Assembly (NCBI GenBank): GCA_963727625.1
Contig: CAVSHR010000006.1
Span: 64,001-128,000, forward strand
Direction of reading: 5' to 3'
Length of the DNA: 64,000 bases
DNA from: an uncultured delta proteobacterium
GTDB lineage: Bacteria; Desulfobacterota; Binatia; UBA9968
Numbering within the stretch: position 1 is the first letter of the stretch; the number at the start of each line of letters is the position of its first letter. The position numbers and the translations under genes were made by a program. Shown one piece after another: positions 1-64,000 of the stretch. Under the pieces are notes generated by a model. It made no database searches. It had not been told where the DNA came from and worked only from the letters and a program-made list of their open reading frames with translations.

Positions 1-304
1 GCTTGAGAATTTCGTGGTAAGACTTAACCCCCGCCTGCCACTCCTCGACGCCGGCGACTACCGCGAAGCTTTCCATAAAACTGGTCCGGCGAAACTCGCC
101 GTCGACGATGATTGGCAAATGATGCGCCACTTGCTTGGCGACGACAGCGCGGATCGCATCGTCCTGGACTTTCTTGACCTCGGTTTCGCTTATCTTTCCC
201 TCGCCGCACCTGGCAAATGCATCTTTCACCGATTGCGGCCGGAGCAAGCTGCCGACCAAATCGACACGCAGAGTGTGGAGATCGACGGCTGACGCAAGAC
301 TCAT
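1..304 (-). CDS. Cobalamin-independent methionine synthase II family protein (N-terminal part, runs off window edge)
   Basis: Not in ORF track. Manual translation from ATG at 304: MSLASAVDLHTLRVDLVGSLLRP...IVDGEFRR, showing the VGSLLRP and DGEFRR family motifs; AAAGGA RBS upstream. Confidence 0.85.
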   Translation of the reverse strand, partial: MSLASAVDLHTLRVDLVGSLLRPQSVKDAFARCGEGKISETEVKKVQDDAIRAVVAKQVAHHLPIIVDGEFRRTSFMESFAVVAGVEEWQAGVKSYHEILK

Positions 305-378
305 CAGTTCATTCCTTTCGCAAACAAGGTTCGCTAGGCTCGGTTCGCCGTCGAGGCTCCGGTTGATAGCCTTGAGGA

Positions 379-1371
379 TTACTTAATTTTTTGTTCGATT
401 TCTTTTTTCACCTCGGCGACCCAGCGCAAGTCCAAGAACTTTTCTGCGGCGACCGGCGCTGCGAGCTTCATCGGCAACCGAATTTCATATTCGAGAATGT
501 TTTTGATCCCTTCGGCCGACGGCAAGCCCGGAACGCCTTGCGGCAGAGCGCGGGCATATCCTTTGATCGCGTCTACCAGCATAGCCTTTGTGAGGTTCCG
601 AAGTTGGAGCTTCTTCATGGCCACATCGGCGGCTTCTTCGGGCCGTTCGCGCAAAAACATCAGGCCGCGGATCACGGCTTTCATCCAACGCTTGACCTGT
701 GCGGAGTTTTCGGCGATTTTCTTGTCTGTGGTGACATAGCCTTGGAACGGCAACGGGAAAATATCGCCGAGGTAAGCCAGATTGCGCAATCCTTCTCGTT
801 CCGCCGCGACGGCGCCGGCAGGATCGAGCACCACGGCGGCCACGGCGCCGCTCTTGACGCCAAGAATTTTATTGCTCGGGCTCGTGCCCAGAGTGATTTT
901 GGTTACATCTTTGGCCGTTAGGCCGGCGCGCTCGACGAACAGCGTGGTGAAACGATCCTCGCTGTCGCCGAGCAACGCCACGCCGATTTTCTTTCCTCTG
1001 AGATCCGTCGTCTGCGAAATCGATGGATGAACGATCAAATACCAGGTCGGCCGCTCGGTTTGATACAGAATCGCTTTGAGCGGTGCGCCCTTGAACGCGG
1101 CTCTAAGCCCGCTGCCGCCGGCGCCGCTGAAGTCGACATCGCCGCTGATCAAGGCCGCGATGCCCGCCGGTCCGCCGACGACGATGGTCTCATTTTCCAG
1201 CGCCTCATCCTTGAAAAAACCTTTGGCATCCGCCGAAAAGATGGACAGGTAATTCAAGTTCAAACCGGGCACCGAGGTGCGAATTTTTTCCGCCAGCGCA
1301 TCGTTGACCAAGAAAATGGCCAACACGAGAGTCAAACATGAATAGCGGTTACTCGTCTTTGACATGATCAT
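379..1371 (-). CDS. ABC-type substrate-binding protein, NMT1/SsuA/THI5-like
   Basis: Signal peptide, KGFFKDEAL, ALISGDVDF, DLRGKKIGV motifs; start chosen at MIMSK (track start 1428). Confidence 0.85.
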   Translation of the reverse strand: MIMSKTSNRYSCLTLVLAIFLVNDALAEKIRTSVPGLNLNYLSIFSADAKGFFKDEALENETIVVGGPAGIAALISGDVDFSGAGGSGLRAAFKGAPLKAILYQTERPTWYLIVHPSISQTTDLRGKKIGVALLGDSEDRFTTLFVERAGLTAKDVTKITLGTSPSNKILGVKSGAVAAVVLDPAGAVAAEREGLRNLAYLGDIFPLPFQGYVTTDKKIAENSAQVKRWMKAVIRGLMFLRERPEEAADVAMKKLQLRNLTKAMLVDAIKGYARALPQGVPGLPSAEGIKNILEYEIRLPMKLAAPVAAEKFLDLRWVAEVKKEIEQKIK

Positions 1372-1592
1372 AAGATTGCTACTCCTTGCGTCGCGATCCT
1401 GCTTTGGTATTCCATGACCGGACTCCAATCCGTTGATTCGCGTCTGGTCGATCTCTCAAAGGCAATTGTTGGGCAGGCACACCATAGGTTAGAATCGCGA
1501 TAAGCGTCAAGACGCAAGTCAAGTGAGCTTTCTAAGCGGGCAGGATCCTTATCTTCGAACCGCAGGACCGTGATGGCGGAGTACCGCCTGCA

Positions 1593-2392
1593 ATGCAAAA
1601 TCTTGACATCGTGGTTATGAACGTGATCTATCGGAATTCGACCGATGGTGCGCCGGGCGCAAAAAGTGAAGTGCCGTCGTTGACGCTAATCTGTCGGGTG
1701 CGGATCTGGCCACGTTGTGGGCTGCCGGTACGACAAAGGGCAAGCTTCGTTTTTCACGACTGCGCCGATTGCGGGCATCGGCGAGCTGAAAGGCGGAGCC
1801 GTCGGTATCTCGCACTTCGGCGCGTTTTCCGATTTCGTGGCGCGCCACGTTCTGAAGAAAAATCGACTTCAGCCGATCAAAGACGTCGCGGTCATCCAAC
1901 TGGGCGGCACTCGGGAAATTATCGCCGGCATGCAAAGAAATTTGCTGCCGGGCGGATCGATATGCCCTGCCGCTGAGCCTTCAAGCGCGCGAGTCGGGAT
2001 TTCGCGAATTGTTGGGCACTGAACAGATCGCTTTGCCGTTCGACTACGGCCGTTTCGTCGTCGAACATTCGCTGCTCAAGACCAAGCGCGAAGAGCTGAA
2101 GAAAGTTTTGCACGCCACCATCGCCGCCTACGATTTGGCGATCCGGGAGCCGGCGCTGGCCAAGCAGGCGGTCGGCCAATACACCCGCACTTCCGACAGG
2201 GAAACCTCGGACGCGACCTACAAGGAAAACGTCAAAGCGTACGCGCTGCGCATCCCGTACGTTTCGGCTTCCGGCCTTTTTTCGCTGGTCGACTTCCGAT
2301 CCGAAACGGCGGCGGTGGTAAAAAAGCTCGCGTTGGGGAAAATGTACGACAACTCGCTGCTGCAAGAAATCGAGAAAGAAACGACGAAGTAA
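1593..2392 (+). pseudogene. Degraded NMT1/SsuA-like substrate-binding protein
   Basis: SBP-like pieces in different frames (AVVDANLSGADL; ELKGGAVGISHFGAFSDF...DVAVIQLGG; ...KMYDNSLLQEIEKE); no signal peptide found. Confidence 0.7.
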
Positions 2393-2401
2393 GGATCGCT
2401 C

Positions 2402-3505
2402 ATGAAACTCGGACTCTTCGACCACATGCAAAAACACGACAATCCGGCGCTCTCTTACGTCGAGCTCTACAAAAATCATCTCGACGTTCTGGAGTCCGCC
2501 GATCAAGCCGGCATGGATTTTTACTTCGTAGCCGAGCATCACTTCGACATGGGGTTTTCCGAGTGCCCGAGTCCCGGCACTTACCTCGGCGCGGCGTCGC
2601 AGCGCACCAAGCGAATCCGCTTGGGGCCGTTGGTTTACGTCTTGCCGCTTTGGAATCCGATCCGCCTCGCCGAGGAAATCGCTCTGCTCGACAACCTCAC
2701 CGAGGGCCGGCTCGAGTGCGGATTCGGCGCCGGCATCGGCCCGTTCAGTTTCGCCGCCTACAATATTCCCTGGGAACAAAAGCGCGAGATGACGCTGGAA
2801 GCGCTGCGCGTTATCAAAGGCATCTGGACCCATGAAACTTTCAGCTTCGAAGGGCGCTACTTCAAATGCAAAGACATCGACTCGAGCATCCCGCTGGTGC
2901 AAAAGCCCCATCCGCCGCTGTGGATGCCGACGCGCAGCAAAGATTCTATTGAAGAAGCGGCGTCGAGCGGCATCAGCACCGTGCAATGGGTGCCGTCGGG
3001 AATGAAGGCTGTGCGCAAGGCGTTCGACGAATATCGAGAGGCGTATCAAAGAGCGAAGCCCGCCGGGCCCGAGCCGCACATCGGCCTGATGCGCGAAATC
3101 TACGTCGCCGAAAGCGACCAGCAAGCGCGGGCGCAGGGCGAGTATCACTGGAAAAATTTTTGGCAGCGCCGCGGCGGCGCGCGCACCTACGGCGCCCATG
3201 GCTCGACGGGCTTGTCCACGATTCTCGACGGCGGGCGCCGCCAGGAGTTGATGGATATGGAGCACTCCATCGCCGAAGGGTCGTTTATTTGCGGCTCGCC
3301 GGAAACCGTCGTCGAGCAAATCAAGAAGATCGCCAATGAAGCGGGCGCCGATACTTTCCTCGGCGAGTTCACTTTCGGCGAGCTCAGTCAAAGGCAAGCG
3401 CTCAGCTCGCTGGGTCTTTTTGCCGAGCAAGTGATGCCCACGCTAAGAAAGTTCGCGATTGACGCGCTCAATTTCCCCAAAGCCGAAGAGCAAGAATTGC
3501 CCTGA
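2402..3505 (+). CDS. LLM-class flavin-dependent oxidoreductase (luciferase-like)
   Basis: MKLGLFDH, AEHHF, TKRIRLG, PLVQKPHPPLW, GSPETV motifs. Confidence 0.92.
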   Translation: MKLGLFDHMQKHDNPALSYVELYKNHLDVLESADQAGMDFYFVAEHHFDMGFSECPSPGTYLGAASQRTKRIRLGPLVYVLPLWNPIRLAEEIALLDNLTEGRLECGFGAGIGPFSFAAYNIPWEQKREMTLEALRVIKGIWTHETFSFEGRYFKCKDIDSSIPLVQKPHPPLWMPTRSKDSIEEAASSGISTVQWVPSGMKAVRKAFDEYREAYQRAKPAGPEPHIGLMREIYVAESDQQARAQGEYHWKNFWQRRGGARTYGAHGSTGLSTILDGGRRQELMDMEHSIAEGSFICGSPETVVEQIKKIANEAGADTFLGEFTFGELSQRQALSSLGLFAEQVMPTLRKFAIDALNFPKAEEQELP

Positions 3506-3595
3506 CGCGCCGTGAGGCAAGATTTTTCGTCGATCTTGGTTGCCCCGCGAATTTCATTTGAGGGATCGCCGATGGATTTGCCGCTGATTGTTCCG

Positions 3596-3760
3596 TCCCG
3601 CGCCGCGTAGTCGCCGACGGATAAGGCCGGCTCCGTCCGGCGCAGTGCGATCAGCCGGCGACAGAGCGAAAGAATCGAACTGTTCTGATTCCGCAACGCA
3701 GGTCAGACGAGTGATGTTTCGCATGACCGGCGATGGCGGCACCGGCCCATGGAAAAACGC
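3596..3760 (-). pseudogene. Remnant of GH13 alpha-glucosidase/alpha-amylase C-terminal region
   Basis: SILSLCRRLIALRRTEPALSVGDY resembles the SxLxxYRxLIALRRxxPALxxGxY segment of GH13 enzymes; rest missing. Confidence 0.5.
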
Positions 3761-3887
3761 TCGACGACCAGCGCCTGATTCCAAGATCTTGGAAAATTTC
3801 CGGGCAAATTTCTCAGGAGTAATTTTCGACGCCGGGCGCTCGACTCCGAAGTAGTGAAAATCAAAGGAAACCGATCTAACTCACTTT

Positions 3888-3903
3888 TGGCATGGGCGTT
3901 GCT
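3888..3903 (+). promoter_or_regulatory. Putative sigma54 (-24/-12) promoter
   Basis: TGGCAT-GGGCG-TTGCT matches TGGCAC-N5-TTGCW; followed by AGGAGG RBS and ATG at 3931. Confidence 0.65.
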
Positions 3904-3930
3904 CAATTAAAGCAGTAGGAGGTGCACAGT

Positions 3931-4086
3931 ATGCGAGAGGACACTCCACCTGGCTAGAAAAGAAAAAGCTCCGTGGTTGACGGAGCGCTTCTCGGCTACG
4001 AGTGGCTGGATGTTACGCCTTCACGCTAAACCCCGGAAGGTTTGATCTCGCTGCGGCGAGAACCTAAAGAAGAGGCTAAACACTAG
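3931..4086 (+). pseudogene. Small ORF with two in-frame stops (or 8-aa peptide)
   Basis: MREDTPPG*KRKSSVVDGALLGYEWLDVTPSR*TPEGLISLRREPKEEAKH* after a strong RBS. Confidence 0.4.
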
Positions 4087-4186
4087 CGGGGAACTCGGAG
4101 CGGAACTCGATAACCGGAGAAACGCTACCGATCTAGCCAGCGATTGGAAAAAAATTTACAGTTATGCCGTTGGCGCAATAACGCCA

Positions 4187-4227
4187 CAAGAGGGCTCCGG
4201 CATCGGTCGGAGCCCTCTTGCTTTTTC
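4187..4227 (+). terminator. Rho-independent terminator
   Basis: CAAGAGGGCTCCG-loop-CGGAGCCCTCTTG followed by CTTTTT. Confidence 0.8.
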
Positions 4228-4401
4228 AGCCTCCGCTCGCACCGCTAGATCAGATCATTCGCCGGTGCCGATCGCTTTCATTGGTGGCCTAGTCTGCATA
4301 TCGTCATTGGCCCAAACTTTGCCACAAAACAAGTATGAACACTTTTTATTTAGGCAAACGGATTCACGCGCAAACTAACTTGCGCGCAAAGGAGAGAGGT
4401 T

Positions 4402-5307
4402 ATGAGCAACACTGATCTACGCAGCGGCTATCAGTGGAACTATCGGCCACAGTCACCGCAGCGGCCAAAATGGTTTGCCGCATGGCCGGGCGGCAACCGC
4501 ATCGCCGTCACTTTCAACATCATGCATGAGTGGGAGTCGGTGCCCCGTTCGACCGCGATCCGCAAACGGGGACTGACGGCGGGCGCGGAGGGCATCGATT
4601 TCTTGGCGCTTGGCGCGCGTCAATACGGCGCCAATTTCGGCTTTCGAAGGTTGCTCGACGTCTTGGACAAATTTGACGTCAAGGCTACGGTGCTCACCAG
4701 CGGGCTCATGGCAGAGCTGTTTCCCGAAACCTTGAGAGACGCGATCGCGCGCGGTCATGAAGTCGCTTGTCATCATTGGGATCAAAGCCGGCACCCCTTC
4801 GAATACGCCGGCATGGAAGAGGAACGGGGTGTGATCGTCAAATCCGTCGAAGCCATCGAGCGCGCTACCGGTAAACGCCCGTTGGGCTACATGTCGCCGG
4901 GTCCCCGGCCCAGTCCCTATACTTTGGAAATCTGCGCCGCTCTCGATTTCGCATGGAACGGCGATTACTGTGACTCGGATATACCTTACATGATCGATGT
5001 GAACGGCAAGAAGCTCGTGTCCGTCGGTTACGTGAGGCCCGGCTATACCGATAACGATCTCTTGCCGTTAGGCTTGCCTGGCGCCCTGGAGCAACTGAAA
5101 GCCGAATTCGACGCGCACTTTGAAGAAAGCGCGCGCCATCCAATGAAATTCCGCTATGCCATGCACAACTTCACCGGCGGCCGGCCCGGGTTGGCGAAAG
5201 TCTTCGAAAGATTTTTGGAATATGTGAAAGACCATCGGGGCGTGTGGTTTTGCCGCTGCATCGATATCGCGAAGTTCTGGGCAGAACACGAAGATTTGCA
5301 GCGGTGA
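4402..5307 (+). CDS. Polysaccharide deacetylase family protein (PuuE-like, CE4 fold)
   Basis: WPGGNRIAV, YGANFGFRRLLDVLD, GHEVACHHW, GVWF motifs; GGAGAGAGG RBS. Confidence 0.85.
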   Translation: MSNTDLRSGYQWNYRPQSPQRPKWFAAWPGGNRIAVTFNIMHEWESVPRSTAIRKRGLTAGAEGIDFLALGARQYGANFGFRRLLDVLDKFDVKATVLTSGLMAELFPETLRDAIARGHEVACHHWDQSRHPFEYAGMEEERGVIVKSVEAIERATGKRPLGYMSPGPRPSPYTLEICAALDFAWNGDYCDSDIPYMIDVNGKKLVSVGYVRPGYTDNDLLPLGLPGALEQLKAEFDAHFEESARHPMKFRYAMHNFTGGRPGLAKVFERFLEYVKDHRGVWFCRCIDIAKFWAEHEDLQR

Positions 5308-5512
5308 CCTTGAACCGAAAGAGACGAAAGCCGCTCGCTAGGGTCCATTCGTTTACCGCATAAGCCGGCCTGATGACGCGATGGCCCCATCGGCGCCTAG
5401 GGTGCAACCTCGAGCGCCAAACGGTACAGCGGCAAGCGAAAGCCATGTTTCAACGCCGGGAAGTCGCGCGCGTAAGTTTAAAAACAACCTCTGACAATTG
5501 CACGCCGCGGAC

Positions 5513-7165
5513 TCATTTCGTCCCGGAAGCAAACACCGACTGCACGATCTGCCAGGCTTGGTCTTGAATCTTTTTTAAGTGATTTTCCGAGCGGAGACTT
5601 TCAGCGTAAATTTTACAGAGGTCTTCGGTGCCCGAGGGACGCACGGCGAACCAGCCGCTACGCGCGGAAACTTTTAGACCGCCAATCTCCGCGCCGTTGC
5701 CCGGCGCGCGGGTGAGCTTGGCCATGATCGGCTCACCGGCAAGCTCGGTCGCCGCCAGCGCTTCGGGTCGCAGCGCTTTGAGCGCTTTTTTTTCCGCCGC
5801 CGTCGCCGGCAGATCCATGCGCGCGTAACATGGCCGCCCCAATTCTCTGGTCAATTCATCGTACCAAGCGCCGGGGTCGCGCCCGGTGGTCGCGATGATC
5901 TCGGCGGCAAGCAGACAAAGAATGATGCCGTCCTTGTCCGTGGTCCAGACTCTGCCATCGCGGCAGAGAAAACTCGCACCGGCGCTCTCCTCGCCGCCGA
6001 AACAGATCGTACCGTCGAACAGGCCCGGTGAAAACCATTTGAAGCCGACCGGCACCTCGAAAAGCTTCCGGCCCAGGCGGTCGACGACGCGATCGATGAG
6101 CGAGCTGCTCACCAGTGTCTTGCCGACCGCCGCCTCTTTGCTCCACTGCGGCCGGTGCGTCAGTAAATAATGAATCGCCACGGCGAGGTAATGGTTCGGA
6201 TCCATCAACCCCTTTGACGGCGTGACGATGCCGTGACGGTCAGAGTCCGCGTCGTTGCCCACGGCGACTTGAAAACGGTCTTTGAAGCCGACCAGACCGG
6301 CCATCGCGTAGGGGCTGGAGCAATCCATCCGGATCTTGCCGTCATGATCCAATGTCATGAAGCGGAAAGTAGGATCGACTTTGTCATTGACGACCGTGAG
6401 GTCGAGCCGGTAACACCCGGCGATTTTCTGCCAGTAGGCCAACGCCGCGCCGCCGAGCGGATCGACGCCGATTTTCACTCCTGCCGAGGCGATCGATTCC
6501 ATGTCGATCACCGCCGTCAGATCGTCGACGTAGGGACCAAGCAGATCCGCTTCATGGGTGCTCGCGGCGTTGAGCGCGGCGGGATAGGCCACTCGTTTCA
6601 CCGCGCGATTACCGGAGCGCAAGAGCTCGTTGGCGCGCTGCTGTATCCAGTCGGTCACGTCGGTGTCGGCCGGCCCGCCTTGGGGTGGATTGTATTTGAA
6701 GCCGCCATCCGCCGGCGGATTGTGCGACGGCGTCACCACGATGCCGTCGGCAAGCGCCGTCTTTTTATCTCGATTATGAACTAGAATCGCGCGCGAGATC
6801 GACGGCGTGGGCGTAAAGCCATCGGCCTGCTGAATGATCGTCGTCACTCCGTTGGCGGCGAGCACTTCGAGAGCGGTTCTTTGTGCCGGTCCGGACACGG
6901 CATGAGTATCCTTGCCCATAAACAGCGGCCCGGAAAGTTGATTGCTTGCACGGTAATCGCAGATCGCCTGGGTGATAGCGAGAATATGCGCCTCGTTGAG
7001 CGTGCCCTCGAGGGGACTGCCGCGGTGGCCGCTGGTGCCGAAGCTCACCAGCTGCTGCGGGTTGTCAACGTCGGGCTTGCGCTGGTAATAGGCTTTTTCC
7101 AGCTGCTCGACGTCGATCAAGATATCGGCGGGCGCCGGCTTTCCCGCCAGAGGATGAATCGCCAT
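5513..7165 (-). CDS. pgm: Phosphoglucomutase (alpha-D-glucose phosphate-specific)
   Basis: [15 protein letters not shown] phosphoserine loop, DADSDRH metal loop, GEESAG, RPSGTE. Confidence 0.96.
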
Positions 7166-7363
7166 GACTAATTCCTTTCTCGAAACCGATCGCGCAGGCT
7201 TTAACTATGACCGCGCGCTGTTTCAAATATACAACGGTGAAAATTTAGATCCTAGCGCGGAGCAGGATTCTTGCGCGGCCGGATGAAAGCGCAAGCGCAC
7301 CGGTTTGGATGGCTGGCGCGGCGCATCGGCGTAGAACGCCGAACCGAGCGCAACGCAGACCGA

Positions 7364-8383
7364 TTACAGATCTTTCAGCGCCGGCATCACCCGCTCGGCA
7401 AACAGCCGGATGTTATTGAGCGCCAGCTCCTGCGGCATGCCGCCGAAGTGAAACGTGCCGGAGAACGTCGTGATGCCGGCTTCTTCATGCCAGCGTTGAA
7501 TGGTGTCGCTGCAGCGCTCCGGATCGCCGACGATGATGAAACCGCGCGCCATGTCGGAGCCGATATCGCGCTCGGTGAGCCGGCGCTCGGGATCGACGGC
7601 GTGATGGATGTCGCTGTAGTTCTTCATGAACGGCGCCGCTTCGCGCATGCCGCGCTCGAAGCTGTCGGAGACATAGATGTGAAACTTGCCGAGCACCTGG
7701 CGGCCGACGAAATCATGGCCGTTATGCGCCAGAGCGTCGCGGTACACTTTCACCAACTCGCGCAGCGCGTCGGTTGAAGGGTGGACAAAGGGCACGGTCA
7801 TCAGGTCGTAACCCATCTCGCCGGCCCAACGAAAGGTCGCCTCGCTGCGCGTGGCGCCGACCCAGATCGGCGGATGCGGCCGCTGCACCGGCTTGGGCAG
7901 AACATTGACGTTCTCGTAACGATAAAACTCGCCGCGATAATTGATTGGCTGCTCCGACCACGCCTGGCGGATAATCTCCGCGCTTTCATGAAAGCGCTGG
8001 GTCGCTTCGTTTTGCTCCGCGCCGAATTTTCGATACTCCACCGGCTCGCTGCCCTTGCCGATGCCGAAGTCGATGCGGCCGTTGGAAACCACGTCAGCCA
8101 TGGCGTAGGCCTCGGCGAGATCGATCGGCCGGTGCAACGGCAGCACCGCCACGGCGACGCCGAGCCGAATGCGCGCAGCCAACTGCGCCACGGCGGCAAG
8201 AAATGTCGGCGGGTGCGGCAAGGTGCCGCCATAACCGCCGAAATGATGCTCGGTCACCCAGGCTTGATCGAAGCCGAGCTTTTCCACTTCGATGATCTGC
8301 TCGAACATGCAGCGATAGAAAGCCGGCAAGGTCGCGTCGACCTCGGGCATGTAGGTAGGCAAAATATGCGTGGCGAATTTCAT
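7364..8383 (-). CDS. LLM-class flavin-dependent oxidoreductase
   Basis: WVTEHHF, RIRLGVAV, PKPVQRPHPPIW. Confidence 0.92.
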   Translation of the reverse strand: MKFATHILPTYMPEVDATLPAFYRCMFEQIIEVEKLGFDQAWVTEHHFGGYGGTLPHPPTFLAAVAQLAARIRLGVAVAVLPLHRPIDLAEAYAMADVVSNGRIDFGIGKGSEPVEYRKFGAEQNEATQRFHESAEIIRQAWSEQPINYRGEFYRYENVNVLPKPVQRPHPPIWVGATRSEATFRWAGEMGYDLMTVPFVHPSTDALRELVKVYRDALAHNGHDFVGRQVLGKFHIYVSDSFERGMREAAPFMKNYSDIHHAVDPERRLTERDIGSDMARGFIIVGDPERCSDTIQRWHEEAGITTFSGTFHFGGMPQELALNNIRLFAERVMPALKDL

Positions 8384-8415
8384 GGCGCTATTCTTCGGTC
8401 AAAAAAGGCTCATTT

Positions 8416-8722
8416 TCAACATTTCGTCGCCGAGAACCTGCACAGCGCGCTATCGTTGGTTTCGAGTGCGTCGTCGAAAGCCAACTCCTCTTCGCGCTTT
8501 AACGTTGCGCCCGACCCGTTGGCCCGGCGCATGTCCTGTCCGCGCTTCATGCCGCCGATGAGGCGCAGCAACGTCGACTTGCCGCAGCCCGACGGGCCGA
8601 TGATTGGTAAAAACGGTCCATTGCTGACATCGAGCGAAACCGCATTGACCGCGACAACCTCTGCCGACCCCTTGTCCGGGTTGCCGAATGCTTTGCTCAC
8701 GTTCCGTGCGTAAGATCGCCAT
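8416..8722 (-). pseudogene. Truncated ABC transporter ATP-binding protein fragment
   Basis: Walker [17 protein letters not shown] present, frameshift after MAILRTE, no signature/Walker B region. Confidence 0.7.
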
Positions 8723-8736
8723 GGATTCGTCTCATC

Positions 8737-8761
8737 GGGGCGCGATGAATCGCGCCCCTAC
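8737..8761 (-). repeat. GTAG-type REP palindrome
   Basis: Minus strand GTAGGGGCGCGATTCATCGCGCCCC. Confidence 0.65.
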
Positions 8762-8956
8762 AAATAGGCGCATTCAAGAGAGGCGTCAAGGAAAATGGAG
8801 TGGGTAAGCTATCGCCAAGCGTTCCCGGTTTCAGGGGGGAGCCGCCTATTTATGGCCATTTCTCTCTCACTTATCCAGTGTTTCGAATCTGGTGGGATAG
8901 GACAAGTACTGTAGTGCTGGGAAATCCGAAAAACCCAACACTGCGATGTTTCTGAT

Positions 8957-10204
8957 TCACTTCTCCAGTCCCGGATTAGCCATGAACACGGAGGCGGCGA
9001 GTTTTTGTTTCGTCTGCGGGTGGTGGATGGTGCGCTTCAGCACAAAATCGAAGAGCAGCGGGTTGTAGTCGTAGATTTCGTTGAGTGCTTGGCGCTCGTC
9101 CGCAGTGATGAATCCGTCACGTGCTAGCGCGCGCGTCCAGATCAGGGAATTGATCGCCGGCAGCGGGTAGTCGCTGCCGTTGACCAGGCGCGGGTGCAGG
9201 TCTTGGCGCTTTAGGATCGTCAACATCGGCTCGGGCATGCGGTTGAATTGCAGCATCGCCGAGATGTCGCCGAACAGCAGGCCGACATATTTCGGGTCAT
9301 CCATCAGGCGCAGGAATAACGCAAAACAGCTCGCGGTTTTGCCAACGCCGTTGTCGAGATCCTCGCAGGTGCCGAGGCTGGCGGCGTGGGCGATGATGAC
9401 GCGGACGCCGGCGTCGAGCACACGGCGCAGCCGGAGCGGGTTGCCGAGTCGCTGATCTTCCCGGGATTCGACGGCTTGCTCTTCGCCGCCGTGGGACAAG
9501 AGAATCATCCCGTACTTCTTCATTCTTTCGTAGAAGGGAATGATAGCCTTGTCCGCCGGATCCATACCCATGGCGTTGGGCAGCCATTTGACGTATTTAA
9601 CGCCCGCCTTCGCGCGCCGATCGAGCGCTTGCAGAGCATCGCGCCGGTAGGGATGGATCGACACCACGGGGAGGAAGATATCGGGGTACCGCTCGGCCAA
9701 CTCGACAACGTAGCGGTTGGGGATGTAAATATTGGTTTTCTTGAGATTCACGCTGCCGTCGGTGTTGTACTGTTTGTCGAAAGCGAGGATCCGGTATTTG
9801 CCGTGGCGTTTGATGGCGCGTGCCAGACGCACCAGCCGGTCGATATACTCCGCGTCGGCGTTGTTTTCGTGTTTAATCCCCGAGGCGCTCTCGTAGATCC
9901 AAAACTTCAAGCGTTCGAGATTAAAGCCGCTGCGCGTGCGCGGATTCACAAACGCGTCAGGGACGCTCGTGCCGATGGCGATGATATGGGTGTGGTAATC
10001 GACCAGCCCCGCCGGATCGATGCCTTCAAAGGCTTGGTCGATTAGCGTCTGCGCCGACGGACTGGCACCTTGCGCGAGCTCTTCGGGAGTCTTTGAAAAA
10101 GCGCCGCCGATCCGGTCGATCGGGCAGCCGGTCGCAGTCAACAGAAGCGCGAGAATCAGAACTAAATGCAGCGATCGGCGGAATAAGGCGTGCGGGAACT
10201 TCAT
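8957..10204 (-). CDS. Amidohydrolase family protein, probable lipoprotein
   Basis: DYHTH, SIHPY, HGGEE, IIAHAA, NGSDYP; hydrophobic leader ending LLLTATGC. Confidence 0.85.
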   Translation of the reverse strand: MKFPHALFRRSLHLVLILALLLTATGCPIDRIGGAFSKTPEELAQGASPSAQTLIDQAFEGIDPAGLVDYHTHIIAIGTSVPDAFVNPRTRSGFNLERLKFWIYESASGIKHENNADAEYIDRLVRLARAIKRHGKYRILAFDKQYNTDGSVNLKKTNIYIPNRYVVELAERYPDIFLPVVSIHPYRRDALQALDRRAKAGVKYVKWLPNAMGMDPADKAIIPFYERMKKYGMILLSHGGEEQAVESREDQRLGNPLRLRRVLDAGVRVIIAHAASLGTCEDLDNGVGKTASCFALFLRLMDDPKYVGLLFGDISAMLQFNRMPEPMLTILKRQDLHPRLVNGSDYPLPAINSLIWTRALARDGFITADERQALNEIYDYNPLLFDFVLKRTIHHPQTKQKLAASVFMANPGLEK

Positions 10205-10400
10205 GATTGTCGATGAGCAAAGCGCACCAGCCAATACGCTGTCAAACGCCGGTCGCAATCTCCACTGCGCCATGCTGACGGGCTGCCTATGGATCGAACC
10301 GAGATAGACGCGGCCAGATTTCGTCTGATAAGGCGAACATTTTTGCTCCTAGTTTTGGCGGACCTGGCGCTTGTTTGCATCAGATTGGCGCGAAAATCGA

Positions 10401-10416
10401 TGGTATGCAGATTGCG
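10401..10416 (+). promoter_or_regulatory. Putative sigma54 promoter
   Basis: TGGTAT-GCAGA-TTGCG upstream of first paralog. Confidence 0.5.
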
Positions 10417-10489
10417 ATTTGGCAACAAAGGCTGCTGCCTTTCGATTTTGCAGCATGCGTCGATCCCCGGTCGGAGGAGTTGGTTCACC

Positions 10490-10870
10490 ATGGAATCGGG
10501 CTTTATATTTCGCACCAAGGAACATCGGGGGTGCGGCATCCGGGCGGCATCCTACGCGGCTGGACCGCAGAGTTGGATTCCCGAGGCTTGCGTCTGGCTG
10601 CAAACCGACGACGGGTCGATTAAGGTTTGGCTCCGCAGTTTCGCTCACTGTTTTGCCAGCGAGAAGGTTACCTTTCGCAATAAACTAGAAGCCGATAATT
10701 GGGCCTTCGACGCCGCTTGCGCGATCATCGACAGGGCGCTGCCTGAGTTCGATGCGATCTTTTCGCCGCGCGTGCCGCTTTGCACCAACCCCATGCGCAA
10801 GCTCCTCGGCGTGGTGCGCCGCCCCTTGGGAGTTTTACGCCGTATTGGCGTTCGCGCTGGTGCGGATTAA
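10490..10870 (+). CDS. Hypothetical protein (paralog 1)
   Basis: GGAGGAG RBS then MESGFIFRTKEHRGCGIRAASY...; clearly homologous to 11138-11524. Confidence 0.75.
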   Translation: MESGFIFRTKEHRGCGIRAASYAAGPQSWIPEACVWLQTDDGSIKVWLRSFAHCFASEKVTFRNKLEADNWAFDAACAIIDRALPEFDAIFSPRVPLCTNPMRKLLGVVRRPLGVLRRIGVRAGAD

Positions 10871-11055
10871 CCAGAGCTCGATGGATTTGCTCGGATGCTG
10901 AGCTATTTCCGCGACCTAGCTCAAACAGAGCGGTATTTCGGTCAAGCTCTGACCGACAGGTAAATTCTAAGCATAGGCGAACGCTTTTACGCATAAGCTT
11001 GCTAAGAGAGAACGACATCGTCCGCGAAAATGCTTAGAAATGCCAATTCATCAGA

Positions 11056-11071
11056 TGGTACATGGTTTGCT
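11056..11071 (+). promoter_or_regulatory. Putative sigma54 promoter
   Basis: TGGTAC-ATGGT-TTGCT upstream of second paralog. Confidence 0.6.
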
Positions 11072-11137
11072 TAGTATGGAAGCCATAGGAACTTGTGCCC
11101 GCAAGTAATATTTTGCAGCGGTCATGGTGGTGATTAA

Positions 11138-11524
11138 ATGAACCTAGCTGAACACGCAATTCCTGACTCCATGCGACATCGAGGATGCGGCATTCGCGCG
11201 GCATCGTATCCGGTGGGCCCGCAGTCTTGGCTTCCCGAAGCCTGTGTCTGGATGGAGACCGAGAACGGGTTACGCAAATTGTGGGTGCGCAGCTTTGCTC
11301 ACTGCTTCGACGCCGACAAGCTGATCTTTCCAAACAAATTAGATGCCGATAGTTGGGCGCTAGGCGCGGCGCGGGCGATCATCGATCGCGCGCTGGAGCA
11401 ATTTTCTGCCGCCGTTGTCCGCGCTACGGCAGAACCGGAGCGATCGCCCGACAGCAGGGGGCGCTTGGCGCGTTCCCCGATGCGGTTGTTAGACAGACTA
11501 AAGCACTTCCGCTCCTCGCATTAA
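11138..11524 (+). CDS. Hypothetical protein (paralog 2)
   Basis: Shares HRGCGIRAASY, GPQSWxPEACVW, RSFAHCF, NKLxADxWA, IIDRAL with paralog 1. Confidence 0.75.
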   Translation: MNLAEHAIPDSMRHRGCGIRAASYPVGPQSWLPEACVWMETENGLRKLWVRSFAHCFDADKLIFPNKLDADSWALGAARAIIDRALEQFSAAVVRATAEPERSPDSRGRLARSPMRLLDRLKHFRSSH

Positions 11525-11662
11525 ATTCCAGTTTTCTTGAGATTAGAATCAGCTCTCCGAATTCACCTGCCGTGGCTCAACGGCCGAGGCTTGACAGGGT
11601 GGGGCGCCCTTTGTATTGAACAAGCACGGAGCGGCCGGGTTCAATTCAAGGGGGAGGACATT

Positions 11663-12653
11663 ATGGACTTGCAGGGTTTGAGTCTGTGGATGAAGGAACG
11701 AAACTTGAAGGGCCACTGGGAGCACTCGGATTGGTCGCAGACGGTGAAGCCCTATTTGTGGAAGGGAAAAGATATTTTCCAGGCGCTCGATTGGGCCGGC
11801 GAGGCGATCACCACCGGGGAAGCAGGGCGGCGCACGATCCAGATGCGCAATCCCGGTCTGTCGGCGGGCATGACCAACACCGTGCATATCTCGGTGCAAC
11901 TGGTTAAGCCCGGCGAAATCGCCGCGGCGCACCGCCACACGGCGGCGGCGACCCGCTTCATTGTCAAAGGCACGCCCAACGCGTACACCATCGTCGAAGG
12001 CGAGCGTTTCCCGATGTTCGAGGGCGATTTCATCACCACGCCGAACTGGACCTGGCACGATCATTTCAACAATTCGACCGAGCCGGTCATGTGGCTCGAT
12101 GGCCTGGACGTCCGTCTTGTGACTCACTTCGGCGCGATGATCCAGGAGAATTTTACGGCACAGCAGCAACCGGTCGAGAAGCCGGAAAGCTTTTCGTCGA
12201 AGATTTTCTCCCACGCGCGGCCGACCTGGATCAAGAATTCCTTCCAGGCGCCGCCCTATCGTTATCCTTGGGAAGAAACTAACACGGCCCTGCAGTCACT
12301 CAAGGAAAGCGCCGGTGACCCGTACGACGGGGTTATCTTGGAATATGCCAACCCGGTCGACGGCGGTCACACGCTGCCGACCTGTTCCTGCTCGATCCAA
12401 CTGTTTCGGCCGAAGGAAAAGACCAAGAGTCATCGACACACGAGCACGACGGTCTACTATGCCTTTCGCGGCAGCGGCATGACCAAAGTCTCGGCCAATG
12501 AATTCAGATGGGAGAAGAGCGATCATTTTCGTCGTGCCCTCCTGGCAGTGGCACTCGCATGAAAACACGACCGACGATGACGCTATTCTATTTTCGATTA
12601 ACGACCGGCCGTCCACCGAAGCGCTGGGGTTGTACCGGGAGCAAGCGGAGTAA
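11663..12653 (+). CDS. Gentisate 1,2-dioxygenase-like bicupin (frameshift near 12523)
   Basis: AHRHT, TPNWTWHDH, WLDGLD, HRHTS; C-terminus IFVVPSWQWHSHEN...ALGLYRE continues in the +1 frame to TAA at 12653. Confidence 0.85.
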
Positions 12654-12733
12654 AATAACTCGTGCTCGTGACGAATCGAGCTGTTTTGGAAATCCGGCGC
12701 CAGTCTTCGTCAGCCTAATGGTCTCGGCTCAGG

Positions 12734-14182
12734 CTAACACCACGATGAATTGAATCGTTGAATTACTTTGCCGTTTTCATTCCGCGGGAGATTTTTTTTA
12801 AATTCAATCTGACGCGGGCATTTATAGCTATCGAGCCGTTGCGAGCAATACTCGATAAGTTCATGTCGTTCAACCCTCCCCGCAGGGATCACCGCAGCCC
12901 CGACTGCCTCATCAATCTGTCCGGTTCGAATAGGGAAGACCGAAGCTTCTTTTACCTTCGGGTGGGTGCGCAGGATATTTTCTACCTCGGCCGCCTCAAC
13001 CCGGTTGCCGCCGACCTTGATGAATGAACTCTTTCGCCCGACGATAAATAGGTTTCCGTCCTTGTCGAGACGCCCCAGATCGCCCGTATAAATATAGCGT
13101 CCACGCCGGTGCGGGTGCTTGTGAAAAAACTTTTGCCATTTGGCCGCGAATTTCGAAACATTGAAAACGACTTCGCCGATCTGCCCGGGGGGCGTTGGCC
13201 TTTTGCGCTCGCTTAGGACCGCGACAGGGAAAGGACCGGAGACTTGACCGACGGCACCCGGGACTCCCGCGAAATTATAGGTAAACGCCGGAATGATCTG
13301 GGTCGCTCCATAGCGCTGACGAATCCAGATACCAAAGCGCTGGTGAAACCGGTCGTAGATGTATTTGGAAAGCGGTCCGCCCCCGGAGATACAAAGTCTA
13401 ATCGATGAAAAATCAACGGGGTGGGAAGCGGGAACGGCCGCCAGCAGCTCAAAGACCAAAGCGACGGCATAAAGAATTGTCACGCGTTCCTTCGCGATAG
13501 CGTCGATCGTCTTAAAGCGTTCAAAGCGCTCATGCACGACGACCTTACAACCTTTGACGAGCGGCACGATGACATGATTATTGATGCTCGAGCCGTTGTT
13601 GAATGGACGAATTGACAATAAGACGTCGTCGGAGGAGACTCCCAGCACGCTCGCTTTCAATTTCCCCCGTTCCAACAAAAGCTCCGCGGATTGGAAACAT
13701 ACCGCCGGCGTCCCGGTAGTGCCGGAGCTGAATACCGCGACGACCTGCTCTCGGCGCATAGCGCGCTTCTTAATAAACGGTTTTGTAAATTCCGGCACGC
13801 GCAGCCCGCTGTTTCGCTCACAAAGAATCGTGCCGCGGAGGGTGGGGCAGCTTTTCGAACAGCTGTCAACGAACTCACGGCTACCCACCGCGAGAACCGG
13901 ATGGGTCTCGAGAAACTGAGCCGGGAACTTTGCCGAGGGTAAAACAGGAATTACGGTTGCGCCGAGCGCGGCGGCGGCGTAAAAAAACGCATAAAATTCG
14001 GGCGAGGGAGGGATTCCGACGAGCAGCCGCTCTTCAATCCCAATACCAAGCTGCTGCAAGTAGGCGGCAATTGCGTCGACTTCGCGCCGAAGCTGCGCGA
14101 ACGTCAGAGAGCGTCGCTCTCCGACTACAGCGGTTTTGTCCGGGGTCTTCTTGGCTTGGTGAAGTAAAGCAGCGTAGAGCAC
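12734..14182 (-). CDS. Class I adenylate-forming enzyme (acyl/aminoacyl ligase)
   Basis: FSSGTTGTP, YGATQ, TGDLG, GRKSSFIKVGG, NENGK. Confidence 0.9.
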   Translation of the reverse strand: MLYAALLHQAKKTPDKTAVVGERRSLTFAQLRREVDAIAAYLQQLGIGIEERLLVGIPPSPEFYAFFYAAAALGATVIPVLPSAKFPAQFLETHPVLAVGSREFVDSCSKSCPTLRGTILCERNSGLRVPEFTKPFIKKRAMRREQVVAVFSSGTTGTPAVCFQSAELLLERGKLKASVLGVSSDDVLLSIRPFNNGSSINNHVIVPLVKGCKVVVHERFERFKTIDAIAKERVTILYAVALVFELLAAVPASHPVDFSSIRLCISGGGPLSKYIYDRFHQRFGIWIRQRYGATQIIPAFTYNFAGVPGAVGQVSGPFPVAVLSERKRPTPPGQIGEVVFNVSKFAAKWQKFFHKHPHRRGRYIYTGDLGRLDKDGNLFIVGRKSSFIKVGGNRVEAAEVENILRTHPKVKEASVFPIRTGQIDEAVGAAVIPAGRVERHELIEYCSQRLDSYKCPRQIEFKKNLPRNENGKVIQRFNSSWC

Positions 14183-14376
14183 GATCGTTCAAGGTGGCGA
14201 TGGTTTTCAAGGATTAATACTGCATGTCGCGGCGCGTCAGTTCTGGAATTTATGCCCAAGCTGTGAAATATTCAATGGCCGTTACAACCTGTGCCATTTG
14301 ATTGAAACCGCCCTTGTTGGCCGTCGCGCAAGCGCTGCAATCCGGATTAGCATGGCTCGAATCAGTGAGGAGATGA

Positions 14377-15255
14377 GTGCATTTTTCGCTGATGTATCTC
14401 TGCCATAGAGCGCCGGTTCTACGCCATTTGGGAACGGTGCTTCCGTACCGCTGGTTTTTTCACTGGACTCGCTTTAGCGCTCTCGCGGCCTTTTATTTTT
14501 ATCCGCACCGGAAGCGGAGCGTAGAACCTTTGCTAAAAGCCGTCGGTACGAGCTGTCGGCGAGATGTCAGAGATTTTGCCAAGCGCTATCTGGTTTACCG
14601 GCGCTGGTTCAACGATTTGATCTACGCTTGGCCAAACTGGGCGGCGCGTTGCGAGGAATGGACTTTCGTCGACGGAGAAAATCATCTGGCAGCGGCTCTG
14701 GCGGGCGGTCAAGGCGCGATTCTTCTGACCGGCCATCAGTTTGGATACGAACGGTATGCAGCAGCCACGCTTGCGCAGAAAGGCTACAAGGTGAGCCGAA
14801 CCGGCACGGGGGCCGATCCTGAAAAACGCGTGTCGCGGTGGGGCAGAGGATCATTTAAAAGCTGGCGTTACCTCAACTATCATGGGGATTACTGGCACCA
14901 CATCCATGTCATGCGTGAACTTCGCCGCCGGCTGAAGCAAAATGGCATTGTTTTAATGTCGATCAGGGGCTTTCCGGCAGGTTCGCCGGATCTGGAAATC
15001 GATTTTTTCTGCGGGCGGTTCTTTCTGGATCCCTCAATCATCCGATTGATTGAGTCGGCAAAGGTTCCGGTGGTTCCGTATTTCGCGATATGCGACGACC
15101 ATGGAAATCTGCAAATAAAGTTGTCGCCCCCTTTGGCGCCTGAACGCACAGCAATCATGAAGGGATTTGGACAAGTCTATGCCGGTTATCTGCGGGACTA
15201 TCCTGAGTTTGCGCGTATTTGGAAAAGAGTCATCGGTCAAGAAAGCGAGTGGTAG
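14377..15255 (+). CDS. LpxL/LABLAT-family lipid acyltransferase-like protein
   Basis: VDGENHL..ALAGGQGAILLTGHQFGYE (HxxxxE catalytic dyad), DFFCG, VPVVPYF. Confidence 0.75.
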   Translation: MHFSLMYLCHRAPVLRHLGTVLPYRWFFHWTRFSALAAFYFYPHRKRSVEPLLKAVGTSCRRDVRDFAKRYLVYRRWFNDLIYAWPNWAARCEEWTFVDGENHLAAALAGGQGAILLTGHQFGYERYAAATLAQKGYKVSRTGTGADPEKRVSRWGRGSFKSWRYLNYHGDYWHHIHVMRELRRRLKQNGIVLMSIRGFPAGSPDLEIDFFCGRFFLDPSIIRLIESAKVPVVPYFAICDDHGNLQIKLSPPLAPERTAIMKGFGQVYAGYLRDYPEFARIWKRVIGQESEW

Positions 15256-15256
15256 C

Positions 15257-15517
15257 GTGACCCGAGCTCAAATAAAAAACAAATTGGAGAAACTCGTAGA
15301 AAAGTCCGAAGGACGTTCCAAAACGGAGTCCAAAGAGGAGGTGTTTCTCTTATTCGGCCAGGAGGGAACCTTTGATTCCGTGAGCGCGTTACAAATGGTT
15401 TTCGACGTTGAAGAAAATTTTAATATTGTCATCGAAGACAAGGAAATCCACCCGGACAACTTCCACAGCTTGGACGCATTGACCGATTTCATCCGGCGCA
15501 AAGTTTCCCAGGTTTGA
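15257..15517 (+). CDS. Acyl/aminoacyl carrier protein
   Basis: GTG start just after upstream stop; FDSVSALQMVFDVEENFNIVIED...NFHSLDAL phosphopantetheine-site motif. Confidence 0.85.
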   Translation: MTRAQIKNKLEKLVEKSEGRSKTESKEEVFLLFGQEGTFDSVSALQMVFDVEENFNIVIEDKEIHPDNFHSLDALTDFIRRKVSQV

Positions 15518-15591
15518 GGGGGGACCGCTCCGAAGGCTCGTCACATGAGGCGCCGAGATCAACTACGATCGCTGCATCGGCAATCCGCGGC

Positions 15592-16596
15592 CTAAGGTAT
15601 TTTATAACCTAATTCCCTGGCGACTTCTTTCGCCAATCGGTCGTCGGCAATATCGCTAAACGCCGGCTTCTTATCGACGAAGCGACCGCGAGCATGGATC
15701 GATTTTACCAAGTTTTCGATGCCCGTCGGGGCCGGAACGCCGCTTTTGCTGAGGGTCTTCATGAATACGTCATAGGTCTTTGTAGCGATTTCTCGATCCA
15801 TTTTTAGGATTCGCATCATCAGCTCGACACTTTTCTCTTTTGATTTGCGGATCATGTCTTTAGCCGTTTGCAGCGCCCGGATAACGCGCTTCACCTTGTC
15901 CGGTTTGTTGTTGATATCTTTAGTCAGTGCGGTCAGACCGCCTCCGGGCATTTCCACCAACGAACCGATGTCCAGAATGTTGGCGAATCCCTTTTTTTCG
16001 GCGAAAAACATGACAGGCGGATTCAAAGACGCGGCGTCGACGAATCCAGTCTCGAGGGAGCGCAGCATCTCGGTCGGAGGAAGGGCGAGAATGTTGAAAT
16101 CCCTGGGAGTCAGGCCGAGCTTCTCCAGCGCGATAACGAGCGATACGTGGTTGGTTGCGCCCAGGCTGCCAGTGACGCCGATGTTTTTGCCCCTGAGCTC
16201 CTGCACCCTTTTAAATTTCGGATTCACCATCAGCGAATAAGAAACTCTCTCGGAAGAGAACCAAACTGCGCGCAAGGGCAGCCCGCCTAAAGTCGCGCTG
16301 ACCGATCCCGGTCCGACGCCGGCGACAAAGTCGATTTCTCCGGAAATCAGGGCCGGCGCGGATATCGCCGGCGAAATGAGAATGATTTCCGGATCGAATC
16401 CCTGCTCTTCAAAGAGCTTCCACTCCTTGGCGGCGATCAGCGGCAGCGCGGTCACGCTCAGGGAAGCATTTGCGATTCTAATTTTTTCCCTTGCCGGCTG
16501 AGCGGAGACGGGTCCGATGGCTGCGATCAGCGCCAGGACGGCGGCCGAGATGATGATGGCGCTCGAACGAGATTTCAAAAGGATCCTTCTAATCAT
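15592..16596 (-). CDS. NMT1/SsuA-like substrate-binding protein
   Basis: Signal peptide, ALISGEIDF, ELRGKNIGV; paralog of 18131-19129. Confidence 0.88.
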   Translation of the reverse strand: MIRRILLKSRSSAIIISAAVLALIAAIGPVSAQPAREKIRIANASLSVTALPLIAAKEWKLFEEQGFDPEIILISPAISAPALISGEIDFVAGVGPGSVSATLGGLPLRAVWFSSERVSYSLMVNPKFKRVQELRGKNIGVTGSLGATNHVSLVIALEKLGLTPRDFNILALPPTEMLRSLETGFVDAASLNPPVMFFAEKKGFANILDIGSLVEMPGGGLTALTKDINNKPDKVKRVIRALQTAKDMIRKSKEKSVELMMRILKMDREIATKTYDVFMKTLSKSGVPAPTGIENLVKSIHARGRFVDKKPAFSDIADDRLAKEVARELGYKIP

Positions 16597-16618
16597 TATT
16601 TCTCCTGATCAAAAGAGT

Positions 16619-18022
16619 CTATCTTTCCAGCGCAGACGTGGATGAGCTCTCTCCCGCCAAAATTCCAGTAACGGCGGCTTGCATCAAGCCGCCGGTGTAG
16701 CCGCCGCGGTAACCTCCCATCAAGCCGCCGATGGCGTCGCCGGCGGCGTAGAGACCCGCGATCGGTCGCTCCTCTTGATTCAAAGCTTCCGCTCGGCCGT
16801 TAATTAAGATCCCGCCCATGGTAAAGGTGATTCCTGGTATCACTTTTAAGCCGTAAATCGGTGCGCGCAAGACCTTCGGCGTGCCGGTCCGAGGTGCCGT
16901 CAGCGAATTGCCCGCGCCGGACTGCACGGCGTGATTGTACTGTCCGACGGTTTTCGTCAACGCTGCGGCATCGACGCCGATTGCCGCAGCCAGATCTTCG
17001 ATTGTCGGCGCGGTAAAAATTTCGCCGTCGTTGTCCATCAACCAGGGGTTGGGTGCCGGCGTTTTGACCGAATTGGCAAAGGCATCGTCTCTGGCGGCGT
17101 CCCAAGATTCTTGATCGAAGATCAGCGTGGCGCCGGTCACGTCTTCGGCGCGCGCCAACTCGTTGGCGACGGCGACATCGCCGCGCCCTTCGTCGACAAA
17201 TCGCTCGCCGTTGCGGTCGATCAGGAGCCCTTCGTCGATGAAGGAATCGAGTCTCGGGTACGGCCAGAAACGGTCGTCGACGAGCGCTTTGCGCGAGATC
17301 AGGTGGCCGTAGAAATATTGTAAATTAACCGCTTTGGCGCCGATCTGGAGCGCCATCCGCAAGCCGTCGCCGGTGCACTGCTTCGAACCGCGCAGCTTGC
17401 ACTGGTCGGCGTGCCGTCCGATGTACTGTCGCACCATATTCTTGTTGGCGCTGAAGCCGCCGGTGGAGAGGATCGTAGCGCGGCTGCGCAATTCGACCGC
17501 ATCGCCGGACTGGGTTCCGCCGACACCGCAGACACGCCCATTTTCAAGCAATAACTCCTGCGCTTCAACGTGGTTTAAATAATTTCCACCGAGTTGGACG
17601 AAGCGTTCCTTAAGTTTGGTCAGGGCGCGGGTGCCGACATCTTTCTTGTAAACTGGCGCAAGAGAGACTTCCCCGGACTGGTCGAGCCAGATTCGGCCGG
17701 GCGCGCTCTCCGTGATTTTGACGCCGGCGCCGATCAACCAATCGACTGCCCGGCCGCAAGTTGTCGACCAGGCCTTGACCAAATCCGGAGAGGCCACGCC
17801 TTCGGCCATGACAAAGTTATACAGCTCTCCCGGAGTCGTTCTCGGGCTTTTTCCTCCAGCACGCAAACTGCCTGAAGCCATCAGGACATTGCCGTCACCC
17901 AATGTGCCGGCGCTTTTATCGATCAAGACGACTTTTGCGCCTTGCTCGGCAGCGCGCACGGCGGCCGTGAAGCCGGCCAGGCCGGCGCCGACCACGAGAA
18001 TGTCGGAATCTATTGTATCCAT
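16619..18022 (-). CDS. FAD-dependent oxidoreductase, fumarate reductase/TcuA flavoprotein family
   Basis: GAGLAG, STGGFSAN, TGDG, GERFVDE, FTMGG, GLYAAGD; start MDTIDSD. Confidence 0.88.
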   Translation of the reverse strand: MDTIDSDILVVGAGLAGFTAAVRAAEQGAKVVLIDKSAGTLGDGNVLMASGSLRAGGKSPRTTPGELYNFVMAEGVASPDLVKAWSTTCGRAVDWLIGAGVKITESAPGRIWLDQSGEVSLAPVYKKDVGTRALTKLKERFVQLGGNYLNHVEAQELLLENGRVCGVGGTQSGDAVELRSRATILSTGGFSANKNMVRQYIGRHADQCKLRGSKQCTGDGLRMALQIGAKAVNLQYFYGHLISRKALVDDRFWPYPRLDSFIDEGLLIDRNGERFVDEGRGDVAVANELARAEDVTGATLIFDQESWDAARDDAFANSVKTPAPNPWLMDNDGEIFTAPTIEDLAAAIGVDAAALTKTVGQYNHAVQSGAGNSLTAPRTGTPKVLRAPIYGLKVIPGITFTMGGILINGRAEALNQEERPIAGLYAAGDAIGGLMGGYRGGYTGGLMQAAVTGILAGESSSTSALER

Positions 18023-18029
18023 TGTATTT

Positions 18030-18105
18030 CTGCCTTTGCGATCTTGCCGTCTTGGCGCGATAAAATATTCGGAATTCCTTTCGCAAAGGCGCAAAGCACG
18101 CCAAG
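18030..18105. repeat. Intergenic periodic inverted repeat
   Basis: CTTTGCG/CTTGCCG/CTTGGCG units facing CGCAAAG/CGCAAAG/CGCCAAG units. Confidence 0.55.
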
Positions 18106-18130
18106 CCGTGATTATTTGCAAGCCTATCGG

Positions 18131-19129
18131 TTACGGCAGCTTGTACCCCAACTCTTTGGCTACCGCGGTTGCGAGCCGGTCATCGGCGATATCGGTAAAA
18201 ACGACTTTGCGGTCGACGTGACGGCCTTGCGATTGCACTGCCTTAACCAGAGTCTCCATGCCGACGCGGCTCGGAATGCCGGTCGGACTGAGCACCGCGA
18301 CAAACTCATCGTAGGTTTCCCTGGCGGCCTCCTTGTCCATTTTGAGCAGCTTGACGATCAGCTCGACGGTTTTAGGCTTAGATTTTTTGATTTCATCCTT
18401 GGCCATTTGGAGTGAGCGAATCACGCGTTTGGTTTCTGCGGGCCGCTCCTGAAGGGTCTTCACTAGCGTCGTAAGACCGCCGCCCGGCATGTCCACCGAC
18501 GCGCCGACGTCGTAGACCTTATTGAAGCCCTTTTTCTGCGCCCCGAAGGTCACCGGCGGCGACAGCAGCGCGGCGTCGACGTAGCCCGTCTCTAGGGAAT
18601 GAAACTGCTGGATCTGCTGCCCCGGAATCGACACCAGAACGAAATCTTTGGGATTGGCGCCGGCCTTTTCCATCGCCAGGTTGAAGGCGACATGAACAGT
18701 GCCGCCCAATCCGGTGATGGCGATTTTTTTTCCTTTCAGACTTTCCAGTGTCTTGTACTGCGGCTTGGCCATCAGCCAGTAGGAAATTTTGTCCGCGGAG
18801 AACCAGATCGCCCGGGTGGGAAAACCCCTGAGTGTGGCATTCACCGAAGCGGGACCAACACCAGCCTGATAATCGATGTCGCCTTGACTGAGGGCCGCCG
18901 GCACGATGGACGACTGCATCAGAATGATTTCCATGTCCAGCTTGTTGGCGCTGAATACGCCCCACTCCCTGGCGGCGAGCAGCGGCAAGGCGGTGATGGA
19001 AAAACTGGCGTTGGAGATTCTCAATTTGGTGCGCCGCTCTTGGGCCGACGAGTTTGGCGTCATCAAAAACGACATCACGAATGCGGCGATGGCCGATCGC
19101 ACGAAGGAGGCTCTCGTCAAGTATTTCAT
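18131..19129 (-). CDS. NMT1/SsuA-like substrate-binding protein
   Basis: Signal peptide, NASFSITALPL, LKGKKIAI; paralog of 15592-16596. Confidence 0.88.
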   Translation of the reverse strand: MKYLTRASFVRSAIAAFVMSFLMTPNSSAQERRTKLRISNASFSITALPLLAAREWGVFSANKLDMEIILMQSSIVPAALSQGDIDYQAGVGPASVNATLRGFPTRAIWFSADKISYWLMAKPQYKTLESLKGKKIAITGLGGTVHVAFNLAMEKAGANPKDFVLVSIPGQQIQQFHSLETGYVDAALLSPPVTFGAQKKGFNKVYDVGASVDMPGGGLTTLVKTLQERPAETKRVIRSLQMAKDEIKKSKPKTVELIVKLLKMDKEAARETYDEFVAVLSPTGIPSRVGMETLVKAVQSQGRHVDRKVVFTDIADDRLATAVAKELGYKLP

Positions 19130-19261
19130 TCCATGGTACTCCCTTTGAATCTGTCTGCCTTAAACGGCGGGTACTTCTACTTACGCAATTTGCCGTTGCT
19201 TGACAACCTTTTCGTTCCTTGAAACTATCGCAAAAGTTTTTGTCGGCGGGACAACATTGAA

Positions 19262-21010
19262 ATGAAACCCAGCGCAACAGCGAGCGCGCCGAATCGCGCC
19301 GAGCTCGACCCGATCACGCTCGAAGTGATCCGCCACGGCATCATTTCGATCTGCGATCAGATCGACGCCAACATGACGCGCACCGCGTTCAGCCCGTATA
19401 TTTATGAATACAAAGACTACGCGGTGGGTTTCGTCGGCGCAATCGGCGAACTGCTGGCTCAATCCACCGGCGGTATGCCGGTGTTCGTCGCCGACTCGGT
19501 GGGTATGGCGGTGAAGGACGGCCTGGCGGTTTATGGCCGGGAGAATCTGCACGAAGGCGACGTAATCGTCTGCAACCACGCCGCGGTGCAGGGGCAACAC
19601 CTCAACAACACGGTCATGTACACGCCTGTGTTTGCCGGACCCAACGGCGATGAGTTGATCGGTTTCTTTTCCATTAACTGCCACTGGATCGACATTGGCG
19701 GCGGCGCCATCGGCTCGGTTTCCTATTCCTCAACCGATATTTTCATGGAAGGGCTGCAACTGCGCTCGATCAAACTCTGGTCCAAGGGCGAGCCGATCGA
19801 AGAAGTTTATCGGATCATCGAGAACAACACCCGCTTTCCCCTCGAGCTGCTCGGCGACATCGAAGCCCAGCTCGGCGGCTGTTTGCTCGGCCGCGACTTG
19901 ACGCAGGCCATGGCCGACAAGTACGGCACGGCGGTTTTTCTCGGCGCCCTCGACAGGATTCTCGACCAATGCGAGGCGGCGACGCGGGAAAAAATCCGGG
20001 CAATCCCCGACGGCGCCTATCAGCACGAAGCGTTTCTCGACAACGACGGGGTGCGCGACGAAAAGATTCCGATCAAGGTCAAAGTCATCGTCGACGACGA
20101 CGAGATGACGGTCGATTTCTCCGAGATGTCGGATCAGGTCAAAGGCTGTGTCAATTCGGGTTTCTACGGCGGCGGTCGGACCTGCGTGCGCGTCGCCTTC
20201 AAGTATCTGATCGCCACCGATGAGCCGGCCAACGAAGGAACCTTCCGGCCGGTCAAAATGATCCTGCCTGAAGGCAAGTTGATCAGCGCCGAAGCGACGG
20301 CCGCGATGGGGCTTTACAGCATTCCTTTCCCGACCGTCATCGACTGCATCATCAAAGCGTTGGAGCCGGCCTTGCCCGAGCGCGTCACCGGCGCGCACTT
20401 CGGGACGTTTTCTTCGTTGAGCTTCGCCGGCAAACGCATGGACACTGGCGCCGTGTTCAAAGCCAATGACAGCGGCCACGGCGGCTGGGGCGCGTGCGCG
20501 ACCCACGACGGCGCCGGGCCGTTTCGCACCATGGCGCACGGCGACACGCGCTTGATTCCCATCGAGTTGCAAGAGTCGATGTATCCGTTGCGCGTCGAAG
20601 AGTTCGGTTTGCGGCAGGATTCCGGTGGGCCGGGAAAATGGCGCGGCGGTCTGGGATTCGACAAACAATACGTGTTGCTCGCGCCGTGCGAGCTTTGGGC
20701 AAACTTCGACCGCATCGGCTGTCCGCCCTGGGGCGTGCGGGGAGGGAACTCAGGAAAATCCGGGCAAGTGCTCCTCTACAAGGACGGCAATGCAACGCCC
20801 GAGCTGATCTACAAGACGGAAAACCGCCAACTCGACGCCGGCGATCGCGTCCGCATGTCCACGGGGGGTGGCGGCGGCTACGGCCAGCCGCGCGAGCGCC
20901 CGGTAGAATTGGTCCAGCGCGATGTCATCCGCGGCTTCGTCTCGCGTGAAAGCGCGCGAGACGACTACGGCGTCGTGCTGGGCAGCGACGGCAAACCGCG
21001 CCGCCAATAA
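19262..21010 (+). CDS. Hydantoinase B/oxoprolinase family subunit
   Basis: DPITLEVI, RTAFSPYI, HWIDIGG, DSGGPGKWRGG, GGGGGYG. Confidence 0.93.
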   Translation: MKPSATASAPNRAELDPITLEVIRHGIISICDQIDANMTRTAFSPYIYEYKDYAVGFVGAIGELLAQSTGGMPVFVADSVGMAVKDGLAVYGRENLHEGDVIVCNHAAVQGQHLNNTVMYTPVFAGPNGDELIGFFSINCHWIDIGGGAIGSVSYSSTDIFMEGLQLRSIKLWSKGEPIEEVYRIIENNTRFPLELLGDIEAQLGGCLLGRDLTQAMADKYGTAVFLGALDRILDQCEAATREKIRAIPDGAYQHEAFLDNDGVRDEKIPIKVKVIVDDDEMTVDFSEMSDQVKGCVNSGFYGGGRTCVRVAFKYLIATDEPANEGTFRPVKMILPEGKLISAEATAAMGLYSIPFPTVIDCIIKALEPALPERVTGAHFGTFSSLSFAGKRMDTGAVFKANDSGHGGWGACATHDGAGPFRTMAHGDTRLIPIELQESMYPLRVEEFGLRQDSGGPGKWRGGLGFDKQYVLLAPCELWANFDRIGCPPWGVRGGNSGKSGQVLLYKDGNATPELIYKTENRQLDAGDRVRMSTGGGGGYGQPRERPVELVQRDVIRGFVSRESARDDYGVVLGSDGKPRRQ

Positions 21011-21012
21011 CG

Positions 21013-21095
21013 CTCAAGGTTCAACGGCTTCAAAGTTCCACGTCAGAGAAAATGGCGGAGATTGTAAGCACCTTTGAACCGTTGAACTTTTGAAC
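21013..21095. repeat. Intergenic GTTCAA-type periodic inverted repeat
   Basis: GTTCAA/CTTCAA/GTTCCA units then TTGAAC x3. Confidence 0.55.
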
Positions 21096-21109
21096 AGGAG
21101 TCATCTTCG

Positions 21110-23161
21110 ATGAGCTACGCCATCGCCGTCGATATCGGCGGCACTTTCACTGATTTGGTCGCTTTCGATCACGAATCGCAGAAGGTGATCTATGCGAAAA
21201 GTCCGACGACCTACGACAATCTTGTCGGCGGCATTCTCGACTGCTTCAAGAAGGCCAAAATCAAGCCGGCCGAAGCATCGCTGGTCAATCACGGCACGAC
21301 GTTGGTGATCAATTCCCTGATTCAACGCAAAGGCGCGAAGACCGCGCTGGTGACGAGCAAAGGCTTCCGCGACATTCTGGAAATCGCCCGCGGCAATCGG
21401 CCCGACCCCTTCGATCTTCACTACCAGCGCGATGAACCCTTGATTCCGCGCGAGCTGCGCCTCGAAGTGCCGGAACGGATGGACAGCAAAGGCGAGGTGG
21501 TCACGCCGCTCGATACGCTCGCCCTGAACAAACTTGCCGACGAGATCAAACAACTTGACGTCGATTCGGTCGCGATCTTTTTCATGAATTCCTATATCAA
21601 TTCGGCCCACGAAGAGGTCGCCGCCGAAAAGCTCAAGGAGCTTTTACCCGAGACTTACGTCACCTTCAGTACGGATTTGACCCGCGAGTGGTACGAGTAC
21701 GAGCGTTGCTCGACCGTTGCCGCCAACGCTTACGTCGGGCCTCAGGTGAGCACGTACATTCGCCGGCTGGACAACGATCTCAAGAGCCAAGGCTTCGGCG
21801 GCACGCTTTTCATGATGGGTTCCAACGGCGGCTTGCTGTCCGCCGATCGCACTTGCCGCCAGCCCATCGGTCTGGTTGAGTCCGGCCCCATCGGCGGTTG
21901 CATCGGCGCCAGCGCCTACGCAGAAAAGCTGGGATTCAAAAACGTCATTGCCTTCGACATGGGCGGGACGACCGCAAAGTCCGCGCTGGTCGAGAACGGC
22001 CGCTTCTCGGTCAATTCGGTCTATTACGCCAACGGTTATGTCAAAGGCTTTCCGATCAAGTCGGCGGTCATCGATATCGTCGAAGTCGGCTCCGGCGGCG
22101 GTTCCATCGCGTGGATCGATTCGCAAAACCGTTTACACGTCGGCCCGCAAAGCGCCGGCTCGACGCCGGGCCCGGTTTGCTACGGCCGCGGCGGCACGGA
22201 GCCGACGATTACCGATGCGAATCTGCTACTCGGCCGGCTCAACCCGGGGAATTTCTTGGGCGGCGAAATGAAGCTTGAAGTAGGGGCGGCACAACAGGCG
22301 GTCGCACAAAGAATCGCCACGCCGCTCGGCTATTTGGACGAAAGCGGCATGATTCAGATTGCCGATGGGATCATCTCGATCGCTATCGTGCTCATGGCCG
22401 GCGCCATCCGAAAAATTTCCGTCGAGCACGGTCTCGATCCGCGCGATTTTATTCTTTTCAGCTACGGCGGCGGCGGTCCGCTGCATTCCTGCGCACTGGC
22501 CCATGAGCTGTCGATTCCGACCGTCGTCATTCCACCGGAGCCGGGCAACTTTTCGGCCATCGGCATGCTCCTGGCCGACGCGCGCATCGATTCCTCGAAG
22601 ACCTTCGTCGGCATCCTGAGCGACAAATCCGTGCCGGCGATGGCTGAGGCCTTTACTGCAATGGAAAAAGAAGCCGCGACTGCGCTGGCGGCGGAATTCG
22701 GCACCGGCGATGTATTTTTCGAGCATCACGCCGAAATGAGGTATCGCGGACAAAGGCACAACATCAAAGTGCCGGTGTCGGGGTTAAGTGATGTGGAGCC
22801 AATTCGCGCGGCCTTTGAACGAGACTACAAGCGGCGTTACGGCCACGCCGATGCCAAGGCGCCGGCTGAATTTCAAGCGCTGCATCTGTCCGCTTTCGCG
22901 CGGCTCAAACAGCCGGAAGTTGCGCGTTTGCCGCGCGCCGCAATAAAAAATCAACCCGTGCAGACGCGCCGAATCTATTTCGGCAACGCCGGCGGTTGGG
23001 TGGACGCGCCGATCTATCATCGCGATGTGCTGGAGCCGGGTTTTAGCGCCGCAGGTCCGGCAGTGATCGAAGAATATGGTTCGACGACCGTCGTTTGGCC
23101 CGGGGACCGCTTCGAGATCGGCGTATTGCATGAGATTCGAATTCAGTGTTCCAGCACCTGA
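21110..23161 (+). CDS. Hydantoinase A/oxoprolinase family subunit (ATP-binding)
   Basis: DIGGTFTD, HGTT, ESGP, DMGGTT, GSGGGSIA, GGTEPTITDA. Confidence 0.95.
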   Translation: MSYAIAVDIGGTFTDLVAFDHESQKVIYAKSPTTYDNLVGGILDCFKKAKIKPAEASLVNHGTTLVINSLIQRKGAKTALVTSKGFRDILEIARGNRPDPFDLHYQRDEPLIPRELRLEVPERMDSKGEVVTPLDTLALNKLADEIKQLDVDSVAIFFMNSYINSAHEEVAAEKLKELLPETYVTFSTDLTREWYEYERCSTVAANAYVGPQVSTYIRRLDNDLKSQGFGGTLFMMGSNGGLLSADRTCRQPIGLVESGPIGGCIGASAYAEKLGFKNVIAFDMGGTTAKSALVENGRFSVNSVYYANGYVKGFPIKSAVIDIVEVGSGGGSIAWIDSQNRLHVGPQSAGSTPGPVCYGRGGTEPTITDANLLLGRLNPGNFLGGEMKLEVGAAQQAVAQRIATPLGYLDESGMIQIADGIISIAIVLMAGAIRKISVEHGLDPRDFILFSYGGGGPLHSCALAHELSIPTVVIPPEPGNFSAIGMLLADARIDSSKTFVGILSDKSVPAMAEAFTAMEKEAATALAAEFGTGDVFFEHHAEMRYRGQRHNIKVPVSGLSDVEPIRAAFERDYKRRYGHADAKAPAEFQALHLSAFARLKQPEVARLPRAAIKNQPVQTRRIYFGNAGGWVDAPIYHRDVLEPGFSAAGPAVIEEYGSTTVVWPGDRFEIGVLHEIRIQCSST

Positions 23162-23216
23162 GAACGACAGCGTAACCAAGCAGGGGGGCAAGTTGTCTTG
23201 CTTTTCCCGCTTCGTT

Positions 23217-23313
23217 TCTTCCCCCTTGATGGGGGAAGATTAAGATGGGGGTCCAGCTTCGAAGTAACCCCATTCACCCCCTCTCTAGCTCTCCCCCGTC
23301 GAGGGGGAGAGGG
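23217..23313. repeat. Pair of REP-like GC palindromes
   Basis: TCTTCCCCC-TTGAT-GGGGGAAGA and CTCTCCCCC-GTCGA-GGGGGAGAG. Confidence 0.6.
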
Positions 23314-23358
23314 CCGGGGTTGGGAAATCAAGTCAAGAGAATCACAGTTAAACTAGAC

Positions 23359-25064
23359 ATGAATGAACAAGCCCACCTGGACACCGCCCATGACTTTGTC
23401 GATCCGATCACCCTCGAAGTGATCCGCCACGGCATCGTTTCGATCACCGATCAGATCGACGCGAACATTTCGCGCACGGCTTTCAGTCCGTATATTTACG
23501 AATACAAAGACTTCGCGGTCTGGCTTGGTCGGCGCCGACGGCGAGCTGATCGCCCAGTGCACGGGCGGTATGCCGGTGTTCGTCGCCGATTCTGTCGGCA
23601 TGGCGGTGCGCGATGGATTGGCGGTCTACGGTCGCGAGCGCTTGCACCGCGGCGACGTGATCGTGTGCAATCACGCCGCGATCCAAGGCCAGCATTTGAA
23701 CAACACGGTGATGTACACGCCGATTTATGCTGGGCCGAATCAGGGCACGCTAATCGGTTTTTTCGCCATCAACGTTCATTGGATCGACATCGGCGGGATC
23801 ACGCCGCGCTCCAGCGATATCTTCATGGAGGGCTTGCAGCTGCGCTCGATCAAGCTCTGGTCGAAAGGCGAGCCGATCCAGGAAGTCTACCGCATTATCG
23901 AAAACAACACGCGCTTTCCGATCGAATTGCTCGGTGATATCGCCGCGCAACATGCGGGTTGCTTCCTCGGCCGGGACCTCACCCAAGCGCTGGCTGACAA
24001 GTACGGCGTCGAGATTTTTTTCCGCGCTGTGAAAACCATGCTCGATCAGAGCGAGGCTGCGGCACGGGCCAAGATCCGCGCGATTCCCGATGGCGCATTA
24101 CGGTTACGAAACATTCTTCGATAACGACGGCGAGACGGACGACCCGCTGCCGATCCGCGTGAAAGTGATCATCGCCGGCGATGAGATGACCATCGATTAT
24201 TCCGCAATTGCGGCGCAAGTGCGCGGTTGCATCAACTCCGGCTACTATGGCGGCGGCCGCACCACAGCACGGGTGGCGTTTAAATATTTGGTTGCCAACG
24301 ACGAGCCGGCCAACGAAGGGACGTTTCGGCCGCTAAATTTAATTCTGCCCGAGGGCAAAATTTTGAGCGCCCATCCGACCGCGCCCATGGGCAACTATTC
24401 GCAGCCATTCCCGACGGTGATCGACGCCATAATCAAAGCTTTGGAAAATGCCTTGCCCGAGCGCGTGACAGGCGCACACTTCGGGACGTTTTCCGGCGTG
24501 CGCTTTCGCGGCAAACGCGATAACGGCACGCCATTCGATTGCCACGACAGCGGTCACGGCGGCTGGGGAGCCTGCGCGACCCACGACGGCGCCGGGCCGT
24601 TTCGCACCATGGCGCACGGCGACACGCGCATCATTCCCGTCGAGCTGCAGGAATCGATGTATCCCTATCGGCTCGTCGAGTTCAGCCTGCGTGAAGATTC
24701 CGCAGGCGCGGGGAAGTATCGCGGTGGTTTGGGATTTCGCAAGCGTTACCAGATTCTCGGAGTGTGCGATCTTCAGGCGATGTTCGACCGGGTGAAGTAT
24801 CCGCCCTGGGGCGTGCAAGGCGGCAGGGAAGGCAAATCGGGTCGGATTACTGTCGTCAAAAAATCCGGCGCGACGGAAATTATCTACAAAAGCAAAGCGT
24901 ACCCGCTCGAGCCCGGCGATTCGATCACGGTCGAAACCGGCGGCGGGGGGGGGCTATGGCCCGCCGTCGGAACGACAGCGAAAATTGATCGAGCGCGATT
25001 TGCGGCGCGGATACGTTTCCGCCGAGGCTGCGGCGCGGGATTACGGTTTCAAGGAGCGATTTAG
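23359..25064 (+). CDS. Second hydantoinase B/oxoprolinase subunit (frameshifted; 3' end uncertain)
   Basis: Track ORFs 23245, 23525, 24090, 24985 join into a full paralog of 19262-21010 if single extra bases near 23521, 24097 and the G-run at 24945-24953 are removed. Confidence 0.85.
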
Positions 25065-25271
25065 CGCGGGTTTCTCGGTGCCGGTGCGGCGAGGCAGGCT
25101 TGAGCACGAGACGCCCCTTTTTGTTGCTCAAGGGCGCAGTTGGAATGCGGTTTTACGCCAAACTTGTCGAGCTGATGGTCTGTTATTCTTGGCTAGATTT
25201 GCCCCAACGCTCGCTTGGGAAATCGGTTTGACCGGATTGCCGGGCAACGAGCCGTGCTCAAGCGGCGCCGG

Positions 25272-27554
25272 TCAAGAGGCTTGCGCCGTCGGCAACGGCA
25301 TCCCGAGTTCCATAATCCGCTCCGCGTCGTTGGCATCGATCGCGGGAGAGAATAGAAACCCCTGAGCGAATTCGCAGCCAAGCTCTTTGAGCAGCCTTAA
25401 CTGATCGGGGAGTTCGACGCCTTCGGCGACCACTTGCATGCCGAGAATTTGCGCCAGGGCCACGATCGTACGGACAATTTCATAGGGACGTTTTTTGCCG
25501 CTGTCGTTCAACAAACTGGCGCGCAAACGCCGCACGAAGGAGCGATCGATCTTTAGAACGTCGATGGGAAATCGATGAAGGTAATTGAGCGAAGAAAAAC
25601 CCTTGCCGAAATCATCGAGGCAAAGCTTGACGCGGCGTTTCTTTAGTTGCGCCAGGATGTGAGCTGCCGAACGGGTATTCTCGACGATCGCGCTTTCGGT
25701 TATTTCGAGCCGGAGATACCGAGGGTCCAAGCCGGTTTCGTTGAGCACTTCGTCGATTTCTTCGATCAGATGGCCGTGCGAGAATATTTTGCTGGAGACA
25801 TTGACGCTGATAAAAACATCGTCATTGGCTTCATAGCGATCGCGCCAATCGCGCATCTGCCGGCAGGCCTCGCGAAAAACCCAACTGCTGAGCGGACCGA
25901 CCAGCCCGGTTTCTTCCGCCAGCGGGATGAACTGTGCCGGGGAAATCGCGCCTCGCCCATTGTGCTGCCAGCGCGCCAGGGCTTCGAAGCCGGCAAGTTT
26001 GCCGGTGTTTAGCGAGATGATGGGCTGGTAGTGCAGGTGAAGTTGTTTGCGCTCGATAGCCCGTTTCATATCGATTTCCAATCTCATTCGATCCAACGCG
26101 CGGGCGTGCATCCCGGCATCGAAGATTTGATAGCCGGAGCGCCGCGTCTTGGCCTGATACATCGCCATATCCGCGTCCCGCAGCAAATTTTCCGGCTGTT
26201 CTTCGCCGAACATGCTCAGGGCGATGCCGATGCTCGCGCCCACCGAGACTTCGTTGTCGTCCAAGATCAAGGGATCGGCAATTCGTTCGATGACCCGTTC
26301 CGCGACACGAACGGCGTCCTCCGGGCCGCGGATCTGCTCGACCAGGATCGCGAATTCGTCGTCGCCTAGACGCGCTACGGTATCCTCGTCCCGCGTGCAC
26401 TCGACAATTCTTTGGGCCATCTCGATCAGCAACTTGTCCCCGGTCATATGGCCAAGGCTATCGTTGATGACCTTGAACCGGTCTAAATCCAAGAACAGCA
26501 GGGCGAAGGGATGGTGTCCATGGCGCTTTGCCATCGCATTGAGGCGCAGCAGATTGTCGAGGAAGAGCGTGCGATTAGGCAGGCCGGTCAAGGCGTCGTG
26601 AAACGCCGTCCGTTTCAATTCCGATTCGACTCGTTTGCGTTCGGTGGCGTCGACGACGGAGATCAAGATGCCCTTTCCGTGCGGCGTGTGAATCGGATTC
26701 AAGCTGACCTCGATGGGAAATTCGACGCCGTCGCGGCGCAGGCCGAAAATTTCCGTCGACGATCCACCCATGCTCAAGTCGGGATTGGCAAAGAACATCG
26801 CGCGAAGCCCGGCATGCTGAGCATGAAAGCGCTCGGGCAGCAGCATGTCGATCGAACGGCCGATGAGCTCGCCCCGATGGTAGTGAAAAAGTTGCTCGAT
26901 CTTGGCGTTTACCCGGCTGATGTTGCCGATGGGATCGACGATCAGGATTCCGTTGGGCGCGGATTCCGCCGCAACTTGAAACTGCTCCTGAGCCCAGGCG
27001 CGCTCGCTGATTTCGGATTGGAGTGCGTCGCTCAAGCGGGCGATTTCGGTGGTGCCATCGCGCACCCGAAGCTCCAATTCCCGGTGGGTTCGTTTGAGGG
27101 CTTCGCGGGTCTTTGGGGCCAAGGACAGATCCTCAAGGAAGCAAGTGTAGACCAGTTGGCCTTCAGCGCGCGGTTCGCTGCAAGTGATTTGCACGGGCAA
27201 GATTTGGCCGTCGGAGCAGCGCGCCATGGCGGTTCGCGCTTGTGGTGACATGACCCGCAACGGCCGTCCGTCCGGCGCGGTGATAAAGTCGTCGAGCAAC
27301 TTGCCGACGATGCTCTCCCCTTTGAAGCCGAGCAACTCTTCAACGGCCGGATTGATCGATTCGATCCGGGTCGCCTGGTCCACGGTTAAAATACCGATCG
27401 GCGCGCCAGCCAATAGTGAACGATAACGATTTTGGCTTTCCACGAGCAGGGCCTCCCGCTGATCGGCGGCGTCATCGCTCTTTTTCGAAGCAAGACGGCG
27501 CTGCCCGGCGGGCCTGCCGACACCTGGTTTGATTGTGCGTTTAAATTTCTTCAT
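25272..27554 (-). CDS. PAS-PAS-GGDEF-EAL c-di-GMP signalling protein
   Basis: Two PAS domains, DALTGLPNR, DLDRFK, RLGDDEF, FEALARW, DDFGKGFSSL, KIDRSF, AEGVE. Confidence 0.93.
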   Translation of the reverse strand: MKKFKRTIKPGVGRPAGQRRLASKKSDDAADQREALLVESQNRYRSLLAGAPIGILTVDQATRIESINPAVEELLGFKGESIVGKLLDDFITAPDGRPLRVMSPQARTAMARCSDGQILPVQITCSEPRAEGQLVYTCFLEDLSLAPKTREALKRTHRELELRVRDGTTEIARLSDALQSEISERAWAQEQFQVAAESAPNGILIVDPIGNISRVNAKIEQLFHYHRGELIGRSIDMLLPERFHAQHAGLRAMFFANPDLSMGGSSTEIFGLRRDGVEFPIEVSLNPIHTPHGKGILISVVDATERKRVESELKRTAFHDALTGLPNRTLFLDNLLRLNAMAKRHGHHPFALLFLDLDRFKVINDSLGHMTGDKLLIEMAQRIVECTRDEDTVARLGDDEFAILVEQIRGPEDAVRVAERVIERIADPLILDDNEVSVGASIGIALSMFGEEQPENLLRDADMAMYQAKTRRSGYQIFDAGMHARALDRMRLEIDMKRAIERKQLHLHYQPIISLNTGKLAGFEALARWQHNGRGAISPAQFIPLAEETGLVGPLSSWVFREACRQMRDWRDRYEANDDVFISVNVSSKIFSHGHLIEEIDEVLNETGLDPRYLRLEITESAIVENTRSAAHILAQLKKRRVKLCLDDFGKGFSSLNYLHRFPIDVLKIDRSFVRRLRASLLNDSGKKRPYEIVRTIVALAQILGMQVVAEGVELPDQLRLLKELGCEFAQGFLFSPAIDANDAERIMELGMPLPTAQAS

Positions 27555-28050
27555 CTGAGTTTTAGCTCCGGCATGTTTGGACCCGTTGACCCGGTACGCG
27601 CAGCAACAAGTCCACTTTATCCATTGTTAAAGCGATGATGGCTGCAGAGCTCGTAACGGCCAAATTTGTTGAAGAATGGAACCCATGTGTGAAGCGGGCG
27701 TACCTATCTCATCGGAAATTTTGCAAATCCAGGTCCCGTGCACGGAATTTTTGTCACATTTGCTCAAAAATTTTTGTGCCGGTCAGAAAGTCGTCAATAT
27801 TCGAAGCAACAGAAGTGCCAGCCATGCATGAAATCAAAAACTTTCTGCTCAATTGCGGCGCCGCTTCCGGAATGGGAAAATTCGTCAGAGAATGTTGCCG
27901 GAATGGCGAAATTGCATGTCGACGTACTTAAATATCTAAGAAATCACGGCTCTCGCCGGATCAAGGTCGCCGTCGGCTAGGCAAGGTTAAAGGCAGGACA
28001 ATATTTTCTAGCGTTAGTTTCGGCGGGATGTAGCAGGGGTCCCCGGTTAA

Positions 28051-28086
28051 AAACACGGCTGTGGGTTAAACCCACAAACCGTGTTT
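28051..28086. terminator. Hairpin, possible terminator of coxSML-like operon
   Basis: AAACACGG..GTGGGTT/AACCCAC..CCGTGTTT. Confidence 0.45.
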
Positions 28087-28131
28087 CGCCGAGCGATTTA
28101 GGTATCCTCTTAGAAGTCTATAGGCAGCAGA

Positions 28132-30447
28132 TTAATTCTTTCGTTCCGTTCTTTGAATCACTTCCCAGAGCTTGGGCGCGGTGTAGGGCATATCGATATG
28201 ATCGATGCCTAGAGGCGCCAGCGCGTCGATGAGTGCGTTGGCCACCGACGGAGGAGCTCCGTTGGTGCCGCATTCGCCCACGCCCTTCACGCCGAGCGGA
28301 TTAAACGGATTGGGCGTGATGGTCTCGCCAAGAATCATCGGCGGCATGTCGGCGGCGCGCATCACCGCGTAGTTCATAAACGTGCCGGTTTGCACCTGGC
28401 CGTCGTCGCTGTAAATCATCTGTTCGCGCTGCGCTTCGCCGAGCCCTTGGGCCACGCCGCCGTGGATCTGCCCTTCGACGATCATCGGATTGATCACCAC
28501 GCCGCAGTCGTCTACGAGCACTAACTTTTCGATGGTGAGTTTGCCGGTGTCGCGGTCGATACTGACCATCGCGATATGAGTGCCGAAGCCCCAGGCTTCG
28601 CGCTTAGGGTCGAAAAAAGCGGTTTCCTGAAGACCGATCTCCATGCCCTTGGGGACGCGACCGCCGTACGCGGCGGTGGCGATTTGTCGCCAGCTGATGG
28701 TCTTGTCAGGCACGCCTTTGACGGCGAACCCGCCATCGGATTGAATTATATCTTCCGGCGCCGCCTCGACCAGGTGCGCTGCGATCCGCTTGCCTTTCGA
28801 GATCACTTTTTCGGCCGCAATGGCGAGCGCGCCGCCGCCGACCACAGCACTACGGCTGCCGAAGGTGCCGGTGCCCTGTTGGCTCACGTGAGTGTCGCCG
28901 TGCAAAACCGTCACGTGGTCCATCGATGTCTTCATCAACTCGGCGGCGATTTGCGCCCAGGAGGTTTCATGTCCTTGGCCGTGTGAGCTCGAACCGGTGA
29001 GCACGGTAATCTCGCCGGTGCGCTCGACGCGCACGGTGCCGCTTTCGAAGCCGGCGCCGCCGCTCGGCTCGACGAAAGTCGAAAAACCAACGCCGACCAG
29101 ATCGCCGCTCTTGCGCCGTGCGTCGCGCTGGCTTAGAAGGTCTTCGTAATTGGCCAACTTGAGCGCTTCGCGCAGCGGCTTTTCAAAATCGCCGGAGTCG
29201 TACTCGACGCCGGTGCCGGTGATATACGGAAACTGCCCCGGCTGGATAAAATTCTTGCGGCGGATCTCCAGGCGGTCCATGCCCAGCACCGCGGCGGCTT
29301 TGTCGAGCAGCCGCTCGATATTCAATACCGATTCGGGCCGGCCGGCGCCGCGATAGGGGCCGGTCGGGCAGGTATTGGTAAATACCGCGACGATCTCGAC
29401 GCGGCAGTCTTGGATCTGGTAGCTGCCACAGGCCATGCCGAGCATGCGCTGCGGCGGTCCGGCCGTGCTCGAGTGCAGATAAGCGCCGAGGTTGGCGATC
29501 ACCTTTACTTTCAAGCCGAGGATCTTGCCGTCCTTTCTGAGCGCCATCTCGGACGTCATTGCCTGATCGCGGCCTTGAATCGTCGTGATGAAATCTTCGC
29601 TGCGGGTGGCGATCCATTTGATCGGCTTGCGCAACTTTAGCGCGAGGTGGCAGGCGAGAATGTCTTCCCGATACACCGGCCCCTTGCTGCCGAAGCCGCC
29701 GCCGACGTCGGGCGCGATCAGATGAATTCTGTGTTCCGGAAAACCCATGACGTTGGCGATCTCGGCCCGCGCACGGTGCGGCCCCTGCGTCGAGAGCCAA
29801 ACAGTCAAGTTCTTGCCAAACGGGTCCGGGTTCGCGACGATGCCTCGGGGCTCCATCGCCAGGGCTACTTGCCGCGGGCTGGCGATATGCATGGTGAATA
29901 CATGATCGGCTTCGGCGAATGCTTTATCGACGTTGCCGCCGTTTTTCGTCAGCGTATAGCAAATGTTGCTGTCGATCTCTTCGCGCGCGAGCGGTGCGCC
30001 GGATTTTGCCGCTGCTTCGGCGTTAGCGATCGATGGCAACGCTTCGTACTCGACCTCGATGGCATTGGCGGCATCTTGCGCCTGTGCGCGGGTTTGCGCG
30101 ACCACTGCGGCGACAGGAACCCCAACGCAATGCACGGCGCCGCGGGCCAGCACCGGATGGGGTGGGATTTTCATGTTCGGCAGCATTTGCGACGGTGTGA
30201 GATTGAGTTTGTCACCGATGTCGTTGCCGGTGATGACGGCTTCGACGCCGGGCATGGCCTTGGCTTTGCTCACATCGATGGAAAGAATCTTCGCATGTGG
30301 ATACGGGCTGCGCTGCAGCGCTAAATGAAGCATGCCCGGCAAATGGATATCGTCCACATAGCAACCCTTGCCGGTGATCAACGGCGGATCTTCGACGCGT
30401 TTCGGCGATGCGCCGATGAGGCCGTTTGCTGTGTGTTCAGTCGTCAT
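28132..30447 (-). CDS. Xanthine dehydrogenase family molybdopterin large subunit (CoxL form II-like)
   Basis: RVEDP, DVGGGFGSK, PYRGAGRPE, HGQGHET, EGQIHGG, GVKGVGE. Confidence 0.93.
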   Translation of the reverse strand: MTTEHTANGLIGASPKRVEDPPLITGKGCYVDDIHLPGMLHLALQRSPYPHAKILSIDVSKAKAMPGVEAVITGNDIGDKLNLTPSQMLPNMKIPPHPVLARGAVHCVGVPVAAVVAQTRAQAQDAANAIEVEYEALPSIANAEAAAKSGAPLAREEIDSNICYTLTKNGGNVDKAFAEADHVFTMHIASPRQVALAMEPRGIVANPDPFGKNLTVWLSTQGPHRARAEIANVMGFPEHRIHLIAPDVGGGFGSKGPVYREDILACHLALKLRKPIKWIATRSEDFITTIQGRDQAMTSEMALRKDGKILGLKVKVIANLGAYLHSSTAGPPQRMLGMACGSYQIQDCRVEIVAVFTNTCPTGPYRGAGRPESVLNIERLLDKAAAVLGMDRLEIRRKNFIQPGQFPYITGTGVEYDSGDFEKPLREALKLANYEDLLSQRDARRKSGDLVGVGFSTFVEPSGGAGFESGTVRVERTGEITVLTGSSSHGQGHETSWAQIAAELMKTSMDHVTVLHGDTHVSQQGTGTFGSRSAVVGGGALAIAAEKVISKGKRIAAHLVEAAPEDIIQSDGGFAVKGVPDKTISWRQIATAAYGGRVPKGMEIGLQETAFFDPKREAWGFGTHIAMVSIDRDTGKLTIEKLVLVDDCGVVINPMIVEGQIHGGVAQGLGEAQREQMIYSDDGQVQTGTFMNYAVMRAADMPPMILGETITPNPFNPLGVKGVGECGTNGAPPSVANALIDALAPLGIDHIDMPYTAPKLWEVIQRTERKN

Positions 30448-30465
30448 GAGGTACCTCTTGATAGC

Positions 30466-30531
30466 GTGGTCGTGGTGGTGATTCGTATTCTCCTCTGGTG
30501 ACTCCAGTCACGAGCACGAATCACGAACACG
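30466..30531. repeat. Intergenic 6-mer periodic inverted repeat
   Basis: CGTGGT/CGTGGT/GGTGAT/TCGTAT facing CACGAG/CACGAA/CACGAA/CACGG. Confidence 0.5.
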
Positions 30532-30535
30532 GTTT

Positions 30536-31405
30536 TCAGCCTTTTGCTCTCTCCAATGCCGCTTCAATTGCCTTGCGTGCAAAAACCGTCGCCACATGCT
30601 TTTTGTATTCTGTGCTGGCGTAAGAATCTTCCACCGGGTCGGTTTCTTCGGCGGCTTTTGCCGCTGCCGCGGCGATAATTTGGCTAGTCAACGGCTTACC
30701 GTGAAGCTCAATTTCTGTCGCAATGGCGCGCAAAGGGCCGCTGCCCAGTCCGCCGATGGCCACCCGGGCTGCAGCGCAAGTGCCGGACGCTTGCCGGGTA
30801 ATCAAAGCGCCGGCGCTGACGACGACGTAGCCGGACGCCGGATGGGGCAGTTTGGCGTATGCTGTGCCGGTTCCTGAAGACGGAATCGGCACGCGGATCT
30901 CCCTGAGAATCTCATTGGCATTCAATGCCGTGGTGTAAAAATCGGTAAAGAAATCGTCCACGGCGATGGCGCGCGCGCCGGTGGCGGATTGCGCGATGAA
31001 CGTCGCGTTGAGCGCGGTCAAGATGACCGGCATGTCGGCCGCCGGGTCGGCGTGGGCGACGCTGCCGCCGATGGTGCCGCGATTGCGCACCTGCACGTCG
31101 CCGATGACTGACGCAGCGTCGGCCAATCCCGGCACATGTTTGCGCACGAGTTCCGAGCCGGCGACGTCGGTGTGGACGGTAAGCGCGCCGATGACCAGTT
31201 GATTGCCGTCGATTTTAACACCGCGAAGCCCGGGCACGGTTCCCAGATCGATCAAAGTGCTCGGCGACTGAAGCCGGAGCTTCATTGCGGGGATGAGGCT
31301 GTGACCGCCGGCGAGAAGTTTGCCCTCTTCGCCGTGCTTGGCCATTAGATCCAACGCTTCCTCCACCGAGCGCGCCGCAACGTATCCGAAACTAGCGGGG
31401 AACAT
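30536..31405 (-). CDS. CoxM-like FAD-binding medium subunit
   Basis: MFPASFGY, LLAGGHSLIPAMKLRL, QVRNRGTIGGS, ADPAAD. Confidence 0.93.
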   Translation of the reverse strand: MFPASFGYVAARSVEEALDLMAKHGEEGKLLAGGHSLIPAMKLRLQSPSTLIDLGTVPGLRGVKIDGNQLVIGALTVHTDVAGSELVRKHVPGLADAASVIGDVQVRNRGTIGGSVAHADPAADMPVILTALNATFIAQSATGARAIAVDDFFTDFYTTALNANEILREIRVPIPSSGTGTAYAKLPHPASGYVVVSAGALITRQASGTCAAARVAIGGLGSGPLRAIATEIELHGKPLTSQIIAAAAAKAAEETDPVEDSYASTEYKKHVATVFARKAIEAALERAKG

Positions 31406-31493
31406 TTCGGCCTCCAATCTGAAATAGGGGTGAGGCTTGAGACGTGAGGATCGAGTCGTACATACCATCAATCGCAAAGCTTAGAGCCATCGT

Positions 31494-31994
31494 TCATCCT
31501 TTCCGCATTTTTTCGGCTGCCCATTTCACGGATTCGACGATATTGATGTAGCCGGTGCAGCGGCAGAGGTTTCCCTCGAGGGCGTGTTTGATCTCGTCGT
31601 CCGTAGGATCTGGATTGGTTTCGAGCAAATGGACCGCAGTCATGATCATTCCCGGCGTACAATAGCCGCATTGCAGGCCGTGTTTCTCCTGAAATCCCAT
31701 CTGCACGGGATGAAACGAGTCTCCGTCGGCGAGCCCTTCGATGGTTTTGACTTGTGCGCCGTTGGCTTGCACGGCGAGGACGGTGCAGGATTTAACCGCG
31801 CGGCCGTCGAGATGGACCGTACAGGCGCCGCATTGACTGGTGTCGCAGCCGACATGGGTGCCAGTCAATCCTAATTGCTCACGTAAAAAATAGACCAACA
31901 GAGTGCGCGGCTCGACCACGGCATCGCGCTTGACGCCGTTGACGGTCACGCTGATCGGCACTGCGGCGTACTCGGCCTCAGCAGTTATACTCAA
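31494..31994 (-). CDS. CoxS-like [2Fe-2S] small subunit
   Basis: [29 protein letters not shown]. Confidence 0.95.
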
Positions 31995-32206
31995 GAGTCC
32001 TCCGTTTAACGTTCTGTGGGTTGGTCGCCGGCGAGAAAATCGCCGGATCGCTGGCGCCTATCGTCGACGCTAAGCTGCTGTCTTACACCTGATTAGAGCC
32101 GGTCTCAAGATGCCCGGCGAACTAGGCGCAGCGACCGAGAACGCCTTGACACGCAGAAGCCCTACCGATAAGCAGCTTGCATGGCTCCCCGATCCAAGGA
32201 GTGAGC

Positions 32207-33490
32207 ATGGATATAAAATCTCTGATCGACCCTAAAGGTGGCCTCATCGACCGGCGCATCTTTGCCGACCGCGAAATCTACGAGATCGAGCGTGAGCGCT
32301 TGTTCGCGCGCTGCTGGCTCTATCTCGGCCACGAATGCGAGGTTCCCAAGCCCGGCGATTTCGTCACCCGCTACATGGGCGAAGAGCCGGTGATTCTTGG
32401 CCGCGATCTCGACGGCAAGCTGCGCGCCCACTTGAATATGTGCCGCCACCGCGGCAACCGCGTTTGCCGCGCCGACCACGGCAACACCAAGTTGTTTACC
32501 TGCTCGTATCACGGTTGGTCATACACCGGCGACGGCAAGCTCGCGCTGGTGCCCATGCTCGATGCCTTCAAAGGGCTCGATAGAGAGAGGTGGGGTCTGG
32601 TTTCAGTGGCGCAGATCGACAGCTACAAAGGGCTAGTCTTCGCGACCTTCGATCCTCAAGCGCCACCGCTACGCGAATATCTGGGCGACATGGCGTGGTA
32701 TCTAGATATCCTGCTCGACCGGCGCGAAGGCGGCACGGAAGTGAGCGGGCCGCACCGCTGGCTGCTCGACGCCAACTGGAAAACCGCCGCGGAGAATTTC
32801 GGTGGCGACGGTTACCACATCACCTCTACCCATGGTTCGGCGCGCGAGCTCGGCATCGACACGACTACGAGCCAAACGCGGCAATGGAACCAGGGATGCC
32901 AGATCGCCTGCGGCAACGGCCATATTCTCGTGTCGTGGATCACGCCGCCGGAGGGCGGGCCATGGTTCGCGCAGCCGGATGATCAGCTTGTCGACTATAT
33001 GAAAGACCACGCAAGCGAAATCGAGAGCCGGCTCGGCACCGTGCGCGCGCGCCAGATCGCGCCATCGGCGGGAACGGTCTTTCCGAATTTATCGGTGCAC
33101 TGGCTGACGCGGACGATCCGCGTATGGCAACCGCGCGGGCCGGATAAAATGGAAGTCTGGAGCTGGGCGATCGTCGACAAAGCCGCCGAGCCGAAAATCA
33201 AAGACTTGATGCGCTTCGTTTCGCAGTATCGCTTCAGCCCGAGCGGCGTGTTCGAGCAGGACGACATGGATAACTGGATCCAGGTCACCGGCGCGGCGAA
33301 AAGTTTGATCGGGCGGCGCCATCCGGCCAATTATCAAATGCTCGGCAATGAACCGCCCGTGGAAGTCGCTTTGCCCGGCACGGTGAAAAGCCGGTTCAGC
33401 GACAACAATCAATTGAGCATGTACATGCACTGGGCCAAGATGCTCCAAGCCAAAGACTGGAGCGAACTGGCGCGCGCGCGCGATGGATAG
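32207..33490 (+). CDS. Rieske aromatic ring-hydroxylating dioxygenase alpha subunit
   Basis: CRHRG...CSYHGW Rieske motif, NWK..AENF.GDGYH...H, EQDD. Confidence 0.95.
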   Translation: MDIKSLIDPKGGLIDRRIFADREIYEIERERLFARCWLYLGHECEVPKPGDFVTRYMGEEPVILGRDLDGKLRAHLNMCRHRGNRVCRADHGNTKLFTCSYHGWSYTGDGKLALVPMLDAFKGLDRERWGLVSVAQIDSYKGLVFATFDPQAPPLREYLGDMAWYLDILLDRREGGTEVSGPHRWLLDANWKTAAENFGGDGYHITSTHGSARELGIDTTTSQTRQWNQGCQIACGNGHILVSWITPPEGGPWFAQPDDQLVDYMKDHASEIESRLGTVRARQIAPSAGTVFPNLSVHWLTRTIRVWQPRGPDKMEVWSWAIVDKAAEPKIKDLMRFVSQYRFSPSGVFEQDDMDNWIQVTGAAKSLIGRRHPANYQMLGNEPPVEVALPGTVKSRFSDNNQLSMYMHWAKMLQAKDWSELARARDG

Positions 33491-33992
33491 CAACCTGCGC
33501 CAGCAGATCGAAGACTTTCTGTACCTCGAGGCCGAGCTGCTCGACGACAGAAAATTGCGCGAGTGGCTTGAGTTGCTCACAGACGACGTGCGCTACTGGA
33601 TGCCGATCCGACACAACACTTTTGATCGGCCCGTGGATGTAACTGGAGAGCTGTCGCAACCGGGGGAAGGGTACTACTTCAACGACGATAAGAAGAGCCT
33701 CAGGATCCGAGTCGAGCGCGCCTATGCCAAAAACGCCTGGGCCGAGATGCCGCCTTCGCGCACGCGCCACATGATTTCCAATATTCGCATTAAAAAAGAA
33801 GACGGCAACGAGATCGCGGTGCATTCCAACTTTTTATGCTACCGCACACGCATGGAAACCGATCAGGATATGTTTGTCGGCGAGCGGCAAGATATCTTGC
33901 GCCGCATCGGCGACAGTTTCAAAGTCGCCCGGCGCACGATCATCTTGGATCAGGCGGTGCTGGCGGCCAAGAACATCAGCGTCTTTTTGTAG
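33483..33992 (+). CDS. Ring-hydroxylating dioxygenase beta subunit
   Basis: FLYLEAELLDD, YWMP, PPSRTRH, RQDILR; overlaps alpha stop. Confidence 0.94.
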   Translation: MDSNLRQQIEDFLYLEAELLDDRKLREWLELLTDDVRYWMPIRHNTFDRPVDVTGELSQPGEGYYFNDDKKSLRIRVERAYAKNAWAEMPPSRTRHMISNIRIKKEDGNEIAVHSNFLCYRTRMETDQDMFVGERQDILRRIGDSFKVARRTIILDQAVLAAKNISVFL

Positions 33993-34025
33993 AGGAATTT
34001 CTATCGATAGTTTACTCGCGGGCAA

Positions 34026-35309
34026 TTATTGATTTTCGTTCGACTGCAAAGCGTCCAGCGCTTTCTGAACCAATTTTCTACGCAATTCTTTTTCATCCTC
34101 GGGTTTGAGCTTGGCGTCGCCGGTGACGTGCACGATGCCGGTGCCCAGCACCACCCGGTTCGAACCGACCATTTTGGCGATCGGCTTGGCGGCGGTGATT
34201 TGTACCACCGGGATGCCGGCTTTTTCTAACTCAGTCGTAATCGCAGCGCCGCTGCGAGTGCTGGTGCCTCACGTGGACGTGAGAATGACGGCGTCGACGC
34301 CGTCGCGCTTGATCTTTTCCACCATCTCGCGGCCCAGACGGCGCGTATTCGACAGCGGATTGGAGCGTCCGCAGGTGGAGAGAAATTCATCGTGGAGCTT
34401 GCCGATGACGCCGTTTTTCTCCATCTCGCGGAGAGCGTCGAGGGGCACAAGTCGATCGGGATCTTGCTGAACAAAGCGGGTGTCGTAGCCGCCGTGGGAC
34501 ACCTCGTAGTCTTCTGCGCGCAGGTCGTCGCGGCCTTCGATATTGTAGGCTCCCCATCGTGTCGCAGCCGTGCCCTCGATGCGATCGGGATTGCCCTTGG
34601 GAACCAGACCGCCGTCGGTGATCAGCATCACTCGAGCTTTGGACATGTCTTTGACCGCGGCAGGAATCGGCACGGGCGCGAAAGTGGTCGCCGGCATTTC
34701 GGATTGGAACGTTGCACCGCTTAATTTCGCCATGAGCATATCGCCCAGCCGCGTCGCCGCGCTTTTCTCAACCAGCTGATCGCGCAGCCAGCCGCGAGGT
34801 AAATAACCTTCTTCGGCGGGCGAACCGATCGGTTCTTTTTCGACCAGTTTTCCGCTGAGGCTTGCCATCGAGCCAACCACATTGCGCAGTTTGGTCACGT
34901 TGGTGCCTGAGTCGATGATGTAGAGCGTATCGCGGAAAAGATCGACGCCGGGATTCTCCTCGCTCATAGCGGCGACGGCGGGAATGCCCAGATCGGTTTG
35001 CACGGCGCGGCAAATCGCGCCCGCCGCCATGCCGTAGCGGCCGGCATCGAAACATGGGCCGGCGATGAAAAGGTCGAGCTTTTCGTTCCGAATCCGATCC
35101 AAAACCGCAGCCGTGAGCTCTGTCTGGTTTTCGACGGCATAGTTATCGCCGCAGACGAAAGTCAAAACCACTTGGGCGTCGGGGCCGAGCAAAGATTCGA
35201 AGAGTTTCCCCGGTCCGACCGCGCCGTCGCGAATCTCCAAACCCTTGCCGGCATGTTCTTCCGCGCCAATGCCGCCAAAGAACTGATTCAGGTAATGTGC
35301 GATGCGCAT
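34026..35309 (-). CDS. grdB: Glycine/sarcosine/betaine reductase-family selenoprotein B (Sec at UGA 34269-34271)
   Basis: HYLNQFFGGIG, GPCFDAGRYG, TDGGLVPKGNPD, HGGYD; frame reads VILTST-UGA-GTSTRSGAAITTELEKAGIPVVQI and joins ORF 34026-34208, giving 427 aa. Confidence 0.9.
34241..34257 (-). promoter_or_regulatory. Putative bacterial SECIS hairpin
   Basis: mRNA UCGCAGC-GGC-GCUGCGA, starting 11 nt after the in-frame UGA. Confidence 0.7.
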
Positions 35310-35329
35310 GTGAAACTCCTTGAAGAGCC

Positions 35330-35398
35330 GTGAGCCGCGAGGCGAGAGGCTTGAGTAAGAATCTTCGCTCGCGCCTCAAGCCTTTCGCCTCGTGCCTT
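35330..35398. repeat. Intergenic 7-mer periodic inverted repeat
   Basis: CGAGGCGAGAGGCTTGAG ... CTCAAGCCTTTCGCCTCG. Confidence 0.6.
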
Positions 35399-35399
35399 C

Positions 35400-36680
35400 T
35401 TAGTACACCAAAGACCTCATTCTCGACGCGCCCTGTTGGTTGGTGACGCCGACGATGTTGTTGGCATCGATGGTCATGGGGCCAGTGAGTAAATCGGAGA
35501 ACTCGGGCGTGGCGGCGATGACGCGATCGACCTTGGGCACGTCCCATCTCGTGCCGTTGCCCCCGTTGTAGACGATGGCGTCGACTTCGGGAACGTTGAA
35601 GAGCAGCGCCGACTCGACGCGCCGGTCGCGCGACACATCGGACACCATAACCGCCGTGCGAATTTTCATGGCCTCCAGCAGACGCGCGGTTTCCGCCAAG
35701 TCTGCGTGCGGCAAGCCGCCGCCGTACTTTGACAGCACCGCGCCGTCTGCCTTTAGATTCCAACTAACCAAATTCGCTGCCGCCTTGCAGTGGCGCTCGC
35801 GATCGAAGTTGTCCGAGCCTGCAATCGTTGCCACGGTGCCGACAAAATTAATCTCGCGCGCGTGATGGCGGCGATAGAGATCGAGAATAATCGGCTGGTT
35901 TTGATAAAAATAAGTTTCCGTGCCACCGAACCAGGAGTGCAGCGACGGCACGATGGCGCCGTCGAGCCACTCGTCGGGGTGGAGCACAATCGGCAGCATG
36001 CCGTCGGTATTGGCGCCGTAAAGAATCGGTTCGTCGACTTCCGGTTTCCGTTGCCGCGAAAAGATCTGCCCGACGTAGGCCACGCGCGGCAAACCTTCGC
36101 GCCCGCTTACTGCCGGTCCCACGGGTTGGAATTGATGCAGCGAATGGGCCGGCTGATCCGTGACGAAGCGCGCCAGCGCGACCGCGACTCGAAGCCCGGC
36201 GATGCGGTACGCTTTCTCAATCGCTTGGCGGGACAATCCTGGCTTGGTGTGTGGAATCACCAGAAGATGGCAAAGCGACGAATAGTCGCTCGCCGCAACC
36301 GGCGCACCGCTCATTTCGAGCACGCGCCCGGTGGCGCTGCGCGTCAAGTCGGGTGAGATTTCCGCGAGCACGGAAACTGCCGCTCCGGTCAGGACGTGGG
36401 TTGTCCCCACACCCGCAGTTAGCGGAGCTCCCAAAATTCCCGGAAAGTCCGCACCCGAGCCGGAGGCTTTTGCACGCGGTTCAATAACGTCGAAGATCGG
36501 CCCGGCGCGGCAACTCTCGCCCGGGTGGACGATGGCGAAATCGACGCCGATATAGCAATCATCTTGCAGCACCACACGGCGCAGCTCGGCGGAATCGATG
36601 GAGAGGACTTCACCTTCGAGGCGCGCCGGCGCATCGAATTTGAGTTCGCGAACCGGATGTTTTGCTAAGGTTAGTTGCAA
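35400..36680 (-). CDS. Glycine/sarcosine/betaine reductase component B proprotein (GrdE-like)
   Basis: PGESCR...DVIEPRAK, FPG, GTTHVL.G, HPDEWLDGAIV, YFYQNQP, VDAIV; directly upstream of grdB-like gene. Confidence 0.85.
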   Translation of the reverse strand: MQLTLAKHPVRELKFDAPARLEGEVLSIDSAELRRVVLQDDCYIGVDFAIVHPGESCRAGPIFDVIEPRAKASGSGADFPGILGAPLTAGVGTTHVLTGAAVSVLAEISPDLTRSATGRVLEMSGAPVAASDYSSLCHLLVIPHTKPGLSRQAIEKAYRIAGLRVAVALARFVTDQPAHSLHQFQPVGPAVSGREGLPRVAYVGQIFSRQRKPEVDEPILYGANTDGMLPIVLHPDEWLDGAIVPSLHSWFGGTETYFYQNQPIILDLYRRHHAREINFVGTVATIAGSDNFDRERHCKAAANLVSWNLKADGAVLSKYGGGLPHADLAETARLLEAMKIRTAVMVSDVSRDRRVESALLFNVPEVDAIVYNGGNGTRWDVPKVDRVIAATPEFSDLLTGPMTIDANNIVGVTNQQGASRMRSLVY

Positions 36681-36910
36681 TGTTTTCTTCCCTTTGGCGC
36701 TTCAAACAGATTTCGATAGTCAGCCATAACGTCACGGGCGATCTTATTCTCGGTGCACGAAACTTGTCAACGACACAAGTCGTTTCTTGATTCGCTGTGA
36801 TGCAATCAAAGTTGAACGTTAATACGAGGGCCATGGGCTACTTTCATGTCCGCGGGTTTTTTCTAAAGAGCGCATGGTGATATGAGATGGTTGACCCTTA
36901 AGGTTGAGTC

Positions 36911-38431
36911 ATGCTGCGTTTCTCGCCCAATCCCAACCTCGCCCACTTGATCCGTTGGTTCGAGTGGGAAGACGACGCCTTTCAAAAGGCGCAAGAAGAG
37001 GACAAGCCGGTGATGCTTTTTCTATCGGCTTTTTGGTGCCGCTACTGCCAGCGCATGGATGAAGGCTCGCTGTCCGACCGGGAAAACATGGCGCTACTGA
37101 ACGCCTATTTCATCGCGCTCAGAGCCGAAGACGCGAAGCGGCCGGACCTGGATGCGCGCTACAATCTCAACGGCTGGCCGACCGTCGCGTTTTTCACTCC
37201 AGCGGGGGATTTGCTCGCGGCGTCCAACTTTCTCCCGGTTGAGGAATTCAAAACTCTGCTGCTCAATGTTTATTTGTCTTATCAGGAAAAAACTGCCGAA
37301 ACCCGCGCGGCCCATCCGGCAGAGACCAGTAAAATTTCGACGACGGACGCCGCGAAAAAGGCGGCGGAAGCGATTCTCAGCGAGATCACCGATGCGATCA
37401 TGGCGCTGGCCGATTCCGTTAACGGCGGCTACGGCCGTGGCCAGAAATTTATCCTGGCGCCGGTAAACGATTTTTTGCTGAGCCGTTACGAAGCGACTCG
37501 AACACCCGCCTATCTCGCTCATGTGCGGCTAACGCTGGATCGCATGCGCGGAGGGCAGATTCACGATGTCGAGGCGGGCGGATATTTTCGTACCACGACG
37601 GGCGCGGATTGGGTGCAGCCGCACCGAGAAAAGCTGCTGGTCGAGCAGGCAGGTCTCTTGTCGAACTGTCTTCACGTATTCCGCCTTACCGGGCGCGATG
37701 AATACGCGCGCATGGCGGAGGAGATCATCGCATACTTGGACAAGAAGCTTTTCGACGCTAAGACCGGCGCTTTTTTCGGCTGCGAAGATTTTCTTAGGCG
37801 CGAAGGCCCGGCGGGATCGCCCGACGGTGAATTGTTTTCGATCATCGATGAGTGCATTTACACCGACGCCAATGCCGTCACCGCCGCCGGCTATCTTGAA
37901 GCGAGCGCGCTCTTGGGTCGAACGGAATGTAAAGCGCGGGCGCTGGACGTGCTTGATTTTCTCTGGAAGCGTTGCCGCAGCGTGGAGACGGGCATGTATC
38001 ACTATCATGACGGCACGCCACGGCTACCGGGAATGCTGCTGGATCAGGCGCTGGTGGGGACCGCGCTGCTCAAAGCTTACCGCGCGACTCACGACGCAAA
38101 ATATCTCGAGCAGGCAGAGGGGATCGGCGAGTTCATTCTAGCCCGGCTCAAGAATTACGACGGCGGTTTTTACGATCGCGATGCGTGCGAGCTCGGCTTT
38201 CTCAAGCGACCTTTGACAGATCTGGATCAGAATGGCGCTGCGGCATCATTCTTTATGATGCTTGCCGCGGCGGGAGGCGACTCGAAATATCACGGGGCCG
38301 CGCTCTGGGCGGCAGGTGCGGCCAGCGACAGTACGGCGCATTATGGAATTCATTCCGCTCGACTCGGTCGCGCGCTAGGTGAAATTCTTAGCTCGACAAA
38401 TCGGCGCCCGTCAAATTCGTTTTCCGGTTAA
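36911..38431 (+). CDS. DUF255/YyaL (SSP411)-like thioredoxin-domain protein
   Basis: WFEWEDDAF, KPVMLFL, WCRYC, RPDLDARY, GWPTVAF, GGYFR, PHREKLL. Confidence 0.88.
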   Translation: MLRFSPNPNLAHLIRWFEWEDDAFQKAQEEDKPVMLFLSAFWCRYCQRMDEGSLSDRENMALLNAYFIALRAEDAKRPDLDARYNLNGWPTVAFFTPAGDLLAASNFLPVEEFKTLLLNVYLSYQEKTAETRAAHPAETSKISTTDAAKKAAEAILSEITDAIMALADSVNGGYGRGQKFILAPVNDFLLSRYEATRTPAYLAHVRLTLDRMRGGQIHDVEAGGYFRTTTGADWVQPHREKLLVEQAGLLSNCLHVFRLTGRDEYARMAEEIIAYLDKKLFDAKTGAFFGCEDFLRREGPAGSPDGELFSIIDECIYTDANAVTAAGYLEASALLGRTECKARALDVLDFLWKRCRSVETGMYHYHDGTPRLPGMLLDQALVGTALLKAYRATHDAKYLEQAEGIGEFILARLKNYDGGFYDRDACELGFLKRPLTDLDQNGAAASFFMMLAAAGGDSKYHGAALWAAGAASDSTAHYGIHSARLGRALGEILSSTNRRPSNSFSG

Positions 38432-38596
38432 TTCAGCCAAATGTCCCGGCTCGATTTGGCGCCTCTCGCAATTCACTTGCCGATTCGGCAAGAACGATTC
38501 AAACTAAGACGGTGCGCAGTGGTTTATCGGACAAGCCGAGCAAATCCTGGGATGCCCGATTTCCGGGTCGCTCTTGGATCAAATGGAGAGGTGAAT

Positions 38597-39766
38597 ATGA
38601 CCTATAAAATCCGCACGCGCGACCAACACTTTCTCAACGACGGCAGTCCGAAGCGCATTCTCGCCCTTGACGGCGGCGGGCTGCGCGGCATCGTCACGTT
38701 GTCGTTTCTCGCCGAGATCGAAGCGATACTCAGAGAGCGCTATGGCAGCGCGGACAATTTTCGTCTCAGCCACTATTTCGATTTAATTGCTGGCACGTCG
38801 ACCGGGTCGATCATTGCCGCGGCACTGGCGCGCGGCATGACCGTGACAGAAATCACCAAAAAATACTTGGATCTCGGCCAGCGGGTGTTCCAAAAAAGCT
38901 GGTTGCGCCAGGGTTTTGTTCGGGCGTTCTACGACGAAGCCGGCTTGATCGATGAGCTCAAACGGGTTTACGGACCGAACACGTCAATGGGCGATCCATC
39001 GTTGCAGACCGGACTGCTGATCGTCACCAAGCGACTGGACAGCGGCAGCACCTGGCCGGTCTCGAACAATCCGCGCGGGAAATACTATGGCCCTCGCCCC
39101 AACAATGCGGTCATCGTCAACTCGGCCTATCCGCTCTGGCAGGTGGTGCGTGCATCGACAGCGGCGCCGCGCTACTTCGATCCGGAAAAGATCGAAATCA
39201 GCCGCGGCAAGGCCGGCGAAGTGCCGATCATCGGCGAGTTCGTCGACGGCGGGGTGAGCCCGTATAATAACCCTGCGCTGCAAGCGTTGATGTATGCGAC
39301 TTTGGATGGCTATTGCGTTGGCTGGCCGACCGGCGCGGACAAATTACTGCTGGTCTCGGTGGGCACGGGTTCGCGCGATCCCAAGATCGCGCCCGCCAAG
39401 CTGGCGGCTGAAAACGCGCTCAAGTCAATGCTTTCCTTAATGGACGACTGCGCCGAGCTGGTCGAAACCTTGTTGCAATGGATGTCGAGCAGCCACACCG
39501 CGCGCGCCATCGATCGCGAAGTTGGCGACTTGCGCCATGACCTGATCGCTGCGCAGCCGTTGATCAATTACTTGCGTTACAATGTCGCGCTAACGCAGGA
39601 CTCCCTGACAGGTCTCGGTTTGAAGTTCGACGACGAAAAAGTCGCTGGGTTAAGCGCGATGGACGATCCGGCGAACATGACGACGCTGGAAGGGATCGGT
39701 GCCAAAGCGGCGAAGCAGCAGGTGCGCGCCGAAGATTTTTCATCGAATTTTGACTTGATGCCGTGA
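38597..39766 (+). CDS. Patatin-like phospholipase
   Basis: DGGGLRG, GTSTG nucleophile elbow, RASTAAP, DGG, SVGTG; GGAGAGG RBS before MTYKIR. Confidence 0.93.
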   Translation: MTYKIRTRDQHFLNDGSPKRILALDGGGLRGIVTLSFLAEIEAILRERYGSADNFRLSHYFDLIAGTSTGSIIAAALARGMTVTEITKKYLDLGQRVFQKSWLRQGFVRAFYDEAGLIDELKRVYGPNTSMGDPSLQTGLLIVTKRLDSGSTWPVSNNPRGKYYGPRPNNAVIVNSAYPLWQVVRASTAAPRYFDPEKIEISRGKAGEVPIIGEFVDGGVSPYNNPALQALMYATLDGYCVGWPTGADKLLLVSVGTGSRDPKIAPAKLAAENALKSMLSLMDDCAELVETLLQWMSSSHTARAIDREVGDLRHDLIAAQPLINYLRYNVALTQDSLTGLGLKFDDEKVAGLSAMDDPANMTTLEGIGAKAAKQQVRAEDFSSNFDLMP

Positions 39767-39819
39767 ATGTCGCATAGCGCTGAACGTCTCAAAATCTCCG
39801 AAGCAATCCGAGGTGCGGC

Positions 39820-41820
39820 GTGAAGAATGTTTTCATCGTTCGGCCGTTCGGCAAGAAAAGCGGCATCGACTTCGAGCGCGTCGAGATCGATCTAATGCAG
39901 CCGGCGATGCGGCAGGCCGGACTCACGGGCGGGACGACGGGACAGATTCTCCAGCAGGGAAACATCCGCACCGACATGTTCGAGCAGCTCTTGATCGCCG
40001 ATCTGGTGATCGCCGATATCTCGATTCATAACGCCAATGTTTTTTACGAGCTCGGTATTCGCCAAGCCCTGCGCGATAAACGGACCTTTCTTATCAGAGC
40101 GGTGAAAAAGTCGACGGATGCAGACGCAAAGGAAGAGGAGGTTCCCTTCGATCTCAAAACCGACCGGTACCTGGCTTACGAAGCCGGTAATCCCGGCGCC
40201 AGCGTCGCCGTTCTCGCGGCCGCGCTCAACGCGACCTTGGATTCGCTCAAGGCCGACAGCCCGGTCTACCAACTGCTGCCAGAGTTGAATCCTGCCGACC
40301 CGAGCAAGTTTCTCGTCTTGCCGCTCGATTTCCGCGAGGAAGTCGAACGAGCCGAGGCGGTCAAGAATTGCGCCGACGTCCAGCTGCTCGGCGCGGAGGT
40401 GGATGGCTTTGCCTGGCGCGCTGCCGGTTTGCGCCTGGTTGGACAAGCCCAATTTCGCTTGCGCGACTGGACCGGAGCGAAGGCGACATGGATGGCCGTG
40501 CGCGACTATGACGATACGGATCTCGAAAGCAACACGCTGCTCGGCACGATCTACCAACGGCTTGGTGATCTCATCGCTTCTGATCAAGCGCTGGAGCGCG
40601 CGTTGCAGAACCGGGATCTGGACCCGCGCGACCGCGCGGAAATCCTCGCCTTGACCGGCCGCAACGCCAAGACGCAATGGGAGCAAGCCTGGGCTGACTC
40701 CACCGAGCTCGACAGCCGGCAAAGAGCCGCGCTGGCCTCGCCGTATCTGGAAAAATCCCTAGAGCTTTACCACCAGGGATTTGTCGCGGACCGTAATCAT
40801 TTTTACTCGGGACTGAACGCTCTGGCGATGGTGACGGTTCTGACCGAACTGGCAGACGTTCAGATAGTTCTTTGGCAGGCAGGCTTCGATGACAACGACG
40901 AGGCGGAACGGAAACTGCGCGAGCTCAAAGATTTACGCGCCGACCTCGCGGTCGGAGTCAAGCTCGCGATCGAATCCAAACAAGCGGCGTTAAGGCGCGA
41001 TCAGCAAACCGACATCTGGGCCGAGGTCAGTAACGCGGATCTAACCTGTTTGACTTCGACGCGTGCCAATCGCGTCGGTCTGGCCTACAAGCGCGCGCTG
41101 GCCGGCGCCCCCGATTTCGCCAATCAAGCGGTCCGCCGGCAGCTTTTGCTCTATCAAAAGCTCGGAGTTTTCGGCGACAATATTCAGGCCGCCCTTGATA
41201 ACATCCCGGCCGTCGCGCTGCCGGGAGAGGGCGCGCCCATGCAAACCCGAATACTCCTGTTTACCGGACACCGCATCGACTCGCCCAATCGAAAGGAGCC
41301 GCGCTTTCCCGCCGCCAAAGAACAGCAGGCGAGGGTGATGATTCGTGAAGCCGTAATGAGGGAAAAAGAAAAACCGAACGGACAACTGTTCGGCATCTCC
41401 GGCGGCGCCTCCGGCGGCGATATCCTATTTCACGAAGTGTGCGAAGAGCTCGGGATTCCCAGCCAGATGTATCTGGTGTTGCCGAAAAGCGAGTATATCA
41501 AGGCCTCGGTCGCGGACGGCGGGCCGGATTGGGTTGATCGTTTCGATCGTCTCTTCGATAAGCTCCAACCGAAAATTCTATCCGATTCGGAACAGCTGCC
41601 GCGCTGGCTCAGGGCGAAAAAAAATTACAGCGTCTGGCAGCGTTCCAATCTCTGGATGCTGCACAATGCTCTCTATATTTCACAGGATCACCTCACGTTG
41701 ATGGCCTTGTGGAACGGCGCCGCGGGCGACGGTCCGGGTGGCACCGAAGACATGGTGCAGCGCGCTCAGGATCGCGGCGCGCGGTTTATCCATCTCGACG
41801 CGCGTAAACTGATCGCTTAA
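39820..41820 (+). CDS. NDT-like + TPR (DUF4071/ASK1-like) + SLOG-like multidomain protein
   Basis: N-term VFIVRPFG...ADLVIADISIHNANVFYELGIR, PFD; helical TPR middle with YSGLNA; C-term FTGHRID, GGASGGDILF, ALWNG...GPGGT. Confidence 0.8.
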   Translation: MKNVFIVRPFGKKSGIDFERVEIDLMQPAMRQAGLTGGTTGQILQQGNIRTDMFEQLLIADLVIADISIHNANVFYELGIRQALRDKRTFLIRAVKKSTDADAKEEEVPFDLKTDRYLAYEAGNPGASVAVLAAALNATLDSLKADSPVYQLLPELNPADPSKFLVLPLDFREEVERAEAVKNCADVQLLGAEVDGFAWRAAGLRLVGQAQFRLRDWTGAKATWMAVRDYDDTDLESNTLLGTIYQRLGDLIASDQALERALQNRDLDPRDRAEILALTGRNAKTQWEQAWADSTELDSRQRAALASPYLEKSLELYHQGFVADRNHFYSGLNALAMVTVLTELADVQIVLWQAGFDDNDEAERKLRELKDLRADLAVGVKLAIESKQAALRRDQQTDIWAEVSNADLTCLTSTRANRVGLAYKRALAGAPDFANQAVRRQLLLYQKLGVFGDNIQAALDNIPAVALPGEGAPMQTRILLFTGHRIDSPNRKEPRFPAAKEQQARVMIREAVMREKEKPNGQLFGISGGASGGDILFHEVCEELGIPSQMYLVLPKSEYIKASVADGGPDWVDRFDRLFDKLQPKILSDSEQLPRWLRAKKNYSVWQRSNLWMLHNALYISQDHLTLMALWNGAAGDGPGGTEDMVQRAQDRGARFIHLDARKLIA

Positions 41821-41967
41821 CGCGCCAAAAATCCCGGTAAAATGCCGATCCGTGTTGAGATCATTCGGAACCCGGCTCCGCGGACTTGTCTCTGTTTGAA
41901 GTCGAGTCGATTGCAAGGCTTGCGGCCTTCATTCGATGATCCGGCGCAAATCGCAAAGGAGCCATTC

Positions 41968-42381
41968 ATGTCGATCGCGGGACTTCGTTTCGGACATAGC
42001 GCTTTTAAAGTCGCTAACGTCAAGCGCAGTCTTCGCTGGTACGCGGACGTCTTTGGCGCAACAAAAATTTATCAAGCCGAGGCGTAAGGCGATCGACCGG
42101 AACTGATGTTTCTCGAATTCACCAAGGGGCAGTGCGTCGAGCTATTCACCGGCGGCAAGAACATGCTGCCCTCGCCGCCGGATCCGATCGGGTACGTTCA
42201 CTTTTGCCTGGTGGTCGACGATCTGGAACAGGCGCTGGAATATCTCGCCACCATGAACGTCAAGCCGGAGCGAAAGTTTATCGGCCGGGCCAAGCAACAA
42301 ATCGCGTTTGTCTCCGATCCCGATGGCAACAGCATCGAGCCGATGGAAATCCCGCCGGATTCGGAAATTTACCGTGAGTAA
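41968..42381 (+). pseudogene. VOC/glyoxalase family protein with one in-frame TAA (42085-42087)
   Basis: GHSAFKV..SLRWYADVFG then TAA, same frame continues VELF, HFCLVVDD, DPDGNSIE. Confidence 0.8.
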
Positions 42382-42419
42382 GGAATGGAAGAGTTCGCAC
42401 TGGAGAGACCAGCGGCAAA

Positions 42420-42444
42420 GGGCGGGTTTCAAACCCGCCCCTAC
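42420..42444 (-). repeat. GTAG-type REP palindrome
   Basis: Minus strand GTAGGGGCGGGTTTGAAACCCGCCC. Confidence 0.7.
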
Positions 42445-42449
42445 GTTGC

Positions 42450-43313
42450 TTAATAGCCGTACTTTTTTTCCAGCGCCTTCAGCTCCTCGTTGCCCATGTT
42501 GGCGTACCATTTGCGCGTGTCTTCGATGCCGGGCGTGTTTTTGAAATAACCCGCCTCGGTGCCGTTTTTCTTGAGTTCCTCCAAGCATTGGCGCATGCCG
42601 TGCAGCGCCGCCACCTGCAACACCGTCGGTATGCAGCCGACGCGGCCGCCGAGCTCGCCCCATTTCTCCACCATCATCAGGCCGCGCGGCGGCACGCCGA
42701 CCAGCGGTTTGCCGAGCTTCGCATAGGCTTTGATGTCGTCTTCGGAGCGCGCGCTCAGCCAGGCGGCGTCGGCCCCGGCTTCGATGCAGGCCTGGGTGCG
42801 GTCCAACCGCTCCTGCAAAGAATCTTTCGCTTCCGAGCGCGCGATGATGACCAGATTTTCATCGCGGCGGGTGTCCACCGCAGCTTTGATCTTGTTGACG
42901 AACTCGGTTTTCGAAACCAAGCCGACGTCGAAGCCTTCATGGCCGGCGCGCTTGGGCGTCATCTGATCTTCGATATGAATTGCGGCCACGCCGGCCTTTT
43001 CAAATTCGCGCACCGCACGCACCACGTTGACGGCGTTGCCGTAGCCGGTCTCGGCGTCGCTGACGATTGGAATATTCACGGCGTCGACAATTTCGCGGGC
43101 GCGGTTGATCATCTCCGTCAGCGTGAGCAGTCCGGCGTCGGCGAAGCCGAGCGAACGGTGTTGCCCGCTGCCGGAAATATGCACGAGGGGAAAGCCGAGC
43201 CATTCCACCAGGCGGGCTTGGATACCGTCGTTGCAGCTCGGCGCCAGATGACAGGCGGGCTCGCCGAGCATCTTGCGCAATGCTTTGCGTTTTTCAGTTG
43301 CGGTTGCTTCCAT
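42450..43313 (-). CDS. Isocitrate lyase/PEP mutase family protein
   Basis: DAETGYG, IHIEDQ..PKRAGH, IIARSE, AGADA. Confidence 0.9.
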   Translation of the reverse strand: MEATATEKRKALRKMLGEPACHLAPSCNDGIQARLVEWLGFPLVHISGSGQHRSLGFADAGLLTLTEMINRAREIVDAVNIPIVSDAETGYGNAVNVVRAVREFEKAGVAAIHIEDQMTPKRAGHEGFDVGLVSKTEFVNKIKAAVDTRRDENLVIIARSEAKDSLQERLDRTQACIEAGADAAWLSARSEDDIKAYAKLGKPLVGVPPRGLMMVEKWGELGGRVGCIPTVLQVAALHGMRQCLEELKKNGTEAGYFKNTPGIEDTRKWYANMGNEELKALEKKYGY

Positions 43314-43380
43314 GATCATTCGTCCTTTCAGAGTTTCCCGTTGGAGATTTGCCGCTTCGATGCATTGGGGCACCGCGTGC

Positions 43381-44064
43381 TTACGCCCGTTGTTTCCCGG
43401 CCCTGGCGAATTCATCTCTGCGCCCGACCGTGGCTTTGAGCAGCTCGGGTGGAATCGCTTTGGCGCCGCCGAGCACTTCGGCAAAGATCGCCATTTGCGC
43501 CGCTTCTTCGACGATCAAATTCGCCCGTGCCGCGGCGCCAGGGTCGGCGCCAAAAGCGAGCACGCCGTGGCTTTCCAGGAGCACCGCTTTGGTTTTTTTG
43601 GCGGCGCTCAAGGCCTCGGCGATATTTGCAATCGATTCGGCGGAGCCGCGCGGCCCATACTTGGCGAGCGGGATACCGTCGGTCATGTCCTGGCGCACCA
43701 GGGCTTCGTAGGAGCAACCGAGGGCACGGCTTGCCAACGCGAAACTAGTCGCGTAGGTCGAGTGGGTATGCACCACGGCACCGGTGTCGGGTCGTTCCTT
43801 GTAAACGATCGCATGCATATGGACGATCTCGGCGTTGCTCGGATTGATTTCGCCTTCGAGCAGTTTGCCGTCGAGGTCCAGCAGAGCAAGGTTTTCCGGC
43901 TTCAAATTGTCAAATGAGCTGGTGGCGGTGAGCAAGATCGTGTCTGTGTTCGGCACGCGCACGCTGAAATTACCGTGATGGCTCATCGATATCGCGCCGG
44001 TGCGCACGAGCAATCTCGCGCTGTCGATCACGGCTTGACGCAGTTCTTTATGATTTAATGCCAT
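43381..44064 (-). CDS. Class II aldolase/adducin family protein
   Basis: GNFSVR, EIVHMHA, HTHSTYA, LLESHG; GGAGG RBS. Confidence 0.9.
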   Translation of the reverse strand: MALNHKELRQAVIDSARLLVRTGAISMSHHGNFSVRVPNTDTILLTATSSFDNLKPENLALLDLDGKLLEGEINPSNAEIVHMHAIVYKERPDTGAVVHTHSTYATSFALASRALGCSYEALVRQDMTDGIPLAKYGPRGSAESIANIAEALSAAKKTKAVLLESHGVLAFGADPGAAARANLIVEEAAQMAIFAEVLGGAKAIPPELLKATVGRRDEFARAGKQRA

Positions 44065-44104
44065 AGCGCCTCCTGTATGTTTGTGCGGCGAGTCCTGCTC
44101 GACT

Positions 44105-44785
44105 TCAGTGGTTTTCCAGCCGGCTGCTGAAATATTCCCAGGCCCGGTTCGACACTTCTTCACCGGAGACCTGGGGATAAATGACGGCCAGTTCTTCGTT
44201 GGTAAAATAGCGCGGCTTGCCGGCAGCCATCGCGCGCAGCTGATAATTTGCCGCCTCTTCCATCCACAGCGTCATGACGCAGACGCGCTTTACATCCTTG
44301 TCGGCGACATTCACGCCGTGGCCGCGCAACAGCATGGCGCCGTGCTGGCCCAACGTATTGGCAACTTGGTCGCCGAGCTCGCGCGTACGAATCAGCGTGA
44401 TCCGATCGAACACCCGCACGTTGTTTTTGAAGACTGCACCGGACGCGTGCAGCGGACGGATGCTTTCTCCCAGGGAGCCGAGCACCACGCAGCTCGGCGG
44501 ATGGGCATGGCAAACCGACTGGACATCCGGACGTGCCTTGTAAATGCGCGCATGAATCCAGAATTCGGTAATTGGCCGACCGTCGCCGGCCAGTTGATGG
44601 CCTTCCACATCGAGCTCCAAAAGATTGTCCAATCGCACCAGCGCCGGACTCATGCGCGGGGAAAAAATAAACCGGTCGGTGCCGGGAATGCGCGCGCTCA
44701 CGTGGCCGAAAGCCGCGGCGATGCCCTGCTGGTGCAGGATATGACTCGCCGCGACGATGTCTTGCTTGATTGATTCGAGATCCAT
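44105..44785 (-). CDS. Class II aldolase/adducin family protein
   Basis: GHVSAR, EFWIH, HAHPP, LLRGHG. Confidence 0.9.
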   Translation of the reverse strand: MDLESIKQDIVAASHILHQQGIAAAFGHVSARIPGTDRFIFSPRMSPALVRLDNLLELDVEGHQLAGDGRPITEFWIHARIYKARPDVQSVCHAHPPSCVVLGSLGESIRPLHASGAVFKNNVRVFDRITLIRTRELGDQVANTLGQHGAMLLRGHGVNVADKDVKRVCVMTLWMEEAANYQLRAMAAGKPRYFTNEELAVIYPQVSGEEVSNRAWEYFSSRLENH

Positions 44786-44885
44786 CTTGCCTTGACGCCC
44801 GCTTCAGTCTCAAATCCCATACGTCAGGCGGCGGCAAATGTCCAACGCAGCATGCGCCGCACGGTAAAATTGACAGGCCAGTCGG

Positions 44886-46613
44886 TTGTTCGATATATCG
44901 AAGCTCATGCTGACGCAAACCTGGCAGACTTCCGAGCGCAGATATCGCGTGCGCGAGGAAAGAGATTTTCAGATCCCCGTATCCGATGGCACTAAACTCA
45001 ACAGTTTTCTTTACCGGCCCGACGCCGACGGAAAATTTCCCGTAATCTTGGGAGTATGCGCCTACTCTCTCGACGACCAGGTCGCGCCGGTGATGCCGGT
45101 GGGCGCCGGCGGCATCCGCGGTCATATGGAAGCGGGCGATCCCAATTTTTATGTCGCACGCGGCTACGCGCACGTGATTATGAATGTCCGCGGCACCGGC
45201 AAGTCCGAGGGATTCTACGACTTTCTAGGTCCGAGGGAGATTCGAGACGTTTACGACGCCATCGAATGGCTGGCCAAACAGCCTTGGTGCAACGGCAAAG
45301 TCGGCATGTTCGGTCCTTCCTATTTCACCATGGTGCAGAAGCGCGTCGCCGCGCTCAATCCGCCGTCATTGAAATGCGTTTTTGCCATGTACGGCTTGAC
45401 CGATCTCTACCGCGATCTGGATTATCACGGCGGTATTCTGCACCATAATTTTCGCACCCGCTGGATTCCCAAGCTCGCCAATCTGCGCTCGAAGAATCGC
45501 ATGAGAGAAAAGCTCGGCGACGAAGAATACCGGCGCCGAGTGCAGGCGGCGTTGAGCGATCCGGAAGTCGCGTCGGTCCCGGCCTTGGTCGAAGCATTGA
45601 GGGACCCGGACAAGGGACACAACGCGTGGATCGTCGAGCCGCTCCTGTTTCCGCAGTATTCGGAATTCTGGCAGGAATGGCACGCCGCTACCCAGGGGGA
45701 GCTTAAGGTTCCCGCCTATCTCGGCAGTTGTTGGGGCGTTTACGGCATTCATCTCGCCGGCGATATGCGTTCCTGGGAGCAGTGGCAGGGACCGAAAAGA
45801 TTTACCCTCGGACCGCCGATCTATCTCGACCGGCCGGTTTATCAATACCACTATGAATCGCTGCGCTGGTTCGATCTCTGGCTCAAGGACAACGACACCG
45901 GCATCATGGACGAGCCGCCCGTCCAGGTGTTTCTCGATGGCAGTAACGGTGAATGGATCGAGGCCCAGCAGTGGCCGCTGCCGCAGACACGCTGGACGCC
46001 GTTCTATTTGCACGAGCATGGTCTGCTCTCCGAGCATGAATTCTGGGCCGATGAACCGCCTACGGTGTATATCGATTCGCCCTACGAGCGCGGCAGCGCT
46101 CTGTTTCGAACGCCGGCGGTGGTCGAAGCCACAGATGTCTGCGGGCCGATATCTTTGACACTCTACGCCTCGACGACCGACAACGAAGTTTTATGGTTTG
46201 TCCAGATACTCGAAGTCGACCCGCAGGGCAGCGAACGTTTGTTGACGCGCGGTTGGCTGAGAGGCTCACAGCGCCGCCTCGATCCGAGCCGCTCCAAGCC
46301 CTGGGCGCCTTATCACACGCACGAACGGCGCGAGCCGCTGATGCCCAATGAGATATACGAATTCAATATCGAGATTCGGCCTTACGGCATCCGCCTCCGC
46401 CCAGGCCATCGCCTGGCAATTCGCATCTCCGGCCACGACGGCGATCCGCCGACGCACCATCTGCACGGCATCGCCTCCGGCCATGTGGCGCGCCAATCGA
46501 GTTCGCGGGTGACGATCTATCACGACGCCGAGCATCCGTCGCATTTGCTTTTGCCGGTGACGCGCGGCAACCGCATCGGCACGTTTATCTCGGGGGGACA
46601 GATTACAAGCTAG
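44886..46613 (+). CDS. CocE/NonD family serine hydrolase
   Basis: RGTGKSEG, QPWCNGKVGMFGPSY, TRGWLRGS, IYHDAEHPS. Confidence 0.9.
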   Translation: MFDISKLMLTQTWQTSERRYRVREERDFQIPVSDGTKLNSFLYRPDADGKFPVILGVCAYSLDDQVAPVMPVGAGGIRGHMEAGDPNFYVARGYAHVIMNVRGTGKSEGFYDFLGPREIRDVYDAIEWLAKQPWCNGKVGMFGPSYFTMVQKRVAALNPPSLKCVFAMYGLTDLYRDLDYHGGILHHNFRTRWIPKLANLRSKNRMREKLGDEEYRRRVQAALSDPEVASVPALVEALRDPDKGHNAWIVEPLLFPQYSEFWQEWHAATQGELKVPAYLGSCWGVYGIHLAGDMRSWEQWQGPKRFTLGPPIYLDRPVYQYHYESLRWFDLWLKDNDTGIMDEPPVQVFLDGSNGEWIEAQQWPLPQTRWTPFYLHEHGLLSEHEFWADEPPTVYIDSPYERGSALFRTPAVVEATDVCGPISLTLYASTTDNEVLWFVQILEVDPQGSERLLTRGWLRGSQRRLDPSRSKPWAPYHTHERREPLMPNEIYEFNIEIRPYGIRLRPGHRLAIRISGHDGDPPTHHLHGIASGHVARQSSSRVTIYHDAEHPSHLLLPVTRGNRIGTFISGGQITS

Positions 46614-46830
46614 CGATCGTCGGTGTGGGAACGGCTAAGGACTGGCACATCGATCTCCGTGAGGATACCTTCGGCGGCGTTGTCGCGTAGCTGAAAGGGC
46701 GTTTGTCTGGGTCAAGAAGCGCCACGAAAATGAAACCGGCCAGGTTCGAAAATCCCCCTGCGAGATTACCATCGATGGTCAGTGGCGCACGCTTTGATCG
46801 GAACTGCGGTCAGCACACTTAAGAAACCTT

Positions 46831-47922
46831 TCAGTCGAAATGATACAAGCGCTGCGGGTTTGCCGAGAGGATTTTCTCGACGGTCTGATCGCTCAGATCG
46901 CCGCGAGCTTTTAACCCGTTGGCGAGTTGATCCTGGCGAAAGGCATCGCCATGGGGAAAGTCGGTCGCCGTCACTAAAAAATCGTCGCCGATCTTGCTTT
47001 TGATGTAGGGAATGTCGTCATCGATGGCGCAGGAGACGAAGACACGCTCGCTGAGCCATTGATCGATCTTGTCGCCTTTGGTGGCGCGAAGCCCTTTGAC
47101 GAGCCGTACGGTCCAATCGGCGCCCGCTTCCAAAAACCCGACGCGAAGCTTGGGAAAATCGTCAAGCAGTTTCGAGCCGAGTATTTGCTGAAACGCATAG
47201 AGCACATAGGGGCCGCTGACTATGCCTTTGCCGAGCGGATGGACATGGGGACGCGAGTCGTCATAGGCCGGCCGCGGCACCCCTTGGAACATTTCCCGAA
47301 TCATCGGGCTCGATCCGTTGCCGACATGCACCGTAACCGGCAAGTCCTGGCGTTCCGCTTCTTCGTAAATCGGCCAATGATCGGGATGCGTCAGCGGCCG
47401 GTCCCATTCGATGCCGCGCGCGTAGATTCCCACAACCGACCCGAGTGTCTTGACGCGGCGCATTTCTTTAACCGCCATGTCGGGACGGCGCCATGGAACA
47501 ATCGCGACATATCGAAGGCGGCCGCCCGATTGGCCGCACTGGCCGGCCATGAATTGGTTGTAGCTCCGCGCCAACGCCGCTTCCAGCTCGACGTTTTCCG
47601 CCAGGCAGCCAAGCCAAATCGAGGGAAAGACCACTTGCGTGTCGATGCCTAGTTCGTCCATGTAACTCAGGCGCTTTTCGACATTGCGCATTTCCTGCAC
47701 CGGGATCGGCACGTCTTTTTCCTGCGCGCGCCGCATCGTCGTCGGGTTGGCGGCAAAGAAGCGCAGCTTGTAGTCGATCACCCAGGCGGCGTTGTGCGTG
47801 CCGAAACAGGTGTCTTCCGGAAACGTCACCGGGATCGGCCGCAGCAGATAAAATTTCGGATCGAGAGACTGCCAAGTTTCGACGCACTCTTCGACATGGG
47901 CGTCGCAATCGATAACTTTCAC
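46831..47922 (-). CDS. Amidohydrolase_2 family protein
   Basis: IDCDAH, YNQF, HVG, FLEAG, TDFPH. Confidence 0.9.
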   Translation of the reverse strand: MKVIDCDAHVEECVETWQSLDPKFYLLRPIPVTFPEDTCFGTHNAAWVIDYKLRFFAANPTTMRRAQEKDVPIPVQEMRNVEKRLSYMDELGIDTQVVFPSIWLGCLAENVELEAALARSYNQFMAGQCGQSGGRLRYVAIVPWRRPDMAVKEMRRVKTLGSVVGIYARGIEWDRPLTHPDHWPIYEEAERQDLPVTVHVGNGSSPMIREMFQGVPRPAYDDSRPHVHPLGKGIVSGPYVLYAFQQILGSKLLDDFPKLRVGFLEAGADWTVRLVKGLRATKGDKIDQWLSERVFVSCAIDDDIPYIKSKIGDDFLVTATDFPHGDAFRQDQLANGLKARGDLSDQTVEKILSANPQRLYHFD

Positions 47923-47974
47923 TGGATGATTCTCCCTATACAGCGAAAAAACATGATTCGCACTTGGCGGTTGT

Positions 47975-49138
47975 CTACTTTACAACGCCTTGGCCGCGCA
48001 AGTCGCTCAGCGCCGAAGCGCTGAGACCGAGAACCTCGCCGAGGACCTGGTCGGTGTGCTGGCCGATAGCCGGAGAGTCTTCGCGAATACTGGGCGGCGT
48101 CTTCGACATGTGAATCCACGGCGCGAGCAATTTGACTGGACCGGCGATGGGGTGATTGCGCTCGATGAAGGCGTTTCGCTCTTTGATATGCGGATCGTCG
48201 ATGACTTCGCCCATCGACAACACCGGCGCGCCGAAATAGTCGATTTCGCGCAGGCCGTTCCAAAGCTCCTGGCGTGTTTTTCCGCTCACCCAAGTTTTGA
48301 TCAGCTCGAATAACTCAGAACGATGCTGTTTTCGCGCCGCTGCGGTTGCAAATCTAGAATCTTCGAGCAAGTCGTCGCGGCCCATGAACTTGGCGAGTGT
48401 GACCCAGCCGCTGTCGCTCAGATCAGGAATGCGCAAGGTAAAGTAGCCGTCGGCCGCCGGCACGGGTTTGTTGCCGATCTCGATGCCGATGAAGTGCTCG
48501 TGAAATTCGCTGATCATGAAACCGAGCAGCGCTTCCTGCATCGATACGACGATTCTCTGCCCTTCGCCGCTGCGCTCGCGGGCATGGAGCGCCGCGAGAA
48601 TGCCGCATGCCATGCTGACGCCGGCGGCCTCGTCGCCGATGCCGATCGCCTTGGTGCCCGGCGCGCCGCTGTAATTCCATCCGGTGTGTGTCCAGCCGGT
48701 CATGCTATTGTTGGTGTGCGCGGTGCTGCCGTAATCTTTGTACGGTCCACTCTCGCCGAAGCCGCGCGAGCAGGCGTAGATGAGCCGCGGATTGATTTTC
48801 TTCAGGTCTTCGTAGCCCAGACCGAATTTTTCCATCGTCCCGGTATGGTAATTTTCCACCACGACGTCCGCCTTGGCGATCAGTTGCCGTGCCAGGTCCG
48901 CGCCGCGCGGGCTCTTGAGATTGAGCACGACACTTTTCTTGTTGGCGTTGATCCACAGGAATTCGTAACCGTCGACTTTGCTGTTGGGCGGCATCCACGA
49001 GCGGCGAAAACCGTCGCCGGCAGGCGGTTCGATCTTGATGATCTCCGCGCCCATATGGCCGAGCATCATAGTGCAAAACGGTCCGTTCAAAGCGTGGGTG
49101 AAATCGATCACCCGAATGTCGTCGAGCGCGCCGGCCAT
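47975..49138 (-). CDS. Family III CoA transferase (CaiB/BaiF)
   Basis: RVIDFT, GAEIIKIEPP, NKKSVVLNLK, ADVVVENY, GQHT. Confidence 0.92.
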   Translation of the reverse strand: MAGALDDIRVIDFTHALNGPFCTMMLGHMGAEIIKIEPPAGDGFRRSWMPPNSKVDGYEFLWINANKKSVVLNLKSPRGADLARQLIAKADVVVENYHTGTMEKFGLGYEDLKKINPRLIYACSRGFGESGPYKDYGSTAHTNNSMTGWTHTGWNYSGAPGTKAIGIGDEAAGVSMACGILAALHARERSGEGQRIVVSMQEALLGFMISEFHEHFIGIEIGNKPVPAADGYFTLRIPDLSDSGWVTLAKFMGRDDLLEDSRFATAAARKQHRSELFELIKTWVSGKTRQELWNGLREIDYFGAPVLSMGEVIDDPHIKERNAFIERNHPIAGPVKLLAPWIHMSKTPPSIREDSPAIGQHTDQVLGEVLGLSASALSDLRGQGVVK

Positions 49139-49404
49139 GGGGTACCTCCGTAGTTAGGAAAAGATGAAGGATAAAGGCGGAAGGATGGAAATGCCCTCCG
49201 CGTTGCGTCCCTTCGATCGAGTCATTTTGATTGGCCGGACAATAACACGAAATAACCTGGACACAACAGAAATTCGACCGATGCTCCTCTCCATTAGCCC
49301 TGCACGAAAACTTGACAGAATGTCTGCGTCGGGACTAGCGTACGCGCTGTAGTCTCGAATTGTCTAGAACAGGATTCACCTGCGGCAGCGACCGAGGAGG
49401 GGAA

Positions 49405-50492
49405 ATGGCGATACGATTTCAGCGCATCTTCGCATTCACGTTCTGCATGATCTTTTGTTCTTGGTTCAGTTCCGCGGCTATGGCCGCGACGGTGGCGGAG
49501 ATCGCTCTGATGAAATCCGCCGACCGTGAAAAGATTCTCGTCGAGGGAGCGAAGAAAGAAGGCAAGCTGTTGTTCTACACCGGCCTGATCGTCGACCAGG
49601 TCGTGCGCCCGGTCAAAGCCGCCTTCGAGAAAGAATATCCGTTTCTCCAAGTGGAGTTTTTCCGCGGCAACGCCGACCGGCTGGCGCAAAAGATGTTGGC
49701 CGAATATCAAGCGAAACGCTACGAGGTCGATGTCGTCAGCGGCAGCTCCGCGGCAACGATCCTGCGGCACGCCGGTGTGATGCAGCGGTTTTATTCGCCG
49801 CCCATCGCCGAGTATCCAAGCGAGCTCAAAGACGCCAACGGTTTCTGGGGCAGCACCAATGTTTACTTCATGACCCTCGGCTACAACACGAAAATGGTCA
49901 AAGCGAGCGAGCTGCCGAAAACTTACGAGGACCTCCTCAACCCGCGTTGGAAGGGGCAGATGATGTGGTCGACCAGCCGTGGCTCGGGCGCGCCGCAGTT
50001 CATCGGCAACATTCTTGCTCACGAAGGGTGCAGGAAGCCGGCAAAGCCTATCTGCAAAAGCTGAAGCAGCAACATGTCGCCAAAAGCACCGCCAGCGCTC
50101 GCCAGATTCTCGATCTGGTGATCGCCGGCGAGTATCCGATGGCGATCCAGATTTTCAATCACCATGCTTACATCAGCAAGAAGGCCGGCGCGCCGGTCGA
50201 TTGGCAGCCGCTGGAACCGGTGACCGCGACAGTCAATTCCGTCGGCCTTGCCATAAACGCCCCGCACCCGCATGCGGCGATGCTGTTTCTCGACTTCGTG
50301 CTTTCGAAGATAGGCCAGAAAGTGTTTCAAGCGGCCAATTATCTGCCCGCGCACCCGGATATTCCCGCGCTGCAAGCCGACTTGAAACCCGGCGGCGGCC
50401 GGTTCAAGAAAGCTAATTATCTAAGCCCGGAAATTCTCTTCGACAAAAGCAACGAATGGTCGGACTATTTCGATAAAGAGTTTTTGCGCTAA
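49405..50492 (+). CDS. Extracellular solute-binding protein (frameshifted near 50016-50030)
   Basis: AKKEGKLLFY, YNTKMV, DLLNPRWKG then in new frame APHPHAAMLFLDF; two extra bases restore ILLTKGQEAG. Confidence 0.85.
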
Positions 50493-50618
50493 CTCTTGCA
50501 GAGAAGAAACCCAGGCATGGCATGAACTCGGTGGTAGTGGCATACTAGGATTGGCCTTGGCTTGTATGGTGTGGTTGTTAGTTGGATGTACTTAAAATGC
50601 AGATGAGGGTTCGTAACC

Positions 50619-50819
50619 ATGTCGAAAGTAGAAAAGCTCAAGATGGAAATTGACGCACTCCCTAAGGATGAGTTTGCCGAGATCGTCCGCTGGTTGTCGG
50701 AGAAAGATTGGGACGCATGGGATCGGGAGATCGAAGCTGATTCGCAAGCTGGCAATCTAAATTTTCTGGTACGCGAGGCGCGCGACGCTAAAACAAAAAA
50801 AACACTCAAAGACTTGTGA
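50619..50819 (+). CDS. Putative type II antitoxin
   Basis: 66 aa acidic protein, WDREIEADSQAG motif, 4-nt overlap with downstream toxin-like gene. Confidence 0.75.
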   Translation: MSKVEKLKMEIDALPKDEFAEIVRWLSEKDWDAWDREIEADSQAGNLNFLVREARDAKTKKTLKDL

Positions 50820-51079
50820 GCCACCGAACAACTCCTCGGTTTTGGTCATGCCTCGGACGGTTGCCGGAATCGGTCCAGGGAGTAGCGCGACGAAATTTCA
50901 ATCTCCTCAAACAAAATCCTGCACACCCATCTCTCCGCTTCAAAAAGGTCGGCAAACTCTGGTCCGTAAGGGCAGGACCGCATCATCGAGCGTTAGCGGT
51001 CGAGGATGGCGCGGATTTTATCTGGGTTTGGATCGGGCGACACGATGAGTACGAGCGACTGATGAAGCAGCAGGGCTAG
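50816..51079 (+). CDS. ParE/RelE-like toxin
   Basis: TTPRFW...LLKQNPAHPSLRFKKV..WSVR...HRALA...WVWIGRHDEY. Confidence 0.8.
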   Translation: MSHRTTPRFWSCLGRLPESVQGVARRNFNLLKQNPAHPSLRFKKVGKLWSVRAGPHHRALAVEDGADFIWVWIGRHDEYERLMKQQG

Positions 51080-51209
51080 CTTCTATCGGAGATAGTCACT
51101 GGAGCCGGGTGTAAAAAAGAAATTTCTCTGTCTCGCCAAAGTCGCCCCCACTTGCTTTTTGCGAAGCTTTTTGTCGATTGACTCATACAGTGTAGCGCCA
51201 GGAGGGCCC

Positions 51210-51581
51210 ATGACGACAGTACGCCTGTATTTGATGACACGGCAAACGCTCGTTCAGTTGCATCGAAAAATCAGGTTTCAGCGTGTGCCATGCGTCGGCG
51301 AGTGGTTGAGGTTCGAACGTAGCGGGTTATTGCCGCACCATATTACTGAAGTGGAGCACGACGAGCTTGGACATGTTGAAGTCGTAACAGGTCTTCAGAA
51401 AGATGATACCGATAAACTCTTGTTTCACGAAACCGCCGAGGACCTTGAATATAATGTTGACGAGTTAGTCAAAGGCGGCTGGAGGGTGGTTTCGAAAACG
51501 CCAAATCGATATTGGGGGAAAAGGCGGGCTAGCGCCTGGAGCGATTGGCACCACGCGAGGCGAAGCGACGCCGATGAATGA
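51210..51581 (+). CDS. Hypothetical protein
   Basis: AGGAGG RBS before MTTVRLY; no recognised motif. Confidence 0.55.
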   Translation: MTTVRLYLMTRQTLVQLHRKIRFQRVPCVGEWLRFERSGLLPHHITEVEHDELGHVEVVTGLQKDDTDKLLFHETAEDLEYNVDELVKGGWRVVSKTPNRYWGKRRASAWSDWHHARRSDADE

Positions 51582-51770
51582 TGATAGGGTCCGACAGGAA
51601 ATCTGGGCGGCAATCAGAACGTTGGAGCTCTTTGACAAAACTGTGAGGGGACTTGAGACTGCTTCGCTCCTAGGTGGCAAGCTCGGTGAATTTAGCGAAT
51701 GGCGTGACCGTAGGAAAAAGGACCCGGATCGCTGAGGCTCCAGGATCATTTTTAGTTTGAACGGATTCGG

Positions 51771-52857
51771 CTACAGCCCATAAAATATCTTCGCGTTGTC
51801 GTAAAGAATTTTCTGCACGGCGGATGTGCGAAATCTCGCCCTTCTCGGCGCGCTCTTTCAGTAACTTGGGAAATTCGTACTCCATCGATGAATCGCGGTG
51901 GGTGTAGTCGGAGCCGACCATTAGGCTATCTTCGCCCGCGACTTTGAGGATGTAAGGCAAGTCTTCGTCGACCTGGCAGGTGACGTACATACGGTTTTCT
52001 TTGAGCAATTCCGACGACAGCGTGTAGCGGGCGAATTGGCTGAAGGTGCCTGCGCCGTCGGCGGCTTTTTCCATGCGCCGTTTGAGTTCCCAAGCAATAA
52101 ACGGAATCCACGAACAGCCCGCTTCGATGATGCCGAAGCGAAGTTTGGGAAACTTTTGCGGCAGTCGATGGCGGATGATCGTATGGAAAGCGTGAACGGT
52201 CGGGAGCTGGGAGCGCATGAACGAGCCCAGAGAAAATTCCCGCGCCGGCACGAAATCGGGCGTACCGGAGCCGATGTGGACGCAGATTGGCAAGTCCAAT
52301 CGATTCGCCTCCTCGTAGAGCGGGAAGAAGTAGGGATCAGCGGGCCACTTGCCGGCTTCCAGATCACCTTTTTTCAAGATGCCGCAGGCGCCGTGATCTT
52401 TGGCGAACTGCAATTCCTTGATCGCTTCGTCCATATTCATCAGCGGCGGCAGGCAGACCCAGCGCAGCCGGCCATGCGACTCGGCGCAGCGGTCGGCGAG
52501 CCAGCGGTTGTAGCTGCGCCTGAGCGCGGTGGAAACTTCCGGGCGCTCGGTGGCTTCCATTAAAAACAGCGTCGGGTAAAGCACCTGGACCTGAGTTCCC
52601 ATCGCGTCCATGTCGCGCAGGCGCGCCTGGACGTCCAGCAACTCGCGGGTTTCCACTGTCGTGCGCGTATTGTTATCGTCGCGCACGAAGCGCATCTGCC
52701 GGTGGCCGTCGATCAGCCAATAGCGCACCGGGTTTTTTGACGGATCGACGCGCGCAGGATTCTGAGTAATCGGTTTGAATTCCTGCTCGAAATCCCGCAG
52801 GTATTCCCAAGTCGCTTCGGTTTCATCGATATGAGTATCGGCGTCGATGATCGGCAT
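51771..52857 (-). CDS. Amidohydrolase_2 family protein (frameshift near 51826)
   Basis: IDADTH, YNRWL, HIG, IEAG, GSDYTH; natural end SAVQKILYDNAKIFYGL* lies in a shifted frame. Confidence 0.88.
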
Positions 52858-52920
52858 ATCGCACCTCCGATTTTCTTCGGAGATAATAATCACAAAAAAT
52901 AGGAACGGCGCAATGGCCAT

Positions 52921-52960
52921 TTGTTCAAAACGTTCAAGCCGTTCAAATCGTTCAAAACGT
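52921..52960 (+). repeat. Tandem 9-mer GTTCAANNC repeat
   Basis: GTTCAAAAC GTTCAAGCC GTTCAAATC GTTCAAAAC. Confidence 0.75.
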
Positions 52961-52986
52961 CGGAAAAAAATTTCAGCAACTTGAGC

Positions 52987-53020
52987 AAAAAAAGGCCACT
53001 CCTTGTGGGTGGCCTTTTTT
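52987..53020. terminator. Bidirectional-type intrinsic terminator
   Basis: AAAAAAAGGCCAC-loop-GTGGCCTTTTTT. Confidence 0.8.
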
Positions 53021-53046
53021 ATCTGGTTAAACCTAGCGTCGAGTGA

Positions 53047-53538
53047 TCAGCCCGCGGATTCGGCGAAAAAGGTGCCGGCTTCGATGGGCGGCAGATTGCG
53101 ATTCTCCGGCGTTCCGCTCACCAGCGGTTTGCCGTCGGCGCCGAGACGCATTTCCTGGCCGCCTTGTTGTTGCCCTTTGACGCCGGCGCCGACGCGGATC
53201 ACCACCAGATTGCCCTCGCCGGTGTTGAGATAGCGGTAGTAGGCGCCCTTGGGGATCATCACGCCCTGGTACTGTTTTACTTCGATCTCGCCGCCGTTTT
53301 CATCGAATACGCTCATCTGGCCTTCCAGGACGATGAACGCGTGATCTTCATCCATGTGCTTGTGAATTTCGTTCTCGCCGCCCTCGGCGTTGATCTTGGT
53401 GTGAATCCACATATTCGCCGTCTCGGCGACGAGTTGGGTGACCCGGCCCTGCTTCATATAGGGGGTTTTCAATGAGAAGAGCTGAGTCTTCGGTTTGTCC
53501 TGCGAGGTTAACTTGGCTGCTGTGACGCTGGTTTGCAT
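53047..53538 (-). CDS. Cupin domain protein
   Basis: GGENEIHKHMDEDHAFIVLEG, IPKGAYY..NTG. Confidence 0.85.
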   Translation of the reverse strand: MQTSVTAAKLTSQDKPKTQLFSLKTPYMKQGRVTQLVAETANMWIHTKINAEGGENEIHKHMDEDHAFIVLEGQMSVFDENGGEIEVKQYQGVMIPKGAYYRYLNTGEGNLVVIRVGAGVKGQQQGGQEMRLGADGKPLVSGTPENRNLPPIEAGTFFAESAG

Positions 53539-53576
53539 GATTTTTCTCCTTAGGTGTTTTTGTGCTCAAATGAGAT

Positions 53577-53604
53577 AGACCCTTCGCGTTCGCTCAGGGT
53601 GACA
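53577..53604 (-). repeat. REP-like short palindrome
   Basis: Minus strand TGTCACCCTGAGCGAACGCGAAGGGTCT, resembling the GTCAYCCTGAGCGNAGCGAAGG class of intergenic repeats. Confidence 0.5.
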
Positions 53605-53625
53605 TGCTCCTGCAGAAGGAGCATG

Positions 53626-54684
53626 TCAATTATTTATTCCGTCGATCTTCAGATCGTAAAGCTTGATCACGTTTTCGCGCACGACTTTGCGGAGCACATC
53701 CTTGGGCAAGTGGCCGAGCTCTTCGGCGATGACCTTGCGTGAGTGCGGCCAGGGCGATGCGGCGTGCGGGTAGTCGTTCGACCACATGAACGTGTCTTGG
53801 CCGTAGCGATTCATCAACTGACCGCCGCAAGGATCGCTGAAGAAAGTCGCGTAAACCTGTTCGTTGATGTAGTCGCCGGGGAGTTTTTCCATGAACGGCA
53901 GCGGAACCTTGGTCTTGAAGCGCAGGTAGTACTTGTCCCACTCATGTTGGTAGAACGGCAGCCAGGCGCACTCGTTTTCGACATAGACCAATTTTAATTT
54001 CGGAAACCGCGCGAGAACGCCGGTGAATACGAGGTCGAATAAAGTATTCGCCGCGTCGTTGACTTTGTCGTTGACCGCGGTTTTGTAGGTATCGAGTCCC
54101 TTGCGCTCGAAGCGGCTGTAATTGAAGCCGGTGAGGATATGCAGGTTCACCGGTATGTTCAATTCCGCGGCGGCTTCCCAGAACGGGTCGTAGTAGTCGG
54201 TCTTGAATGACAGATGCTCGGGCGGCACTTGCCAGATCAGGCAGCCGACCATGCCGGCTTTCTTGCAGCGCTCGAGCTCCCTGATGGCGTTCTTGATGTT
54301 GTAGAGCGAGATCATCGGGATGCCGATCAGACGCCCCGGCGTCACTTTGCAGTAGTCGATCATCCAGTCGTTGGCAATTTCAAAACAGGCTTTCTGGCAC
54401 TCGGCGTCTTCCATGGCGAACAACCGCAGCCCCAGGGTCGGATAAAGCACTTCGGCGGAGACGCCGTCGGTTTCCATCTCGCCGATGCGCGCCTTAGGGT
54501 CCCAACCGCCGGGCTTTTCGCCGGGCGAGTTGCGCTTGGGGAATTTCGGATACCGATCCTTTAATGACGGCGGAAGATTCTTGATCCACAGGTCTTCCGG
54601 CTCCTGAATATGGGAGTCCGCCGAGATGATCTTTTCTCCCGCCAGCACGGTTTCCGGCGTGTAGGTGGCTGCGGCTGTGCTCAT
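53626..54684 (-). CDS. Amidohydrolase_2 family protein
   Basis: ISADSH, EVLYPT, NDWM, WSNDYPH. Confidence 0.9.
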   Translation of the reverse strand: MSTAAATYTPETVLAGEKIISADSHIQEPEDLWIKNLPPSLKDRYPKFPKRNSPGEKPGGWDPKARIGEMETDGVSAEVLYPTLGLRLFAMEDAECQKACFEIANDWMIDYCKVTPGRLIGIPMISLYNIKNAIRELERCKKAGMVGCLIWQVPPEHLSFKTDYYDPFWEAAAELNIPVNLHILTGFNYSRFERKGLDTYKTAVNDKVNDAANTLFDLVFTGVLARFPKLKLVYVENECAWLPFYQHEWDKYYLRFKTKVPLPFMEKLPGDYINEQVYATFFSDPCGGQLMNRYGQDTFMWSNDYPHAASPWPHSRKVIAEELGHLPKDVLRKVVRENVIKLYDLKIDGINN

Positions 54685-54785
54685 GATTGGGCCCTCGCTT
54701 TCGCTCCGACTGATAACGACGATTGGGAGTTTTTACGACTCTGCCAATGGCTACTCACTACGAAAACCGGGTTTAGTTGTCAAAT

Positions 54786-55673
54786 TCACTTGGTTTCGGC
54801 AGGCAATCTGGTGGCGTGCCATGGGATTGGCTGTTTACTTCCCGGCGTCACGGCGCTGCCTTCGATTTTACCGTCGCCAACCTTGCCGGTGAAACGATAC
54901 GGGCTCGAGCCGATGGCGATATCGAAACTGATCTCGTCTCCACGCAAGCGCGAATTGCCAATTTTTAGCGGCCCCGAGATATTTTCCGCCGAAGCATTGA
55001 GCCTCTGATAATCCTGATCGATGGCCATCGCGATCAACTGCCGGTTGGTGCCGCCGGGATCGAGCTCCACGCGCCAGTTGCCAGCGACGACGCTGGGCAC
55101 AATCCAGAGATAGAGGTAGGCCTTATCCGTGCCGTTGGCGTCGACTTTTTCCGGAACCGTCATAGAGAACTGACGGTCGGGATTCCATCCGCTCATGTAA
55201 TAATCGTGCGCCACGATGCGCGCTCCGGGTTTGAGCTCCGATAGCAGCTTGGGTCGAAGTTTTTCCATGAAGTAGGGAATGACATAGAGGGTCACGACGG
55301 TTGCCCGGCTAATATCCGTCTTGAACATGTCTTGCACGATGAATTTGACCCGGCCGGCTACGCCTGCGGCTTTGGCGTTTTTGTTCGCGAGCTCGACCAG
55401 CTTGGCATCGATATCGACGCCCAAGCCGCTGGCTTTGAACTTTTGCGCCGCGTTGATGATCACCCGGCCGTCTCCTGAACCGAGATCGATGATGTAATCT
55501 TTTGCCGTGACATTGGCCATCTTCAACATTTCATCGACGACCACTTGCGGCGTCGGTACGTAGGGAAGCTTGCCCAGTTCCTGGGCGCGCGGCGCGTTCG
55601 GCGCGAGCAACGGAAAGCTCGTCGCCAGCAAACCGGCGAGAATCCATTTTATCGGCGTCAGCCTTGATAACAT
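54786..55673 (-). CDS. Class I SAM-dependent methyltransferase with signal peptide
   Basis: PYVPTP, DLGSGDGR, GVDID, LKPGARIVAHDY. Confidence 0.88.
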   Translation of the reverse strand: MLSRLTPIKWILAGLLATSFPLLAPNAPRAQELGKLPYVPTPQVVVDEMLKMANVTAKDYIIDLGSGDGRVIINAAQKFKASGLGVDIDAKLVELANKNAKAAGVAGRVKFIVQDMFKTDISRATVVTLYVIPYFMEKLRPKLLSELKPGARIVAHDYYMSGWNPDRQFSMTVPEKVDANGTDKAYLYLWIVPSVVAGNWRVELDPGGTNRQLIAMAIDQDYQRLNASAENISGPLKIGNSRLRGDEISFDIAIGSSPYRFTGKVGDGKIEGSAVTPGSKQPIPWHATRLPAETK

Positions 55674-55887
55674 AAATCACTCCTTGAGCCGGCCTATTAA
55701 TCCTACTTGTCTGCGAAATTGCAACTCGGCGCTGGCCGCGGCCCGCGCTTCGCTATATAAGCGCATGCTCGCAACGGCTCTGGCTTGACGCCTCGGCGAA
55801 ATCCCCCTATTTTCTAGCTCGCCGTCGGGTTGTTCAGCGGCGCCGGCGGGCGCGGCTCAAACTCGGCCTTGAGGAGATAGAAAACGC

Positions 55888-56922
55888 GTGAAGTTCGGTT
55901 ATTACATTCTCAACACCTATGTTCCGGAGCTGGATGGCGGCTGCAAGGAGCTGTACGGCCACTGGCTCGAGCAGATCGATGCCGCGGAAAGCCTCGGCTT
56001 CGACTCGCTCTGGGTGACGGAGCACCACTTCCGATACTTCGGCGGCATGATGCCGAGTCCGGCGCTGATTCTCGCGGCTGCGGCGCAGCGCACCAAACGG
56101 ATGCGCCTGGGCGCGGCGGTATCGATCTTGCCGATGCATAATCCGCTGCGCGTCGCCGAGGAATTCGCCATGGTGGACCAGTTGTCCGGCGGCCGGCTGA
56201 ATTTTGGCGCTGGGCGCGGCATGCACCCGACCGAGTATGCGGTGTTCGGCTACGACTGGAACGATGCACAAAAGCGTTTGCCCGAGGCGCTCGATATCGT
56301 CAGGCGGGCTTGGCGCGGTGAGGAATTCGAATGGAGGAGCGAGCATTACCACTTCCCCAAGCTTCGAGTCTTCCCGCAACCGTGGCAGCAGCCCCATCCA
56401 CCGATCTACGTGACCGCCAACCGCGATCCGGAAAGCTTCAATATGATAGGCCGGCGCGGCCATCATCTCATGACCCTGCCGTGGATCGCGACCAACGAAG
56501 AACAGCGCCCGCGGATCGAGATGTACTGGACGGCGCTGCGCGAAGGCGGCCACCGGGTCGAAGACAAAGATGTTTTCACCATGTATCCGATCTACGTCGG
56601 CGCCAGCGACGAGCAGGCGCGCGCCGAGGTGATCGAGCCTTGGCATCGCTGGCGCGGTTTCGCCATGGAAGCGCAGAATCTCAAGCCGGAAAACCCCGCC
56701 TACCGGCGCGTCCTGGCTCACCTGGACTACGACGCGATGGTGCGCGACAGCCGCGGTATCTTCGGCGGACCGGAAAGCTGCGCGCGCATACTGAGGCGCA
56801 TTATCGACGTGGTCGGCACGACGCATATCGGTTTAACCTTTCACTTCGGTGGATTGAGCCAAGAAAAAGTTTTGCGGTCGATGGAACGCTGCGCTCGCGC
56901 CGTGCTGCCGGCGCTGCGCTAA
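55888..56922 (+). CDS. LLM-class flavin-dependent oxidoreductase
   Basis: WVTEHHF, RMRLG, NPLRVAEE, QQPHPPIY. Confidence 0.92.
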   Translation: MKFGYYILNTYVPELDGGCKELYGHWLEQIDAAESLGFDSLWVTEHHFRYFGGMMPSPALILAAAAQRTKRMRLGAAVSILPMHNPLRVAEEFAMVDQLSGGRLNFGAGRGMHPTEYAVFGYDWNDAQKRLPEALDIVRRAWRGEEFEWRSEHYHFPKLRVFPQPWQQPHPPIYVTANRDPESFNMIGRRGHHLMTLPWIATNEEQRPRIEMYWTALREGGHRVEDKDVFTMYPIYVGASDEQARAEVIEPWHRWRGFAMEAQNLKPENPAYRRVLAHLDYDAMVRDSRGIFGGPESCARILRRIIDVVGTTHIGLTFHFGGLSQEKVLRSMERCARAVLPALR

Positions 56923-57050
56923 AATTTGCGCTCGCTCCGGCTAGACGATTCATCCCACCCATCGGTGCGGCGTATTGCTTCACGCGATCTTAAATTGACT
57001 GAAACCGGCTTGCGTGTTACGAACCAAAAAACTTCTGCGAGAGTGAATCC

Positions 57051-58511
57051 TTGAAAGCACCGCAATTCGAAGAGCTCCGGTCCTTGGATCTGCAAAAATG
57101 CTCGGGCGTCGGCGATATCGTTACCGCCATGCGTTACTGCGCCTTCGGCGCCCGCATGCTCGGCGAAGTCGCACAGACGATTTTTGAAATGGTAACGGCG
57201 AAGGATAATCCGATATTGATCTACGGCGGCATCGCCAACGCGCCCCTCGGGCGGTTGTTGAAAAAATTCGTCGTGAAAGGATGGTGCCGCGAGATTATGC
57301 TGCCGTCGGAATACGCCCGGACGAAGCGCCGGGGCGGACAGGTGATCGTTGTCGGCGCGTTTTCCGAGCGCAACGCCCGGGCGATTTATAAGAAACCGGC
57401 GCGGGCCGTGTTCATCAACCCATTCGACATGGCGCGACCGGGGCAGATTCGCGACGGTTTTTTCCCGGATGCGGTGTTCGCCGACCCGCGCTTTGTCATG
57501 CCCGTCCTCGACGCGGTGCTCGACGAATGGCTCAATGGCCGGCGCCGTTCGGTCGGGGCACTGATCGCGATGCTCGCGCGCTACGGTGGTCTCGGCGCTC
57601 AGGTGGCGCGCGGCGCCAAGGCGCTGGAAGCGATGATGCGCGACAAAAACTGCGCGCGCTTTCTGACGATCAGCGGCGCGATGACCGTGGGCAAGATGGA
57701 CCTGATTATCTGCGACATGATCGAGCAGGGCATGATCCATGCGATCTCTTCCACCGGCGCCTTGATGGCCCATGGGCTGGTGTCGTCCATCGGGCTCAAA
57801 CATTATAAATACAACCCCAGGTACAACGACACGGAGCTGGCGCGGCGCAAGCTCAACCGGGTGACCGATACTTTGGAGCCGGAATCCAATCTCGATACGG
57901 TCGAAGAAGTGATCGGCAAAGTGATCGATACCATCGACGGCAAACAACCGCTCAGCCCGACTGCGCTGAACCGGCTCATCGGCAAGCATCTGGCCGAAAA
58001 TTATCCAAACGAGCGGGGCATTTTGAAATCCGCCTATCTCCACAGGGTGCCGGTGTTCGTTCCTGCCTTTGTCGACTCCGAGCTGGGTAACGATATTTAC
58101 ATCCATAACCTCAAGCGGAGGCGCCGCGGCAAGCGGCCGATCCTGATGGATTTGGAGCGCGACAGTAAGGAATTGATCAAGCTCGTCACCGGCGCGAAAC
58201 GCTTCGGTATTTTTTCGATCGGCGGCGGCGTGCCGCGCAATAACGTGCAAAACGTCGCGCCGCTAATCGAGATCATCAACGAGCGGCTCGGTCCGACCTT
58301 TCCCAATCGGCGCTTCAGCTACGGCGTGCGCATCTGTCCCGACAAGCCGCACTTTGGCCATCTGTCGGGCTGCACCTACTCGGAAAACGAATCCTGGCGG
58401 AAAGCCGACAAGAACGGCATCTATGCTGAAGTGCTCGCCGACGCCACGCAGGTGTGGCCGTTTTTGGTCAAATACATCATGGAGCGTAGGGCGGCCGGCA
58501 AGATTGGTTAA
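57051..58511 (+). CDS. Deoxyhypusine synthase-like protein with N-terminal extension
   Basis: SGAM, STGAL, PAFVDSELG, IGGGVPRN, GHLSGCTYSENESWRK, ADAT. Confidence 0.85.
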   Translation: MKAPQFEELRSLDLQKCSGVGDIVTAMRYCAFGARMLGEVAQTIFEMVTAKDNPILIYGGIANAPLGRLLKKFVVKGWCREIMLPSEYARTKRRGGQVIVVGAFSERNARAIYKKPARAVFINPFDMARPGQIRDGFFPDAVFADPRFVMPVLDAVLDEWLNGRRRSVGALIAMLARYGGLGAQVARGAKALEAMMRDKNCARFLTISGAMTVGKMDLIICDMIEQGMIHAISSTGALMAHGLVSSIGLKHYKYNPRYNDTELARRKLNRVTDTLEPESNLDTVEEVIGKVIDTIDGKQPLSPTALNRLIGKHLAENYPNERGILKSAYLHRVPVFVPAFVDSELGNDIYIHNLKRRRRGKRPILMDLERDSKELIKLVTGAKRFGIFSIGGGVPRNNVQNVAPLIEIINERLGPTFPNRRFSYGVRICPDKPHFGHLSGCTYSENESWRKADKNGIYAEVLADATQVWPFLVKYIMERRAAGKIG

Positions 58512-58557
58512 AAATTACGACGCGAGAGTGCCGCCAAGCTGATCGTCCGCCGCAATA

Positions 58558-58600
58558 CGTTGTTCGTTCCAAAGGTTCCAGGGGTTTCAGTCGTTCTAAT
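58558..58600 (+). repeat. Degenerate GTTCCA 9-mer repeat
   Basis: GTTCCAAAG GTTCCAGGG GTTTCAGTC GTTCTAA. Confidence 0.5.
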
Positions 58601-58630
58601 TTTTCCATTCCCGCCGGTTGGAGGAAATTT

Positions 58631-59785
58631 ATGAAACGCAGCACTGATCGGATTCTAGTCACTCATGTCGGCAGTTTGGCGCGACCGATAGATCTGATGG
58701 ACATGCTATTGGCCAGGAACGAGGGCAAGGCTTACGATGCTGCTGCGCTCGCCAAGCGCACGCGTGAAGCGGTGGCGGAGGTGGTGCAAAAACAGATCGA
58801 TTGCGGCGTCGACATCGTCAACGACGGCGAATTGGGCAAATCAAACTTTTCCCGCTACACCCGCGAGCGGTTGAGCGGCTTCGTCGAGCGGGCCGCCGAT
58901 GCGAATTTCAAGCCAACGTCGATCTTTGGACGCGACCTGATCGAGTTCCAGGACTATTTCAACCGCGGCGGCCGCACCGCCATCGGCCATCACGCAAGAG
59001 TTTTTTACTGTGTCGAACCGCTCAAGTATGTCGGCCAGGATGAGGTCAAGGCGGATATTGAAAATTTGAACGCCGCACTGCGGGGCAAACGGGTCGAAGA
59101 GGCGTTCCTTCCCGCGATTGCGCCGGGCACGCTTGAGCATTGGATGAAAAACGAGTTTTACCGCACCGGCGAGGCTTATCTGTTCGCCATCGCCGACGCC
59201 ATGCACGAAGAGTACAAGGCGATCATCGACGCCGGCTTCATCTTGCAGATCGACGATCCCGATCTGGCCGACGCCTGGCAAATGCATCCGGCAATGAGCG
59301 TGGTGGAGTACCGCAAATATCAGGAGATACGCATCGAAGCGCTCAATCACGGCCTGCGCGATCTGCCCATCGATCGGATTCGCTTTCACATGTGCTGGGG
59401 CAGTTACCACGGTCCGCACAAATACGACATCCCGCTCCAAGACATCGTCGATCTGATTCTCAAAGTGCACGCCGGCGCCTATTCCATCGAAGCGTCGAAC
59501 CCCTGTCATGACCACGAGTGGCGCGTGTGGAACGAGGTCAAGTTTCCTGCCGGCAAAGTTTTTATTCCCGGCGTCGTCGGCCACTACAGCGACTTCATCG
59601 AACACCCTCGCGCGATCGCCGATCGTTTGGTGCGCTACGCGAGAATGATGGGACGGGAGAACGTCATTGCGGGTACGGACTGTGGCATTGGCTCGCGTGT
59701 CGGACACCCGCAAGTCGCCTGGGCCAAGTTTCAAGCGATGGCCGAAGGCGCGAGCATCGCGACCAAGGAGCTGTGGGGAAGATAA
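58631..59785 (+). CDS. Cobalamin-independent methionine synthase II family protein
   Basis: THVGSLARP, NDGELGK, LQIDDP, Zn ligands HMC...E...DCG. Confidence 0.9.
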   Translation: MKRSTDRILVTHVGSLARPIDLMDMLLARNEGKAYDAAALAKRTREAVAEVVQKQIDCGVDIVNDGELGKSNFSRYTRERLSGFVERAADANFKPTSIFGRDLIEFQDYFNRGGRTAIGHHARVFYCVEPLKYVGQDEVKADIENLNAALRGKRVEEAFLPAIAPGTLEHWMKNEFYRTGEAYLFAIADAMHEEYKAIIDAGFILQIDDPDLADAWQMHPAMSVVEYRKYQEIRIEALNHGLRDLPIDRIRFHMCWGSYHGPHKYDIPLQDIVDLILKVHAGAYSIEASNPCHDHEWRVWNEVKFPAGKVFIPGVVGHYSDFIEHPRAIADRLVRYARMMGRENVIAGTDCGIGSRVGHPQVAWAKFQAMAEGASIATKELWGR

Positions 59786-59831
59786 TCGCCGGCGATTGAT
59801 CGAGCGGAGGCGTCAATCGAGCCGCTCGCTT

Positions 59832-60428
59832 TCAATTGGGTTTCGTTAAACCCAATCGCTGGCGGCCGTAGAGTATCACGAGTTGTTCGCGCTCATCCGA
59901 TTCGGGCAGGCTTTTCAAAACATCTTCGATGCGGCCGCGCTCTTCCTGTTTCAACTCGCTCCAGCGCTCCAGGTCTATCTGCAACTTTTCGAATTCGTCC
60001 TTAGAGAGCGGCGGCGCCGTCTCGGTTTTTTCCGTGGCGGAAGTGTCGCTGATTACTTCCGGCTGGGCGCTGAGCACGACGGCGCGGCGCAGGCGGCCCT
60101 GTTCGTCGTATAGCATCGCGAAGTTTTTATAACCGATATTAGAAATCAAGGATCGCACCGCAGGCTCCAGCGGTTGGCGTCGGAGCTTGAGATTCACCAC
60201 TTTGGTGTCGGGAGTCGAAGGAACGACGATCTGAAACCCGGTCTTAGCTTGAATCGCGTGAAGCGCGAAAGTAACCGGCGTTCGGTCAAAGTCGATGGAG
60301 ATCTCGCCATTCCGGTAATCGACCCACGGGCGATAAAAATCCTCACCGTCGGTTTGGGCAAGAGCCGGCGAAATCCGCGATATCCATAGGAGCGCCAGCA
60401 GCGAAATTGTCAGCACACCTGTTTTCAT
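59832..60428 (-). CDS. Exported hypothetical protein (secretin/TonB short N-domain-like segment)
   Basis: Signal peptide; ISIDFDRTPV..AL.AI..KTGFQIV resembles STN/N0 domains. Confidence 0.6.
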   Translation of the reverse strand: MKTGVLTISLLALLWISRISPALAQTDGEDFYRPWVDYRNGEISIDFDRTPVTFALHAIQAKTGFQIVVPSTPDTKVVNLKLRRQPLEPAVRSLISNIGYKNFAMLYDEQGRLRRAVVLSAQPEVISDTSATEKTETAPPLSKDEFEKLQIDLERWSELKQEERGRIEDVLKSLPESDEREQLVILYGRQRLGLTKPN

Positions 60429-60455
60429 GGCTTTGACCTCACTAGGGATGAACTG

Positions 60456-60471
60456 AGCAAAGTCCATACCT
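60456..60471 (-). promoter_or_regulatory. Possible sigma54 promoter
   Basis: AGGTAT-GGACT-TTGCT on minus strand, upstream of GAGG RBS and ATG at 60428. Confidence 0.4.
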
Positions 60472-60613
60472 CGCTATCCTGTTCCATGAACAGCCAAAAA
60501 ATCCCTATCTTGACTCCATTTTCCCCTTTAAGCGCCAGGGGGTGTTCGGCCCCGGACAAATTTGTGACGACCATTCGTGAATTAACGGAGGGAAATGTGA
60601 GGCTATCTACCGC

Positions 60614-63094
60614 TTAGAGAGATTGGACGGGCACCGGACCCACCCGCCAAATCTCTTGAGCGTATTCCCTGACGGTGCGGTCACTGGAGAATCGTCCCAT
60701 GTGCGCTACGTTCAAGACACACTTGCGACTCCAGCTCTCGGCATCAAGATAGGCGAGCGAAGCTTGCCTTTGACATTCGACGTAAGCTTCAAAATCCGCC
60801 AGAACCATGTACGGATCGCCGCCGTCCAAGAGCGAGTCGACGATCGGCTGGAAGAGTCCAGGTTTGTCGTTTGAGAAAAAATTACCGGCGATCATATCGA
60901 TGACCCTTCTGAGCTCGGCGACGTTGTCATAATAGTACCGGGGTTGATAGCCGGTGCGCTTCGCCGCGCGCACTTCCTCTGCCTTGAGGCCGAAGATAAA
61001 GATATTTTCGGCGCCGACTTCTTCGAGAATCTCGACGTTGGCCCCGTCCAATGTGCCGATGATCAAGGCGCCATTGAGCGCGAATTTCATGTTGCTGGTG
61101 CCCGAGGCTTCGCTTCCTGCGGCCGAGATTTGCTCGGAGAGATCCGCTGCCGGGATGATCTTTTCCGCCAACGAGACGCCGTAGTTTGGAATAAAAACGA
61201 CCTTCAAAAAGGGTTCGACGTCGGCGTCGCGATTGATCCGATCGGCCACCGCAGTGATGAGCCGAATAATCAGCTTGGCCGTGAAATATCCCGGCGCCGC
61301 CTTGCCGGCGAAAATCGCGGTTCGAGGAATGATGCGGGCGCCGGCCTTGATACGATTGTAAAGATAGATCAGATGCAAAACGTTCAGCAACTGCCGCTTG
61401 TACTCATGAATTCTCTTGACCTGGCAATCAAAGATCGAATCGAGTCGAACCGCGATTCCGGTTTTCTGTAAGATCACCGCGGCCAGATCGCGTTTGTTGG
61501 CGCTTTTTGCCTGCCGCCATTGGGCGAGGAACGTGGCGTCTTCCGCGAGCGGTACCAGGCCGCGCAAGGAGTTTAGATCGGTGATCCATCCTTTGCCTAA
61601 ACGGCGGGTAATCAACCGGGAGAGCCGCGGGTTGGAAAGCAGCAGCCAGCGCCGCTGGGTGATACCATTGGTTTTATTGTTGAAACGTCCGGGATAAAGC
61701 TCAAAAAAATCGCTGAAGAGTTCTTCCTTTAGAATTCTCGTATGGAGATTCGACACGCCGTTGACCGAATAGCTGCCGACGATGGCCAGGTTCGCCATGC
61801 GGATTCTTTTTACCCCGTTCTCCTCGATCAGAGACATGCGCTGCAGCCGTTCCGTGTCTGCGACAAAACGGCGCGCCACTTCGTCGAGAAATCTCCGGTT
61901 GATCTCATAGATGACGTCCAAAATACGCGGCAGGACTCGCTCCAGCAGCGACACCGACCACTGCTCTAAAGCTTCCGGCAGCACTGTATGGTTCGTGTAG
62001 GCGAACGTTCGCGTGGTGAGATTCCAGGCGCATTGCCAATCAAGATTGTGGCGGTCGACCAAGAGGCGCATCAACTCGGCAATCGCCAGCGCGGGATGAG
62101 TATCGTTGAGCTGGATGGCGACCTTGTCGGGTAAGGCATCGAAAGTGTCGCGGGTCTTGAGATAGCGCGCGAGAATATCCTGCAATGTGGCAGAAACGAA
62201 AAAGTACTCCTGGCGCAAACGCAGCTCTTTACCCGCCGAAAAGTTGTCGTTCGGATAGAGAATCTTGGAGATGGTCTCCGTCTTGTCTCGGTCCTCGACC
62301 GCGCGCAGATAATCACCATGATTGAAATAATCCAAGTCGAATTCGCGCGTCGACTTGGCAGACCACAGTCTAAGATTGTTTGCCGTGCCGTTGCCGTAGC
62401 CTGGAATGGGAAAATCATAGGCCATGGCGATGACGTTATCGGTATCGAGCCATTCAGTCCGTGGTCCTCGACCATTCTCCGAGTGCACAACCCGGCCGTA
62501 GAACTGCACTAGATAAATCCGTTCGGGTCGCGGAATTTCCCACACGTTGCCGTAACGGAGCCAGTTATCGGGGGTTTCAACTTGCGCTCCGTCGCGGATT
62601 TTTTGAAAAAAAATCCCGTACTCGTAACGTATGCCGTAACCGTAAACAGGCAGCTCCAGGGTTGCCAGCGAATCGAGAAAGCAGGCGGCGAGCCGGCCCA
62701 AGCCGCCGTTGCCCAACCCAGCATCCCATTCCACCTCGCGCAGATCTTCAAGCCGATAGCCGAGCTCGCGCAGCGCCTGGGCGGACTCGTCGAAGCGCTG
62801 CAGGTTGATCAAATTGTTGCCGAGCAGCCGCCCCAGGAGAAATTCCAAGGATAAATAATACACCCGCTTCGCATCCGCTTTATCGTAAGTTTGCTGGGTA
62901 TTCAGCCAGCGGTGGATCAGTTGGTCGCGGACGGTAAGGGCCAGGCTCTCGTAACGGCCCAGTTGGGTTGCAGTGTATTGATCTTGGGCGAGGGAGTCGG
63001 TTAGATGGCGCTGGAACGAGTCTTTCAACCCGGGGACCCAACGGCTTGGGTCTACACTGGAGATCTCAGCATCATCTGTTTTGCCATTGGGCAT
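60614..63094 (-). CDS. glgP: Glycogen/starch phosphorylase
   Basis: GLGNGGLGRLAACF, QLNDTHP, KRIHEYKRQ, EASGTSNMK PLP site. Confidence 0.97.
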   Translation of the reverse strand: MPNGKTDDAEISSVDPSRWVPGLKDSFQRHLTDSLAQDQYTATQLGRYESLALTVRDQLIHRWLNTQQTYDKADAKRVYYLSLEFLLGRLLGNNLINLQRFDESAQALRELGYRLEDLREVEWDAGLGNGGLGRLAACFLDSLATLELPVYGYGIRYEYGIFFQKIRDGAQVETPDNWLRYGNVWEIPRPERIYLVQFYGRVVHSENGRGPRTEWLDTDNVIAMAYDFPIPGYGNGTANNLRLWSAKSTREFDLDYFNHGDYLRAVEDRDKTETISKILYPNDNFSAGKELRLRQEYFFVSATLQDILARYLKTRDTFDALPDKVAIQLNDTHPALAIAELMRLLVDRHNLDWQCAWNLTTRTFAYTNHTVLPEALEQWSVSLLERVLPRILDVIYEINRRFLDEVARRFVADTERLQRMSLIEENGVKRIRMANLAIVGSYSVNGVSNLHTRILKEELFSDFFELYPGRFNNKTNGITQRRWLLLSNPRLSRLITRRLGKGWITDLNSLRGLVPLAEDATFLAQWRQAKSANKRDLAAVILQKTGIAVRLDSIFDCQVKRIHEYKRQLLNVLHLIYLYNRIKAGARIIPRTAIFAGKAAPGYFTAKLIIRLITAVADRINRDADVEPFLKVVFIPNYGVSLAEKIIPAADLSEQISAAGSEASGTSNMKFALNGALIIGTLDGANVEILEEVGAENIFIFGLKAEEVRAAKRTGYQPRYYYDNVAELRRVIDMIAGNFFSNDKPGLFQPIVDSLLDGGDPYMVLADFEAYVECQRQASLAYLDAESWSRKCVLNVAHMGRFSSDRTVREYAQEIWRVGPVPVQSL

Positions 63095-63353
63095 GCGGGC
63101 GATCCTCCACTGGATGACATTTTAAGCAGCTCTGATTCAAGCATTGTACTGTGCTGTGATGTGGCGGTAAACGCTAATAAACGATCGACGTAATGGCCTT
63201 GCCAAACAGTGCGCTCGCTCAGCGGCCTGGCAACTCGCAGGCGCCCGATAAATGGCTTGAAGATTTCACCGAATCCCGGGTCGTCCGGGGTGGTGATGAT
63301 GTCGACTCAATGACGAGGCCCGCAGTCGAGGGCATCGTTCGCGCGTCGTCGAG

Positions 63354-64000
63354 CTAGTTGAGTTTCAGCAGCCGCTTGATGTTGTCTGACATGATCAGGC
63401 GGAGATCTTCGATCTTGAGTTTTAAATGGCGCTGGGCGTGTTTGACGATCTTCTCGATTTCCCAGTCCATGGGGTTAAACGGATGGTCGGAGCCATAGAG
63501 CACGCGGTCCGGACCGGCCCACGAGATCGATTCACAAAAGAAGGGCAACCAGCCCATTCCCGAGCTGTCCATATGGACGTTCTCGCACTTCTTGGCGATC
63601 TCGACCACGTCTCTCACTCCTTCGACTAAACCCGAGTGCCCCATGATGATGGGAAGCTTGGGAAAATCCTTGGCGACTTCGCCGATGCGTTTCGGACTGG
63701 CGTCTTCGCCCAAACCGCAGTGAAACAGCACCGGGATGCCGTGCTGCTGCGCGGCTTCCATGAGCGGATAGACTTTTGTCTTGTCGTTGGCCGGGCAGTG
63801 CTCGATCAGCGGATGAATTTTGATGCCCTTGAGTCCGAGCTTGATGCCTTCCTCCAGGACCTGCAGGGTGTCCTTCGGTCCATTGCCGGGGCTGAGGCGC
63901 ATGTAGCCATGAATCCGCCACGAGTGTTTTTTCATCTGCTCGGAAATGTACTGATTGGTTTCTCGATAGTTGGACGGTTCGCCGATGCCGATGGCGAATG
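63354..64000 (-). CDS. Amidohydrolase family protein (start outside window)
   Basis: Frame open to window edge; GIKIHP, FHCG, MGHSG, YGSDHPF. Confidence 0.85.
   Translation of the reverse strand, partial: FAIGIGEPSNYRETNQYISEQMKKHSWRIHGYMRLSPGNGPKDTLQVLEEGIKLGLKGIKIHPLIEHCPANDKTKVYPLMEAAQQHGIPVLFHCGLGEDASPKRIGEVAKDFPKLPIIMGHSGLVEGVRDVVEIAKKCENVHMDSSGMGWLPFFCESISWAGPDRVLYGSDHPFNPMDWEIEKIVKHAQRHLKLKIEDLRLIMSDNIKRLLKLN

Follow-up and report, generated by a model that had tools for sequence, protein, structure and literature searches.

The patatin gene and its neighbour

The window, meaning the whole stretch of 64,000 nucleotides from an uncultured delta proteobacterium that was analysed here, contains two genes on the + strand that are separated by a 53-nt gap. 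The first of these (gene 1; positions 38597 to 39766) starts with an ATG codon at 38597, is preceded by GGAGAGG, and encodes a patatin of 389 aa. The second (gene 2; positions 39820 to 41820) starts with a GTG codon at 39820 and encodes a three-domain protein of 666 aa, which we refer to as the hub. The intergenic spacer (positions 39767 to 39819, + strand) carries GAGG immediately 5' of this GTG codon. A preliminary description of the locus had given these coordinates, the gap, the co-orientation of the genes and a number of motifs, all of which were confirmed by translation. In a consensus scan, no terminator-like site was found on the + strand between the two genes; the same type of scan returned no promoter-like sites, and terminator-like sites were not above the level seen in shuffled sequences.

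The product of gene 1 contains the motifs LALDGGGLRG, IAGTSTGS and FVDGGV. The glycine-rich oxyanion motif (DGGGLRG), the nucleophile Ser68 within GTSTG and the dyad Asp217 within DGG are all present, which means that the Ser-Asp dyad is intact. Together with the match to the Pfam Patatin family (E-value of 4.2e-27), this bears out the earlier view that gene 1 encodes a patatin with all three motifs preserved. The PADLOC phospholipase effector PDLC00758 matched with an E-value of 5.6e-45. Only two NCBIfam families matched gene 1 at E-values of 1 or less, both of them representing anti-phage lipases: CBASS_lipase (the CapV equivalog NF041079) scored 116.4 bits, which is under its cut-off of 200 bits, and the DS2_1 anti-phage phospholipase scored 79 bits. 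Among 40 partner patatins, G26-G28, G66-T-S-T-G70 and D217-G218 were invariant.

The genes flanking the pair are metabolic, as had been noted before, and encode a Rieske oxygenase, GrdB-like and glycine-reductase-like proteins, a thioredoxin/DUF255 protein, a glyoxalase, a PEP mutase, an aldolase and an S15 peptidase. No mobile-element gene and no TIR gene were detected in the 10 flanking ORFs scanned, and a general Pfam scan of these ORFs, as distinct from a dedicated CD-NTase model, revealed no nucleotidyltransferase domain. A search for tRNA genes at the locus gave none, and the GC content across the pair (0.57-0.60) showed no anomaly. Short direct repeats around gene 2, spaced by ~2273 nt, were considered as a possible duplication scar. 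Pairwise alignment revealed no real similarity, and these repeats are therefore chance matches.

Domain architecture of the hub protein

The hub consists of a DRHyd/NDT-like domain, followed by a TPR-S scaffold and a YpsA-like SLOG domain, and its translation contains the motifs IADISIHNANVFYELGIR, FYSGLNA, FTGHR, GGASGGD and LWNGAAGDGPGGT. An AF2 model of the hub was obtained with a pLDDT of 92.0 and a pTM of 0.86. When the whole protein was used in a sequence-profile search of the PDB, only generic TPR proteins were retrieved.

The N-terminal domain (residues 1-165; positions 39820 to 40314, + strand) is assigned to the Rossmann-like domains of the NDT/deoxyribohydrolase (DRHyd)/TIR class. 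It carries the motif D66..N71-A-N73-V-F-Y-E77-L-G, in which D66, N71, N73, Y76, E77 and G79 were invariant among 45 sequences. A profile of this domain placed the Glu of YELG against the Glu of DNPH1 chains, with E-values of 0.06-0.13 that are below significance when taken alone. Nuc_deoxyrib_tr matched the N-terminal domain in 12 of the 45 family members (best E-value of 0.022), and the PADLOC TIR effector matched residues 42-114 of the hub with an E-value of 5.3e-4. These signals are weak and individually sub-significant, yet they are consistent with one another and suggest that the domain is of the NDT/DNPH1/TIR type.

The all-helical TPR-S scaffold (residues 169-460; positions 40324 to 41199, + strand) includes the conserved NHFYSGLNAL. 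Pfam TPR-S (PF20308) matched residues 216-337 with an E-value of 3.3e-12 and 47.3 bits, as compared to a cut-off of 27.6, and TPR-S was also found in all 8 long family representatives scanned. No Pfam model of an ASK1-type N-terminal module (MAP3K_TRAF_bd or DRHyd-ASK) scored above its cut-off; MAP3K_TRAF_bd reached 13.1 bits in the hub and 20-21 bits in relatives, with a cut-off of 24.1. An Atlas lead to an ASK1-type module was obtained at 0.84. In a Foldseek search with the whole hub model, ASK1 (8qgy_B) had the highest query-normalised TM-score among the matches listed (0.30; E-value of 2.8e-4 over 513 columns), with most of this list being made up of generic TPR proteins. The hub thus shares with the N-terminal region of animal ASK1/MAP3K5 (PDB 8qgy) a Rossmann-like domain that is followed by a TPR-like scaffold. 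However, it has no kinase domain, the TM-score is low and the Pfam scores stay under their cut-offs.

The C-terminal domain (residues 476-666; positions 41245 to 41817, + strand) carries the motifs FTGHRxD, GGAxGGDxxFHExC and WNGxxGDGPGGT. A separate model of this domain had a pLDDT of 94.6, and Foldseek ranked YpsA (2nx2) first among PDB entries, with an E-value of 1.5e-5 and TM-scores of 0.59/0.65. The next PDB matches were DprA, ShosA, TRPM2 and a Moco carrier protein, and the BFVD matches were phage YspA/cpYpsA-related SLOG, DUF2493 and DprA-like proteins. Pfam YAcAr matched this domain in 4 of 45 relatives (best E-value of 7.5e-4). The Pfam SLOG families did not match the window's own C-terminal domain, and a sequence profile of the domain retrieved nothing significant from the PDB. 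As judged from its model, the domain is predicted to adopt a SLOG fold that is closest to YpsA. The preliminary description had named the C-terminal SLOG assignment in advance as a point of refutation, and this assignment held with YpsA as the top fold match and with the SLOG matches in BFVD. It had also proposed a TPR-like middle with YSGLN, which is supported by the Pfam TPR-S match above cut-off. Its NDT-like N-terminus with a likely catalytic Glu and its resemblance to ASK1 were borne out within the reach of the tools used, the former by the invariant E77 and the NDT/DNPH1 signals, the latter by the Foldseek match to 8qgy_B and the weak MAP3K_TRAF_bd matches.

Linkage and distribution of the pair

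The full-length hub family comprises 543 representative clusters at E-values of 1e-30 or less and occupies at least 566 loci among species-representative genomes, in more than 10 phyla. Throughout the family, catalytic and ligand-site residues are intact. By tblastn, 49 of 80 related loci from many phyla have a patatin next to the gene for the three-domain protein, a count that includes one 42-residue remnant. Among the 31 patatin-negative loci are 7 with hardly any flanking sequence and one that matched through the SLOG domain alone. No other neighbour cluster was present in more than 7 of the 80 loci. Most of the partner patatin ORFs lie within 150 nt of the hub gene (35 of 43) and are co-oriented with it (38 of 43). 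In the genus of the window, the patatin gene is located directly upstream of the hub gene in 8 of 10 loci, or in 7 of 9 when the unpublished genome G005 is left out. The pairing is far beyond chance, and the co-localisation that the preliminary description had put forward held, homologues of both genes being adjacent across many phyla. In the family tree, the patatin accompanies 43 of the 62 rows of the main clade, and coupling to a patatin is the most frequent arrangement in the SLOG-bearing branch. The distance matrices of patatin and hub were correlated (Mantel r of 0.525, with 0 of 2000 permutations giving a value as high), which is a correlation that shared ancestry alone could produce. 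The linkage between the two genes is tight and ancient.

Relatives of the hub carry SLATT, TIR_2, SIR2-AAA, ParA-nSTAND1 and NB-ARC modules as fusions or as neighbours. That relatives have SLATT, TIR or STAND modules instead of the patatin is consistent with a conflict system that exchanges its effectors.

Within the genus, the pair is accessory and patchily distributed. Full-length or contig-cut copies were present in 14 of 30 other genomes, and decayed copies were found in G029 and on contig C54 of G027. In one genome (G026), the thioredoxin-to-glyoxalase neighbourhood is the same but lacks the pair, and a close relative (G006) retains synteny with the flanks of the window. No homologue was detected among 50,697 phage records. 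A plasmid search returned only matches to two domains (residues 4-380) or to SLOG alone, and none of them covered at least 80% of the query. The defence-island setting that had been expected was not seen: when PADLOC was applied to 128 immediate-neighbour ORFs of relatives, no family matched more than 3 of them, which should be read as a rough negative result based on naive longest-ORF calls and lacking a matched control, and the flanks in the window are metabolic. Most immediate neighbours of the pair are not defence genes, and the pair does not sit in a defence island.

These last observations would be in line with a non-immune role, in which the pair would serve lipid remodelling or a stress response under nucleotide control, would be inherited mainly vertically in the genus and would, for example, tie membrane turnover to the NAD+ or nucleotide status of the cell. 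The metabolic flanks with their conserved synteny in the close relative, the unremarkable GC content, the small number of adjacent defence genes and the absence of phage or prophage copies all speak for this possibility. We nevertheless regard it as improbable, because the pair is patchy and partly decayed within a single genus, the family extends over more than 10 phyla, its partners are exchanged with SLATT, TIR, SIR2 and STAND modules, and the only NCBIfam matches of the patatin at E-values of 1 or less are two anti-phage lipases.

Relation to known systems and proposed function

Burroughs and Aravind (J Bacteriol 2020) have reportedly described TPR-S systems, a DRHyd/TIR/SLOG class of domains and a link to the N-terminus of ASK1. 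The hub resembles such systems in its above-cut-off TPR-S domain (PF20308), in its DRHyd/TIR/SLOG-class domains and in its likeness to the ASK1 N-terminus, and its family shows the associations of TPR-S conflict systems, namely with patatin, SLATT, TIR, SIR2-AAA and ParA-nSTAND1/NB-ARC. As in CBASS with CapV, gene 1 encodes a CapV-like patatin, for which CBASS_lipase is the best curated match and which, by analogy, would presumably be nucleotide-activated. Unlike in CBASS, no nucleotidyltransferase domain was detected in the 10 flanking ORFs scanned against Pfam, and the score with the CapV equivalog stays under the cut-off. A SLOG domain is also present in ThsA (SIR2-SLOG) of type I Thoeris, where it is reported to read a cADPR isomer (bioRxiv 10.64898/2025.12.03.692087). 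In contrast to ThsA, the hub has no SIR2 domain, and the effector and sensor to which its SLOG domain is fused are different ones.

The preliminary description had recognised no named system. This did not stand, since the first two hub domains have the architecture of ThsI/BcTpr (type VIII Thoeris, BcTir/Tpr). A preprint on type VIII Thoeris uses the label 'CMP hydrolase + TPR' for ThsI and reports that canonical cADPR made by a TIR protein activates proteins of this type, with the DRHyd domain being treated as an effector, and that ThsH and ThsI co-occur in operons and respond to the same signal (bioRxiv 10.64898/2025.12.03.692087). Type VIII Thoeris and the hub share a glycosidase-class N-terminal domain plus a TPR scaffold, as predicted by Aravind's group, and SLATT (ThsH-like) partners occur in relatives of the hub. 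BcTpr of Bacillus cereus likewise combines a MilB-like glycosidase domain with a TPR domain; this glycosidase domain is reported in another preprint to consume NAD+ and to make a cADPR isomer via the equivalent Glu, with N80/P81/N82/E86 as the residues named (bioRxiv 10.1101/2023.05.26.542521). The N-x-N-x3-E spacing of the hub is the same as that of these BcTpr residues, BcTpr being compared here by its published description only. As described there, BcTpr differs from the hub in its length of 415 aa, in having no SLOG domain and in being paired with a TIR protein. BLASTP identified a ThsI-like Rhizobium plasmid protein (30% identity over hub residues 4-380, E-value of 5e-35) that is encoded beside DUF4231/SLATT and TIR genes. 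The two preprints disagree over the DRHyd domain, which is a cADPR-activated effector in one and the maker of a cADPR isomer in the other.

What sets the pair apart from type VIII Thoeris is that it has no adjacent TIR gene, that the hub has an additional C-terminal YpsA-like SLOG domain, and that the conserved partner is a patatin. The pair is a TIR-less, SLOG-fused and patatin-coupled variant of the partly characterised ThsI/BcTpr-type systems. It is not wholly new: of 78 operons that one preprint takes from Burroughs & Aravind 2020, 4 are listed as Patatin-Tpr and 5 as YpsA-Tpr assemblies (bioRxiv 10.1101/2023.05.26.542521). In addition, the 29 putative Thoeris types that have phospholipase effectors may include the patatin-hub configuration. 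A literature search retrieved no experimental work on the patatin-hub pair or on any patatin-associated member.

We propose, with a probability of roughly 0.55, that the pair is an accessory two-gene anti-phage module for abortive infection, made up of a ThsI/BcTpr-type nucleotide hub and a CapV-like patatin effector. According to this proposal, the TPR-S and YpsA-like SLOG domains would bind a cADPR-class nucleotide derived from NAD, and the DRHyd domain, with Glu77 as the catalytic residue, would cut NAD+ or a related nucleotide at the N-glycosidic bond. The patatin would then be the terminal effector, switched on either by the resulting nucleotide or by the hub once activated, and would degrade membrane phospholipids so that the infected cell dies. 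Phage defence, the roles of the domains in making and reading a signal when TIR is absent, and the switching-on of the lipase are what we infer for the pair.

A TIR gene adjoins the hub gene in just 5 of 80 related loci and is absent beside the pair in the window, so that the pair is without the defining signal source of Thoeris. This raises the question of how a Thoeris-type sensor or effector is triggered without its canonical signal maker. One answer would be that a TIR protein encoded elsewhere supplies a cADPR-type signal, with the hub acting as a plain ThsI-type effector that depletes nucleotides or NAD+ and the patatin acting in parallel. Indeed, the genome of the window has 8 TIR_2 matches over cut-off, all of them on other contigs, a TIR gene is found next to the pair in some relatives (L045, L076 and contig C77 of G027), and such an arrangement would mirror the operons with both ThsH and ThsI, which answer the same signal. 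Nevertheless, an unlinked generator would be unusual for horizontally spread modules, patatin and hub travel without TIR in most loci and phyla, and the window's contig has no TIR gene near the pair. We therefore consider a signal supplied in trans to be rather unlikely.

TPR scaffolds commonly bind proteins, and STAND NTPases are typical direct sensors. The family members that are fused to STAND NTPases, together with the TPR scaffold itself and the absence of TIR at the pair, could point to a switch in which a phage protein, or a nucleotide produced by phage or damage, is sensed by the TPR-S or SLOG part and in which the hub activates the lipase by contact without any self-made messenger. 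The strictly invariant DRHyd catalytic motif argues that nucleotide catalysis is part of the mechanism, and direct sensing of this kind seems improbable to us. A complex prediction for hub residues 166-666 and the patatin, both supplied as alignments, gave a score of 0.00, which in a run that had no controls is uninformative either way.

Returning to the proposed abortive-infection module, a tentative and rather doubtful extension is that the hub, as a single polypeptide, provides a whole NAD-signalling pathway that is independent of TIR. Upon infection, the DRHyd (or SLOG) domain would make a messenger of the cADPR class, TPR-S/SLOG would read it in a feed-forward manner, and the same messenger would directly switch on the CapV-like lipase. 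If true, bacteria would have a second route to nucleotide immune signalling, one that depends on neither TIR nor cyclase, and the N-terminal region of animal ASK1 would descend from, and might still act as, a sensor of NAD-derived nucleotides. The pair also raises the question of by which ligand a CapV-like lipase is activated when it is not part of CBASS. The hub is a putative counterpart, in bacteria, of the human ASK1 regulatory region, and a ligand defined for the hub would provide a testable hypothesis for ASK1 as well.

Gene layout and domain composition of the pair

The window (contig C6:64001-128000) belongs to a genome of 6.6 Mb in 15 contigs. Translation reproduced the coordinates, co-orientation and 53-nt spacing of the preliminary description, and all motifs quoted there were found in the products. 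The patatin gene (gene 1) runs on the + strand from an ATG at 38597 to a stop at 39766 (389 aa; GGAGAGG ahead of the start) and the three-domain gene (gene 2), also on the + strand, from a GTG at 39820 to a stop at 41820 (666 aa; GAGG ahead of the start). The flanking genes are indeed unrelated metabolic genes, encoding a Rieske oxygenase, GrdB-like and glycine-reductase-like proteins, a thioredoxin/DUF255 protein, a glyoxalase, a PEP mutase, a class II aldolase and an S15 peptidase. GC content stays level throughout the region, and no tRNA was found within 25-55 kb. In the stretch covered by 34269-36680 (-) and 36911-38431 (+), GrdB-like (selenoprotein B family) and glycine-reductase-component-B-like genes adjoin the thioredoxin/DUF255 gene, whose orthologue in G026, another genome of the genus (C69:16780-18273), has one in-frame TGA, which may encode selenocysteine or be erroneous. 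Just 3' of the pair, the glyoxalase-family gene is split into two frames (41969-42087 and 42106-42381, +), the first ORF ending at a TAA (42085-42087) and the second part beginning at 42106. In relatives this gene is a single ORF of 137-139 aa (L096 3629-4042, L101 591-1010), and the split reflects either a frameshift in a pseudogene or a mistake in the assembly.

The gene 1 product is a patatin with intact motifs, as had been proposed (Pfam Patatin, E 4.2e-27), and it matched PADLOC phospholipase effector models (best E 5.6e-45). In NCBIfam, the only gene 1 matches at E up to 1 were to two lipase families, the CBASS cGAMP-activated lipase (116 bits, under the 200-bit equivalog cut-off) and the 'anti-phage phospholipase' (79 bits; cut-off 400). 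Aligning the partner patatins of 40 related loci showed no variation in GTSTG, DG or the oxyanion glycines, nor in the C-terminal residues Y325, R327 and D356.

For the gene 2 product, hereafter the hub, an AlphaFold2 model built on 51 diverse homologues (pLDDT 92.0, pTM 0.86) consists of two Rossmann-like domains (residues 1-165 and 476-666) on either side of an all-helical part (169-460). Together with a Pfam TPR-S match (PF20308) at residues 216-337 (47.3 bits, cut-off 27.6), this agrees with the domain order described previously. In Foldseek the whole model matched mostly generic TPR proteins. The suggested likeness to ASK1 stood at the level of the fold, the cryo-EM structure 8qgy_B having the top query-normalised TM-score among the matches listed (0.30, 513 columns, E 2.8e-4), but not in sequence, where the Pfam match to MAP3K_TRAF_bd was under threshold.

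The N-terminal domain gave signals of the NDT/DRHyd class that are singly weak but point in one direction. Nuc_deoxyrib_tr gave matches for 12 of the 45 relatives, with a best E of 0.022, a profile of the domain aligned the YELG glutamate with DNPH1 chains (E 0.06-0.13), and language-model neighbours, which serve as leads only, included nucleoside 2-deoxyribosyltransferase (0.90) and an ASK1 cluster with PF20309 DRHyd-ASK (0.84). A PADLOC TIR effector model also matched the domain (E 5.3e-4). D66, N71, N73, Y76, E77 (the YELG glutamate of the likely catalytic position) and G79 were invariant in all 45 sequences.

By sequence alone, the SLOG assignment of the C-terminal domain is weak: the window's own domain had no Pfam match, YAcAr was matched by 4 of 45 relatives, and a profile search against the PDB gave no significant match. 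Folded by itself (pLDDT 94.6), the domain found B. subtilis YpsA (2nx2) as its best solved match (E 1.5e-5, TM 0.59/0.65), which bears out the SLOG proposal. DprA, ShosA, the TRPM2 N-terminal domain and the Moco carrier protein followed, all with folds of the SLOG superfamily, and unrelated Rossmann or barrel enzymes were also present among the lower-probability matches. Matching viral models were phage YspA/cpYpsA-related SLOG, DUF2493 and DprA-like proteins (best TM 0.67/0.77). A stand-alone 206-aa ORF (G000:C14:65637-66206; L113 6605-7225, +), with no Pfam match, shares 31% identity with the gene 2 SLOG domain; next to it are a low-affinity iron permease gene and a small ORF of the entericidin type. 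In G002, G003, G004, G014 and G019, single-domain copies of this kind are the sole match.

Conservation of the pair and exchange of partners

Of 30 further genomes in the genus, 14 had a hub copy, full-length or contig-truncated, with at least 66% identity to the window query. Two copies are decayed, one with seven in-frame stops (6 TGA, 1 TAA) inside the match (G029:C15:763928-765900) and one broken into four pieces (G027:C54:100944-102935). The gene order in G006 is that of the window (thioredoxin protein, patatin, hub, glyoxalase, PEP mutase). G026 has kept the thioredoxin and glyoxalase/PEP-mutase neighbourhood with an SBP_bac_5 gene where the pair would be, and in G012 the pair is flanked by different genes. 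Among 10 genus loci compared with 1.5-kb flanks, the window's own included, a patatin gene lies directly upstream of the hub gene in 8 (7 of 9 without the unpublished genome G005). The exceptions are G017, where the hub gene stands alone beside an NMT1-like binding-protein gene, and contig C77 of G027 (L097 5328-6605, -), where an orthologue with 68% identity is followed by a gene for a 425-aa TIR_2 protein in place of the preceding patatin, a partner swap within the genus. A further hub copy in G018 also lacks a patatin.

A relative is encoded in at least 566 of 598 pattern-matched stretches drawn from species-representative genomes. The best 80 of these loci belong to Acidobacteriota, Bacteroidota, Pseudomonadota, Actinomycetota, Nitrospirota, Chlorobiota, Planctomycetota, Chloroflexota, Cyanobacteriota and others. 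Conservation of the pair, raised in the preliminary description together with enrichment in defence islands, was upheld: tblastn found a patatin at 49 of these 80 loci, a count that includes a remnant at L037 and four loci (L031, L059, L071, L075) with the ORF at 0.9-3.7 kb, while the 31 negative loci include 7 almost without flank and one SLOG-only match. The L037 remnant (5726-5851; Noviherbaspirillum MAG) comprises 42 residues with 60% identity to residues 7-48 and sits 150 nt 5' of an intact three-domain gene, which suggests that the lipase was lost by deletion. When all 627 ORFs within 4 kb of the best 80 loci were clustered, patatin (42 loci) was the sole cluster in more than 7 loci, followed by SLATT/DUF4231 in 7 loci and by large WD40 proteins in 6, some of these proteins carrying TIR. 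The 43 partner patatin ORFs were upstream co-oriented (33), downstream co-oriented (5), divergent (2) or convergent (3), and 35 lay within 150 nt of the hub gene. SLATT-like genes occurred at 10 of the 80 loci and TIR-like genes at 9 within the flanks, module-adjacent in 5.

The second expectation was not borne out in a rough test: no PADLOC family had more than 3 members (E≤1e-5) among 128 immediate-neighbour ORFs of 71 loci, which were naive ORF calls without a control set and in which TIR-type models and PDC-S66 were commonest. A non-immune lipid role of the pair is a less likely, rival explanation to be weighed here, with this result and the metabolic flanks on one side and the SLATT and TIR partners on the other.

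A hub tree of the 70 loci with a family ORF of at least 560 aa plus the window separated a clade of 9 rows, whose partners are SLATT and TIR-WD40, from a clade of 62 rows, in which 43 rows with a patatin partner are scattered throughout and well-supported branches force at least 11 state changes. We read the association as probably old, with repeated loss, although gain and loss are not separable on this tree because its root was not inferred. Patatin and hub distance matrices were correlated over 36 loci (Mantel r 0.525, a value that none of 2000 permutations reached), for which common descent alone could suffice.

A word-indexed search scored 8000 candidates and found 3307 proteins at E≤0.001, the best 120 of which are all 658-681 aa long with 69-100% identity. 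An exhaustive search of 50%-identity representatives gave 6133 at E≤0.001, 1829 at E≤1e-10 and 543 at E≤1e-30; the matches listed are mostly full length, with some forms of about 460 aa without SLOG. TPR-S was present in all 8 long representatives scanned, with TIR_2 (1), DUF4231 plus SLATT_1 (2), SIR2_2 plus an ABC-type ATPase (1), ParA-like plus nSTAND1 (1), NB-ARC (2, one weak) or nothing recognised (1) as extra parts. Searching for longer members listed 26 proteins (1173-1487 aa), almost all with ParA-like plus nSTAND1, or with NB-ARC, N-terminal to the module. Such fusions to the whole three-domain module recur (L019 4411-7998; P0273-P0297; about 1170-1490 aa), mostly in Acidobacteriota-type records. 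At L089 (3391-3888; Anaerolineales MAG) a cNMP_binding protein gene lies just 5' of SLATT and three-domain genes, and L045 (3835-8446; Kriegella MAG) has four genes in a row, a TIR gene on the opposite strand followed by the patatin, three-domain and SLATT genes, and so unites both membrane effectors and a TIR.

Published relatives

The earlier view that the pair matches no named system needs correcting in that it has named relatives; its parts and core architecture are already known. According to a 2023 preprint (10.1101/2023.05.26.542521), the B. cereus BcTir/BcTpr operon is anti-phage, BcTpr combines an N-terminal MilB-like glycosidase with TPR, and 78 operons from the list of Burroughs & Aravind 2020 include 29 core-only, 28 Tir-Tpr, 5 YpsA-Tpr and 4 Patatin-Tpr assemblies. 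The BcTpr substitutions N82A and E86A removed defence together with NAD+ depletion and the production of a cADPR isomer, and the N80/P81/N82/E86 spacing equals that of N71-A-N73...E77 in the hub. A second preprint, of December 2025 (10.64898/2025.12.03.692087), describes type VIII Thoeris as a TIR making canonical cADPR upon infection plus ThsI, a 'CMP hydrolase' plus TPR predicted by Aravind's group, and type VII as TIR plus ThsH (SLATT); added cADPR was toxic to cells with either. The TIR-DrHyd-SLOG class was laid out in 2022, with cADPR sensors counted within the YpsA-like SLOG clade (PMC9503650). The TIR-less, SLOG-fused, patatin-coupled form, the dominant arrangement, is the uncharacterised part; our literature search found no experiment on any patatin-associated member of the family.

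Phage records had no hub match, and none of 61 plasmid records covered at least 80% of the query (P0002), matching residues 4-380 or the SLOG part only. The best, from Rhizobium sophoriradicis, encodes a 447-aa 'TRAFs-binding domain-containing protein' (BLASTP against the hub: 30% identity, E 5e-35, NANVFYELG identical). The gene for this ThsI-type relative is followed by DUF4231 (SLATT-type) and TIR genes.

A candidate mechanism and its rivals

In CBASS, patatins are switched on by nucleotides, and in type VII Thoeris SLATT is switched on by cADPR. Because the hub is constant and its membrane-targeting partners are exchangeable, the hub probably acts upstream, with the partner as effector. 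We put slightly better than even odds (roughly 55%) on an abortive-infection module with a nucleotide-binding hub using Glu77 and a CapV-like patatin that kills, each single step being less sure than the whole. The pair would act as such a module when the TPR-S and/or SLOG domains bind an NAD-derived nucleotide; Glu77 of the DRHyd domain may act on NAD+ or a related nucleotide, and the CapV-like patatin would be the killing effector. Direct sensing with no messenger is a less likely rival to this scheme; the fusions to STAND NTPases and the lack of a neighbouring TIR favour it, and the invariant DRHyd motif speaks against it.

One fused representative and the SLATT/TIR clade have SLOG alongside TIR, and this coexistence makes SLOG more likely a reader than a stand-in for TIR. 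The invariant DRHyd domain is thereby left as the likeliest signal maker where TIR is absent, which agrees with the BcTpr preprint (10.1101/2023.05.26.542521) and is at odds with the effector-only view of ThsI. A less likely, rival source of the signal is a trans-acting TIR. The genome holds a single TPR-S gene, and its eight TIR_2 matches all lie on contigs other than the window's.
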